This document shows positions 1 through 64,000 of a stretch of DNA of 64,000 nucleotides, piece by piece. The position numbers and the translations under genes were made by a program. Source of the DNA: Candidatus Hydrothermia bacterium (GTDB taxonomy: Bacteria; Hydrothermota; Hydrothermia; UBA1063); contig JBNARF010000002.1 in assembly GCA_049719805.1 (NCBI GenBank), positions 15,805 through 79,804 of the forward strand. The letters run 5' to 3'. Positions within the stretch are counted from its first letter, which is position 1; each line of letters begins with the position of its first letter. The notes under the pieces are model-generated. The model ran no database searches. It was not told the DNA's origin and was given only the letters and a program-made list of their open reading frames with translations.

Positions 1-775
1 AACCTCCCAAAAACTTCCGCAATTCTATTAGGTTATCGAATACGAGATCCGGCTTTATTGAAGAGTTTTCAAGGTCTTCTTTGCGTGTTTCCCCCGTTAA
101 AACAAGTATGGAGGTAATTCCAAAATCTCTCCCGGTCTTAATATCGGTACTAATACGATCACCTATGATAGCGGTTTCCTCCCTCTTTGCACCGATGGAT
201 TCCATAGCCTTTTTATAAAAGTATTCATTGGGTTTACCGGGTATAAAATCTGGAAGTGCGCCGGTGGCTTCCCTTAGAAAGGCAATGAAGGACCCTACGT
301 CAGGGATGAACCCGGTTTCCACAGGACAGACGTTATCCGGATGGGAAGCGATGTAAAGACCCTTTTTTGGCATTAATTTTATTGTGGCTAAAGAGAGTTT
401 TTGGAAATTAAGGGTTGTGTCAAAGGTTAATACAAGGTTGGGACTTTCGGGATTATTTTTTATTCCCATCCTTTCAAATTCTTTGAGAGTGCTCTTTGTT
501 CCAACAATGAAAGCTTCCCTTACGTTTTTTTCCAGGAGGTACATTGCGGTCGCTAAGCCTGATGTGAATATGTGGGATTTTTTCAGGTTAAACCCTTTCT
601 TCTTTAGAAATTTAAGGTAACCAGAAGTGCTGCGGGATGAGTTATTTGTTAAAATTAAAAATTTTTTGTTTGATTTTATTAGAAAATTGAGAAATTCTAC
701 TGCGCCGGGCAATACTTTTTTCCCCCGGACGAGAGTGCCATCAAGATCAATAAGAAAATAATTGAAGTTTCTCAC
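1..775 (-). CDS. HAD-superfamily hydrolase, subfamily IIA (NagD-like sugar phosphatase); 5' end inside window (GTG ~773-775), 3' end runs off window
   Basis: Reverse-strand translation from ~775 gives VRNFNYFLIDLDGTLVRGKKVLPGAVEFLNFL...LILTNNSSRS. This contains the HAD DxDGT motif and the IIA family TNNS motif. Not in the ORF track because it is truncated by the window edge. Confidence 0.6.
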   Translation of the reverse strand, partial: MRNFNYFLIDLDGTLVRGKKVLPGAVEFLNFLIKSNKKFLILTNNSSRSTSGYLKFLKKKGFNLKKSHIFTSGLATAMYLLEKNVREAFIVGTKSTLKEFERMGIKNNPESPNLVLTFDTTLNFQKLSLATIKLMPKKGLYIASHPDNVCPVETGFIPDVGSFIAFLREATGALPDFIPGKPNEYFYKKAMESIGAKREETAIIGDRISTDIKTGRDFGITSILVLTGETRKEDLENSSIKPDLVFDNLIELRKFLGG

Positions 776-812
776 GATTTAATTATAATTTTTAGCGCTG
801 GAAAAATAAAAA

Positions 813-838
813 GGGTCCCCTTCAGGGGGACCCTTTTT
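813..838 (-). terminator. Rho-independent terminator, bidirectional hairpin: GGGTCCCC-TTCAG-GGGGACCC flanked by A-run and T-run
   Basis: Perfect 8-bp GC-rich stem with 5-nt loop at 813-833. AAAAA lies upstream and TTTTT downstream on the + strand, so it works on either strand. It sits 19 nt after the stop of the minus-strand OMP gene (857). Confidence 0.7.
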
Positions 839-856
839 AAGTTAGAAAGTGACTAA

Positions 857-1771
857 TTAGAAGGAGAAGTGGACGTCCATCACAAGTTTGTTATTGTCAA
901 CCTCGTTAGTCTCTTCCATGTTGATGTTGAAGTAAGTCATTATTCTGATGTGTTTCCCATATCCCCAATTGAATCCCAGCCACAGCTCGTTGGTTTTATC
1001 GTCTGGTGCGGCATCGTCAGGTTCTAAAGAGCCGAATTTAACGGCAGGGCAAATGTAGTGATTTTTCATCGGTAGATCAAATTTTCTGTAGGCCTGTACA
1101 TAGAAGCCGTAAGACTTAATATTGTCGTCTCTATTATCTCTATAAATATAGTTTCCTTCTAAATTAATCAGGGAGTGCTTAAATTCAATATAACCTTCGT
1201 AGAGCTTGTACCATTTTGTATGATGCATGGTGTAATAACTTCCGCCCACCTTAATCATATCAACGGGCTTAACGGTTATGTTTGCAATATAGCCTTTCAT
1301 TCTGTCAGTGGGGTGGTTTTCAAGTACTGCCGCCTTAAGCTCAGTGTAAGGAAGGTCAGCTATAGCCATTATTCCTCCATCGGCACCAAGACCAAGATTA
1401 GTAAAGAGTTTGGTAGCGCCTGTTAGAGTAGGTGTAACACTGGTAACTGGGAAGGGTTGGAATTCAAAGCCAAAGGGTACTTTCATTAAACCCATTCTCA
1501 AGGTTACATGAGGTATGTGTTTTAAATCGGCATAGGCATATTTTATTTTCCCCTCTACCAGGTCAGGTTCTACTCTGAAGGAGAGCTTCTCTGTGAGTTT
1601 CCCCTTGAATTGTACCCGCACGTAAGGAAGGGAGAAAAGTCCGTAGTTGTTCTGGGTGCCGTCCATTTCATAGGTATACATTAGGTGGGTATACCCTGTG
1701 ATTTCAATCTTATTACAATCACAGGGTGCTCCAGCATTTGCCAGCATGAATAATATAGTGAGTATTTGCAT
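857..1771 (-). CDS. hypothetical secreted / outer-membrane beta-barrel-like protein
   Basis: 304-aa ORF with N-terminal signal peptide (MQILTILFMLANAGA). Alternating hydrophobic pattern and C-terminal ...VHFSF (aromatic terminal residue typical of OMPs). Strong RBS AAGGAGG upstream. Confidence 0.55.
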   Translation of the reverse strand: MQILTILFMLANAGAPCDCNKIEITGYTHLMYTYEMDGTQNNYGLFSLPYVRVQFKGKLTEKLSFRVEPDLVEGKIKYAYADLKHIPHVTLRMGLMKVPFGFEFQPFPVTSVTPTLTGATKLFTNLGLGADGGIMAIADLPYTELKAAVLENHPTDRMKGYIANITVKPVDMIKVGGSYYTMHHTKWYKLYEGYIEFKHSLINLEGNYIYRDNRDDNIKSYGFYVQAYRKFDLPMKNHYICPAVKFGSLEPDDAAPDDKTNELWLGFNWGYGKHIRIMTYFNINMEETNEVDNNKLVMDVHFSF

Positions 1772-1832
1772 ATAAACCTCCTTTTTATGGTAAAAAAACT
1801 TATAACGTTTAAAGCCTGAAAATGCAAATTTT

Positions 1833-1861
1833 TTGAATCTTCGAATTTAAAGAGTTATAAT
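1833..1861 (+). promoter_or_regulatory. sigma70-like promoter TTGAAT-17nt-TATAAT upstream of rpmA
   Basis: TTGAAT at 1833-1838 and TATAAT at 1856-1861 with 17-nt spacing. AGGAGG RBS at 1873-1878 precedes the rpmA ATG at 1884. Confidence 0.5.
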
Positions 1862-1883
1862 TAAAAGTCACAAGGAGGTTGAT

Positions 1884-2141
1884 ATGGCGCATAAAAAAGG
1901 AATGGGTTCATCAAGAAACGGAAGAGATTCTATTTCCAAGAGACTTGGAGTTAAGATTTATGATGGTCAATTTGTGAAGGCTGGAAATATAATAGTCAGG
2001 CAGAGAGGGACCAAATTTGCCCCTGGGTTTAATGCTGGACTTGGCAGTGATTATACCATCTTTGCTCTTACTGATGGCGTGGTAAAGTTTGAAAGACGCA
2101 GAGGTAAAACCTTTGTTTCTGTCTACCCCCAGGAAAGCTAA
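1884..2141 (+). CDS. rpmA: 50S ribosomal protein L27
   Basis: [24 protein letters not shown]...[27 protein letters not shown] is a canonical L27 sequence. Length 85 aa. Confidence 0.95.
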
Positions 2142-2152
2142 ATTAAGAAAGT

Positions 2153-3958
2153 TTATTCAGCTTTTTTGATATCCAGGATTTTTAGTTCCAGGTAGTTTTC
2201 GGGTTTTAAAGAAATATTAAAGGCAAGGCTTAGCTTCTCACTCTCAGCTAAAATTGGGATTTTCTCGGTTCCATCGAAAAAGATGCATCTTAAGGGGCGA
2301 TCCTGGTCCTTTAGTTGAAAGGCTACGTGTCTGTCTCGATAGACTTTGATGGAGTCTTTTTGAATTTCCACACCTTCAAGAGCAAAAACAGGTTCTTTAT
2401 TTCCGACCCCAAAAGGTTTTAATTTCTCGAAGTAGTAAAGGAATTCATCGTTTAATTCTTTCAGTGAAATAGAACCGTCTATCTCAAGGGAAGGTTCGAG
2501 ATCAAGATCCTTTAACTTAAGTGAAGCGTATTCGTTAATTTTTTCTCTAAAGACCTCCAATTTATCCTTTGCAATTTTAAGCCCGCAGGCAAGCTTGTGC
2601 CCGCCAAAATTTTCAAGATATTGCTCAAGTCTTGAAAGGGCATCATGAAGATCGAATTCCTCTATGCTTCTGCCCGAACCTCTCCACACCTGCTTCTCAG
2701 GATCAAAAGAGAGCAAAATAACCGGTCTTCGGAGTTCTTGAGTAAGCTTTGATGCAACAATCCCTACTATTCCGTAATTCCAGTTTTCTGAACCTAATAC
2801 CACAGCGTAGTTTTCCCTGAGGTCGAGTTTTGAGGCGGCAGAATAGGCTTCTTCAAATATCCTTTTTTCCTCTTCTCTTCTCTGATTGTTCAATTTCTGA
2901 AGGTGTTCTGCTAATTTATAAGCTTCATCCTCATCATCGGTTATAAGGAGCCTTAAAGAGTCATTAGCATGGGAAATACGACCTGCTGCGTTTATCCTGG
3001 GAGCAAGGATAAAAGATATGTGAAAAGGATTTATATCTCCATCAGTAATCCCGGAAACTTCCTTTAAGGCTTTTAACCCGAGTTTACGCGATCCCTTTAA
3101 ATAATTAAGACCCCTTTTAACGAGAATTCTATTTTCTTTGAGTAGTGGCACCATGTCTCCCACAGTTCCTAATGCCACGAGGTCCAGATCTTCTTCATAT
3201 TCAGACTCTTTAATGCCTAAATAACGGTAAAGGGCCTCCACAAGTTTGTACGCCACTCCTACTCCTGCGAGGTTAGGGTCTGGATAATCTTCCTCTAATT
3301 TTGGGTTGAGGATCGCAAAAGCGTCCAGGGGAAGAATGAAATCCTCTACAGCTTTAGGTTTTTTATTGTCCTTTGCATGGTAGTTTTGGAGTGAAGAAAA
3401 ATCCTGGTATTCTGATTTAATTATATTTTTTCTCTTTGGTTCATGGTGATCGGTGATGATAACGTCAATCCCTTTAAATTTTGCGATGTAAGAGGCCTGA
3501 AGTGCTGAAATACCCGTATCAACGGTGATTATTAATTTAAAGTTTTCCTTTGCAGCTTTTTCTATTGCTTTCATAGAAAGGCCATAGCCCTCAGTAGCCC
3601 TGTGGGGAATGTAATAGTCCACGTAGAAACCAAGTCTGTCCAGTGCATTGAAAAGTAGGGCAGTGGCAGTGATTCCATCAACATCATAGTCACCGTGGAT
3701 TAATATTTTTTCTCGATTTTCCAGGGCGAAACTTAATCTTTCCAGAATCTTTTTGACGGCGGACATTTTAAAAGGATCAAGGGGACTTACATTCTCCGGG
3801 TACAAAAAGGAATACGAGTCTTCTGGCGGAATCTTTCGGGTCGAAAGAATAATTGAAATTGCCCTGGGTAGTGGGTACTTATCAACAGGATACTCCGGTA
3901 CTTTTATTTTCCATCTCATATAGTTCTTAATTTTCCTGTTATTGTTGTATTCAATCAA
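2153..3958 (-). CDS. recJ: single-stranded-DNA-specific exonuclease RecJ
   Basis: 601 aa. DHH phosphoesterase motifs (HGDYDVDGITATALL; ITDHHEP) and DHHA1 region. Typical RecJ size. Confidence 0.9.
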   Translation of the reverse strand: MIEYNNNRKIKNYMRWKIKVPEYPVDKYPLPRAISIILSTRKIPPEDSYSFLYPENVSPLDPFKMSAVKKILERLSFALENREKILIHGDYDVDGITATALLFNALDRLGFYVDYYIPHRATEGYGLSMKAIEKAAKENFKLIITVDTGISALQASYIAKFKGIDVIITDHHEPKRKNIIKSEYQDFSSLQNYHAKDNKKPKAVEDFILPLDAFAILNPKLEEDYPDPNLAGVGVAYKLVEALYRYLGIKESEYEEDLDLVALGTVGDMVPLLKENRILVKRGLNYLKGSRKLGLKALKEVSGITDGDINPFHISFILAPRINAAGRISHANDSLRLLITDDEDEAYKLAEHLQKLNNQRREEEKRIFEEAYSAASKLDLRENYAVVLGSENWNYGIVGIVASKLTQELRRPVILLSFDPEKQVWRGSGRSIEEFDLHDALSRLEQYLENFGGHKLACGLKIAKDKLEVFREKINEYASLKLKDLDLEPSLEIDGSISLKELNDEFLYYFEKLKPFGVGNKEPVFALEGVEIQKDSIKVYRDRHVAFQLKDQDRPLRCIFFDGTEKIPILAESEKLSLAFNISLKPENYLELKILDIKKAE

Positions 3959-3981
3959 TCCTTTACAATTATTTTACATCT

Positions 3982-4977
3982 ATGACGTTAAAAACAGGTA
4001 AATTACCTCCGGAATTTTTGAAGGAACTGGTAGAGAGCCTCCCATACAAATCAGAGCAAATCCTTATCGGTCCCCATTACGGTGTGGATGGTGCCCTTGT
4101 GATGCTAAAAGAAGGAAAATATGTTTTTACGTCCGATCCCATTACTTTCACTTCCAGAGAAAGTGTGTATTACCTTTTTGCTGCGAATATTAACGATACC
4201 ATTTCAATGGGAGCGAAGCCTGAATTTTTTGCTCTTAATTTACTTTTTCGAGAAGGAATTACGGAGGAAGAAGTAAGAATTATTTTTAATGAAATTGCGT
4301 ACTATTCTAATCTTTACAACGTCAGTGTAGTAACAGGACACACTGAAATAACTCCGGGCCTCAGAAGCAACGTACTCTCTGGTTTTATGGTGGGGAAAAG
4401 TTTAAGATATGTGTCTCCCCAGAAGGTAAGGCCGGGTGATGTGATTGTTCAAATTAAAGGTGTGGCCATTGAAGGTACTTCAATAATATCAAGAGAAAAA
4501 GAAAGTTTACTTTCTGAGAAATTTGGACAGGATTTTGTCGAAAGGTGCAAGGAGTTTCTGTTCAACCCCGGAATTTGCCTTCATGATATAGGTCTTGAAA
4601 TTCTTGAAAATTTTGAAATTCATTATATTCATGATCCCACAGAAGGTGGTATTCAAACTGCAATATATGAGGCCCTTACAGCCTCAAATGCTGGTGGTGA
4701 AATAACAGGCGAAGAAATTATCGTTTATGAAGAGACGGTGAAGGTGTGTGATTTCTTTGGTATCAATCCTCTTGGTTTGATTTCCTCCGGCACCCTCATT
4801 GTAATTCTTGAGGAGCAGGAAGGGCTAAGAATGCATGATTTTTTAAGTGCGCGGGGTATTCCCTCGAGGATTATTGGGAAAGTATTACCCCCTGAGCAGG
4901 GCACCCATATTCGAATGAAGGGCAAAAGAAAACCGTTGAAGCCCTTTATAAGAGATGAAATCCTGGAGGTACTCTGA
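3982..4977 (+). CDS. AIR synthase-related protein (PurM-like N- and C-domains; HypE/ThiL-like)
   Basis: 331 aa with PurM-superfamily features (GPHYGVDGALV; ...VVTGHTE...; C-terminal ...ISSGTLI...). Exact subfamily not resolvable by eye. Confidence 0.5.
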   Translation: MTLKTGKLPPEFLKELVESLPYKSEQILIGPHYGVDGALVMLKEGKYVFTSDPITFTSRESVYYLFAANINDTISMGAKPEFFALNLLFREGITEEEVRIIFNEIAYYSNLYNVSVVTGHTEITPGLRSNVLSGFMVGKSLRYVSPQKVRPGDVIVQIKGVAIEGTSIISREKESLLSEKFGQDFVERCKEFLFNPGICLHDIGLEILENFEIHYIHDPTEGGIQTAIYEALTASNAGGEITGEEIIVYEETVKVCDFFGINPLGLISSGTLIVILEEQEGLRMHDFLSARGIPSRIIGKVLPPEQGTHIRMKGKRKPLKPFIRDEILEVL

Positions 4978-5720
4978 TGTTTGGTTCTTTAATCTTAACT
5001 GGTATTCTTTCTTTTAACTTTCTTTTTGAAACTCAGGGGTATGGTGAACTCAGGAAATATGGCGATACCTTGAGGCACCGAAGTGCTATGGGAAAAATTG
5101 AAATTGAATCTGAGGTTTTTGAGATTAAAGGAATCAGGATGGTTGTCTATGGATATGAGAATATATGGATGGGTCGAGATAAAGGCCCAATTCAACTGGA
5201 TCCACAGGAGGCGGATTATCTTTTGGGTTTTGGTTTTAAGAAGAATCTCCCGGAAAGGTGGATTGGTCTTTATCTCGACCACACATGTTACCACAAAATT
5301 GATACCCTGGTGGATAGGTCTCTTTACTGGAATAAACTCAAGATTCTGCTGAGTAATATGAGATTAAATGAAAAATTCGAAAAAGGAGAGTTATATTATC
5401 GATTTGAATGGGGATTTTACTTGAGACACAGAGATATACCCTGGCTTACAGTGGGTAATCCTAACCAGTTTGATGTTCTTCTTAAATTTCATTACACCCT
5501 CCCCTATGGTAACGAAGTTATGCCCTTTTTAAGCGCAAGTATTTACAGTGGCTTAACTTTGGAATATAATTTAACGCCTGAAATAGAACTAAATTTTGGG
5601 GTTATCATTCCTGGTGAAAGGAATGAAGGTATGTTATATTTGGGATTTAGACCTTTAGACAGAAAAACATATAGGGAAGCAGAAGGGGCTCCTTACGCAG
5701 GGTTTAAAATAAAATTTTAA
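4977..5720 (+). CDS. hypothetical secreted/outer-membrane protein
   Basis: 247-aa ORF. ATGA start/stop overlap with the upstream gene. Hydrophobic N-terminus, aromatic-rich sequence ending ...GFKIKF. Confidence 0.45.
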
Positions 5721-5733
5721 TAGGAGGAGGGAA

Positions 5734-6876
5734 ATGGGGAAATTATTTACGTCGGAATCAGTGACAAAGGGACATCCAGATAAAATTTGCGATCAGATTT
5801 CTGACGCTGTTCTTGATGCTGTTTTAAAAGATGACAAAAAAGGAAGGGTGGCCGTAGAAGCCCTGACCACCAGAGGACTTGTGATGGTAGCAGGGGAGCT
5901 CACCACATCTACTTACGTGGATATTCCTGAGGTTGTGAGAGAAGTGATCAGGAAGGCTGGTTATGTGAGGCCAGAATATGGATTTGATTACCAATCTGTG
6001 GCTGTTATTACTTCTATTCAGGAGCAATCCCCGGATATTGCTATGGGTGTAGATGTGGGCGGGGCCGGTGACCAGGGCCTTATGTTTGGATATGCTACCG
6101 ATGAAACTCCTGAACTCATGCCCCTTCCCATTGTGCTGGCCCACAAGCTTGTTAGAAGGCTTACGGAAGTAAGAGAACAGGGTATTTTGCCATATTTGAG
6201 ACCTGACGGGAAGTCTCAGGTAACTGTAGAGTATGATGATGCAGGTAACCCCGTAAAAGTGACAGCGGTGGTTTTATCTGCCCAGCACGATGAAGAGGTA
6301 AAAATTGAGAGGTTAAGAGAGGATTTAAGGGAGCTGGTTATAAACTATGTAATTACAGAATCTTTGAGAGACAGGGAAATGAAGTGTTACATAAATCCTA
6401 CTGGTAAATTCGTGCTTGGGGGACCGGTGGCGGACACAGGTGTGACTGGAAGAAAGATTATGGTAGACACGTATGGTGGTTTTGCAAGGCACGGCGGTGG
6501 TTGTTTTTCAGGAAAGGACCCCACCAAAGTGGATCGCTCTGCTGCTTACATGGCCAGGTACATTGCCAAGAATATAGTGAAAGCGGGTATTGCCAGGAGA
6601 GTTGAGGTTCAGCTGGCTTATGCAATTGGTGTTGCTGAACCAGTGGCTATATATGTAGACACCTTTGGAACATCAAAGTATTCAGATGAACAAATTATAA
6701 GAGCCATAAGAAAACGTTTTGATCTCACGCCGAGGGGTATTATTGATGAGCTCGACCTTTTAAAGCCCATTTTTTACAGAACGGCCGCCTATGGGCATTT
6801 CGGTAGGGAAGAAGAAGGCTTTACCTGGGAGCTGACCGACGCCGCTAAGGACCTCCTGGAGCTGGTTAATGAATGA
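5734..6876 (+). CDS. metK: S-adenosylmethionine synthetase
   Basis: [26 protein letters not shown]-terminus. [19 protein letters not shown]-type motif (here [19 protein letters not shown]). 380 aa. Confidence 0.95.
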
Positions 6877-8119
6877 TTTTAAAATAAAAGACATAGAGAA
6901 GGCTGATGAAGGACTAAAAAGGATTGAATGGGCATCTTCCAGGATGCCCGTTTTGAATCAACTGGTAAAGGAATTTGGTGAAAAAAAACCATTAAAGGGA
7001 ATTGTTATTTCTGCGTGTTTGCATGTAACCACTGAAACAGCCAATTTAGTGGTGGCTCTAAAAAAACTGGGCGCGGAAGTATTTCTTGGCCCCTCCAATC
7101 CTCTTTCCACTCAGGATGATGTTGCCGCGGCTCTGGTGAAATTTTTTGGAATCAAAGTATTTGCTATCCATGGTGAAGATGTGGATAGCTATTATGAGAA
7201 TTTAACTTGTGTTGCAGAGAAAAACCCCCACATTATAATGGATGATGGTGGTGATCTTACAAAACTGGTTCATGAGAAGGATGTGAAAAGTGTTTTTGGT
7301 GGGACGGAGGAGACGACAACGGGCGTAATAAGACTAAGAGCCATGGCAAGGGAAGGTAATTTGCGTTTTCCTGTAATTGCTGTGAATGATTCCAGGACAA
7401 AACATCTCTTTGACAACAGGTACGGAACGGGTCAGTCCACCATCGATGGAATTCTCAGAGCAACGAATATTCTGATTTCAGATACGAACTTTGTAGTTGC
7501 AGGTTATGGATGGTGTGGTAGAGGAATTGCTATGAGGGCTAGGGGTATGGGAGCAAGGGTTATTGTCACTGAAGTTGACCCCGTTAAAGCACTGGAAGCT
7601 TTTGAAGACGGATTTATGGTGATGCAAATGAAAGAAGCGGTAAAAATAGCCGATGTGATAGTTACAGCTACGGGGTGCAAAAAGGTGGTAGCAGAGGAAC
7701 ATTTTGAAAATATTAAAGACGGTGCTATTCTTGCAAACGCGGGCCATTTTGATGTGGAAATCGATGTAAAATATTTAAGAGAGAATGCTAGGGATACTAT
7801 GAAAATTAGAGATAATTTAGAAAAGATAGTTTTGAAAAACGGGAAAACCGTTTATCTCCTGGCAGAGGGAAGGCTTGTAAATCTCGCTTCAGGGGAAGGC
7901 CATCCTGCTGAGGTAATGGACCTTTCCTTTTCAAATCAGTTATTGGCTGCAATACACCTTGTGGAACACAAGGGTGAAATGAAGCCCGGGGTCTATGTTT
8001 TACCTGAGGATCTGGACAGGAAGGTGGCGAGCCTGAAGCTCAAAACCCTTGGGGTTTCCATTGATGAATTAAGTGAAGAGCAGAAGAATTATCTATCTTC
8101 ATGGAGGGAAGGAACATAG
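6869..8119 (+). CDS. ahcY: adenosylhomocysteinase (S-adenosyl-L-homocysteine hydrolase)
   Basis: 416 aa. NAD-binding [29 protein letters not shown]. Overlaps metK stop by 8 nt. Confidence 0.93.
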
Positions 8120-8128
8120 GAGGAAGTA

Positions 8129-9234
8129 TGTATCTAATATTTTTGTTCCTTGTTAGTCAAATAAATGCCTTAAAGGTGAAAGCTTATGATACTCCCAATG
8201 ATGCAGGTGGGAGTATCACTGTAGAGTGGGAGGTGGACACCACTTTTTTAGGGAGTATAACCTCCCCACGCATTGAAATCTACAGAAGCCAAAATCCAGA
8301 AACTATAGATACTTTGGTGGAAACATTGTATACCCTCACAAACTCTTATTCAGACAACAGCGTAGTAGATAAGAAACCTTACTATTATAGGGTTATCATA
8401 TACTCTGATACCCTTAAAGTTGCGGAAGGGAAAACGGATAAGCCTGTCTATAGCACTGCTCAATGGTTTAATACCAGCAGGAAAGCGGCTCTGATAATCC
8501 TTATTGTCTATACATTCTTCCTAATCTTCTTCATCTCTAAGGCTAAAACGGATAAGAATTTATATATCAGGAAGATAGCCGGTCTTGAGGCCATTGACGA
8601 GGCTGTGGGAAGGTCCACGGAAATGGGAAAGCCCATTCTTTATATAATGGGTCTCGGTTATATTAGTGACATACCCACAGTGGCTTCTCTTGCCATTCTG
8701 AAAAGGGTTGCATCTAAGGCAGCTGAATATAATGCCGATGTTATTGTCCCGTGCTATGACCCTATCGTTATGGTAGCTGCACAGGAAACCGTGAAGGAGG
8801 GGTTTGTGGAGAGTGGAAGGCCCGATCTTTATAAAGAATCAAATATTTATTATCTCACTTCAGATCAGTTCGGGTATGCTGCTGGTGTAGATGGTATCAT
8901 GATGAGACAAAAACCTGGTGCTGTTTTTCTTCAGGGGTATTTCTATGCTGAATCTCTTATCCTTGCCGAAACTGGCCATTCTATAGGTGCTATCCAGATT
9001 TCTGGAACCACTGCCGTTACTCAGCTCCCATTCTTTATCGCTTCCACCGACTATACACTGATAGGGGAAGAGATGTACGCCGCCAGTGCGTATTTGTCCA
9101 GAGATCCCCTTTCTCTTGGAACTATAAAAGGTGAAGATTATCTGAAGATGCTTATTATGATCGTTATCCTTATAGGTACTATACTGGAATCTGCTGGGGT
9201 ACACTATTTAACTCAATTTTTTAGCTTGTTTTAA
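8129..9234 (+). CDS. hypothetical membrane-anchored protein (N-terminal signal/TM, Ig/Fn3-like beta domain, TM, large C-terminal domain)
   Basis: ORF track starts at 8101. ATG at 8129 has a perfect AGGAGG RBS and begins the hydrophobic MYLIFLFLV. No recognisable family. Confidence 0.55.
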
Positions 9235-9243
9235 GGAGGGTAT

Positions 9244-10038
9244 ATGAAGAAAGAAGTTCCTCTTTTAATAACTTTTTTGGCGGGTTTCTTGCTTATTCTG
9301 GCCTTTTTTATACCTCACAAACCCTTCGGAAAAGTTGAGGAGATCTTTAATGATTGGTTCATTATCGTTTCGGGTTTCACTTTAATTCTTGGTATTGATT
9401 CTTTACTGGCCTATAATTTTAACAAAGTAAGGAGAAAGGAAAAGGATGCCCCATATGCACTTGTTACTATTCTGGCATTTTTCCTCACTTTGCTATGGGG
9501 AGTAATTGAAATAATACGCACTCCCGAAAAGAATCCCCTTGCACCATCTTCCTCCTTTGCCAGGTATTTTTACAATTACATGTTTATTCCCCTTCAGGCT
9601 ACTATGTTCGCTATCCTTTCCTTCTTCGTAGCCAGTGCAGCTTACAGGGCCTTTAGAGCCAAAGAGATTAACTCTGCCCTCCTTCTTTTTGCAGCTATTC
9701 TGGTTATGCTGGGTAGAATTCCCATAGGTAATGCCTGGGCTCCTGTGATAATTACCATAATTTTTACTATTTTTGCAATATACTTCCTGGTGGAGTCCGC
9801 AGGAATTACTGATCCTCTCACTAAGGGTATTTATATCCTCGTGGGTCTTTTATTTATTGCCCTAATCTACCCAATAGGGTTTGTATATTTGAAGAAACAT
9901 ATCCCCGAATTTGCTGATTGGTTAATGAATGTTCCCCAGCTCGCCGGAAAGAGAGGAATGATGATAGGTATCGCCTTAGGTCAGATTGCTATGTCCATAA
10001 GAATTATCCTGGGTATTGAAAGAACCTATTTAAAGTAG
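9244..10038 (+). CDS. hypothetical polytopic membrane protein
   Basis: 264 aa, 6-7 hydrophobic helices. AAGGAGGG RBS. 9-nt spacing from upstream gene. Confidence 0.6.
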   Translation: MKKEVPLLITFLAGFLLILAFFIPHKPFGKVEEIFNDWFIIVSGFTLILGIDSLLAYNFNKVRRKEKDAPYALVTILAFFLTLLWGVIEIIRTPEKNPLAPSSSFARYFYNYMFIPLQATMFAILSFFVASAAYRAFRAKEINSALLLFAAILVMLGRIPIGNAWAPVIITIIFTIFAIYFLVESAGITDPLTKGIYILVGLLFIALIYPIGFVYLKKHIPEFADWLMNVPQLAGKRGMMIGIALGQIAMSIRIILGIERTYLK

Positions 10039-10048
10039 GAGGTAGAAA

Positions 10049-10873
10049 ATGGTGAATTTTCTTAAGAAACTTGCCGGAATAGATAGGAGAATCATTTACT
10101 TGTCAGTCTTCCTGGCTGTGGCCATACCAATCCTTACAAAAAGTACTCTAAAGGTTGAGCCTCTTCCTGAAGTGAAGAAAGCTTACGATTATGTAGAATC
10201 TCTCCCAGAGGGTTCCGTGGTAATGGTTTCCATTGATTACGATGCTGCCAGTATGCCTGAGCTCCAGCCAATGCTGGAAGCTTTCCTGCACCATGCTTTT
10301 CGTAGAAACCTCAAAGTGATCATGCTCGGGCACTGGGCTCTTGGGTTACCCCTGGGTCAACAGGCGCTGGAGAACATTGCGAAAATATATAACAAAGTTT
10401 ACGGAGAAGATTATGTGTTTCTTGGCTATAGACCTGGAGTTGCTGCGGTCATTATTAACATGGGTAAGGATATAAAGAGTGTGTTTGCCAGCGATTACAA
10501 ATATACCCCCTTAGATTCAATCCCCTTAATGAGGAGAGTAAAGAATTATAGCGATATTAAGCTTCTTTTTGGACTTGAGGCCGGAGCAGTGGGAGATTCG
10601 TGGATTCAGTTCGGTTATGCAAGATACAACCTTCCTATAATACTCGGCACCACAGCTGTTATGACACCGGATTATTACCCCTATCTACAGGCAAATCAAA
10701 TAGTTTCGGTGATCGGTGGTCTCAGAGGCGCTGCTGATTATGAGGCCCTTGTGGGTATTAAAGGGCAGGCTTCGATAGGAATGTTGCCACAATCAGTAAT
10801 TCACCTGGTAATCATAGCTTTTATTATCATCGGTAATGTGGGGTATCTTGTTTTAAGGAGGTCAAAGAAATGA
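10049..10873 (+). CDS. hypothetical membrane-anchored protein
   Basis: 274 aa. N-terminal TM (IIYLSVFLAVAIPIL) and C-terminal TM. TAGGAGG RBS. Confidence 0.6.
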   Translation: MVNFLKKLAGIDRRIIYLSVFLAVAIPILTKSTLKVEPLPEVKKAYDYVESLPEGSVVMVSIDYDAASMPELQPMLEAFLHHAFRRNLKVIMLGHWALGLPLGQQALENIAKIYNKVYGEDYVFLGYRPGVAAVIINMGKDIKSVFASDYKYTPLDSIPLMRRVKNYSDIKLLFGLEAGAVGDSWIQFGYARYNLPIILGTTAVMTPDYYPYLQANQIVSVIGGLRGAADYEALVGIKGQASIGMLPQSVIHLVIIAFIIIGNVGYLVLRRSKK

Positions 10874-11520
10874 ACATAACAGATATTATCTGGACATGGG
10901 TGGCAGCGTTTTTTACGCTGGCCATTTTAAGCTTTCTATATAAAGACAATCCCTTTTATAAGTTTGCTGAACATTTTTACGTGGGAAGCTCTGCAGCTTT
11001 CACAGTTCTTTATGTCTGGGTATTTGATGCATATCCAAAACTAATACAGGGCTGGCGGGAGAAGGTAGGTATTGAGAAATGGCTCATGATTATTCCCCTA
11101 CTCCTTTCAATTTTCATACTCCTCAGGTTCATAAAACCCCTATCCTGGCTTTCCCGGTGGTCTATAGCTTTTACCATGGGAATGGCGGCAGGTTTGGGTA
11201 TAACCGGTGCAATTCAAGGATTTTTAATACCCCAGATCCAGGCTTCCTTCCTCCCCCTCTTTGTAAAGGGTTCTTCTGCGGGCCAGACAGTACTCCTAAC
11301 CCTTAATAATGTCATAATTGTATTCGGGACAATCTTTACTATTCTGTATTTCTATTTCTCAAAAGAGCATAAGGGTGCTCTGGGTGCGGGTGCAAAAGTG
11401 GGTATGACAATTCTCATGATTACCTTCGGTGCTTCCTTTGGTTATACCATAATGGCTCGTATTTCACTGCTCATTGGAAGAATTTATTTCCTGCTTCATA
11501 ACTGGCTCAGGCTGGTTTGA
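10870..11520 (+). CDS. hypothetical polytopic membrane protein
   Basis: 216 aa. 4-nt ATGA overlap with the upstream gene. Multiple TM helices. Confidence 0.55.
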   Translation: MNITDIIWTWVAAFFTLAILSFLYKDNPFYKFAEHFYVGSSAAFTVLYVWVFDAYPKLIQGWREKVGIEKWLMIIPLLLSIFILLRFIKPLSWLSRWSIAFTMGMAAGLGITGAIQGFLIPQIQASFLPLFVKGSSAGQTVLLTLNNVIIVFGTIFTILYFYFSKEHKGALGAGAKVGMTILMITFGASFGYTIMARISLLIGRIYFLLHNWLRLV

Positions 11521-11993
11521 TGAAGAAGGCCCTAATCATTTTCTTCAGTATTTTTGCTCTGGATAGGATAACGAAATATCTCGTTCTGAGTCTCGTTCCT
11601 TACGGAAAAGAAGTGAAAGTAGTGGGTGAGGTATTAAAAATAACCCATGTTCATAATCCTAACTCTCTCTGGAGCTTGTCCCTTGGTCAGAGGTTCCCTT
11701 ACGTTGCCATAGGTATCGGAGCAATAATTTTTCTGGTGATACTGGTTGTTGATGCCCTCAGACATGGGCAAAGAAGATATGCATACCTTTATTCCCTCCT
11801 TATGGCGGGTGTTGCTGGTAACATAACTGACAGGATCAAGTTTAAGGAGGTAATAGATTTTATCGATATAGGTATCTCACCTACGTTGAGGTGGCCTGTT
11901 TTCAATATTGCTGATTCTGCTATTAGTATTGGACTTGTGATTTACTTTATAATGTTGATAAGAGAGAAAATAGCAAAAAGGAGTAATCAATGA
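11517..11993 (+). CDS. lspA: lipoprotein signal peptidase (signal peptidase II)
   Basis: 158 aa, 4 TM. Conserved C-terminal box VFNIADSAISIGLVIY and N-terminal RITK motif. Size typical of LspA. Confidence 0.65.
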   Translation: MMKKALIIFFSIFALDRITKYLVLSLVPYGKEVKVVGEVLKITHVHNPNSLWSLSLGQRFPYVAIGIGAIIFLVILVVDALRHGQRRYAYLYSLLMAGVAGNITDRIKFKEVIDFIDIGISPTLRWPVFNIADSAISIGLVIYFIMLIREKIAKRSNQ

Positions 11994-12949
11994 AAATCTT
12001 AATTGCGATGTTTTTATCGTTAACGAATCTGCAGTCGGGTGCCCCTTTTGGTGATCCCCTTACATCTCTGAATTACAATATATACGAAAGATTCAAATAT
12101 TATGCCATTGTCAACGGGAATTTTGCGATAGTTCCCGAATACAGGTATCAGTACGTTTATGATACTTACAATTCCACAGTGGGGAGGCAGATAACATATG
12201 ATAATAAGTCTTTTTACATTCTTAATCCCGATGTGGAAATTGGTTTCTCCTACTGGATTTTCAAGACAGTTCTCTCTTATAAGGGGTTTTCCGACGGTAA
12301 TTACAGATATGAAAAGGTAATCTACTCCTCGGGTTATGTTCCGGAAGATACTATTAAGATACAAAGGACCGGCGAAACTTACACCACAGGTATTAGAGTT
12401 ATTGCTGGGTTTGGGAACTTCTTAGGTGGTATAGGTGGAGTCCTTTTTAATAGGCTGGACACCACAGGTACAAAACGTGGCCTTTCTCCTCTTTTAATTT
12501 TAGGCTACTCCATGAAAACTTTTAAAATAGCCGCCGAAATTTCCCCGAAGACGAGGTTTCCCCATGAGGCCGGATACGCGGTCCCCAATGATCTTGTTGT
12601 TTACGCATCCTACATACCACTCATAAAATCCATCTCATCTGTGGAAACCGTCTTTCGGTACTCTCAGTACAGCAAAATAGACAACAGTTATTCTGATTAT
12701 TTACTGCTCAGGACTTCAGTGATTTACGGTTTCAGGGATCAAACTTTCCTCAGAATGGGCGGAGTTCTCGAAAAAACCTATATAGGGGGATATTATATTC
12801 CCGGTGTAGTCGTGGGGCTTGGATATGCCCTCTCTCCCCTCAATCTCGGGATTAATCTGGAAAAAACCTTTTACAATTACACTTTGAATTCTGAAATTGT
12901 AGAGGAATCTCCACTAAAAGTGGGAGTTTATTTGAAGTTCTCAAAATAA
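11990..12949 (+). CDS. hypothetical outer-membrane beta-barrel-like protein
   Basis: 319 aa. Signal peptide (MKILIAMFLSLTNLQSGA). Tyr/Gly-rich alternating pattern. Ends ...YLKFSK. Confidence 0.5.
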   Translation: MKILIAMFLSLTNLQSGAPFGDPLTSLNYNIYERFKYYAIVNGNFAIVPEYRYQYVYDTYNSTVGRQITYDNKSFYILNPDVEIGFSYWIFKTVLSYKGFSDGNYRYEKVIYSSGYVPEDTIKIQRTGETYTTGIRVIAGFGNFLGGIGGVLFNRLDTTGTKRGLSPLLILGYSMKTFKIAAEISPKTRFPHEAGYAVPNDLVVYASYIPLIKSISSVETVFRYSQYSKIDNSYSDYLLLRTSVIYGFRDQTFLRMGGVLEKTYIGGYYIPGVVVGLGYALSPLNLGINLEKTFYNYTLNSEIVEESPLKVGVYLKFSK

Positions 12950-12987
12950 TTTTCTGAATTTATTAATTTTTATTTGGGGGTGAAATT

Positions 12988-14637
12988 ATGGAAAGAGTAA
13001 TTAGAGCTCCTCGAGGGACAAAGTTATCCTGTAAAAGCTGGTTGACAGAAGCTCCCATGAGGATGCTTATGAATAACTTAGATCCAGAGGTTGCTAAGGA
13101 CCCTGCAAATTTGATTGTTTACGGTGGTACAGGTAAGGCGGCCAGGAACTGGGAGTGTTTCGAAGCTATTGTAAAAACACTGCAGGAGCTTGAACTTGAC
13201 GAAACCCTTCTTGTACAGTCAGGTAAGCCTGTGGCCGTTTTTAAGACCCACGAATGGGCGCCTCGAGTGTTAATTGCCAATTCCCTCTTAGTGCCCAAGT
13301 GGGCTACCTGGGAGTATTTCCGCGAATTAGAAGAAAGAGGCCTCATTATGTATGGGCAAATGACTGCAGGAAGCTGGATTTACATTGGAACTCAAGGTAT
13401 TTTACAGGGCACTTATGAGACTTTTTACGCAGCCTCAAAGAAACATTTCGGTGGTACTCTAAGGGGTAAAGTAATACTTACCGCTGGTCTTGGCGAAATG
13501 GGCGGTGCACAGCCCCTGGCCGCCACTATGAATGACGGTATAATGCTCGCTGTTGAGGTAAATCCTTGGGCCATAGAAAGAAGGATTAAAATGGGTTATC
13601 TTGATACCTGGACAGACAATCTTGATAAAGCCCTTCTAATGATAGATGAGGCGAAAAAGAAGGGTGAGCCTCTTTCCGTAGGTCTCCTTGGTAATGCAGC
13701 GGAAGTGCATCCAGAACTGGTTAAGCGCGGCTTCATCCCCGACCTTCTGACAGACCAGGTAGCTGCCCATGATCCTTTGAATGGCTACATCCCTAGGGGT
13801 TATACCGTGGAACAGGCAGCGGAGTTAAGAAGGAAGAATCCCGAAGAGTACCTGAAAAGAGTAGGGGAGTCCGCTGCAATACATGTTGAAGCTATGCTTG
13901 AAATGCAAAAGCAGGGGGCTATTACCTTTGAATATGGAAATAATTTAAGAAGGCTTGCCTATGATAACGGTATAAAAGACGCTTTTAATATTCAGGGATA
14001 TGTTCCTGCTTTTATAAGGGATCTTTTCTCTGAAGGTAAAGGGCCTTTTAGATGGGTGGCTCTCTCCGGTAATCCCGAAGATATTTATAAAACCGATAAA
14101 AAAGTTCTGGAACTTTTCCCCCACGATGAACACCTGAGAAAGTGGATTGAAATGGCTCAAGCTAAAGTGCATTTCCAGGGTTTACCGGCACGAATATGCT
14201 GGTTAGGCCAGGGGGAAAGGATGGAATTTGGACTCGCTATAAATGAGATGGTTAAGAAAGGGGAACTGGAGGCACCTATAGTCATAGGTAGAGATCATCA
14301 TGACACGGGATCTGTGGCTTCTCCGTACAGAGAGACGGAAGCGATGCTGGACGGTTCTGATGCCATTGCAGATTGGCCTGTATTAAATGCCCTTTTAAAT
14401 GCTTCCTCTGGTGCAACCTGGGTTTCAGTACATCATGGTGGTGGAGTAGGTATTGGTTATTCCATCCATGCGGGGATGGTAATTGTAGCTGATGGAACGG
14501 AGCTTTCGCATAAAAAACTGGAGCGAGTTTTAACTAACGATGTTGGAATTGGTGTGGTAAGGCATGCTGATGCAGGTTACAAGATTGCCATAGAAACGGC
14601 TAAGAAGCATAATTTAAAAATGCCCATGTTGAAGTAA
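12988..14637 (+). CDS. hutU: urocanate hydratase (urocanase)
   Basis: 549 aa. N-terminus [32 protein letters not shown] is characteristic of HutU, as is the typical length. Confidence 0.9.
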
Positions 14638-14646
14638 ACTGGCTAA

Positions 14647-15690
14647 ATGACTGAACTCCCATTTGCTTCTCTTGTCGTTCCCATAAGGAACGAAATTAAA
14701 TTTCTTGATAAGCTTATTGACTCTTTATTGAATCAGGATTATCCCAGGGATAAAATGGAAGTGATATTTGTGGATGGCGAAAGTGATGATGGAACTTATG
14801 AAAGGCTTTTGGAACTAACCCGTAATTATGCATTCATAAAAGTTTTAAAAAACCCGTATAGAACCACTCCCTTTGGCATGAACATTGGGGTTAAAGCATC
14901 AAAGGGGGAATACATCTTAATGATTAATGCCCACTCTACCTATCCTACTGATTATGTAAGAAAAAATATAGAGTATGCTTTAAAGTCAGGTGCCGATAAC
15001 GTTGGCGGAATTTTGAGGACTATTCCTGCAAATGATTCAAAAAAAGCGAGAGCAATTGCAATTGCCCTTTCATCTCCTTTTGGAGTTGGAAATAGCTATT
15101 ATCGAATCGGTGTAAGTGAACCGAAGTATGTAGATGTAGTACCCAACGGATGCTACAAGCGAGAAGTTTTCGAAAAAATAGGATTTTATGACGAGGACCT
15201 CACGAGAGCTCAGGATTTTGAATTTAATGCAAGGCTTATTAAAAGTGGCGGGAAAATACTGTTGGTTCCAGAGATCTGCTCTTACTACTATGCGCGGGAA
15301 GACCTCAAAAAGCTCTCTCGAATGATGTTTTACTATGGCTATTTTAAAGTTCTGGCTTCATTGAAATTAAGAAGAATTTTCACTATAAGGCAGATAATTC
15401 CACCTCTTTTTGTAATTTACCTTGTTTTCACCTTTCTTGGTTCTTTATTTAGCAGATTCTTATTTGTTCTCTTTATTGGCGCCTTATTATTTCACCTTTT
15501 GGCTGGCTTAATTTTCGGAATGATGGCAGAACCTGGGGACATTCAGGTTTTGTTGCGCTTACCCTTTGTTTTTTTAGTCATGCATATTAGCTATGGGGCC
15601 GGGTATCTCGCCGGGGTTATGGATTTTGTGTTGAGAAAGAAACATTTGAAGGAAAAGGATAAGTTGTTAATGATTCCCACCGCGAGGTAA
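14647..15690 (+). CDS. family 2 glycosyltransferase with C-terminal TM region
   Basis: VVPIRNE...LNQDYP...EVIFVDGESDDGT (GT2 DxD-region). C-terminal hydrophobic helices. Confidence 0.8.
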   Translation: MTELPFASLVVPIRNEIKFLDKLIDSLLNQDYPRDKMEVIFVDGESDDGTYERLLELTRNYAFIKVLKNPYRTTPFGMNIGVKASKGEYILMINAHSTYPTDYVRKNIEYALKSGADNVGGILRTIPANDSKKARAIAIALSSPFGVGNSYYRIGVSEPKYVDVVPNGCYKREVFEKIGFYDEDLTRAQDFEFNARLIKSGGKILLVPEICSYYYAREDLKKLSRMMFYYGYFKVLASLKLRRIFTIRQIIPPLFVIYLVFTFLGSLFSRFLFVLFIGALLFHLLAGLIFGMMAEPGDIQVLLRLPFVFLVMHISYGAGYLAGVMDFVLRKKHLKEKDKLLMIPTAR

Positions 15691-15693
15691 AGT

Positions 15694-17016
15694 ATGTATA
15701 AAAAAATTGCAAGGATATCGCTTTTGCTTTTTGCAGACTTATTGAGCTTTCATCTGGCACTTCTCTTAGCCTTTTGTACACGAATTTTTCTTGGAAGAAT
15801 TTTCGGTGCCAGGCTAATTCCCTTCCGTCAAACCATATCCCAATACACCCTTCTGGGTAGCTTGCCCCTGGTATTTGTTTTCGTATTAGCAATATTTGGT
15901 TTATATCACAAAAGGCGCTTTTTCTGGGAAGAGTTTAAGGAGTTTCTAAAAGCCATTTTACTCTTTTTTGTTTTTACAGTAACGGTTTTAAGCATTTTCA
16001 AAATTTTCGTAAAATTTTCAAGGATCGTATTTATTCTTACCTTCTTTTACCTGAGCTTTTTATTCCCTCTTTTAAGGTTATTTGCCAATGCTCTCTTAAG
16101 AAAATTAGGTATTTTTGAGGATTGCGTGTTTATAGGGAGTGAAGAATCTAAAAAGCTTTTCGAAGAGGAAATTTTGAAGAACAAATACCTCAATTTCAGG
16201 CTTTCAGAGAGTGGTGAATATGCTTTTCTTGCCAGTTCAACGCGTGACTTCGAGAAACTTCTCGTTGATTTACAAAGAAAGCACCGCTACGTTCTTGTTT
16301 TTGATGATTCGGAAAAGTTCCTCCCTCTGGAATTTAGGCTCTACTTCCCAATGGGCAAAGGCATTTTCCTTGCCTCCTTTGAAAACAGATTATTAGATCC
16401 AGTAGCTATGTTTGGAAAAAGATGTATAGACCTTGCAGTTGTATTCTTATTATTGCCTTTCTTCATATTGACCCTTGCTATATTTGGATTAATGATCAAG
16501 TTAGAGTCTAAGGGTCCTATATTTTACAAACAAAAAAGGGTTGGCTATGGAGGTAAAACTTTCGATCTTTTAAAGTTCAGAACTATGTATTGTGATGCAG
16601 ATAGAAGACTTAAAGAGATTCTGGAGAAAGACCCTCAAGCCAGAGAAGAGTGGAATAAGTACTATAAGTTGAAGGATGACCCGAGGGTTACAAAAATTGG
16701 AAAATTTTTGAGAAAAACATCTCTTGATGAGCTACCTCAGATCCTGAATATATTAAAAGGTGAGATGAGTTTTGTTGGACCAAGACCGGTGTTGCAGGAA
16801 GAGCTGGAAAAATACTATAAAGAAAACGCAGAGAATTACTTGAAAGTGAGGCCGGGTCTCACGGGGTTGTGGCAGGTTTCCGGTAGGAATGAGCTTGATT
16901 ATGAGAGACGCGTTAAACTTGACATGGTGTATATACACAACTGGTCTTTGTGGCTTGATATTGTGATCTTCCTTCAGACCTTTGGAGTGGTCATTAAAGG
17001 CAAGGGAGCTTACTAA
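15694..17016 (+). CDS. polyprenyl-phosphate sugar phosphotransferase (WbaP/EPS initiating 'bacterial sugar transferase')
   Basis: 440 aa. N-terminal TM helices. C-terminal domain RVGYGGKTFDLLKFRTM...DELPQILNILKGEMSFVGPRP. Confidence 0.85.
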   Translation: MYKKIARISLLLFADLLSFHLALLLAFCTRIFLGRIFGARLIPFRQTISQYTLLGSLPLVFVFVLAIFGLYHKRRFFWEEFKEFLKAILLFFVFTVTVLSIFKIFVKFSRIVFILTFFYLSFLFPLLRLFANALLRKLGIFEDCVFIGSEESKKLFEEEILKNKYLNFRLSESGEYAFLASSTRDFEKLLVDLQRKHRYVLVFDDSEKFLPLEFRLYFPMGKGIFLASFENRLLDPVAMFGKRCIDLAVVFLLLPFFILTLAIFGLMIKLESKGPIFYKQKRVGYGGKTFDLLKFRTMYCDADRRLKEILEKDPQAREEWNKYYKLKDDPRVTKIGKFLRKTSLDELPQILNILKGEMSFVGPRPVLQEELEKYYKENAENYLKVRPGLTGLWQVSGRNELDYERRVKLDMVYIHNWSLWLDIVIFLQTFGVVIKGKGAY

Positions 17017-17021
17017 ATTGT

Positions 17022-18146
17022 ATGAAAGTTTTAATCCTTTCAAGAGGGGATTCTGTACATACGCAGAGGTGGGTGAATTCCCTTTTTCAAAAGGGTGTTG
17101 ATGTTTATCTTTTATGTCTGGGTAAGGTGGAACTCAGTGAGTTCGAAATTCCTGAAGAAAAAATCATTAGTGTTGGATTCCCGGATTTTCACAGTGCCTC
17201 GGGAGTTAAAAGATGGCTTTATTTTGCTTATATACCCAAGGTAAAAAGGTTAATTGAGAGAGTTAAGCCGGATATCATTCACGCCCATTATGCCACCACT
17301 TATGGCTTTCTGGGCGCGGTATCAGGGTTTCATCCTTTTGTGCTTTCCGTTTGGGGCTCGGATATATATGACTTTCCTGAAAAGTCAATATTACATAAAT
17401 TATTAGTTAAATTTAGCATTAACAGTGCTGATGAAATAACCTCAACCTCCCATGTTATGGCAGATGAGGCAAAAAAGTATTTAAGCAAAAACAATAAGAG
17501 TAAAATTTGTGTGATCCCCTTTGGGGTCGATACTCAGATTTTTAAGCCAAGTGAAAAGAATCCCGAGTCAAGAGATTTCATCGTGATTGGAACAGTAAAA
17601 TCTCTTGAGAAAAAGTATGGAATAGATACTTTAATTGAATCCTTCGCCATTTTGAGAAGACGATATCCTGATTTACCTTTAAAACTTGTTATTGTGGGAG
17701 ATGGGAGTGAGAAAGAAAGACTAATTTCTTTAGCCCAAAATCTGGGAATTTTTGAAGATGTAAATTTTGTAGGGCATGTAAGAAATAGAAAAGTTCCAGA
17801 GTTTTTAAATTCCTTTGACATATTTGTCGCACTTTCAAGGTTGGAAAGCTTTGGTGTAGCCGTTGTGGAAGCCATGGCTTGCGGTAAGCCGGTTGTGGTT
17901 TCAAATATTGGTGGCCTAAAGGAAGTAGTGGAGAAGGGGGTATCCGGGTTGATCGTGCCCCCTGAAAACCCTGAGGAAGCCGCAAAGGCTATTGAAACGT
18001 TGATTTTTAATGAAGACCTGCGACGCGAGATGGGTAAAAATGCGAGGGAGCGGGTCCTGAGATTATACGATTGGAATAAGAATGTGGAAATGATGCTATC
18101 CCTTTATCAAAAAGTGCTTTCAAGCACTTCTTTAAAGTCTAACTAA
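17022..18146 (+). CDS. GT4-family glycosyltransferase (group 1)
   Basis: 374 aa. ...ESFGVAVVEAMACGKPVVVSNIGG... E-x7-E motif region. Confidence 0.85.
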   Translation: MKVLILSRGDSVHTQRWVNSLFQKGVDVYLLCLGKVELSEFEIPEEKIISVGFPDFHSASGVKRWLYFAYIPKVKRLIERVKPDIIHAHYATTYGFLGAVSGFHPFVLSVWGSDIYDFPEKSILHKLLVKFSINSADEITSTSHVMADEAKKYLSKNNKSKICVIPFGVDTQIFKPSEKNPESRDFIVIGTVKSLEKKYGIDTLIESFAILRRRYPDLPLKLVIVGDGSEKERLISLAQNLGIFEDVNFVGHVRNRKVPEFLNSFDIFVALSRLESFGVAVVEAMACGKPVVVSNIGGLKEVVEKGVSGLIVPPENPEEAAKAIETLIFNEDLRREMGKNARERVLRLYDWNKNVEMMLSLYQKVLSSTSLKSN

Positions 18147-18640
18147 TTTTTTCTTTATTTTCCCGAACATTTTTATTTTTTACATATAGCATTAAAGGAG
18201 TTTTAATAAATCCTGTTAGCAATTGAAGATGAGTTTGTGAAGCCCTCTGCTGCAATAGTCTTTTCATTCCCACATTCAAAAGGCTAACTAGTATGCTGGT
18301 TCGGGAATGAAGATTCGTTTGTAACTTAAATTGATAACTTTGGTACATAAGATTTTAAGTGATACGAAAAAACAGCGGCTTATGTTATTTTACGCTTTCT
18401 AAGACTCAAAATTTAATTCCTCAGAAAATAACGGGATTTATATTGAAATTTTCCGCAGGTGTAATTACAATATCTGCGAATTTAGACTTCTTCCTAAAAT
18501 ATATTGAAGGATTTGAGAGTTTCGTGTTTTTCCACAAAATTTAGTATGTAAAATTAAACAAAATTCTGATATTTCAACCCACCCCAGCTGACTTACTTCC
18601 AAGGGGGTTATTTTGGAACATTAGACATGCCTTTTACGAC

Positions 18641-19930
18641 ATGCGGTTGGGGTTTTTAAAGTGGATCCTTTTAGTCAAAGGGTTTTGTAGCAGACTACCC
18701 TTTAGGGTGTACAAATTTCTTCAGATTTTTCTGCATGTTCAATGGAACGGAGATCCAAGTAGCTCTGGTTTTTTGGAAAAGCGTTTTGTATTTACAATTG
18801 GAGAAGTTTATAATAGAAGTGAGATGTCAGATTTTTTGGCTTTGATTCGCAGGTATTTAAAGTTATTTTTTATTGTGTATGTGGTTGGCTTTTTAGTGGC
18901 CCTCTTGCTGTATTTTGTTTTGCCCCGCAAGTACAAGGCCACAGCTGAGGTAATGCCATCCCTTGACCCGGAGACTTTTGCAGTGATCGGCTCCTCTCTC
19001 GCAAATTTTAATCCGCTTCTTGGCCTAATGGTTTCACCTGTGGACATTTATGCAAGGATAGCCCAGTCCAGAGGAGTTCTTTATCCAGTGATAGATTCCC
19101 TCGATCTGAGATCTAAGTTCAAGACAAAATCGTATATTAAAACTTATAGGAAGTTACTTAAATCCATTGAAATAAAGACTTACACCGAGGGTATCCTGGA
19201 ATTATCTTACGAAGACAAAGATAAGTATTTTGCCACAAATCTCGTGAATTTAGTCGTCAGAGAGCTGGATAGAGCAAATAAAGAATTAATAATGACCAAA
19301 GGGAAAGCCTTAAGGGAGTTTCTGGAAAAGAGAATGGCAGAGGAGGAAGCTTCTATTAACTCTCTAAGGGACACCCTGGAACAGTTGCAGAAACGTTACG
19401 GAACCCTGGACCTTGAGGCAGAATATGCTGAGTGGGTTAAAGCTTATTACGAAATGCTTAAAAATTACCTGATGAGCAGGACAGAGTATGATTATTTAAA
19501 GCAAATATATTCGGAAAGTTCTCCCCTGCTTATTTTAAAGGAGAAAGAGTTGAAAGTATACGATGAACAGCTCCGAGGATTTTTAAATGAAATTTCTTCT
19601 GAAGAAGCTGGCGGTAATGTGAGGAGGGTCTTTAATGTTCCTTATACAAAATTGCCGACTTATGCCAGGCAGTATATGGAGCTGAAGGTAAAATTAAGTG
19701 CTCATGAAGAGGTCTATAAATTTTTGTTTACAAAATATGAAGAGGCAAAGATTCTGGAAAAGCGAGATACACCGACTTTTACAGTTCTTCGTTATGCAGA
19801 AGTCCCCGATTATAAGAGCTATCCCAAGGGGACCCATTTAGTCTTATTGTTTTTCTTCCTGAGCACCGTCATTAACATTGTAATTTTATTGGTAAAAGAA
19901 GGTGAATTTCTAAGTAGGGCTGTTAATTAG
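18641..19930 (+). CDS. polysaccharide co-polymerase / chain-length determinant (Wzz-like, PCP family)
   Basis: TM1 followed by PRKYKATAEVMP (PCP signature P-x-Y-x-A). Long coiled-coil periplasmic region. C-terminal TM2. True start probably internal (e.g. M at ~18821). Confidence 0.6.
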   Translation: MRLGFLKWILLVKGFCSRLPFRVYKFLQIFLHVQWNGDPSSSGFLEKRFVFTIGEVYNRSEMSDFLALIRRYLKLFFIVYVVGFLVALLLYFVLPRKYKATAEVMPSLDPETFAVIGSSLANFNPLLGLMVSPVDIYARIAQSRGVLYPVIDSLDLRSKFKTKSYIKTYRKLLKSIEIKTYTEGILELSYEDKDKYFATNLVNLVVRELDRANKELIMTKGKALREFLEKRMAEEEASINSLRDTLEQLQKRYGTLDLEAEYAEWVKAYYEMLKNYLMSRTEYDYLKQIYSESSPLLILKEKELKVYDEQLRGFLNEISSEEAGGNVRRVFNVPYTKLPTYARQYMELKVKLSAHEEVYKFLFTKYEEAKILEKRDTPTFTVLRYAEVPDYKSYPKGTHLVLLFFFLSTVINIVILLVKEGEFLSRAVN

Positions 19931-19945
19931 CGCAGTAAATTTTTT

Positions 19946-20902
19946 ATGAACTATTCGGCAGTAATCCCGACTTATCGGAGAAAGGATGACCTGATAAAGT
20001 GTGTCGAAAACTTACTGGCTCAGACCATAAAACCTTCAGAGGTTATTATAAGTGGTGTTTCTACCGATGAGGAAACAAAAGAAGCTTTCAAAATTTTAAA
20101 AGGTAAATATCCCGAATTCAATATAAAGCTCGTTCTGAGTGATCGAAGAGGTATTTCGGTGGGAAGAAACAAGGGGTTAGAGGCAGCTTCTTGTGAGTTT
20201 GTTTTGATGGTGGATGATGATGTGGAACTTCCACCTGATTTCGCAGAAAAAGCCCTGGAGATTTTAGTTAAAGAAGGAGTTTATATTTTAACTGGTATTG
20301 AGCAGAGGAAGATGGTTGTTCATAGACTTCAAAATTTATTTAGAAAGATTTTTTTCCTGGATTATTATGAGCCCAATAAACAGTTAGTTTTACAGAGTGG
20401 TGCCAAGGTTATTCCTTCAGTGGTTAACACAGATATCAAGGCGCAATATCTGGGATCACATGTGTGGATGATGAGGCGTTTTTTAATAGAAAAGGTAAAA
20501 TTTGATGAAAGAATGGCCCTTTATTCTCACAGAGAAGACCAGGACTTTTCTTATACTGTTTTTAAAATATATGGTCCCGTTCTTCTTATAACCCCGAGGT
20601 TGACTTTTATTCACCATCATTCTGCAGGGGGCAGAGTCAACTTTGCTCAGTTCCAGCATATATATGTATACAATTTGACTTTAAACTATGTAAAGCACTT
20701 TTTAAGGGTAAAGGGTACAAAGATTATCTTTGCCTGGTCCATGATGGGTTTAATTCTGCAAAGTTTGCATCATTCGTTAAAAAATTCCCAAATATCTATT
20801 TTTGTTGAGACCTTTAATGCGGTGTTCCGTGTTATTAATAATTGGAGGTCCATCGCTCTAAACAAATTTGACAAAATTTATGGGATTTTCCATAAAAAAT
20901 AG
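19946..20902 (+). CDS. family 2 glycosyltransferase
   Basis: SAVIPTYRR...FVLMVDDDVELPPDF DxD motif. 318 aa. Confidence 0.8.
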   Translation: MNYSAVIPTYRRKDDLIKCVENLLAQTIKPSEVIISGVSTDEETKEAFKILKGKYPEFNIKLVLSDRRGISVGRNKGLEAASCEFVLMVDDDVELPPDFAEKALEILVKEGVYILTGIEQRKMVVHRLQNLFRKIFFLDYYEPNKQLVLQSGAKVIPSVVNTDIKAQYLGSHVWMMRRFLIEKVKFDERMALYSHREDQDFSYTVFKIYGPVLLITPRLTFIHHHSAGGRVNFAQFQHIYVYNLTLNYVKHFLRVKGTKIIFAWSMMGLILQSLHHSLKNSQISIFVETFNAVFRVINNWRSIALNKFDKIYGIFHKK

Positions 20903-22301
20903 TAACGAAAGGATATTTCTCGTTTTCTACTCTTTAGCACAGTTCGTTGTTATACTTTTGTGTATTCTCTTGGGGGATTTAAAGCTGGGTTTAAAGCTGG
21001 GCTTACTTTTATTCTTTCTCAATGCAGGTATCTTGTTCCTGAATAATCCTAAAATCCTTTTTTTATTCTACGTTCTCACAATACCAATGGCATCAGGGCT
21101 TGTCGTTTTAAGTCCTTTCTACACCCGGTTCTCGGGGTTATATCTTGAAGTTCCTAATGTTTTCGCAATTTATAACGCATTGGCCCGTCCGGAAGGAATT
21201 TACATTTATAACCTCATGGAAATATTGCTCTTATTATCTCTTTTCCTTTACGCATTCAAAAGAGACTACAAACTTAAGTTTCATAATTTACTAATCTTCA
21301 GTTTATTTTTTTGCTTTGCCAGTAGTCTTTCTATTATTACTGCTTTAAATCCGGTTAGAGCTGTTTTCCAGAATATCCATTTGTTTTTAAGTTTAATCAT
21401 GTTTATTTTTGCACTGCAGGTATGGAACGGCGATGAAAGATATGAAAAACTGGTACTTTTTGTTATGGTCTTTCTTATTCTTGTAACAGTTATTGACGTT
21501 GTGAATTTGAAAGCATTAAAAATGCTAATGCGTGGTACGTTGTTAGTAAGAGCAACCGGGAGATTTAATACTCCGAACCCACCTGCTTTCCTTGCCGGAA
21601 TGGGAGTGTTATTTGCCTTTTACCTGGGTTTAAAGAGCAAGTTTCCTCTTAACTTTTTAAGTTACACGTTAATTTTTGTTTTTATGCTGGTTATTTTATG
21701 TACAGGCTCCCGTAATGGCCTTATCTCAACCTTTGTTTCATTATTTTTTTTCTTGTTCTTGCTTAATTTTAGCCATAAGAAGAGCAAGAATTACTTCATA
21801 CCCTTCTTCCTGGTTATTATAGTCATCGTTTTATATAGACTTGGACGTGGATTGATTCAGCTCAGACTTAACCCGAAGTTGCTGGCTTATGATACCTCTG
21901 TATTCTCAAGATTACTTATGTGGAGAAATTCCATAAGCTATATTTTACGTCATCCCTTCGAGCCCGTGGGCACTGGCTGCTTTTTCTATTTTAATGGATC
22001 CCTCGGGATGCCCTTCGCCCATAATTTCCTAATAAATACACTGATAGAATCAGGGATTGTACCGTTTATTATGCTCCTTGCTGCTTATATTACTGCTTTA
22101 ATGAAAATTGTTAGAAAGGTGTTTCAGGTTACTCGTGGGGCGAACATAAACCTGGAAGAAATTGTGGGCCTGACTTTCATACTTTACATAATTTCAGTAT
22201 TTACATTCGATCAATTTCTTTACGATGGAAGTTTGTGGAGATTTATGGTGGTGTTCCTATCTTTTTCTATCTCCAAATTATGGAAGGAGGATTCTGCTTG
22301 A
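20868..22301 (+). CDS. O-antigen ligase/polymerase-like (Wzy_C domain) polytopic membrane protein
   Basis: 477 aa, >10 TM helices. GSRNGLIS loop typical of the Wzy_C/O-antigen ligase family. Confidence 0.7.
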   Translation: MTKFMGFSIKNSNERIFLVFYSLAQFVVILLCILLGDLKLGLKLGLLLFFLNAGILFLNNPKILFLFYVLTIPMASGLVVLSPFYTRFSGLYLEVPNVFAIYNALARPEGIYIYNLMEILLLLSLFLYAFKRDYKLKFHNLLIFSLFFCFASSLSIITALNPVRAVFQNIHLFLSLIMFIFALQVWNGDERYEKLVLFVMVFLILVTVIDVVNLKALKMLMRGTLLVRATGRFNTPNPPAFLAGMGVLFAFYLGLKSKFPLNFLSYTLIFVFMLVILCTGSRNGLISTFVSLFFFLFLLNFSHKKSKNYFIPFFLVIIVIVLYRLGRGLIQLRLNPKLLAYDTSVFSRLLMWRNSISYILRHPFEPVGTGCFFYFNGSLGMPFAHNFLINTLIESGIVPFIMLLAAYITALMKIVRKVFQVTRGANINLEEIVGLTFILYIISVFTFDQFLYDGSLWRFMVVFLSFSISKLWKEDSA

Positions 22302-23479
22302 GAACTTCAAAAGTAGCAGTAGTCCATCCGCTTTTTGGTTGGGGTGGGAGCGAGGCTGTAGCAGCATGGGTTTTACATTCTTTGCAGGATGAACACCATC
22401 TTACGCTTCTAACTTTTGACCAGAAGATAACTGTTGAAAGGCTGAATAGTTTCTACGGAACCCGGATCGACGGAGAAAAAGTCAAAATAAGAAGAGTTCA
22501 AGGTTTATCTCTTCTGAACAAAAATATGTCAAAATTTGCGGTTCTAAGACAACATTTGATGATGAGAGAATGTAAAAAGCTGGCTCAAGATTTTGATCTT
22601 TTTTTCAGCACTTATAATGAGATGGATTTCGGGAAACCCGGCTTGCAGTATATTCATTTCCCATTTTTAGCAAACTATGAATATCTTCGGCTGAAAGAGG
22701 AAAATTTTTCCAGGGTCTGGTATCATAGGCCAAATCTTTTAAGAAATGTTTATCTTAAAATAGGGCAGATAATAAGCAATTACAACGAGAGCAAGATGCT
22801 CGAAAACTTAACCCTTGTGAACTCCAGATGGACAGGAGAAGTTTTTCAAAAAAACTACGGTGTTGACGTTAAGGTGCTATATCCTCCCGTTTATATTCCA
22901 AACAAAGAAGTTCTTCTGGTAAGATATCCTTTTGATGAGCGGGAATCGGGCTTTGTTTGTGTTGGCAGAATTGAGCCTACAAAGAGAATACTGGAAATTG
23001 TCGAAATTCTGGAAATTGTTCGAAAAATGGGTGTCAAGATTCATCTTCATATAGCTGGAAGAGTGGGGGATAAAGATTATTATAGGCAGATTGCTAATGT
23101 TGCCAATAAAAATTCGGACTGGGTTTTTATCCACAACAATTTAGATAGGTTAGCTCTGGCAGAGCTTCTTGCCTCCCACAAATATGGGATCCATGCAAGG
23201 GTTAATGAACATTTTGGCATTGTAGTCGGTGAGATGATAGCGCTGGGATTAATACCTTTTGTTCACAAAAGCGGCGGGCAGGTGGAGATGGTTCAATCTG
23301 AGATTCTGACTTTTTTGGATAAAGAAGAGGCAGCAAGAAAGATTTACAGCGTTATTTCAGATCCAGGTGTAGAACAGGACTTGAGAGAAAAACTAAAAGA
23401 CGCAGCAAAAGAACTGGAAATAGACAATTTTGTAAGGAAGGTGCGAGAATACGTAAGGGAGTTTTTGAAAAATTCTTAA
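22235..23479 (+). CDS. GT4-family glycosyltransferase
   Basis: EHFGIVVGEMIALGLIPFVHKSGG (E-x7-E). Start more likely TTG at ~22298 after a GGAAGGAGG RBS. Confidence 0.8.
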   Translation: MEIYGGVPIFFYLQIMEGGFCLRTSKVAVVHPLFGWGGSEAVAAWVLHSLQDEHHLTLLTFDQKITVERLNSFYGTRIDGEKVKIRRVQGLSLLNKNMSKFAVLRQHLMMRECKKLAQDFDLFFSTYNEMDFGKPGLQYIHFPFLANYEYLRLKEENFSRVWYHRPNLLRNVYLKIGQIISNYNESKMLENLTLVNSRWTGEVFQKNYGVDVKVLYPPVYIPNKEVLLVRYPFDERESGFVCVGRIEPTKRILEIVEILEIVRKMGVKIHLHIAGRVGDKDYYRQIANVANKNSDWVFIHNNLDRLALAELLASHKYGIHARVNEHFGIVVGEMIALGLIPFVHKSGGQVEMVQSEILTFLDKEEAARKIYSVISDPGVEQDLREKLKDAAKELEIDNFVRKVREYVREFLKNS

Positions 23480-24939
23480 ATATTTTTCTTTTGTAAAAAA
23501 CCTTCGAGTTTTCTTAGAGTTTCCTTTACGCCTTTGTTAAGTAGGTCAAAATTTAAAATACAAATTAAAAGCATCCCGAGTAATGAGGTGATTATAGCTG
23601 TGGATTTTATCGTTATAAAAGTGTTCACCAGAAAGCAGGCAAGGAGAATGAAAAGAGTTAAAAATAACTTTCCAAGGGGATATTTCACGGGAAAGAGTTT
23701 CATTGAGGCAAAAGTTTCTATTGAAAATAAAACTAAAAAAGATAGGGCGGAAGAAAGGGCGGCACCTCTTGCACCCAACTCCCTGGTGAAAATAAAGTTC
23801 AGTCCTATGTTTACCAGAAGAGTTACACCATCGGAGATTATAAACCAGTAAGTTTTTTTCATGAAATTGATGCCTTTGTTGGTCACTGCGAGAATCGCCA
23901 GTATTACAGGAGACATGAGCAGGAGAGGCAGGATATTCGAAGCGGGTCTATATTCCTTTGCTAATACGAGGAAAATGACATCTTTAAGAGCAATCACTAA
24001 GAGTGCGAAAATCGCCATGGAGAAGGTTATTATTTCTGCAGTCTGCACAAAAAGTTTTGTGTTTTCTCTATCCTTTTCGTAAGTCTCAAAGGCCACGGGA
24101 ATCCAGAAATTCTGAAAGCCAGAATATATAAGGTGCATGATGTAGCTTATCCTGAAGGCGGCTGAAAAAAGACCCAGTTCAGAAAAAGTAGAGTAGGCCC
24201 TTAAAAAAATCCGTGAAGTCCAGGTCTGGAACCACCAGAGAAGGGCACTGGGTAAAAGGGGAAGGGAGTATGCAAGAATTTTTTTGAGTAACTCTTTGTT
24301 GATCCTGACAGGTAAAATATTCGAATGTTCGAAAACGAATCCCAATAGAAAAGAAAGGGTGTTGGATACAATCTGGCCCCAGATTACTGCATAAAAGCTT
24401 CTACCGAAAGTTATTGCATAAAGTATGGTTGTGATTACGTTAAATAGGGCTTGAGCGACAAAAACCAGTGAATAGAGAAATCCCTTTTTTTGCATCCTTA
24501 TTGCAGTTAAATTAAAAACCTGAAGTAGCCCCGTAAGGAGGGATAAAGTTAGAAGTATACCCATGGGATGTTCCGCTTCTCCAGTGACTATGGTAGAGAC
24601 CCGGGCATTGAAGAAGAGCAATATTAGTGTTATTAACACCAGGATCTGGAACGGAAAGTAGAGGGATGACCAGAGAAGGTCATTTCTTTTATCTTCTTCT
24701 ATCTCGTGGAAGAATCGGGTAAAAGCCTGATCATTACCACTTAGGATCAAGGTTAGAAGGAGGGAATAAATAGTGGAGTACATATTAGCTTTTCCAAATT
24801 CCGCTGGTGAGATAAGGTAAGTTATAATTGGAATTGAGATTACGTTGATTACAGCTTGGATCCACACCCCCAGAGAAAAGGAAAAGAACAGTTTCAAGGC
24901 ACTTTTTATGTTTAATCTTTGAAAAGTGGAAGCGGTCAT
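23476..24939 (-). CDS. wzx: polysaccharide biosynthesis flippase (Wzx, MOP superfamily)
   Basis: 487 aa, 12-14 TM helices with the typical Wzx layout. Convergent with the GT4 gene, 4-nt overlap. Confidence 0.7.
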   Translation of the reverse strand: MTASTFQRLNIKSALKLFFSFSLGVWIQAVINVISIPIITYLISPAEFGKANMYSTIYSLLLTLILSGNDQAFTRFFHEIEEDKRNDLLWSSLYFPFQILVLITLILLFFNARVSTIVTGEAEHPMGILLTLSLLTGLLQVFNLTAIRMQKKGFLYSLVFVAQALFNVITTILYAITFGRSFYAVIWGQIVSNTLSFLLGFVFEHSNILPVRINKELLKKILAYSLPLLPSALLWWFQTWTSRIFLRAYSTFSELGLFSAAFRISYIMHLIYSGFQNFWIPVAFETYEKDRENTKLFVQTAEIITFSMAIFALLVIALKDVIFLVLAKEYRPASNILPLLLMSPVILAILAVTNKGINFMKKTYWFIISDGVTLLVNIGLNFIFTRELGARGAALSSALSFLVLFSIETFASMKLFPVKYPLGKLFLTLFILLACFLVNTFITIKSTAIITSLLGMLLICILNFDLLNKGVKETLRKLEGFLQKKNI

Positions 24940-25006
24940 AAATAACCTTTTGCTGAGGTAAATTATAAGGTTTTGGATTTCTATTAAGAAACTTCACAAC
25001 TAGTGG

Positions 25007-28000
25007 GTGACTAACGAGTTTGTGAATTTTCATGGAAGATACCCTATTATTTTTTCCATGATAAAAAGTCGCTTCCTAAGGTTGTGTCCCAATTGCGGTG
25101 GTGATATTACCGATGAAAGGCTTTTTAAAGGTCTTCCCTGTCCGCGCTGTTTGCCAGATGAAGGGTTACCTTTAAAGGATGGTCTAAAATCTGGTGAGAT
25201 TTACGAATTTCTCAAGGTGCTTAATGAAGTAACATCGTGGTCTACCCATTTCGAGGCGCACATGAAATCATCCCCCTGGGGACTTCAGACTGCCTGGGCG
25301 AAGAGGGTTTTCCTTGGAAGATCCTTCGCATTACTTGCCCCTACCGGTGTGGGAAAAACTTCTTTCGGGGTCTCCATCGCCTCTTTCTTTTCCCTTAAAA
25401 ACTTTAGATCGTACATCATAGTCCCGACAATAATTCTTGTAAACCAGATCACGGATAAGCTACTTCAATTTGGCGTTCGAGAAGAAGAAATTCTTTCCTT
25501 TGGAGGAGAGGAATCCAGAAGTGAGTTGAAAGCAAAGAGAGATAGACTCAAATCGAGAGACTTCAGAATACTCGTTTCTACCTCAATGTTTTTATATCGA
25601 AACTATAATGATATTCCCCCGGACTTCGATTTCGTTTTTGTTGACGACGTGGATTCTTTCCTCAAAACAGCCAGAAATATAGATAAAGCATTGATAATTC
25701 TGGGCTTTGATTCGAAGGATGTTCAAGAGACTCTTCAATATATACTATTTAAAAGAAAGCCAAAGAAAACCAGTGATGACTTTGAAAAGTTAAGAGAATG
25801 GGAGGAGAAGATTAAAGATATTTCTCGAAAACGCAGGGGAGTACTTGTGGTATCCTCAGCAACATCAAGTCCTAGGTCCTTTCGTGTGGAACTCTTTAGA
25901 GAGCTTCTCGGCTTTGAAGTGGGTACCCCCACTTTTTATCTCAGAAACGTAGAGGACTTGTACGATCGTTCAGGTGAAAAGAGCCTATTTGAGTGGATAA
26001 AGACCCTGGGCAAGGGTGGACTTGTTTTCCTTTCGGCTGACCAGGGAAAAGAAAGGGTTAAGGAAGTGGTGGCGGAACTTGAAAGCAAGGGGATAAGGGC
26101 AGTTTCTTATGAAGATATCGATGATCTTGCCATCCGGGATTTTGAAGATGGTAAAATTGACGTTTTTGTAGGAATTGCCTCCTATCGAAATCCCCTCTCA
26201 AGAGGGTTTGATTTACCTCATGTAATAAGGTACGCAATATTCCTTGGCGTCCCTAAAATAGTTATTTCTCTGAAGATTGAGACCAATCCTACACATCTTC
26301 TCTGGGCACTATCTTCCATACGGAAACATCTTGCCAGAACCAATCCCGCGAAACTTAAAACCATAGATATTTACATGCAGAGGTTGAAAAAATTGGAAAA
26401 TATTGATCTAAAGAAATTGCCTGAAAATTCTTTGGTAAGGTCGAGATTTGAATCTTTGAGAAGGGAGGTACTAGAATTACTTAACTCTGCTGATGTTGTG
26501 GAATTTATGAAGGGTTCCTCTGAAATTAACTTAAGGCAAACTCCTGAGGGATTGGAAATGATAGTATCGGATGCCACCGGTTATCTACAGGCCAGCGGAA
26601 GAACGTCCAGAATGTATGGTGGGGGAATAACCAAGGGATTAAGCCTGATACTTGTGGATGATGAGGCAGCTTTCAGTCACCTCGTGAAAAAAGTGAAGTG
26701 GTTCAATGACGAAATCGAGTTTAAGGACGTTTCTAATGTGGATTTGCGTTCGATATTGGAGACCATTGATAGGGATAGGCAGACTTTAAAGGCGTATAAA
26801 GAGGGCAAAATAAGCGTAGAGAAGAAAGATCTACTAAAGCCCGTACTAATAATTGTGGAGTCACCCAATAAGGCTCGAACTATTGCTCGATTTTTCGGGA
26901 AACCCATAAGAAGGAAAGTGGGGACTCATGATCTCCTTGAGACATCGGTGGACGACAAATATCTTATAATTACTGCCTCACTGGGGCATGTTCTGGATTT
27001 AAATAAAGAGGTAGGATATCACGGTACTTTAATAGAAGATAAAGTAGTTCCCGTTTATGAACCCATAGAAGGGAAGGATGAAATAATTTCAAGTATTAGA
27101 AAAATGGCTATGGAATGTGAAGAGGTGCTCGTGGCTACTGACCCGGACACTGAGGGAGAGAAGATAGCATGGGATTTGTATGGACTGTTAAAGAGTTTTG
27201 CTCCGAATATTTGGAGAATGGAGTTTCATGAGGTGACCCGGAAGGCTATTCTGAACGGGCTTAGAAATCCCAGAGATTTAAATTTTGATCTTGTTAAAGC
27301 TTAGATTCTGCGGAGAATTTCAGATCGATGGGTGGGTTTTGAGTTTTCGGAATATTTACAGAGGAGATTCGGTAAAAAGAGTTTATCAGCAGGAAGGGTT
27401 CAGACCCCCGTTTTAGGATGGATAATTGAAAGGGAGAAAAAATACTACAGAAAACTCTACAAAATAGAGATTTATATGGGGGTAGGTGAACGCAAACTAA
27501 AGGTGGATTTTACATTTTCTGATGAAGACGAAGCCAGGGAGTTCTATGAAAATCTGGAAACCATTGAGATTTCAAAAATTGAAGGTAAAATTGTAGAAGT
27601 TAACCCTCTTCCACCTTACAGAACAGATACAATGCTGCAGGATGCATCTAATAAACTGAAATTTTCCCTTCCCAAAACCATGGAGCTGGCTCAGGATCTT
27701 TTTGAGATGGGTTACATTACATATCACAGGACAGATTCCGTAAGGGTTTCAGACGCGGGCATTAAAATTGCGAGAGAAATAATTGAGGAGGATTTTGGTA
27801 AAGAGTACTTTGTGCAGAGGAGCTGGGGTGAAGGGGGTGCTCACGAGTGTATTAGACCTGCCAGGGCTCTGGATCCTGAGGACCTGAAATCCCTTGTATT
27901 TACCGGTGAAACCGAGTACCTGAGCTATGATCACCTCGCACTTTATGAAATGATTTTTAAGAGGTTTATTGCCAGTGAGATGAGACCTGTTAAGGTGAGG

Positions 28001-28507
28001 GAACAACATGTGGAAGTGAAAGCACTTAATCTGAAGCAGGAAATAAAATTAAGGGTAGAAATTCTGGAAGATGGCTGGAATAAGGTTATTCCTTTGCATC
28101 TTGATCCAGAGCTCCCGTCGTCAATCAACGTTACAAGAAGCAAAAGATTTAGAACTGTTCCTGAGGCTTATCCATATACTCAGGGAGAACTGGTCTCAGA
28201 AATGAAAGAAAAGGGTATAGGAAGGCCTTCAACTTACGCCACCATCATTGAAAAACTTTTCGAAAGGTCCTATGTCATTGAAAAAAATGGATTTTTATTT
28301 CCCACTCATCTTGGAAAAAGAGTTTACGCGTTTTTGAATGCCAGAGAAAAAATCAGGGCCTTTGTCTCGGAGGAATTCACCAGAATTCTGGAGAAACTTA
28401 TGGACGAAGTTGAGGAAGGTAAAAAAGATTATCAAGAGATACTTCTGGATATTCTGGATAAGATGAGAGAAATCAGGAAAGAGCAGGGTTTTGCCAGTTT
28501 TGTATAG
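25007..28507 (+). CDS. rgy: reverse gyrase (helicase-like + topoisomerase IA), interrupted by a single in-frame TAG at 27302-27304
   Basis: N-terminal Zn finger CPNCGG...CPRC and Walker A APTGVGKT. TOPRIM IIVESPNKARTIARFFG, DPDTEGE, SAGRVQTP and active-site GYITYHRTDS. Total 1166 codons in one frame. The TAG sits where topo IA has AQQARR (here A*ILRR). True start probably the ATG at 25058 (MIKSRFLRLCPNCGG). Confidence 0.85.
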
Positions 28508-29141
28508 AATGTTAAAGAGCACACCCTTTGAGAATAACGTGGAACGTTATGATAATTGGTTTGAGAAGTATCCCCTGGTTTATCAAAGTGAAATAAATGC
28601 AATAAAATCTTTCGTTACTGGTGGGTTTGGTCTTGAAGTGGGAGTGGGGACGGGACGTTTTGCACTGCCTTTAAAAGTGGAAATCGGACTGGACCCCTCC
28701 TTTAATATGTTAAGACTGGCGAAAGAGAGGGGAGTTAAAGTAGTAAGAGGATTTGCAGAGTATTTGCCCTTTAGGAGCGAAGTATTTGATTTTGTGCTCT
28801 TTGTTACAACCATTTGTTTTGTTGATAACGTATATAAATCCCTTGAAGAGGCCTATAGAGTTTTGAAACATGGTGGTGCCATTGTCGTGGGTTTTGTGGA
28901 TAAGGAGAGTCCTCTGGGGAAACTTTACCAGCATAAAAGAGGGCAGAGCGTATTCTACAAAGAAGCCAGATTTTATTCTGTGCAGGAACTTCTAGATTAT
29001 ATGAAAAAAGCGGGTTTTTCAGATTTTGTGATTAAGGAGACCCTGTTTGGAGAATCTCTTGATATACCGGAAGTCCAACCTGTTGAAGATTGGTCCGGCC
29101 GGGGGTCCTTTGTGGTTATAAAAGGATTGAAAAAAAGTTGA
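28491..29141 (+). CDS. class I SAM-dependent methyltransferase
   Basis: Motif I GLEVGVGTGRF. 216 aa. Confidence 0.8.
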   Translation: MPVLYRMLKSTPFENNVERYDNWFEKYPLVYQSEINAIKSFVTGGFGLEVGVGTGRFALPLKVEIGLDPSFNMLRLAKERGVKVVRGFAEYLPFRSEVFDFVLFVTTICFVDNVYKSLEEAYRVLKHGGAIVVGFVDKESPLGKLYQHKRGQSVFYKEARFYSVQELLDYMKKAGFSDFVIKETLFGESLDIPEVQPVEDWSGRGSFVVIKGLKKS

Positions 29142-29268
29142 AATTTCATTTCGCGCATCTTTCTTCGGATACCCTTTGTGTCCACAAGGTAAAACTTAGT
29201 TTGACCTGGTAGTGCAGGCAAATAATAACTTAAGACAAATTACTCGCTTTTTTAAGGGAAGGGGGTGA

Positions 29269-32200
29269 TTACTTTATTTTTACCTTATAGATAAAATAGC
29301 TGCTTTCTCCAGGTTTTAATACAGGGATAGGGCCCGGGGAATTGGAGTCAAGGTTGTACAGGTCTATTCGCAGGAACAGTGATCCATTTATATTCATAAT
29401 CCAGGCACCATCGGAATTTGTATCCTCGTTCTCTTCAGCTCTTAGATAGATTACAGTAACCCCGTCGGGGTAATGAAATTCTATATCTTTTGCTACTCCG
29501 AAAGCACCATTTACAAGTATCACCCAGGGATTAATAGGGTCGGTTATGATAATACTGTCAATATCTGCGATTCCGATATTTTTAAATCTAATTGTGTATG
29601 AGACAGTATCTCCCGGCCGTGCCTGTGCCTTATCCACCTCTTTTTTAAGACTTAAAGGTCCGGAAATAGTGGTTATGTCCACTACTTGACCTGTGTCAGT
29701 AATGGAGTTCTGGTTGGCGAAGGTGAAATTCAATGAAAACTTTGATATGTCCATACTGCCTGGTGTTGCATTTTGTGGTATAAAAGCCCTAACAAAGATA
29801 TACATCGTGTCAAATGGTGAGAGCGTAAAAGAAGGGGAAATAATAGTGTCGGGATTATCAAGCACACCATTTTTATTCACATCTTCTATAAATATCCATG
29901 TCCAGTTTTGAGTGCTTGACTGATTTATGCTTATAGTGCCTTCAGTACCTGAGATTATGATGTGTGGGTAATATACAGGCACGCCCGGCATTCCGGAGCC
30001 TGAGTTGTCATTCTCAAATACTATTCCCATCACGTCCCCAAAATTATAATTGGAGTAAACAACCCCTGAACTAAAGGTGGAAAACTCAACAGTATCAGCT
30101 CCCATAGGATTGCCGGAAACTCCTCCATCATGGTCACCCGTTGAAATGTAATCGGGTTTATTTTGCTCTACAAGATAAAAAGGCGGGGTTACGTCATAAG
30201 GAATCCAGAGCGTATAATCGCCGTTGTTGTCTGTAAGGGTAGATGCAATTAAATTCCCAGAAGCTTCGGCGAATACCAGAACTCCATTTATACCCCTTTC
30301 GCCGGTATCATAGACTCCATTGTTATTAGTGGATAGGGAAGCATTCTGTGCGTCGTAGAATACCTTACCAGTTATTCTGGAACCGTGATAATCGCCGAAA
30401 TACACATAAATATCAGAGGAAGCCTCCCAGTTTACCTCCTGCACGTTCGGTGTGGTGGATACGTAACCTGGAGGGTCTCCGCCAATTTCTGGATTAGAAC
30501 CTGCATTGTTATTAAAATCCTCTATAATTCTGTAAATACCAGTGTTAATGGGTGAAAATTCAAAGTATCCACTGCTATTACTCTCTATAAAGCTCTCCTC
30601 CTGCCAGTTTGTTCCATCAAAATACCAGAGCTCGATTCTCACACCTTCAATACCTCTTTCGGCATTATCCATGGTAAGATTGTGGTTTTGGTCCTCAAAC
30701 ACAAATCCCTTTATCCTGTTGGCGATAACTATTCCATAGTTGGCAGAAAATTCGCTGGTTCCGTAGTTTGGATTTGTTGCGGTAGCAGTAATGGAATCGT
30801 CCTTGGTAAGAGTTATGTATGATGGGACATTTATGTCACAGTTAAAAGTTCCGTCACTTTGCGTAATGCAGCTACCTATGTACCAGTGCCCTTCCCCATG
30901 AGGAACTCTCAACCCGTCTCCCTGAACAATTTCGCCCTCCTGAACCCCATCGTGGTCTGCCTTGTACACTTCAATGGTGAACACATCGGAGATGTGAGAA
31001 GATGGAGTGCCGACAAAACCTTCCACATGGAGTTTGGAGCCTCTTAGCTCAACCTTTGTGAAAATGGGATAGTCTATCCCGTAATTCTGCTGGTTGGAAT
31101 TTAAAATGCCGTCATTAGCCGTAACACTATCACCATTGGGGTTCACTGATCCATCTGTATGGGTCTGGTCAAGGTCAATGGAAAGAAGGCCATTGTTGTA
31201 AAAAGCATTCTGGCTTAAGATATTTTTCCGTGAAGGCTGTCTCAGGGTGCCAGTCTGAACTGCTACGACTGCAACGGCGTTTCCGGGAGCATCATGGATA
31301 ACGTTGTGTTCTACCAGGCTTCCGTCCCCAAATATTCTAATACCACACAACTCAAGATTAGTAGGTTGTTGACCACAGTAGTTTCCATGCTCATCACCCT
31401 GCCCTGTAAACCTTACAGTGTTTTGCCTCCACGTGTATGCACCTGTCGCCTGCCATGATTCAAGTCCATGTGATGCAACATATTCAATATAATTGTAATT
31501 TGCCTGGGCATCATTTCTGTCCCTTACATTTGTTGTACCCTCAAAGGTTATGCCATCTCCACAGGCACTCTGCAGAGCAATATGAGATAGGTAATTTCTT
31601 TCAACTATGGCAAGCCCCGGAATATAACATCCTGTTCCATTAACATAAGCGATGTAGTTGTGGAGTATGCATGCCTGCTGGTTAGCTGCGACATATACCC
31701 CATACTGGCCTCTGTAATCCAGGGTAGGGTCTCTGCCATCCGCTCTCACGCTGATAAAATTGTCACTTATGGTATCATTCGTTCCAGTCCTGACATAAAA
31801 AAGGTTAGTACTGTTGTTGAAAATGCCGATGTGAGACACTCTACAACCTGATGCACGAAAATCAATTCCCACTCCTCTATCATTTACATCAATTTCAAGT
31901 TCTGGTTTCTCAAACTGCGGAAGTACAGTCTCATCACCTGTACCAGGCACTCCGTCAGGGCCTGTACCCACCGGCTCTGGCGCGCTTATACCTCCAGGGT
32001 TTTCATCCCGGAGAGTTGAACCATCGGAGTAATGGTAGGCAGTTCCATCCACAACGGTCTGATTATCCGTTAATGCAGGTAAAGCTCCAAGAGAGGTGTT
32101 TAGTGTTACCTTCCACCAGTTTCCACCTCCACCTGACTCGTTTGTGAAGACCACTGGTACAAAGCGCATTACGTTTTTGCCTGTTATAGCATTGGCATTC

Positions 32201-51492: not shown

Positions 51493-52915
51493 TTTTAAAC
51501 CAGAGCATCTTACAGCGTTTATAAGGAACGGAGTTTTGGATACGCTTTTCGATGAACTTCTCTCCGGATTCTGGAATTTCTATCCCGATGTTCAGTTTGA
51601 AATTGTTAAAAGATTTGAGAATTTTAGTAAAAAGGACGACCTGGCTTTACTTCTTGTTAAGCACTTTGAGATTCCCTTTGAGGACGCCCGAAAACTAATT
51701 AACGGCCCGCGGTTTTATTTTAAAATACCAGCGTTTTTCGATGATATTCTGCAATTTGTAGATATTATTTTGATACCTGAAACCTCAAGAATTATGACCA
51801 ATTTCCTGGAGATAACAGACTATTTAGAGATCATCGGGAAATGCTGTGGGAAAAAGTTTTTTATATTTTTTGATAAATTCTTTGACGACGAGAGTTTTAT
51901 GCTGCAGGTAGCCACAGTATTGAGGCTAGGTAATGTACCTGACCGCTACTGGTTTTTGGGTGCGATTGATGGTAAGTGCAATATTTTGCCCATTAAGAAC
52001 CTTGACTTGAAATTGCCTCTGATGGAAATTCAGGGTAAGAGAGGGATTTCTTACCCTCTGGCAAAGAATGTGAGGGACATTGAAAGATGGTTAAAAATTG
52101 AGACACACCACATACCGATTTTGATTATTGAAACTAATAATGGAGATGCAGGCGATCTTTTTGCGAATTTTCTGGGTATTTTAGGTCCTGAGGCGGAAGC
52201 CTCCTTAGGTGCTTTAAAAGCACTCTTCGGAATAGACGAAGATAATCTAATATTTGTTTTCCCGGGATTTGATGGAAGAGAAGAATGGTGGGAAAAATTT
52301 TCTGGTTTTTGTGCTTTTCTCAGGAAGGTGGAGGGCATCACCAGGGGAAGAATGCATTTTCACTTCGGGATTAAGAGCTCTCCCGGACTGGCTATGGCTT
52401 TAGGTATTTTATTTGGCAGCATGATACCCTTCTCGATTTATGATTTGGAAAAGCTTAAATTGTGTAGTGTGGTGAGCAATGTGCGGGAGTTAAAGACCCG
52501 GGTTCCTGACTATAAAATTAGGCATAAATTCGAATTGAAAAATCAAAGTGATGCTATTGTATATTTTAGACACAGGGAAGCTTCGGATTTACCCATAAAG
52601 AAGATTCAAGAAAGGCTGGATCTTATGGATGCGTCTATTGTTTCCATATACTTGAGGGGCAAATTATCACAGTGTAGGGTTAAGTATGTGGAGGTGGTAA
52701 AAGGTGTAACGTCTTTTATTCAGGACCTGCGCAAAGTTCATCCCTTTGGGAGATTCCACTTTTTCCCCAATATTCCCGCAACTTTATCATTTCTTCTGGG
52801 TGTATCTCTGGGGCACTACATGGAAGGAGTTATTTACAATTTTAACAGGTTCACGGACTCCTGGGGAAGGGTGTTGACCTTTTCAGATCTCAAGAGGTTG
52901 AGGGAAAGGTCTTAA
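51476..52915 (+). CDS. hypothetical protein, paralog of 57633-59093; triplicated Rossmann-like beta/Gly-loop/helix motif (candidate CARF/SAVED/SLOG-like sensor fusion)
   Basis: 479 aa. Shares EDARK, SFML..., ERWL...H.P... motifs with the 57633 protein. Also shares MHFHFGIKSSPGLAMALGILFGSMIPFSIY (cf. YFHLAIKGPIPLGFALGIIFGSMLPFTIY) and FHFFPNIPATLSFLLGVSLGHY (cf. FHFFFSSPVSLAFLLGVVFGHY). Confidence 0.6.
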   Translation: MFRFIDFKPEHLTAFIRNGVLDTLFDELLSGFWNFYPDVQFEIVKRFENFSKKDDLALLLVKHFEIPFEDARKLINGPRFYFKIPAFFDDILQFVDIILIPETSRIMTNFLEITDYLEIIGKCCGKKFFIFFDKFFDDESFMLQVATVLRLGNVPDRYWFLGAIDGKCNILPIKNLDLKLPLMEIQGKRGISYPLAKNVRDIERWLKIETHHIPILIIETNNGDAGDLFANFLGILGPEAEASLGALKALFGIDEDNLIFVFPGFDGREEWWEKFSGFCAFLRKVEGITRGRMHFHFGIKSSPGLAMALGILFGSMIPFSIYDLEKLKLCSVVSNVRELKTRVPDYKIRHKFELKNQSDAIVYFRHREASDLPIKKIQERLDLMDASIVSIYLRGKLSQCRVKYVEVVKGVTSFIQDLRKVHPFGRFHFFPNIPATLSFLLGVSLGHYMEGVIYNFNRFTDSWGRVLTFSDLKRLRERS

Positions 52916-54809
52916 AATGCGGGATCTAAAAATTTTATTTATGCTGGGAGAAATAAAAAGGCCGGTTTAACAAAATAGCGGAAGTACTTCCTTAATTTGC
53001 CCAATTAATTAAGCAAAGAAAAAGAGGTGTAATATACTACTTTCTTGAATGTGTTTTGCCGGGGTGGGGCTTCAGTTAAATAGGGTGCAAGTTTATGAAT
53101 AATAGGCAGTATAGATTTTAGTAAGTACGCTCTTGGGGTTAAAAAGTCTGGGAGAACCGTATCTTAAGGGGTAAGGACAAAATTTTTCCCTTACAGAAAA
53201 ATAAATGTTTAGACTGAAGTTCAAAATCAATGCCAGAATCATTAGAATCAAATTCTGATCCAGAACAATAATCCCTATACTGAAGCTATAAAACTTCTCG
53301 TCCTCGTAACGGGATGCCGAATTATAAATGCAAAATCAAGCCATTTCCGCTAAAAGTACTTTCAAAAATTCAGAGCCTGTGGATAACCTCGCTGAATTTG
53401 TAAGAAAAGGTATCTAACAAAAGCCGTCGAGCAGGTTTTACCTTGTTAACTTCTTGCAGGTTATACCATCCTTTCAAACCTTACCATTACAGTGGATAAC
53501 GAGCGAAACAGGTGGAGAGGAAAAATATGGGGCAAGTTGTGTAAAAAGTGACTCTGGGTGAACATGTTTTGTTTCTGGAAACTTAGTTAGAGCGAAAATC
53601 GAGCTTTTTAAGTTTACGGATAACCAAAACACCAGGGAAAACGTTGAAGGTGGTGCAATTGTGTAATCTTAACTGGGGACCAGTTAATGACAATGAGCAA
53701 AAACTTTATTGATTCTGGAGTTATCTTCTCGGACTTTGCCGCCCGGGAACAATTTATCGTTTAGATTGGTGTCCAGTTCTTAAGTTCTAACAGGTAGGAA
53801 TGCGAACAATAGCAAGACACAGATCGCTGTTTAATAGATAGTAAACAAGTTTGGCCTGTGAAAGAAGATTTACCGGAAGCAGGAACGGGATCGTTTTGAT
53901 GAATACGTTACTGTTCTTAAAAATGTGAGGTATTTTTATGGCGATCAGACTTACCCGCGGCATTTCGGAAATCTAACGAAAATAGTTGAGGGGTAGAAAA
54001 TCAAAGAGGGTTAAGGAGTAGTGGGAGTTGGAAAACAACAGGTTTAACAAGGAGTATCTGGTTTTATGAAATCGGAATCAAGATGCTTTTCAGGGAATAT
54101 AGTTTGTGTTATAAGTATCGTTTTTACTCCTTACTGAACAATGTGCTTATGATGTCTGGTGGGACATAGACTTTGTGTAAAGTTGAGACCTTGCGGCAAT
54201 ATTTTTTTTAAATAAAGATTTGATGGGACGTGACGCTGGTTGTATCAGATTTACCAAAACTTCAAAGTATTCTTAGTTTTTGAAGATAAAATTATGCGGG
54301 TGATAAAGATCGATATTGTGCATAACATGGGCACTTCTTCTGGGTTTACCACGTCTCAGGCTGAAAGGAGTGAAAGCCATTTATTTTATCAAAATAACGG
54401 ATATACAGGCTCGGGTGGATCTTGGTACTGCCAAAATTTGCCTTTAAACGGGTTCTAAGGGCTTTTATTATGGAATATCCGTGGATATTGCCTGATTTTA
54501 GGATTTTTGCCATTTTAATAAAGCTTTATGCCTTAGTTATTTTGATGATTGACTAACCGATGGATGCACGAAAGTTAATGCATAATAAATCCGGAAAGTA
54601 ATAGAAAGCCATGAACCGCGGGGCACTGTTATGATAAATATTGTTTACCAGACTTTGAGTTTCTTTGCTTCATTTTCTTATACTGCTTTAAACGCTATTT
54701 ACTCATGTCCAATATTTTTTCTGCCCCGGGAAGGCTTTAATTCTACGAAAAATTAAGCCTTCCTTGACTCGGACTTTTTTGAACATTAACATTTTTATAA
54801 GTTCTGTTT

Positions 54810-55562
54810 ATGAGACTCAAGCTTACTTTCAAACCCGTTTCTGATTATATAGCCCTACCCATTCACTATAATCACATGGTTCAGGCTTTCATTTATTCGT
54901 CCCTAGAGCAAGACATCGCAAACTGGCTTCACGAAAAGGGGTTTGAATACGGTCCCGGGAAATTTAAACTCTTCACTTTTTCCTGGATATTCGGGAAGAA
55001 AAGGATAGAGAGTGGTCGATTTATTTTCTACGATAGATTCTGATTCTTTATATCAAGTCCTGTGGAACAAATGCTTGAGTCTTTTGTTAAAAAATTTTTT
55101 CAAAAAAGCAAAATAGAATTTGGAGGTCAGGAGTGTCTCCTGGAAAGCGTAAAAGTGGAGCCTGCAAGAGAACTGAAGTCTTCCCTTGTTATTCGCATGA
55201 TTTCTCCGATTACCGTTTATTCCATTTTTGGGAAGGATGGGAGGAAGAAAACTTACTACTATTCACCCTTTGAAAAGGATTTTGAACGTTTAATATTAGA
55301 AAATTTTGAATAAAAGGTTGAGGCTTTTTATGGAAAAGGCGATTATCCGGAGTTGAAAGATGCCCACCTGCAACCTGTAGATGTAAAAGGTGAGGATTTT
55401 CACATTGTGAAATTTAAGGGATTCATGATAAAGGGTTGGTCTGGTATTTATAAGTTGGACCTTCCGGAGCCTTACCTTTCTATAGCTTATTATGCTGGTA
55501 TTGGCAGCAAAAATTCTCAGGGTTTTGGAATGTGGGACGTTTTAAAGGAGCTTAAGAAATGA
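54810..55562 (+). pseudogene. cas6: cas6 (CRISPR repeat endoribonuclease) interrupted by two in-frame stops (TGA 55041-55043; TAA 55311-55313), no frameshift
   Basis: Three consecutive ORFs in the same frame. N-terminal MRLKLTFKPVSDYIALPIHYNHMVQAFIYS is a Cas6 ferredoxin-like start. C-terminal G-rich loop AGIGSKNSQGFGMWDV. Combined length 251 codons, the size of Cas6. Confidence 0.65.
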
Positions 55563-55619
55563 ATGTCAAATTTTTAAATTTTTGGGGTTATATGGTAAAT
55601 GAAGAGGGAGTTCTAAATT

Positions 55620-55910
55620 ATGGGTATAAGGGATCGGGAATTAAGCGAAAGGGAAAGGATAGCCCTGGGTGCATTATTACATGATATTGGAAAAGTGGTG
55701 CAAAGAGCCAGCGATAATCCAAGCGCAAAAACCCATCAGGAATTTGGCGAAAAGTGGATAGAAAGTCATTTGCCTGCTCCCCTGGGCGGTGAGTTGAAGT
55801 TTTTCTCTAAATATCATCATTTCAATCCAGAATCGCATCCAGAGCTGGATGTTAGTATACCGTGAAGGAACGATTTAATACTTGTTTTGCATGCCGCTGA
55901 TTGTACTTAA
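55620..55910 (+). pseudogene. cas10/csm1 N-terminal HD-domain fragment (in-frame TGA at 55863-55865; rest of gene missing)
   Basis: LGALLHDIGKVVQRA...KTHQEFGEKWIESHL...KYHH resembles the Csm1/Cas10 HD N-terminus (LLHDIGK + QRA). After the TGA the same frame continues as RNDLILVLHAADCT (HD motif V-like). Only ~96 codons, against ~750 for Cas10. Confidence 0.5.
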
Positions 55911-55936
55911 CTTTTTCAATTTTAAGAGGCAGTGTC

Positions 55937-57301
55937 ATGAAAATTCTTATTGGGATAATTGGAGATTTCTATAAATACCAGGTTTTTAAGTACACGAATA
56001 ATGGACAAGAAATAGACGCAAAATGCTCGCTTTTCGCACTCATGAGAATGTTAAATCCAGATTTAACTTTGTTGGTAGTTCTTGATAGTCTGGTTGACAT
56101 TCTGAATAAAAAGTACCCTGAGCTAAAATCCTCTAATTCGTACATTGAGTTAAAAGGCAGATTAGTGAAGGTAGTCCGCCAGGGGCTCCTATCGGAAAAA
56201 ATTGTCACCCAAGAAGAGTTGAATGAATTTAAGGTGAAATTTTTAATTATACCTTCGGTTGGTTCTTACGGAGATTTGCGTTTTAAAGGTGAAATTACCG
56301 ACTTTTACTACGAATTGTACTATGGAACTGGTCTTAAATTCGCTGGATTGCTTGCGGGCATAAAGAACTTTGAGGAAGATGCGGAAATATTTTTTGACGT
56401 TTCTCTGGGTGCCAATTACACGAATGTTATACTTTATAAAGTTTTGAGGGAGTTGGCAGCTATATTTTCTCTTTCCGGAAGGAGAGTAAAACTAAGAATT
56501 TTAAACACTGAACCAATTATCCCTTACAGAGAAAACTCGACGTCAGCTTTAAATGAGATCGAAGCAGCCGAGTTCCGTAAATCCCTGACATTTTCTACTA
56601 GAAAACTCAAAGGTTCTGAGTTACCCCTTAAAAATATTTCAAAGGAGTATGTGAAAGCTAAAGAAAACTATAAAGAAGAGTTAAATTCCCGTGGATTGGA
56701 CTTGAGGTTAGGGAATAGGGATGTTTCGTGTTTTCTAAGTAGCGTAAAGAACGGTATTCCTCTTGGTGTATATTACTTTTTCCCGGATATTTCACTCTTG
56801 AGTAAAGTTGCCAGATTGTCATACAAGTTTTATTTGAAAAGCGTTAAGTTTCACAGGGATGAAAGCTTGATCATCGAAAGGGGACTAAAGTTGACACCTT
56901 GCTTTAAGACTTACGTTCAGGCTATCTTAGTGGCTCAGGCCTTGAGTTCTTTGGGGGTGGAAAAAAGAGAAAGTGTTTTGAGTAGTGAAATAGAATCTCT
57001 GTCGGAAAAGCTATATGAAAGGTGCAAGGTTATTGGGGATAGAATTAAGCAGGAAATTTCGCGTCTTAATAAAGAAATAAGAAACTACCCTAAAGCCAGA
57101 TGGAAAGTGATGGGAGAGGAAAAGAGCAGAGGTAATACGGTTCGAAATTTCTTCGCTCACGTCGGAATTGTCAGAAATTTGACGGAGATCTGGGTAGAAG
57201 ATGAGAAGTCCAAAGTTTGGAAAGTTAGATTTAGAAAAACGGAGGAGAGTATTAAGCAGATTGCAAACTTCCTCCTGAATGCTGCCGATGAGGCGGAGTG
57301 A
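55937..57301 (+). CDS. CARF-HEPN family protein (Csx1/Csm6-like cOA-activated RNase)
   Basis: ORF track starts at 55901 (TTG). The ATG at 55937 has an AAGAGG RBS. Begins MKILIGIIGD (CARF-like first strand). C-terminal HEPN motif VRNFFAHVG matches RNxxAHxG (R-X4-H). About 455 aa. Confidence 0.6.
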   Translation: MKILIGIIGDFYKYQVFKYTNNGQEIDAKCSLFALMRMLNPDLTLLVVLDSLVDILNKKYPELKSSNSYIELKGRLVKVVRQGLLSEKIVTQEELNEFKVKFLIIPSVGSYGDLRFKGEITDFYYELYYGTGLKFAGLLAGIKNFEEDAEIFFDVSLGANYTNVILYKVLRELAAIFSLSGRRVKLRILNTEPIIPYRENSTSALNEIEAAEFRKSLTFSTRKLKGSELPLKNISKEYVKAKENYKEELNSRGLDLRLGNRDVSCFLSSVKNGIPLGVYYFFPDISLLSKVARLSYKFYLKSVKFHRDESLIIERGLKLTPCFKTYVQAILVAQALSSLGVEKRESVLSSEIESLSEKLYERCKVIGDRIKQEISRLNKEIRNYPKARWKVMGEEKSRGNTVRNFFAHVGIVRNLTEIWVEDEKSKVWKVRFRKTEESIKQIANFLLNAADEAE

Positions 57302-57632
57302 AGTGATGATACAACTGTCCAGTGATCCTTATGATCTGATACACTTCACAAATTTTCGCGGTTCAGGCATTTTAATACTTTTTGGGAGTAAAGAGGATCG
57401 GGTTAATGATTGGCGTGACTTTGGCTGAGAAATCCGATCAAAAAGGCGTATCTGCAATTTATTGTTATAGCTACCGCTCGAAAGGAAAACGGGCAATTTT
57501 GCTTTTTTGTGGTCTATGCATCAGGGTATCATTTTGCTTTTATATGGCATGAGCCGAAGAATATCATATGAAGATATAAGCATTTTTAAGATAGTTGTTC
57601 ATTAAAAATGCCGGGATTAAAGGAGGTACTAG

Positions 57633-59093
57633 ATGAAGCACTGGTATGAGTTAGATACGAATCAGTTTATTGAGCACCTCGAATCGGGTGGGCTGAATGA
57701 TTATCTTGATGAAATCATAGAAAACTTCCCTAAATTTGCCGATAAACCTGAAGTGCAATTTGAGCTGATAAGGTATATAAAAGAAAAAAGGCCTCCAGTT
57801 TCTCTCACCACCTGGGTAAAAGGTCTGGGCATTTCTGAGGAGGATGCTCGCAAAGTCTATAATAATCCCTATCGGATAATGAACTATGTGGTGATTCACG
57901 GAGAAAGCGGCGAAATTTCTCAGATGTTAATTATAAAGAATACAGGCAGTCTCATTACGAATCTTGAAAGTGTGAAAAAAGATCTGGAAGTGATCACATC
58001 TTATGTGAAATCAAATTTTGCCGTTTTTTTCAAAACTCCTTTCTATGGACAGAGTTTTATGTTACCCTTAACGGTGGGGCTACTTGTGGTTCATATTCCA
58101 TCGAATCTAGTGTTCACCGGCAAGGTAGATGAAAAGGGAAAGGTTTACGATGTGGAGGGTGTATCCATTAAAAGAAAAGTCGCACAAAACTCAGGCTATA
58201 AATTGATAGATCCCTCTATTGTCCCTGATGTTTCCTTTATTAAACGGTGGCTAGATGCAGAGATTTACCATGTGCCACTGTGCGTTACATATTCGAGTGG
58301 TGAGCCCGCTACTACGGATTTTGAGAGGCTTTGTGATTCCATTTCAGGATTCGATAGAGAAACACTTTTGGTGCTCAAGGAATTTATGGACATCGATACC
58401 TCACTTCTTATTGTATCTACGGGAACTATGGAGAGTAGAGAGGACTGGATTAATTCCCTTAACAAATTTCGTAGAGCTATTGCAGTCATAAACAAAAAAC
58501 TCCAGGATCGTGTATACTTTCACCTGGCAATAAAAGGTCCCATTCCTCTGGGGTTTGCTCTTGGTATTATTTTTGGAAGTATGTTACCCTTTACTATATA
58601 CCATTTCCAGAATAATCAATATTTTCCCATAGAGGTCTCAGATGTAAGATATTTGAAGGGGCGAGTCAAGGAACAAAACTACGATCCTTTAGTGGTTAGC
58701 TTTATAGAAGGAAATGGTGGTGATGTGGCAGTGGTTATCTCCATGTCCCACCATGAACCCCTTGCCACTGCAAAAAGTTTTTTAATTCAGAGATTTGGAG
58801 CGACACCCTCCATTCTCCTCCTTGAACATCCTCTGAAGGGTGATGTGCCTGTTGAAGAGTATTTTGAGGTTGCAAGGAAAATGGCAAGTGTTATTCAGGA
58901 TGTTCGGGGAAAAAGATCCGTTGATAAATTTCACTTTTTCTTCTCATCGCCCGTAAGCCTGGCGTTTCTCCTTGGTGTTGTTTTTGGGCATTACGGCTCT
59001 GCGGAAATTTATCATTACGATAATAAGAGGCAGACTTACATAAATGTTATAAGCCTTGATGAATTGAAGAAAATAAGAGAGAATTCATATTGA
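57633..59093 (+). CDS. hypothetical protein, paralog of 51476-52915 (same triplicated motif), immediately downstream of csx1-like gene
   Basis: 486 aa. GGAGG RBS. Motifs as listed for the 51476 protein. Conserved C-terminus ...ISLDELKKIRENSY vs ...TFSDLKRLRERS. Confidence 0.6.
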   Translation: MKHWYELDTNQFIEHLESGGLNDYLDEIIENFPKFADKPEVQFELIRYIKEKRPPVSLTTWVKGLGISEEDARKVYNNPYRIMNYVVIHGESGEISQMLIIKNTGSLITNLESVKKDLEVITSYVKSNFAVFFKTPFYGQSFMLPLTVGLLVVHIPSNLVFTGKVDEKGKVYDVEGVSIKRKVAQNSGYKLIDPSIVPDVSFIKRWLDAEIYHVPLCVTYSSGEPATTDFERLCDSISGFDRETLLVLKEFMDIDTSLLIVSTGTMESREDWINSLNKFRRAIAVINKKLQDRVYFHLAIKGPIPLGFALGIIFGSMLPFTIYHFQNNQYFPIEVSDVRYLKGRVKEQNYDPLVVSFIEGNGGDVAVVISMSHHEPLATAKSFLIQRFGATPSILLLEHPLKGDVPVEEYFEVARKMASVIQDVRGKRSVDKFHFFFSSPVSLAFLLGVVFGHYGSAEIYHYDNKRQTYINVISLDELKKIRENSY

Positions 59094-59108
59094 GGTTTCT
59101 AAAGGAAT

Positions 59109-59591
59109 TTAATACATCTGTTTGATGGGTAGCAGCAGGGTCGTTGCAGTGGTTTGACCACCATCAAGGGTATAGGTCAGTATAAGTTTATATGTTCCTT
59201 TTCTTTCTTTTAAAGCTACTTTTACCTCGGGGGTTTGCTGCTCTTCAGGAACGGGAATAAACTTCTCGAGATTTCTTGAGGACCTCGCTCTTATTCTAAC
59301 TGGATTTTCAATGAACTTTCCGCCGGATGCCAATTGGTTGTTAATGTAAAACTCGTAGTTCATTGAATTTATCTGGATGTCGCCACTCGTGTTGTTCTTT
59401 AACATGATTTTAAAAAGCATATCAATTTTGTTAAGCTCGATGGAGGCCAGTTCACAGGAAATGGGGGTAATTCTCAGAATCTGTCTTCCTGGAGAGGTTT
59501 TAATAGAGGCGCAGGATATCAAAAACAGAAGGCTAAATATTAATGCCCTCGATACGGAGTAAATATTTTTTCCACTCAGCACCACCGCCAA
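59109..59591 (-). CDS. hypothetical lipoprotein
   Basis: 160 aa. Lipobox LISCAS. The 5' end overlaps the upstream gene by ~59 nt, so the true start may be an internal GTG/TTG. Confidence 0.45.
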   Translation of the reverse strand: MAVVLSGKNIYSVSRALIFSLLFLISCASIKTSPGRQILRITPISCELASIELNKIDMLFKIMLKNNTSGDIQINSMNYEFYINNQLASGGKFIENPVRIRARSSRNLEKFIPVPEEQQTPEVKVALKERKGTYKLILTYTLDGGQTTATTLLLPIKQMY

Positions 59592-60450
59592 AACCTCCTA
59601 TTTTATTACCTTTCAATAGGACCCTGTGACAGGGTATCAGAATGGGAAAGGGATTATGCGCCATGGCATTTCCTATCGCCCTGGCTCCCTTTGGACACCC
59701 CACCCTTTCCGCAAGTTCTCCATATGTTATAACGTGACCCCAGGGTACAAAATTTCTCAAATAATGATAAACTTTTTGGTGAAAAGAGGTAATCCCTTGC
59801 ATATTAAGGGGGAATTCTAAAAAGTCTATTTTCTCCCCCTGGAAATATTTTTGGAGTTTTGATTTTAGTTCTTGCAGTAATTCGTGCTTCTCTTTTCTGC
59901 CCTTAATTTCTCTAAAGGATGTTTCTACAATGAAATTACCCCTGGCAGCCATATAAAAATAACCGACAGGGGTTTGGATAACGTCCACGTAGGGTAGTTC
60001 CTTCAATTCCTCAAGGAGAGTTTCAATGCTTTTTTTTAGCACGGGGTGAATGAAGTCCTTTGCTATTTCAGCCAATGGCCTTAAAACGAATTCACGATAT
60101 TGCATGTCCGGATGGGGTATTACCAGAGTTTCACTTTTATAAACGATATGGTCGTAGAATATTATGTCTATATCAATTATCCTCTCACGCCATCTTCCTT
60201 TATTTTCTCTTCCCAGTTCTTTTTCAATTCCCTTTAGTTCTTCAAGAAGTAACTCAGGGGAAAGACTGGTTTCTAAAGCCACGGCACAGTTCAAAAAATC
60301 TGGCTGGTTATGGTAGCCGTATGGCTTTGTTTCAAAAAAATGGGAAATTGCAAGAACTTTGCCCAGCTTATAAAGTTCATTAATAGCACGATTCAGATTT
60401 TGTTCTCGTTCTCCCAGGTTTGATCCGAGGGACAAGTAAACAAGGCTCAT
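59533..60450 (-). CDS. fusion ORF: 6-hydroxymethyl-7,8-dihydropterin pyrophosphokinase (FolK/HPPK) + methylated-DNA-protein-cysteine methyltransferase (Ogt/MGMT)
   Basis: N-terminal 155 aa: [10 protein letters not shown]...ETKPYG...[11 protein letters not shown]...[15 protein letters not shown] (HPPK). C-terminal: ...[38 protein letters not shown] (MGMT domain with active-site PCHRV). Confidence 0.7.

Positions 60451-64000: not shown

What the first reader, a model, noticed from the sequence alone, without database searches (positions are those of the whole stretch)
27290..27345. Reverse gyrase interrupted by a single in-frame amber codon at a universally conserved glutamine
The two ORFs 25007-27304 and 27332-28507 are in the same frame (offset 2325 = 3x775). 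The translation across the junction reads ...LVKA*ILRRISDRWVGFEFS, aligning to the topo IA motif ...AQQARRxxDRxVGF.... The TAG replaces the first Gln (CAG to TAG is a single transition), upstream of the active-site tyrosine (GYITYHRTDS). Either rgy is a very recent pseudogene, which matters for inferring growth temperature, or there is a sequencing error, or amber suppression or readthrough occurs.
Basis: partly seen in the sequence, partly recalled or inferred. Interest (0 to 1): 0.6.

Follow-up and report, generated by a model that had tools for sequence, protein, structure and literature searches.

The report
One-base stop in reverse gyrase gene
In one metagenome-assembled genome of a heat-loving WOR-3 bacterium, a single C-to-T change puts a stop codon in an otherwise perfect reverse gyrase gene; near-identical sister genomes still read CAG (Gln) there, so it is an ordinary, very recent strain-level knockout or an assembly error, not recoding.

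Summary
TAG at 27302-27304 interrupts a complete reverse gyrase (rgy, 25058-28507) at codon 749. That codon is Gln in 130/130 homologous proteins and 101/101 homologous loci. The window comes from a 'Candidatus Hydrothermia bacterium' (WOR-3) MAG; NCBI annotates the gene as two CDS. Three independent assemblies of the same population, 99.97-99.99% identical, all read CAG. One of them differs from the window's 3450-nt rgy at this base only. Across 59.9 kb the window and a sister MAG differ by 9 SNPs and no indels, so the TAG is one of a few strain-level variants. rgy has no other lesion. Its dN/dS against a 94%-identical genome is 0.11 on both sides of the stop. TAG is a working stop here: it ends rgy itself, and TAG stops are conserved in four orthologous gene pairs. 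No tRNA, readthrough structure or usable ribosome-binding site for the downstream piece was found. Best reading: a very recent, private loss-of-function allele. A consensus error is the main rival, and only reads can separate them. Suppression and an evolved split enzyme are rejected. Strain-level rgy decay is already known (Thermus thermophilus HB27 versus HB8). Low interest.

The parts
25058..28507 (+). Complete reverse gyrase reading frame (1149 codons plus terminator TAG at 28505-28507), interrupted once at codon 749
   Evidence: Translation; Pfam zf_Rg, DEAD, Toprim and Topoisom_bac; 95-100% identical to intact 1149-aa proteins P0001 and P0123-P0125.
25058..27304 (+). Upstream ORF: 748 aa with zinc finger (25085-25150), helicase motifs I (25337-25360), II (25643-25654), III (25856-25864) and VI (26588-26611), Toprim Glu (26855-26875) and DxD (27140-27160). 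This is NCBI protein MGB9916686.1
   Evidence: Exact match to cluster member P0121; motif coordinates.
27302..27304 (+). In-frame amber codon TAG at codon 749. The T at 27302 is derived and private to this MAG; the ancestral codon is CAG (Gln)
   Evidence: L001, L002, L003 and L004 all read CAG. L003 differs from the window at this base only within the 3450-nt gene.
27290..27340 (+). Conserved type IA topoisomerase motif LVKA[Q->*]ILRRISDRWVGF, just after the Toprim domain
   Evidence: Aligned to 1GKU and 4DDU; motif logo counts.
27305..28507 (+). Downstream remainder (400 codons, Topoisom_bac) with active-site motif GYITYHRTDS at 27710-27739. NCBI calls a 396-aa CDS from ATT 27317 (MGB9916687.1); the longest ORF with a canonical start begins at GTG 27332. 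Neither start has a Shine-Dalgarno sequence at the spacing this genome normally uses
   Evidence: Pfam E = 2e-88; P0122 sequence. RBS survey: SD motifs start 9-14 nt upstream of real starts, whereas the only GGAG here (27312-27315) starts 20 nt before the GTG and 5 nt before the ATT.
27212..27212 (+). Older derived substitution in rgy, R719W (CGG to TGG), shared by the window and the two sister NCBI MAGs but absent from L004 and L001
   Evidence: The column is K/R in 114 of 126 distant homologues and never W.

Best explanation
A single, very recent C-to-T transition at 27302 converts the invariant Gln749 codon (CAG) of a functional, selectively maintained reverse gyrase gene into TAG. It is private to this one metagenome-assembled genome. 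TAG is read as a stop in this organism. The allele would therefore encode a 748-aa fragment (zinc finger, helicase-like module, Toprim) that lacks the DNA-binding RR..DR helix, the catalytic tyrosine and the rest of the topoisomerase fold. That makes it a loss-of-function allele. It is a strain-level or sample-level polymorphism in a near-clonal population, not an established pseudogene and not a species trait. Shown: the base change, its polarity, that it is private, that the rest of the gene is intact, and that TAG is used as a stop. Inferred: that the variant is real rather than a consensus error, that the truncated product is inactive, and that loss is tolerated because reverse gyrase is dispensable below hyperthermophilic temperatures.
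For: (1) The sisters L002, L003 and L004 are 99.97-99.99% identical over 7.7-23.4 kb and all read CAG. L003 differs from the window's rgy at 27302 only. (2) The outgroup L001 (94.3% nt identity) also reads CAG, so T is the derived state. (3) The 59.9-kb census against GCA_049701535.1 finds 9 SNPs and 0 indels, 8 of 9 transitions, 6 nonsynonymous to 3 synonymous. This looks like genuine microdiversity in high-accuracy assemblies. The window has other private variants: 23822 S373T and 52866 G464E. The real private SNP density is about 1e-4 per base; I take this to be well above the consensus error rate of a good assembly (my expectation, not measured here). (4) Of 319 columns at least 95% conserved in distant homologues, the only violation private to the window is the stop. 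(5) dN/dS against L001 is 0.114 overall, 0.111 upstream and 0.121 downstream of the stop, similar to neighbouring genes at 0.04-0.19. (6) TAG is a real stop: 7 of the 36 stop-to-stop ORFs of at least 200 codons end in TAG, rgy's own terminator is TAG, and the Wzz-like, GT2, rgy and HPPK orthologues end in TAG in both the window and L001. (7) The same window holds a bona fide nonsense-decayed gene, cas6, with in-frame TGA and TAA, so nonsense decay does occur in this lineage. (8) Precedents from the literature: T. thermophilus HB27 has a decayed rgy while HB8 has an intact one (PMC1274311). A T. kodakarensis rgy deletion is viable (PMC8185306). Reverse gyrase occurs in moderate thermophiles growing at 40-60 C (PMC6878951). 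A Hydrothermia population lives in a 55 C reactor where novel SNVs emerged and rose in frequency (PMC13388668).
Against: No reads were available, so a consensus or base-call error at this one position cannot be excluded. The TAG allele is seen on one contig only. It hits an invariant residue of a gene under strong purifying selection, which is the kind of variant selection should remove quickly and which makes errors relatively more likely. The habitat and temperature of this particular MAG are unknown. The link to the 55 C reactor study is not shown: searches for the accessions found nothing.
Confidence: 0.75

Rival explanations
1. Sequencing, assembly or consensus artefact. The organism really has CAG, and the T at 27302 is a miscalled base or a minority allele promoted to the consensus by the assembler.
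For: The TAG allele occurs on a single contig in the 15-billion-protein collection. Three other assemblies of the same population read CAG. The change hits an invariant residue of a constrained gene, where real variants are expected to be rare.
Against: The assemblies are very clean: 0 indels in 59.9 kb and only 9 SNPs, with a transition-dominated, biologically typical spectrum. The window carries other private SNPs in unremarkable places (23822, 52866), which argues for a genuinely distinct strain or sample consensus. A single-base substitution error in a non-repetitive, non-homopolymer context is uncommon in a polished consensus.
Confidence: 0.18
2. Functional two-subunit reverse gyrase. The 748-aa fragment and a re-initiated C-terminal fragment of about 391-396 aa assemble into an active enzyme, as in the naturally split Methanopyrus kandleri enzyme.
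For: M. kandleri reverse gyrase is split inside the topoisomerase domain and N. equitans between the two modules, and both form active heterodimers (PMC4117796; PMC8185306). The break here lies at a domain boundary, just after Toprim. An in-frame GTG lies 28 nt after the stop. By my recollection, not tested here, M. kandleri RgyA is about 358 aa, close in size to this C-terminal piece.
Against: The split is private to one MAG and differs from intact sisters by one base, so nothing has had time to adapt. No Shine-Dalgarno sequence lies at the spacing used by this genome's genes. Any restart at ATT 27317 or GTG 27332 drops part or all of the conserved QILRRISDRW segment. None of 101 homologous loci is split here.
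Confidence: 0.04
3. Recoding. The TAG is decoded as an amino acid by a suppressor tRNA(CUA), pyrrolysine machinery, reassignment of TAG, or programmed readthrough, giving full-length enzyme.
For: The reading frame and conserved motif continue perfectly across the TAG. Basal near-cognate misreading of UAG can insert Gln (general knowledge), which would restore trace amounts of wild-type protein.
Against: TAG ends 7 of the 36 stop-to-stop ORFs of at least 200 codons, including rgy itself, and TAG stops are conserved between the window and L001 in four orthologous pairs. No other conserved gene in the window has an in-frame TAG. The other in-frame stops seen, in cas6, are TGA and TAA. There is no tRNA in the window or in 117 kb of sister loci, and no Rfam hit. 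The downstream RNA fold is unremarkable, z = -1.19. All relatives have CAG with identical flanks, so no dedicated signal can have evolved.
Confidence: 0.02

Closest known systems
Strain-level reverse gyrase decay in Thermus thermophilus (HB27 pseudogene versus HB8 intact gene; Omelchenko et al. 2005, PMC1274311)
   Same: A bacterial thermophile below the hyperthermophilic range in which one strain carries an inactivated rgy while a close relative keeps an intact copy.
   Different: In HB27 the gene is truncated and decayed and sits on a megaplasmid. Here the lesion is a single nonsense base in a chromosomal-context gene that is otherwise identical to its intact allele.
Adjacent broken reverse gyrase ORFs flagged as 'pseudogenization and/or sequencing errors' (Aeropyrum camini WP_082398367/8; Catchpole and Forterre 2019, PMC6878951)
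   Same: Two adjacent ORFs that together make one reverse gyrase, in a database genome, with the same unresolved choice between a real lesion and an error.
   Different: A. camini has a one-base frameshift. Here the lesion is an in-frame nonsense substitution, and near-clonal sister assemblies show the ancestral state directly.
Naturally split reverse gyrases (Methanopyrus kandleri RgyA/RgyB; Nanoarchaeum equitans NEQ434/NEQ318)
   Same: Reverse gyrase encoded as two polypeptides. In M. kandleri the break lies inside the topoisomerase domain, as here.
   Different: Those splits are fixed, ancient, encoded by separately expressed genes and biochemically active. This one is private to one MAG, has no proper translation start for the second piece, and would lose conserved motif residues.
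Canonical single-chain reverse gyrase (A. fulgidus 1GKU, T. maritima 4DDU)
   Same: Same domain order and all catalytic motifs. E = 1e-186 to 3e-193 against the solved structures.
   Different: Interrupted at the invariant Gln that begins the QxxRRxxDRW(I/V)GF helix.

Membership tests
Reverse gyrase (helicase-like module fused to type IA topoisomerase) | N-terminal reverse-gyrase zinc finger | tested here: met
   PF17915 zf_Rg, E = 5e-18; CPNCGG and CPRC at 25085-25150.
Reverse gyrase (helicase-like module fused to type IA topoisomerase) | SF2 helicase-like module with motifs I, II, III and VI | tested here: met
   PF00270 and PF04851; APTGVGKT, DDVD, SAT and QASGRTSR all present.
Reverse gyrase (helicase-like module fused to type IA topoisomerase) | Toprim domain plus type IA catalytic domain with the active-site tyrosine motif | tested here: met
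   PF01751 E = 9e-21; PF01131 E = 2e-88; VESPNKA, DPDTEGE and GYITYHRTDS present.
Reverse gyrase (helicase-like module fused to type IA topoisomerase) | Both modules encoded in one uninterrupted reading frame | tested here: not met
   TAG at codon 749 in this MAG. The feature is met in sisters L001-L004.
Naturally split (two-subunit) reverse gyrase | Split conserved among relatives, i.e. a fixed gene architecture | tested here: not met
   Four close relatives and 101 homologous loci are unsplit at this site.
Naturally split (two-subunit) reverse gyrase | Second subunit has its own start codon with a ribosome-binding site and retains the conserved motifs | tested here: not met
   No SD at the genome-typical position (motif starting 9-14 nt upstream). 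Restart at ATT 27317 or GTG 27332 removes part or all of QILRRISDRW.
Naturally split (two-subunit) reverse gyrase | The two polypeptides associate and positively supercoil DNA | not testable with these tools
   Needs biochemistry.
Recoded amber codon (pyrrolysine, suppressor tRNA or TAG reassignment) | TAG rare or absent as a terminator, and in-frame TAGs in several conserved genes | tested here: not met
   7 of the 36 stop-to-stop ORFs of at least 200 codons end in TAG. TAG stops are conserved in L001 orthologues. rgy is the only conserved gene with an internal TAG.
Recoded amber codon (pyrrolysine, suppressor tRNA or TAG reassignment) | tRNA with anticodon CUA and/or pylTSBCD genes in the genome | tested here: inconclusive
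   None in the 64-kb window or in 117 kb of sister loci. The rest of the roughly 1.7-Mb genome could not be scanned.
Recoded amber codon (pyrrolysine, suppressor tRNA or TAG reassignment) | The TAG is conserved at the site in relatives | tested here: not met
   CAG in L001-L004; CAG or CAA in 101 of 101 loci.
Established pseudogene | Several disabling lesions and/or relaxed constraint (dN/dS approaching 1) | tested here: not met
   One lesion only. 318 of the 319 highly conserved columns show nothing private to the window; 310 match the consensus outright and the other 8 departures are shared with the intact sisters. dN/dS is 0.11 on both sides of the stop. Contrast cas6 at 54810-55562, which has two stops.
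Established pseudogene | Lesion fixed in the population or species | tested here: not met
   Private to one of four near-clonal assemblies.

The most novel reading that the evidence does not exclude
The TAG is real and was the majority allele in its sample. That would make it a reverse-gyrase-null strain of a WOR-3/Hydrothermia bacterium rising to dominance in a moderately thermophilic community. It would follow an earlier radical substitution (R719W) shared by the three NCBI MAGs. This would catch, at single-base resolution, the first step of reverse gyrase loss in a bacterium, and would offer a natural experiment on whether the enzyme is dispensable (or its loss even favoured) at about 55-60 C.
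Probability: 0.25. Interest if true: 0.4.

Novelty: new member of a known kind. Interest (0 to 1): 0.15.

Why it matters
Reverse gyrase presence is widely used as a genomic marker of (hyper)thermophily. A gene caller or presence/absence screen would score this MAG as having a broken or duplicated rgy, and NCBI lists two 'reverse gyrase' CDS for it. The comparison shows that the species keeps an intact, strongly constrained rgy and that the break is one private base, so no conclusion about the lineage's growth temperature should be drawn from it. If the reads confirm the allele, it is a small but clean example of a segregating loss-of-function variant in a thermoadaptation gene. It would be modest support for the view that reverse gyrase is dispensable in moderate thermophiles. 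Otherwise it is a routine caveat about MAG quality.

Tried and rejected
(1) Genome-wide TAG reassignment or pyrrolysine. Rejected from stop-codon usage and conserved TAG terminators, and because no tRNA or Rfam hit was found. (2) Readthrough-promoting RNA structure. The 105 nt from the TAG fold no better than shuffles, z = -1.19. (3) An evolved split gene. Rejected because the sisters are intact and no RBS is present. (4) An old pseudogene. Rejected by the conservation census and dN/dS. (5) Enrichment of SNPs in rgy as a sign of relaxed selection. In the first 23 kb, 3 of 5 SNPs fell in rgy and all were nonsynonymous. After extending to 59.9 kb the pairwise count was 2 of 9 against 0.52 expected, Poisson P about 0.1, which is not significant. 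I dropped it as evidence and keep it only as a hint. (6) Exact-pattern scans of metagenome and genome collections for either allele found nothing. Protein-guided scans found no relative closer than about 67%, so this species is absent from both collections; those loci served only for the conservation count. (7) look-up of encoding contigs with window DNA references failed six times, even for a gene whose DNA is identical in L002. The workaround was listing of cluster members followed by a look-up by protein id. (8) Tracing the source study of the MAGs (JBNATJ, JBNARY, GCA_049701535, GCA_049722865, DRR082460, GCA_017880035) in the paper library gave 0 hits. The 55 C reactor paper with 'Hydrothermia sp. 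BIN34' is context only, not a shown source. (9) The exact split point of M. kandleri RgyA/RgyB could not be retrieved, so the positional similarity rests on my memory of subunit sizes. (10) A CRISPR array in the ORF-poor stretch at 52.9-55.9 kb: none found.

Full report
**Observation.** Positions 27290-27340 read LVKA*ILRRISDRWVGF, with TAG at 27302-27304. The two ORFs 25007-27304 and 27332-28507 are in one frame. The true start is most likely ATG 25058: the 748-aa product from that ATG matches an NCBI protein exactly. The upstream part carries the reverse-gyrase zinc finger, DEAD/ResIII helicase and Toprim domains. The downstream part carries the type IA topoisomerase domain at E = 2e-88. Against solved structures the joined protein matches A. 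fulgidus (1GKU, E = 3e-193) and T. maritima (4DDU, E = 1.5e-186) reverse gyrases end to end. The TAG falls on the Gln of LVKAQ(V/I)VRR..DRWIGF. All catalytic motifs are present: helicase motifs I, II, III and VI, the Toprim Glu and DxD, and the active-site GYITYHRTDS.

**Conservation of the site.** The Gln is invariant in 130 of 130 full-length homologues from the protein search. It is also invariant in 101 of 101 homologous loci fetched from genome and metagenome collections (58 CAG, 43 CAA). None of these has a stop at this position. The 'universally conserved glutamine' claim therefore holds for everything sampled.

**Whose genome this is.** Exact look-up shows the window belongs to an NCBI MAG named 'Candidatus Hydrothermia bacterium' (WOR-3 lineage), on a contig of 580,236 bp. 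NCBI annotates rgy as two CDS: MGB9916686.1 (748 aa) and MGB9916687.1 (396 aa, starting at ATT 27317). The same 90% cluster holds four intact 1149-aa versions.

**The decisive comparison.** I fetched the DNA of those four.
- L003 (GCA_049722865.1) is identical to the window's 3450-nt rgy except for C instead of T at 27302.
- L002 (GCA_049701535.1) and L004 (a Logan contig from run DRR082460) each differ at that base plus one other.
- L001 (GCA_017880035.1, 94.3% nt identity) also reads CAG.

Over the whole overlaps the window is 99.97-99.99% identical to L002, L003 and L004, with no indels. Polarised on L001, the T at 27302 is derived and private to this MAG.

**Background variation.** I used cluster look-ups to obtain protein ids for sister variants and extended the comparison with GCA_049701535.1 to 59,899 bp.
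- There are 9 SNPs and 0 indels.
- 8 of the 9 are transitions.
- 6 are nonsynonymous (including the stop) and 3 synonymous.
- Eight of ten other surveyed proteins are identical in all three NCBI MAGs.
- The window has at least two more private changes: S373T in a polysaccharide-synthesis protein at 23822, and G464E in a SAVED protein at 52866.

The MAGs therefore represent one near-clonal population with real microdiversity of about 1.5e-4 per base, and the TAG is one of a handful of private variants. About 1.6% of possible transitions and 6.1% of possible transversions in the window's genes create a stop. That gives roughly 0.1-0.2 nonsense SNPs expected per window of this size, so one is only mildly unusual. 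An early impression that SNPs pile up in rgy (3 of 5 in the first 23 kb, all nonsynonymous) did not hold in the larger census: 2 of 9 against 0.52 expected, P about 0.1.

**State of the gene.**
- Among 319 alignment columns at least 95% conserved in distant homologues, the stop is the only departure private to the window. The other eight departures are shared with the intact sisters.
- dN/dS against L001 is 0.114 overall, 0.111 upstream and 0.121 downstream of the stop. Neighbouring genes range from 0.04 to 0.19.

rgy has thus been under purifying selection essentially up to the present, and nothing has decayed since the stop arose. A true older pseudogene lies in the same window for contrast. 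cas6 at 54810-55562 has in-frame TGA and TAA (Cas_Cas6_C E = 8e-34 on the masked translation), and its DNA is identical in the sister MAG.

**Is TAG read through?** The evidence says no.
- TAG terminates 7 of the 36 stop-to-stop ORFs of at least 200 codons, including rgy itself at 28505.
- The Wzz-like, GT2, rgy and HPPK orthologues end in TAG in both the window and L001.
- There is no tRNA or Rfam match in the window, and no tRNA in 117 kb of sister DNA.
- The RNA downstream of the TAG folds no better than shuffled controls, z = -1.19.
- Because the flanks are identical to the CAG alleles, no dedicated recoding signal can exist.

At most, basal near-cognate misreading would yield traces of full-length enzyme (general knowledge).

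**Is it a working split enzyme?** Natural two-subunit reverse gyrases exist. M. kandleri is split inside the topoisomerase domain and N. equitans between the modules (PMC4117796; PMC8185306). The break here lies at the Toprim/topoisomerase boundary. However, the split is private to one MAG. This genome's genes use an AGGAGG-type Shine-Dalgarno that starts 9-14 nt upstream of the start codon. The only GGAG near the junction starts 20 nt before GTG 27332 and 5 nt before ATT 27317. Either restart would also delete part or all of the conserved QILRRISDRW segment. I rate this as unlikely.

**Mechanism.**
- Shown: a one-base C-to-T change, derived and private, in an intact and constrained gene, in an organism that uses TAG as a stop.
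- Inferred: translation ends after residue 748, giving a helicase-Toprim fragment without the catalytic tyrosine, which is a null allele.
- Inferred: the variant is real. The private SNP density of about 1e-4 per base, in indel-free assemblies, should be well above the consensus error rate of a good assembly; that is my expectation, not something measured here.
- Inferred: loss is tolerated because reverse gyrase is dispensable below hyperthermophilic temperatures. A T. kodakarensis deletion is viable, and reverse gyrase occurs in bacteria growing at 40-60 C (PMC6878951).

A Hydrothermia population has been described in a 55 C biomethanation reactor in which novel SNVs emerged and rose in frequency (PMC13388668). 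I could not link this MAG to that study. The main rival is a consensus error, at about 0.18, and only the reads can settle it.

**Comparison with what is known.** The closest precedents are:
- T. thermophilus HB27 (decayed rgy) versus HB8 (intact) (PMC1274311).
- The adjacent broken reverse gyrase ORFs of Aeropyrum camini, which Catchpole and Forterre set aside as 'pseudogenization and/or sequencing errors'.

This case is the same kind of thing, caught at its earliest possible stage and in a new lineage (WOR-3).

**Verdict.** This is a new member of a known kind and of low interest (0.15). The species should still be scored as having reverse gyrase.

Noticed in passing
window 52916-57301 (cas6 remnant 54810-55562; HD fragment 55620-55865): Decayed type III CRISPR-Cas remnant. 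A cas6 pseudogene has two in-frame stops (TGA 55041-55043, TAA 55311-55313; Cas_Cas6_C E = 8e-34 on the masked translation). An 81-aa HD-domain fragment follows. About 1.9 kb (52916-54800) shows no + strand coding potential. No CRISPR array was found. The region is flanked by two SAVED-domain proteins (51476-52915, 57633-59093) and a Csx1 CARF-HEPN protein (55901-57301). The DNA is identical in the sister MAG (L108).
   Followed up: partly
window 29269-59000 versus L001 14085-17100: About 30 kb is present in the window and its near-clonal sisters but replaced by about 3 kb in the 94%-identical genome GCA_017880035.1. The block carries three giant putative surface proteins (1421, 2359 and 942 aa; SdrD_B, DUF11/CLIPPER, OmpA and NPCBM_assoc hits) plus the defence island. 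Only about 1 kb (window 45406-46480) has a counterpart in L001.
   Followed up: partly
window 27212: R719W in rgy (CGG to TGG) is a derived, radical substitution shared by the window and the two sister NCBI MAGs but absent from the Logan contig L004 and from L001. The column is K/R in 114 of 126 distant homologues and never W. Together with A374T in L002 and the stop, all three SNPs seen in rgy within the near-clonal set change the protein. The numbers are too small to show relaxed selection.
   Followed up: partly
window 27297-27302: The C-to-T change creates the palindrome AAGCTT (a HindIII-type site) that is absent from the CAG alleles (AAGCTC). Probably coincidence. I did not check for a cognate restriction-modification system.
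   Followed up: no
window 18641-19930 and 19946-20902: Another pair of same-frame neighbouring ORFs separated by TAG. These are distinct genes (a Wzz-like chain-length determinant and a family 2 glycosyltransferase), and their TAG terminators are conserved in L001. Same-frame adjacency across a TAG occurs by chance and is not evidence of recoding.
   Followed up: yes
window 51476-52915 (SNPs at 52388 and 52866): The SAVED-domain defence protein carries two of the nine SNPs that separate the window from the sister MAG. One of them is a window-private G464E. This may be in line with reports of SNV enrichment in defence genes, but n = 2.
   Followed up: no
window 27317 (NCBI CDS MGB9916687.1): NCBI's annotation starts the downstream 'reverse gyrase' CDS at an ATT codon (product MSDRWVGF...). 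That is an unusual start choice with no ribosome-binding site at normal spacing, and probably an annotation convenience rather than a real start.
   Followed up: partly

Follow-up and report, generated by a model that had tools for sequence, protein, structure and literature searches.

The loci closest to the one studied here are of the type III-A (Csm) kind. A more distant WOR-3 MAG (contig L028) possesses the gene order cas6-cas10-csm2-5, and its Cas10, the nearest full-length relative, comprises 803 aa. The same genes occur on two contigs of the Logan assembly of run DRR082460, which represents a sister strain of our organism. One of them, L031, carries cas6 and, after it, an ORF that runs off the contig end with a length of 776 aa or more, aligns with the cas10 N-terminus of our sequence and is read as full-length cas10. 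The other, L032, carries csm2-csm3-csm4-csm5-csx1, a 54-aa ORF and a Lon-SAVED gene. A literature search for DRR082460 gave no result.

Three further systems are of relevance. The Cas6 family (TIGR01877) includes the enzyme of P. furiosus, whose triad comprises Tyr31, His46, and Lys52. The CalpL-CalpT-CalpS system combines a CRISPR-Lon protease, an anti-sigma factor, and a sigma factor. Finally, unitary pseudogenes of the PGAP category 'internal stop' account for 16% of PGAP pseudogenes in GC-rich mycobacteria, a low share that was ascribed by the authors to high GC content (PMC9676053).

The window, i.e. the whole 64-kb stretch of DNA analysed here, belongs to a MAG of the class now named Caldifarciminia, from the former phylum WOR-3 (Candidatus Hydrothermia), with a genomic GC content of ~40%. 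It harbours an interrupted cas6 at positions 54810-55562. With a probability of about 0.9, this gene is a unitary pseudogene, recently inactivated, and the type III-A (Csm) CRISPR-Cas locus to which it belongs in Candidatus Hydrothermia (WOR-3/Caldifarciminota) is decaying. Such a cas6 is a case of ordinary gene decay. It resembles the internal-stop pseudogenes in carrying nonsense changes of a single base each where an ortholog is intact, and in its location within a dispensable accessory locus undergoing deletion, and differs from them in nothing notable.

The cas6 reading frame and its intact counterpart

The cas6 region on the forward strand is a single frame throughout, from ATG at 54810 to a terminal TGA at 55560-55562. 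It contains 251 codons including the terminal stop, namely 248 sense codons and two internal stops, TGA at 55041-55043 and TAA at 55311-55313, with no other stop in frame. Owing to these two codons, an uninterrupted full-length cas6 ORF is absent from the window. The sequence-only reading had placed three ORFs (54810-55043, 55062-55313, and 55353-55562) in one frame of 251 codons, and our re-derivation gave the identical result.

The translation with masked stops matched the NCBIfam profile TIGR01877 with 140.4 bits (E value 9.5e-41; cut-off 58.65) over residues 49-242 in one stretch, so that both stops fall within one continuous profile alignment. Pfam N-terminal and C-terminal domains of Cas6 (PF21350 and PF01881) were matched as well. 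By these scores, the homology of this region to Cas6 lies far beyond chance. The encoded protein is collinear with the family over the full length and 59% identical to a WOR-3 Cas6. In an end-to-end alignment with 20 homologs, it retains all of the columns that are invariant there, including the Gly-rich loop, which was previously noted at the C-terminal end and was found there as GIGSKNSQGFGM. The protein could also be aligned to the solved structures 5yi6 and 3pkm, the latter being the Cas6 of P. furiosus. Residues Y29, H41, and K53 align to the motifs YNA, LHE, and KLFTYS of 3pkm and correspond in position to the P. furiosus triad. The differences from the family, apart from the two stops and the lack of an adjoining CRISPR array or effector-complex genes, include a Gly at position R50, where 120/120 homologs possess Arg, and an Ile in place of the near-invariant Thr139.

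An intact comparator was available as P0144, a 250-aa Cas6 encoded at positions 128-880 of L031 and belonging to the same protein cluster as the 77-aa N-terminal fragment encoded upstream of stop 1. The 250 codons of the window gene are collinear with it, and the alignment of L031 with window positions 54683-55885 shows 92.8% identity and 0 gaps over 1203 nt. The earlier statement that cas6 is free of indels is thus upheld, and the comparison of orthologous cas6 genes proposed with it reveals sense codons at both stop sites. Stop 1 corresponds to TGG (Trp78) in the intact ortholog and represents a single-base G>A transition (TGG>TGA), while stop 2 corresponds to AAA (Lys168) and represents a single-base A>T transversion (AAA>TAA). 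The Lys168 column is occupied by R or K in 118/120 homologs. The L031 allele is an imperfect proxy of the ancestor, being ~7% diverged from the window at the DNA level and carrying odd substitutions of its own (K53E and Y137C).

The first of these substitutions places a Glu in P0144 at the site aligned to the catalytic Lys. The residue R50, invariant in 120 homologs, is lost in both alleles, being replaced by Gly in the window and by Glu in P0144, and K49P and R59W are common to the two alleles. Judged from these sequences, cas6 may already have been under relaxed constraint when the window and DRR082460 lineages separated.

A scan of GTDB genomes with Cas6 peptides yielded relatives at 42% identity or less only, and a protein search with the middle Cas6 fragment gave no match at E values of 1e-20 or below. 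Two scans of JGI metagenome DNA, one with the region of stop 1 containing NNN and the other with the conserved 5' end of cas10, also gave no match.

Loss of the Csm core

The window retains the order cas6-cas10 and, further downstream, csx1 and Lon-SAVED, all in synteny with the sister strain at 93-96% DNA identity. The two loci differ in the part between these genes. At 55620-55901 (forward strand), the window contains only a cas10/csm1 stub of ~94 codons, which corresponds to the N-terminus of the HD domain (positions 2-64 of 753 in TIGR02578; residues 10-89 of 803 in a tblastn alignment with the L028 protein) and thus retains residues up to ~89-94. A full-length Cas10/Csm1 with Palm/cyclase domains is absent from the window, and a tblastn search with the L028 proteins revealed no match to Csm2-5 in the 64 kb. 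Csm2, csm3, csm4, and csm5 are therefore missing, and so is the signal-producing and RNA-targeting core; the ancillary effector genes alone are intact. No CRISPR array was found within the window.

The similarity to cas10 of L031 ends, and that to the csm5-csx1 spacer of L032 begins, at 55896-55901, a 6-bp GCTGAT shared at the switch. On the side of L032, the similarity starts 15 nt before the csm5 stop and continues over window positions 55896-58704 with 95.6% identity. The switch at a shared hexanucleotide is the signature of a microhomology-mediated deletion. This deletion comprises at least 5.5 kb, a minimum obtained by summing the unaligned portions of L031 and L032, and accounts for ~700 codons of cas10 and for csm2-csm5.

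Smaller lesions are also present. The stub contains an in-frame TGA at 55863-55865, as had been reported for the neighbouring cas10 fragment; the corresponding codon of L031 is GGT (Gly), a two-base change. Relative to L032, the window has a 3-nt gap at 55914. The decay of the locus is thus the usual mix of deletion, indel, and substitution, and the indel-free status is limited to cas6. The sequence-only reading had spoken of inactivation by nonsense changes exclusively, a description that does not hold for the locus as a whole, in which the cas10 'fragment' is what a deletion of 5.5 kb or more has left and two small length changes, a gap of 3 nt and an insertion of 1 nt, occur as well. It had also named overlooked frameshifts as a sign of ordinary decay; none occurs in cas6, and these two small changes are located elsewhere in the locus. 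The insertion, at 57503 in a T-run, was seen in comparison with L032 and shifts the frame of the 54-aa ORF called between csx1 and Lon-SAVED.

The divergence between the two strains is unevenly distributed. Codons 1-61 of cas10 are identical to those of L031 at the DNA level, while 17 of the 26 codons from 62 to 87 differ (a patch of ~21% divergence), and the TGA of the stub is situated within this patch. This mosaic suggests, on the basis of the alignment, that recombination tracts are present inside the CRISPR locus. Divergence also reaches ~20% in the 100 nt preceding cas6, while the housekeeping flank at 61859-63597 (L030) is 99.4% identical.

A 1.9-kb stretch upstream of cas6 (52916-54809) lacks ORFs of at least 80 aa. 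Comparison by tblastx with 29 CRISPR loci, a six-frame Pfam search, TRF, a repeat search, and Rfam revealed no gene or array remnant and no repeats in this stretch. The gap is unusually long for the otherwise tightly packed window.

Retained genes for predicted cOA sensors

Five genes around the interrupted cas6, all on the forward strand, are predicted by family annotation to be receivers of Cas10-made cyclic oligoadenylate (cOA). Downstream of it, csx1 (CARF and HEPN domains; 55937-57301) and a gene for CRISPR-Lon (Lon protease and SAVED domains, CalpL-like; 57633-59093) are intact ORFs identified by family profiles. Upstream, a second, paralogous CRISPR-Lon/SAVED gene (51476-52915), also intact and identified in the same way, is preceded by a gene for a CRISPR-T-like protein (50575-51492; PDLC01048 CRISPR-T, 6.4e-11; PDLC01140, 1.3e-17), a CalpT-like partner of CRISPR-Lon. 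The fifth gene (49857-50627) encodes an HTH protein with weak similarity to sigma-70 ECF factors, possibly CalpS-like (PADLOC HTH, 2.7e-09; TIGR02937, E value 0.0035, below the cut-off).

The arrangement at 49857-52915, an HTH/sigma-like gene followed by a CRISPR-T-like gene and Lon-SAVED, is similar to that of CalpL-CalpT-CalpS, and a second Lon-SAVED gene is located 3' of csx1. The differences are the weak sigma assignment, which is below the NCBIfam cut-off, and the lack of a local Cas10 cyclase for this predicted module.

The sensor genes are intact although the sole visible Cas10 has been deleted, and the dN/dS values of the two comparable ones are 0.12-0.38. The orphaned sensors may be served in trans by a cyclase encoded elsewhere in the genome, or they may be next to decay.

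Origin of the internal stop codons

The 77-aa N-terminal fragment of Cas6, the 81-aa HD fragment of Cas10, csx1, and the 486-aa SAVED protein are each present in three NCBI MAGs. The accessions are consecutive in each of these MAGs: the 479-aa SAVED protein (.18), the N-terminal Cas6 fragment (.19), the N-terminal Cas10 fragment (.20), Csx1 (.21), and the 486-aa SAVED protein (.22). The three MAGs are distinct assemblies: their contigs measure 580, 444, and 193 kb, their 479-aa SAVED proteins differ at one residue, and the states of their reverse gyrase genes differ. The comparison was made through annotated proteins, which show directly that all three possess stop 1 and the cas10 stub. Stop 2 is presumably shared too, given that no protein is annotated between the fragments and that the accessions are consecutive. 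Stop 1 and the truncation of cas10 have thus probably been inherited within this lineage, and a single error of one consensus is an unlikely source of them. In the PGAP annotation, the N-terminal fragment of Cas6 appears alone, as 'hypothetical protein', with no flag for a cas6 pseudogene. The three MAG records should read cas6 pseudogene and cas10 remnant, not 'hypothetical protein' and 'HD domain-containing protein'.

A further in-frame stop, also listed in the sequence-only reading, occurs in the reverse gyrase gene (25007-28507), which is split by TAG at 27302-27304, where the topoisomerase domain begins. The TAG replaces a near-invariant Gln (CAG) and is private to the source MAG; both sibling MAGs possess Gln. 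The intact reverse gyrase of 1149 aa is encoded in the two siblings and in a Logan contig, and these proteins are otherwise identical to that of the window or differ in one further residue. Two origins of the TAG are conceivable: a knockout, very recent and confined to this strain, of a gene that is a hallmark of thermophiles, or else a minor variant or an artefact of the consensus.

The source sequence is a MAG, and the stops in cas6 could in principle be artefacts of its consensus, with sense codons in the actual genome; the private TAG of the reverse gyrase gene could be of this nature. This explanation, which had been offered earlier as one of the alternatives, is very unlikely for cas6 because three MAGs, assembled separately and differing in contig size and slightly in sequence, have the same annotated products, one of 77 aa ending at stop 1 and one of 81 aa representing the cas10 stub. 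The adjoining multi-kb deletion independently marks the locus as defunct. The 64 kb contain three genes with a total of four in-frame stops and no frameshift in these frames, and this could also be ascribed to a single process biased towards nonsense changes, such as cytosine deamination at high temperature or the action of a deaminase. The four changes are all of differing type, however: TGG>TGA is a G>A change, AAA>TAA is A>T, GGT>TGA involves two bases, and CAG>TAG is C>T. An origin of all stops by C>T changes (from CGA, CAA, or CAG) was rejected on the codons of the intact ortholog, with C>T remaining for the reverse gyrase alone. The distribution differs as well, the reverse gyrase lesion occurring in one MAG and stop 1 of cas6 and the cas10 stub in three, and the remaining pairs of same-frame ORFs in the window are separate genes. 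A common process is likewise very improbable. Of the earlier claim that cas10 and reverse gyrase show the same kind of lesion as cas6, the in-frame stops are real, but they do not represent one phenomenon.

The least probable explanation is programmed or tolerated readthrough, or recoding, by which full-length Cas6 would still be made, for example with near-cognate Trp inserted at TGA. The ancestral residue at this TGA is indeed Trp, the frame is otherwise whole, and the positions of the P. furiosus Tyr, His, and Lys are retained. Yet two different stops need to be bypassed, one of which is TAA, and the ancestral codons are plain TGG and AAA, with W and with K or R in the orthologs, which does not point to a recoding site. 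There is no sign of recoding because TAA, TGA, and TAG all terminate normal genes (20, 15, and 6, respectively, of the 41 intact ORFs). Searches for tRNA genes and Rfam elements yielded none in the 64-kb window, so that neither a suppressor tRNA nor an RNA element is present here, and the genes of the partners that Cas6 would need for a function here are deleted. Readthrough was also ranked last in the sequence-only reading. A related possibility, that unusually leaky termination in this lineage, or else a suppressor tRNA whose gene is located beyond the window, renders the stops in both cas6 and reverse gyrase tolerable and allows full-length proteins to be made, is only marginally more credible. 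A milder variant has greater plausibility: Csx1, the Lon-SAVED pair, and the CalpT-like protein, intact and still constrained, may be retained because a cyclase encoded elsewhere in the genome activates them in trans now that the local Cas10 is gone. A CRISPR array or a further type III locus beyond the visible 64 kb could in principle still need Cas6.

The preferred reading of cas6 as a recently inactivated pseudogene involves the following events. The ancestral arrangement was likely that surviving in the DRR082460 strain, in which L031 carries cas6-cas10 and L032 carries csm2-csm3-csm4-csm5-csx1-(54-aa ORF)-Lon/SAVED. In the lineage of the window, cas10 beyond about codon 94 and the whole of csm2-csm5 were removed by a microhomology-mediated deletion spanning 5.5 kb or more. 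Two nonsense changes, each of one base, arose in cas6 (TGG>TGA at Trp78 and AAA>TAA at Lys168), and the cas10 stub gained its TGA. Lacking both its effector partners and an array in the vicinity, cas6 would be free of selection, and its translation would end after 77 residues. The lesions themselves are seen in the comparison with the intact strain, whereas their order, the deletion first and the nonsense changes later, is inferred.

The dN/dS values between the window and the DRR082460 allele, calculated by the Nei-Gojobori method, were 0.23 for cas6, 0.21 for the cas10 stub, 0.38 for csx1 (versus L032), and 0.12 for the Lon-SAVED gene at 57633-59093. Since the value of cas6 is not above those of its intact neighbours (0.12-0.38), most of the divergence arose under constraint, before inactivation, and the inactivation looks recent. 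Recent pseudogenization had been the first alternative considered in the initial examination, and it agrees well with the dN/dS of 0.23 and with the intact codons of the ortholog.

The computed share of random single-base substitutions that create a stop in cas6 is about 4-5%, which is approximately of the same order as the indel-to-substitution ratios typical of bacteria in mutation-accumulation studies. The occurrence of two nonsense changes and zero frameshifts in ~750 nt is therefore unremarkable, and inactivation purely by nonsense, which had been considered notable, loses its special character given a chance of 0.04-0.05 per substitution.

Beyond the correction of the annotation, the finding has little significance. 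The locus is a natural example of the dismantling of a type III-A system, in which the core would have been lost in one microhomology deletion and cas6 point-mutated thereafter, while the cOA-sensing genes look intact. It raises the modest question of whether such orphaned sensors are served in trans or are simply next to decay.

Other same-frame ORFs in the window have a different nature. Neighbouring same-frame pairs were considered as split genes and rejected, as they encode unrelated domains. On the reverse strand, the region 29269-43467 contains three consecutive same-frame genes of 942, 2359, and 1421 aa with single TAA stops between them, the third of which begins at a TTG directly after the stop. 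Their interpretation as one stop-crossing gene was rejected as well, each ORF having its own signal-peptide-like N-terminus. These giant genes probably encode surface or adhesin-like proteins.

Follow-up and report, generated by a model that had tools for sequence, protein, structure and literature searches.

The DNA analysed here, referred to throughout as the window, is a stretch of 64,000 nucleotides from a Candidatus Hydrothermia bacterium. Between positions 49059 and 59093 it carries a relic CRISPR, an operon that ends in a divergent calpL paralog (P1), a stretch free of open reading frames, a cas6 pseudogene, a remnant of cas10, an intact csx1 and a further calpL paralog (P2), with all of the genes on the + strand. 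CalpL is rare among the effectors of type III CRISPR systems, one survey having found it in 17 of 1113 loci (Hoikkala et al. 2024, PMC11229360). It is 'seldom found alone', its usual company being other effectors of cyclic tetra-adenylate (cA4), e.g. Csx1 (PMC11229360). The mechanism was worked out only between 2022 and 2025: CalpL forms a filament with a composite ring-nuclease site and cleaves CalpT in trans. The literature on Hydrothermia and CRISPR amounted to a single paper, with nothing on type III systems, and no description of two CalpL paralogs in one locus was found in the literature searched.

P2 and its surroundings

P2 (57633..59093, + strand) is an orphan calpL encoding 486 aa, with an N-domain, a Lon Ser/Lys protease domain and a SAVED domain. 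Its 486 codons are free of stops, an in-frame TAG at 57630-57632 lies directly before the ATG and a GGAGG motif at 57622-57626 stands 6 nt before it, which reads as a strong ribosome binding site (RBS) and a well-defined start. Full-length matches were obtained to the PADLOC profiles CRISPR-Lon (378 bits), CARF-Lon (397 bits) and SAVED_LON, together with a match to Pfam SAVED (1e-28). Among PDB sequences P2 matched CalpL 7qda (E = 4.5e-30) and the anti-CRISPR AcrIII-2 9r8s (E = 3.1e-39). The AF2 model was of high confidence (pLDDT 96.6, pTM 0.92) and its best Foldseek match was again CalpL 7qda (TM 0.78), with CCaCalpL 9eyi also among the top matches. P2 is a true CalpL of intact structure and thus one of the SAVED-Lon effectors in type III CRISPR signalling; its assignment to the CalpL family is close to certain.

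With the roles of individual residues taken from earlier work (PMC11417357; bioRxiv 10.1101/2024.05.08.593097 and 10.1101/2025.07.01.662501), the Lon dyad of P2 is S141/K180, aligned with S152/K193 of SsCalpL in columns that were invariant in 66 sequences and held Ser/Lys in 87/88. The predicted cA4 pocket (H324, H374 and S438) aligns with H345, H392 and S451 of SsCalpL, and the predicted stacking face (R339/K342) with R361/K364. Counting Q422, all eight of the mapped functional residues are canonical. P2 keeps 35 of the 37 near-invariant positions of its subfamily, the exceptions being F233L and A450V, neither a radical change, and its identities domain by domain are those usual in the family. 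Judged in this way P2 shows no sign of relaxed constraint. In GC content and codon usage it resembles the host (r = 0.85), and the codon usage implies long residence.

The CalpL locus search was run with an alignment of the thermophile subfamily to which P2 belongs, with members in WOR-3, Aquificaceae and Thermodesulfobacteriota. P2 has no close relatives; its nearest homolog is 41% identical and it lies closest to the CalpLs of WOR-3, at 40-41% identity. SAVED-only relatives also exist, e.g. P0019 (240 aa, 44% identity), but a stand-alone SAVED architecture does not fit P2, in which the N and Lon domains are complete and well conserved. The characterised proteins SsCalpL (Sulfurihydrogenibium sp. 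YO3AOP1; 7QDA, 8B0R, 8B0U) and CCaCalpL (9EYI-K) share with P2 the architecture, the predicted fold, the Ser/Lys dyad, the His/His/Ser of the pocket, the Arg/Lys face and the association with type III systems and Csx1. They differ from P2, which is known from sequence, in being only ~21-25% identical to it and in the absence of adjacent calpT and calpS genes from P2. AcrIII-2 (9R8S) gave the best PDB sequence match to the SAVED domain, its H128, S194, R96, K99 and Q178 corresponding to H374, S438, R339, K342 and Q422 of P2. AcrIII-2 is, however, a viral protein of 236 aa with neither N-domain nor Lon, whereas P2 is a full-length cellular CalpL of host-like composition.

The gene upstream of P2 is csx1 (55937..57301, + strand), which is intact and encodes 454 aa with CARF and HEPN domains (Pfam Csx1_CARF 1.5e-22 and Csx1_HEPN 1.1e-5; NCBIfam TIGR01897 143.6 bits against a cut-off of 110). 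The HEPN motif is present as RNFFAH (R-x4-6-H) in the translation. The likely start is the ATG at 55937, as annotated in a sibling assembly, and the mechanical open reading frame begins at a TTG at 55901. No homologs of csx1 at E <= 1e-20 were returned by the database search besides csx1 itself. The original prediction had P2 lying downstream of this gene on the same strand with a GGAGG of its own, and this was borne out, the intergenic region (57302..57632, + strand) measuring 331 nt. Neither calpT nor calpS has left a remnant in it. When the whole 64-kb window was searched by tblastn with four query sets for remnants of calpT, calpS and the small protein, only the P1 operon was matched. In every related locus for which upstream DNA was available (~16 lineages) calpT abuts calpL, and P2 has a clean RBS where its relatives have the usual calpT overlap. 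P2 is a solo gene behind csx1, without a calpT and calpS of its own, unlike every relative examined. A scan for promoters and terminators around P2 gave nothing above shuffled sequences, and no convincing flanking repeats that would suggest an insertion were found.

The P1 operon and the relationship of the two paralogs

Four overlapping genes on the + strand (49493-52915) make up the operon of which P1 is the last gene, as had originally been described. The first (49493..49864) encodes 123 aa and matched no family in Pfam, NCBIfam or PADLOC; it is conserved upstream of calpS in this CalpL subfamily, and is 28-31% identical to the first genes of two related loci (L001 and L003). The calpS-like gene (49857..50627), HTH/ECF-sigma-like, matched a PADLOC HTH profile (2.7e-9) and, below the cut-off, NCBIfam sigma70-ECF (E = 0.0035); it occupies the same position as a gene of 212-227 aa in relatives. 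The calpT-like gene (50611..51492) encodes a putative anti-sigma factor, the substrate of CalpL, and matched the PADLOC profiles CRISPR-T (6.4e-11) and Unk_02 (1.3e-17). Its only match in the PDB was a weak one to CalpT10 of 8b0u (E = 0.47), and its product and the CalpT proteins of relatives share 25% identity. It overlaps the start of P1 by 17 nt and has an alternative TTG start at 50575. The make-up is that of a CalpL-CalpT-CalpS operon with a conserved small first gene added, and the gene order is that of ~16 related lineages. P2 lies outside any such operon.

P1 itself (51476..52915, + strand; 479 aa) matched PADLOC CRISPR-Lon at 206 bits and PDB 7qda at E = 1e-14. The PADLOC profile, the AF2 model (pLDDT 92.4, falling locally over residues 361-400) and Foldseek, in which 7qda was the top match, agree that the three-domain CalpL architecture is kept, as are the Lon dyad S140/K179 and the stacking face R337/K340. 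In the pocket D323, R367 and N432 replace a His, His and Ser that are 86-96% conserved in the CalpL family, the figure varying with the set aligned. Only 24 of 35 near-invariant positions are retained, the SAVED domain is disproportionately diverged, and P1 is the most deviant member of its own clade. The original prediction was correct that both paralogs are full-length and stop-free, but its implied treatment of them as equivalent copies is not supported, since on their residues P2 is canonical and P1 has lost those of the conserved SAVED pocket.

P1 and P2 align end to end at 29% identity (E = 8e-57), far beyond chance; over the comparisons made the identity was 27-29%, with only 24% in the N-domain. 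They had been taken for a duplication of which both copies were retained, and a recent local event, with the copies kept as redundant or dosage copies, might be suggested by two stop-free genes of one family on the same strand 4.7 kb apart. This reading is very improbable and is refuted by the divergence data. The NG86 estimate of dN was 0.84; dS was not computable, and 23% of 4-fold sites were identical against 26% expected at saturation, so that the proposed check by dN/dS is uninformative. P1 and P2 were sisters in 0/200 bootstraps; P2 instead groups with the WOR-3 CalpLs and is nearer to the CalpLs of other members of the phylum than to P1. Key residues also differ between the two. On these comparisons P1 and P2 are deep paralogs rather than products of a recent duplication. 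A second proposed check, a search for a truncated copy in related strains, is undecidable, because P2 is carried by three assemblies that are clones of one another and so offer no population evidence on it; in one of them (L005) a stretch of 21.4 kb has 99.986% identity and differs at 3 SNPs, none of which falls in P2.

Decay of the sensing half of the locus

The cas genes next to csx1 had been reported as broken, which they are, by nonsense codons and a deletion and not by frameshifts. The cas6 pseudogene (54810..55562, + strand) is a single frame of 251 codons interrupted by TGA at 55041 and TAA at 55311, with Pfam matches to the N- and C-terminal parts of Cas6 spread over three pieces. Of cas10 only the HD-domain N-terminus survives (55620..55910, + strand; Pfam HD, PADLOC Cas10 7e-11), as 81 codons (55620-55865), a TGA and ~14 more HD-like codons, directly followed by csx1. 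The PADLOC match is limited to profile positions 1-53 and the cyclase part is gone. There are no csm or cmr genes, no cyclase-competent cas10 and no working array in the 64-kb window, and no remnants of cas1, cas2 or csm2-5 rose above noise. The 1.9 kb free of open reading frames between the P1 operon and cas6 (52916..54809) hold no repeats and no recognisable gene remnants, the stop-to-stop fragments being without PADLOC matches.

Upstream of the P1 operon the relic CRISPR (49059..49158, + strand) consists of two repeats and a 44-nt spacer. The first repeat, GTTCAGAGCCTACCTGTAAGGAATTGAAAC, lies at 49059-49088, and the second (49133-49158) has a 4-nt deletion. It matched Rfam CRISPR-DR2 at 31.3 bits (E = 0.011; gathering score 37), and this sub-threshold match was the only one in an Rfam scan of 48000-59500. 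The repeat is unique in the window and had 0 matches in the genome contig collection searched; large arrays of related repeats were found in 7 metagenome contigs from other organisms.

It is clear from this survey that the sensing half of the locus (array, cas6 and cas10) has decayed, and that the receivers (csx1, P2 and the calpS-calpT-P1 operon) are intact. Three disruptions fall in the 348 codons of cas6 and the cas10 stub against none in the 2091 codons of six receiver genes, a contrast with a conditional probability of (348/2439)^3 = 0.003. For P2 taken alone the contrast is weak, (348/834)^3 = 0.07. The statement that P2 sits next to components of cOA signalling holds for other receivers, namely csx1, and fails for a signal source; as the locus has no cyclase gene, it can only mean that P2 is next to receivers. 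Outside this locus, too, the window has nonsense codons, e.g. a TAG inside reverse gyrase, which point to appreciable drift in the population.

That Csx1 and CalpL share a locus is normal for multi-effector type III loci (PMC11229360). What differs here is the presence of two CalpL paralogs and the absence of a Cas10 cyclase. The P2 locus represents a known system, not a new one, in an arrangement that is unusual in that an intact CalpL has lost its partner genes in a half-decayed CRISPR locus with a second, much more divergent CalpL nearby.

Possible roles of P2

P2 is probably still functional, and would depend on a source of cA4 outside the window. That selection maintains it as a second cA4 receiver, acting in trans on the CalpT and CalpS of the locus, has in our estimate an even chance of being correct. 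P2 would bind cA4, supplied by a type III complex encoded beyond the window, in the SAVED pocket formed by H324, H374 and S438, as do SsCalpL and CCaCalpL. Protomers would stack head to tail through R339/K342, and stacking would switch on both the Lon dyad S141/K180 and the composite ring-nuclease site, which would later destroy the cA4. P2 may then act in trans on the single pair of CalpT and CalpS that the locus encodes, possibly in mixed filaments with P1, and may also limit the signal by its ring-nuclease activity. All three activities, cA4-dependent oligomerisation, CalpT cleavage and cA4 degradation, are predicted from the conservation of residues. Action in trans is plausible because, in the CalpL filament, it is the neighbouring protomer whose Lon site cleaves CalpT. 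Recognition of the local CalpT by P2 is nevertheless doubtful, since this CalpT has co-diverged with P1 (25% identity to the CalpT of P2 relatives, where ~33-40% would be expected) and the N-domains of P1 and P2 are so dissimilar.

P2 may instead be a relic, though we consider this rather unlikely. P2 would be the last gene of a second CalpLTS/type III module from which calpT, calpS, the body of cas10 and the csm genes have been deleted, functionless now and intact merely because too little time has passed. The visible decay of the locus (two nonsense codons in cas6, the cas10 stub, the two-repeat CRISPR and the ORF-free stretch) is what such a history would leave, P2 is without the partner genes that every relative has, its own contrast with cas6 and cas10 reaches only p = 0.07, and the nonsense codons elsewhere point to drift. 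Against this, the near-invariant positions show zero radical changes and the functional residues are intact, the host-like codon usage implies long residence, and six intact receiver genes stand beside a heavily hit cas6 and cas10 (p = 0.003). The supposedly deleted calpT and calpS have also left no trace, and a clean RBS replaces the usual overlap. The original argument for function rather than decay survives insofar as P2 is intact, unrelaxed and among intact cOA effectors, and fails insofar as it drew on duplication. Alternatively, the main task of P2 might now be to degrade or soak up cA4 as a ring nuclease or sink, thereby switching off Csx1 and the P1 module, with a protease that has no substrate. 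It keeps both faces of the composite site (H374 and S438; R339, K342 and Q422), P1 has a degenerate ring-nuclease pocket from which the essential His and Ser are missing, the viral ring nuclease AcrIII-2 is the nearest protein of solved structure to the P2 SAVED domain, and SAVED-only relatives such as P0019 exist. Such a role is improbable, as conservation of the Lon dyad, and of every near-invariant position in the Lon and N-domains, equals that in partnered CalpLs, which would be unexpected if SAVED alone mattered, and the protease domain has been lost from those SAVED ring nucleases that are known to be dedicated to this task. The same likeness to AcrIII-2, with the solo position and the separate RBS, could be read as the mark of a recent import from a mobile element or virus, e.g. 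an anti-CRISPR-like cA4 degrader; this is extremely improbable given the full three-domain architecture, the host-like GC and codon usage, the lack of flanking repeats and mobile-element genes, and the grouping of P2 with CalpLs of the same phylum.

A further and doubtful possibility is that P1 and P2 divide the labour within one CalpL filament. P2 would give the canonical cA4 pocket, the ring-nuclease His and Ser and a standard Lon site, and P1, which has lost the pocket residues, kept its stacking face and co-diverged with CalpT and CalpS, would cap P2 loaded with cA4 and offer CalpT for cleavage in trans. Such a filament would mirror in nature the mixing of SsCalpL H392E and R361E, which restores activity, and would account for the retention of a canonical but orphan CalpL next to a CalpLTS operon that is complete yet deviant. 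No second CalpL was found in the available flanks of other pocket-degenerate CalpLs (P0056, P0068 and P0128, the P0056 contig being only 4.8 kb), which leaves the idea without comparative support.

The locus offers a canonical CalpL apart from its substrate genes together with an operon CalpL with a changed pocket and an unchanged stacking face. If P1 and P2 do not cooperate, it is a snapshot of a type III system shedding its sensor before its effector genes, which helps annotation and is unsurprising. If they do cooperate, SAVED filaments can be heteromeric, and the sensing of cA4 and the docking of the substrate can be divided between paralogs.

The paralogs P1 and P2

The gene under study, P2 (57633..59093, +), and its paralog P1 (51476..52915, +; 479 aa), from a metagenome-assembled genome (MAG) named Candidatus Hydrothermia bacterium, both encode the type III CRISPR signalling protease CalpL (SAVED-Lon). 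P2 comprises 486 codons without internal stops, with an in-frame TAG directly before the ATG, GGAGG 6 nt 5' of it and 331 nt between the csx1 stop and its start. P1 ends a run of four overlapping genes (49493-52915), which include a calpT-like gene 5' of P1 that matches PADLOC 'CRISPR-T' and a calpS-like gene that matches an HTH/sigma-like protein. The PADLOC CRISPR-Lon and SAVED_LON profiles match end-to-end (378-397 bits for P2, 206-226 bits for P1), the best full-length PDB matches of both proteins are CalpL (7qda/8b0r) and CCaCalpL (9eyi), and both AlphaFold2 models, which are confident (P2 pLDDT 96.6; P1 pLDDT 92.4, lower over residues 361-400), have CalpL 7qda as their top Foldseek match. 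The original prediction that P2 is intact 3' of csx1, on the same strand and with its own GGAGG, was confirmed, as was the placing of P1 at the end of a separate four-gene operon; that the two are paralogous is upheld by a full-length alignment (29% identity, E = 8e-57).

The duplication also proposed is not a recent one. Between P1 and P2, dN reaches 0.84 and synonymous positions have saturated (identity at 4-fold sites is 0.23, where composition predicts 0.26); in neighbour-joining trees P1 has a very long branch and is sister to P2 in 0/200 bootstraps, with P2 and WOR-3 sequences forming a clade without P1 in 119/200. P2 is nearer to about a dozen 50%-identity cluster representatives than to P1, and the nearest P2 homologs, at 40-41% identity, are from WOR-3 bacteria; a recent duplication was therefore rejected. 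The GC content and codon usage of P2 are host-like, so P2 is not a recent import, and a mobile origin is likewise not supported.

Residue roles published for CalpL and for AcrIII-2, a viral SAVED-only ring nuclease (PMC11417357, bioRxiv 10.1101/2024.05.08.593097 and 10.1101/2025.07.01.662501), were transferred to both proteins by sequence mapping. P2 has the canonical residue at each mapped position: the Lon dyad (S141/K180), the cA4 (cyclic tetra-adenylate) pocket and ring-nuclease residues (H324, H374, S438), the stacking face (R339/K342) and the equivalent of AcrIII-2 Q178 (Q422). P1 retains the dyad (S140/K179), stacking face (R337/K340) and glutamine (Q416), but has all three pocket residues replaced (D323, R367, N432), alone in its clade. 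Of the near-invariant positions, assessed by leave-one-out conservation, P2 retains 35/37 (the exceptions are F233L and A450V) and P1 24/35, the lowest among 30 sequences, its changes including G138D two residues N-terminal to the catalytic Ser. Identity of P2 to relatives across the N, Lon and SAVED domains (32/36/39%) is typical of the family (mean 33/38/42%), whereas that of P1 is ~28% in all three, so its excess divergence sits in SAVED, normally the best-conserved domain. On these comparisons P1 and P2 are not equivalent copies.

The partly decayed CRISPR locus and the partners of CalpL

Between 49.0 and 59.1 kb lie, in this order, a relic CRISPR, the small gene-calpS-calpT-P1 operon, featureless DNA, a cas6 pseudogene, a cas10 stub, csx1 and P2. 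The relic (49059-49158, +) consists of two repeats on either side of a 44-nt spacer, the first perfect (30 nt) and the second lacking 4 nt through a deletion, and its repeat family is genuine, with related repeats in JGI contigs (L010-L016) in arrays of 5 to >80 copies. The 1.9 kb between P1 and cas6 (52916-54809), which stands out in an otherwise compact genome, has no ORF >80 aa, repeats, Rfam match or detectable gene remnant and may be cas DNA decayed past recognition. The original prediction of broken cas genes beside stop-free P1 and P2 held: the single 251-codon frame of cas6 is interrupted by TGA at 55041 and TAA at 55311, and cas10 is an HD stub with a stop, csx1 coming directly after. 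The csx1 gene (likely start ATG 55937, per the sibling-assembly annotation) is intact, with CARF and HEPN domains, an RNFFAH motif and an NCBIfam TIGR01897 match above cut-off. No csm/cmr, cas1 or cas2 was found within the 64-kb window, where the other genes scanned were housekeeping or without family match. The signal-making half is gone or dying, and the six receiver genes are all intact. Given that three disruptions occurred, the probability of finding every one of them within the 348 cas6/cas10 codons, and none within the 2091 codons of the receivers, is 0.003, or 0.07 when P2 is the only receiver counted. A sibling MAG (contig JBNATJ010000002.1) is 99.986% identical (3 SNPs/21,440 bases) and has every lesion in common; two SNPs, at 52388 and 52866, lie in P1 (L305 synonymous, G464E) and the third is at 47382.

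Across 24 related loci from ~16 distinct lineages the usual order is small gene, calpS, calpT, calpL, with calpT directly 5' of calpL, usually overlapping, wherever upstream DNA was available, and a further calpL within 6 kb is absent from all of them. P2 agrees with CalpL in all the defining features of sequence and structure but departs from it at the system level, having neither calpT nor calpS adjacent, and tblastn found no remnant of either belonging to P2 throughout the window. The window CalpT is 25% identical to that of the compared locus L001, and CalpS has no detectable match to its L001 counterpart; L001 and L003 share 39%, 33% and 26% identity for CalpL, CalpT and CalpS. On these values the window's CalpT and CalpS have diverged in step with P1, and are therefore its partners, not remains of P2's.

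The small first gene of the P1 operon (49493-49864, +; 123 aa) has counterparts before calpS in roughly ten related loci, from thermophiles (L001 8121-8522, L003 7007-7435, L004 2018-2437, L006 8122-8553 and others), the genes measuring 123-145 aa. It has no Pfam, NCBIfam or PADLOC family and could represent a fourth component in the CalpLTS operons of this subfamily. A further orphan gene resembling CalpL (P0068, L033 10001-11470, GCA_054021375.1) lies amid housekeeping genes with no calpT/calpS or cas genes nearby; it has Thr in place of the catalytic Ser, and its SAVED pocket and stacking residues are altered.

Other features of the window

Reverse gyrase (25007-28507, +) has a single in-frame TAG (27302-27304) in a conserved topoisomerase motif, ...LVKA*ILRRISDRWVGF..., giving ORFs 25007-27304 (zinc finger, helicase, Toprim) and 27332-28507 (topoisomerase); either the gene has suffered a nonsense mutation or the enzyme is made in two pieces. 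At 29269-43467 (-) ORFs of 942, 2359 and 1421 aa in a common frame, with only one TAA between neighbours (at 40639 and 33535), may be one gene for a ~4700-aa protein with two in-frame stops or three genes sharing a frame by chance. An unusual 305-aa ORF (59533-60450, -) fuses HPPK (folK) to both O6-methylguanine-DNA methyltransferase domains.

Possible roles of P2

Known CalpLs bind cA4 and then stack as filaments, in which CalpT, the anti-sigma factor, docked on a neighbour protomer's N-domain is cut by the Lon site of the adjoining protomer, and cA4 is degraded at a composite site formed by one protomer's pocket and the next protomer's Arg/Lys face (PMC11417357, bioRxiv 10.1101/2024.05.08.593097, 10.1101/2025.07.01.662501). 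By analogy P2 appears equipped for all of these steps, its cognate substrate gene excepted. We put at about even the chance that it continues to be maintained as a second receiver of cA4, in which case cA4 would come from a source elsewhere in the genome and P2 would act on the only CalpT/CalpS of the locus, perhaps within filaments that also contain P1, and as a ring nuclease would limit the signal. The main rival, that P2 is a relic not yet decayed, is a distinctly less probable account. A role as ring nuclease only is less probable still, because the N and Lon domains of P2 are as well conserved as those of partnered CalpLs.

An obligate P1-P2 heteromer, with the pocket and catalytic sites from P2 and the stacking face and CalpT docking from P1, seems improbable, and comparison with other loci lends it no support: in the readable flanks of three other CalpLs with degenerate pockets there is no second CalpL. 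The co-location of csx1 and P2 matches multi-effector type III loci, where CalpL beside Csx1 is the norm (PMC11229360); a literature search found no published description of paired CalpL paralogs. P2 belongs to a known family and lies in an unusual setting that has partly decayed, and the significance of the locus is modest unless the heteromer model is true.
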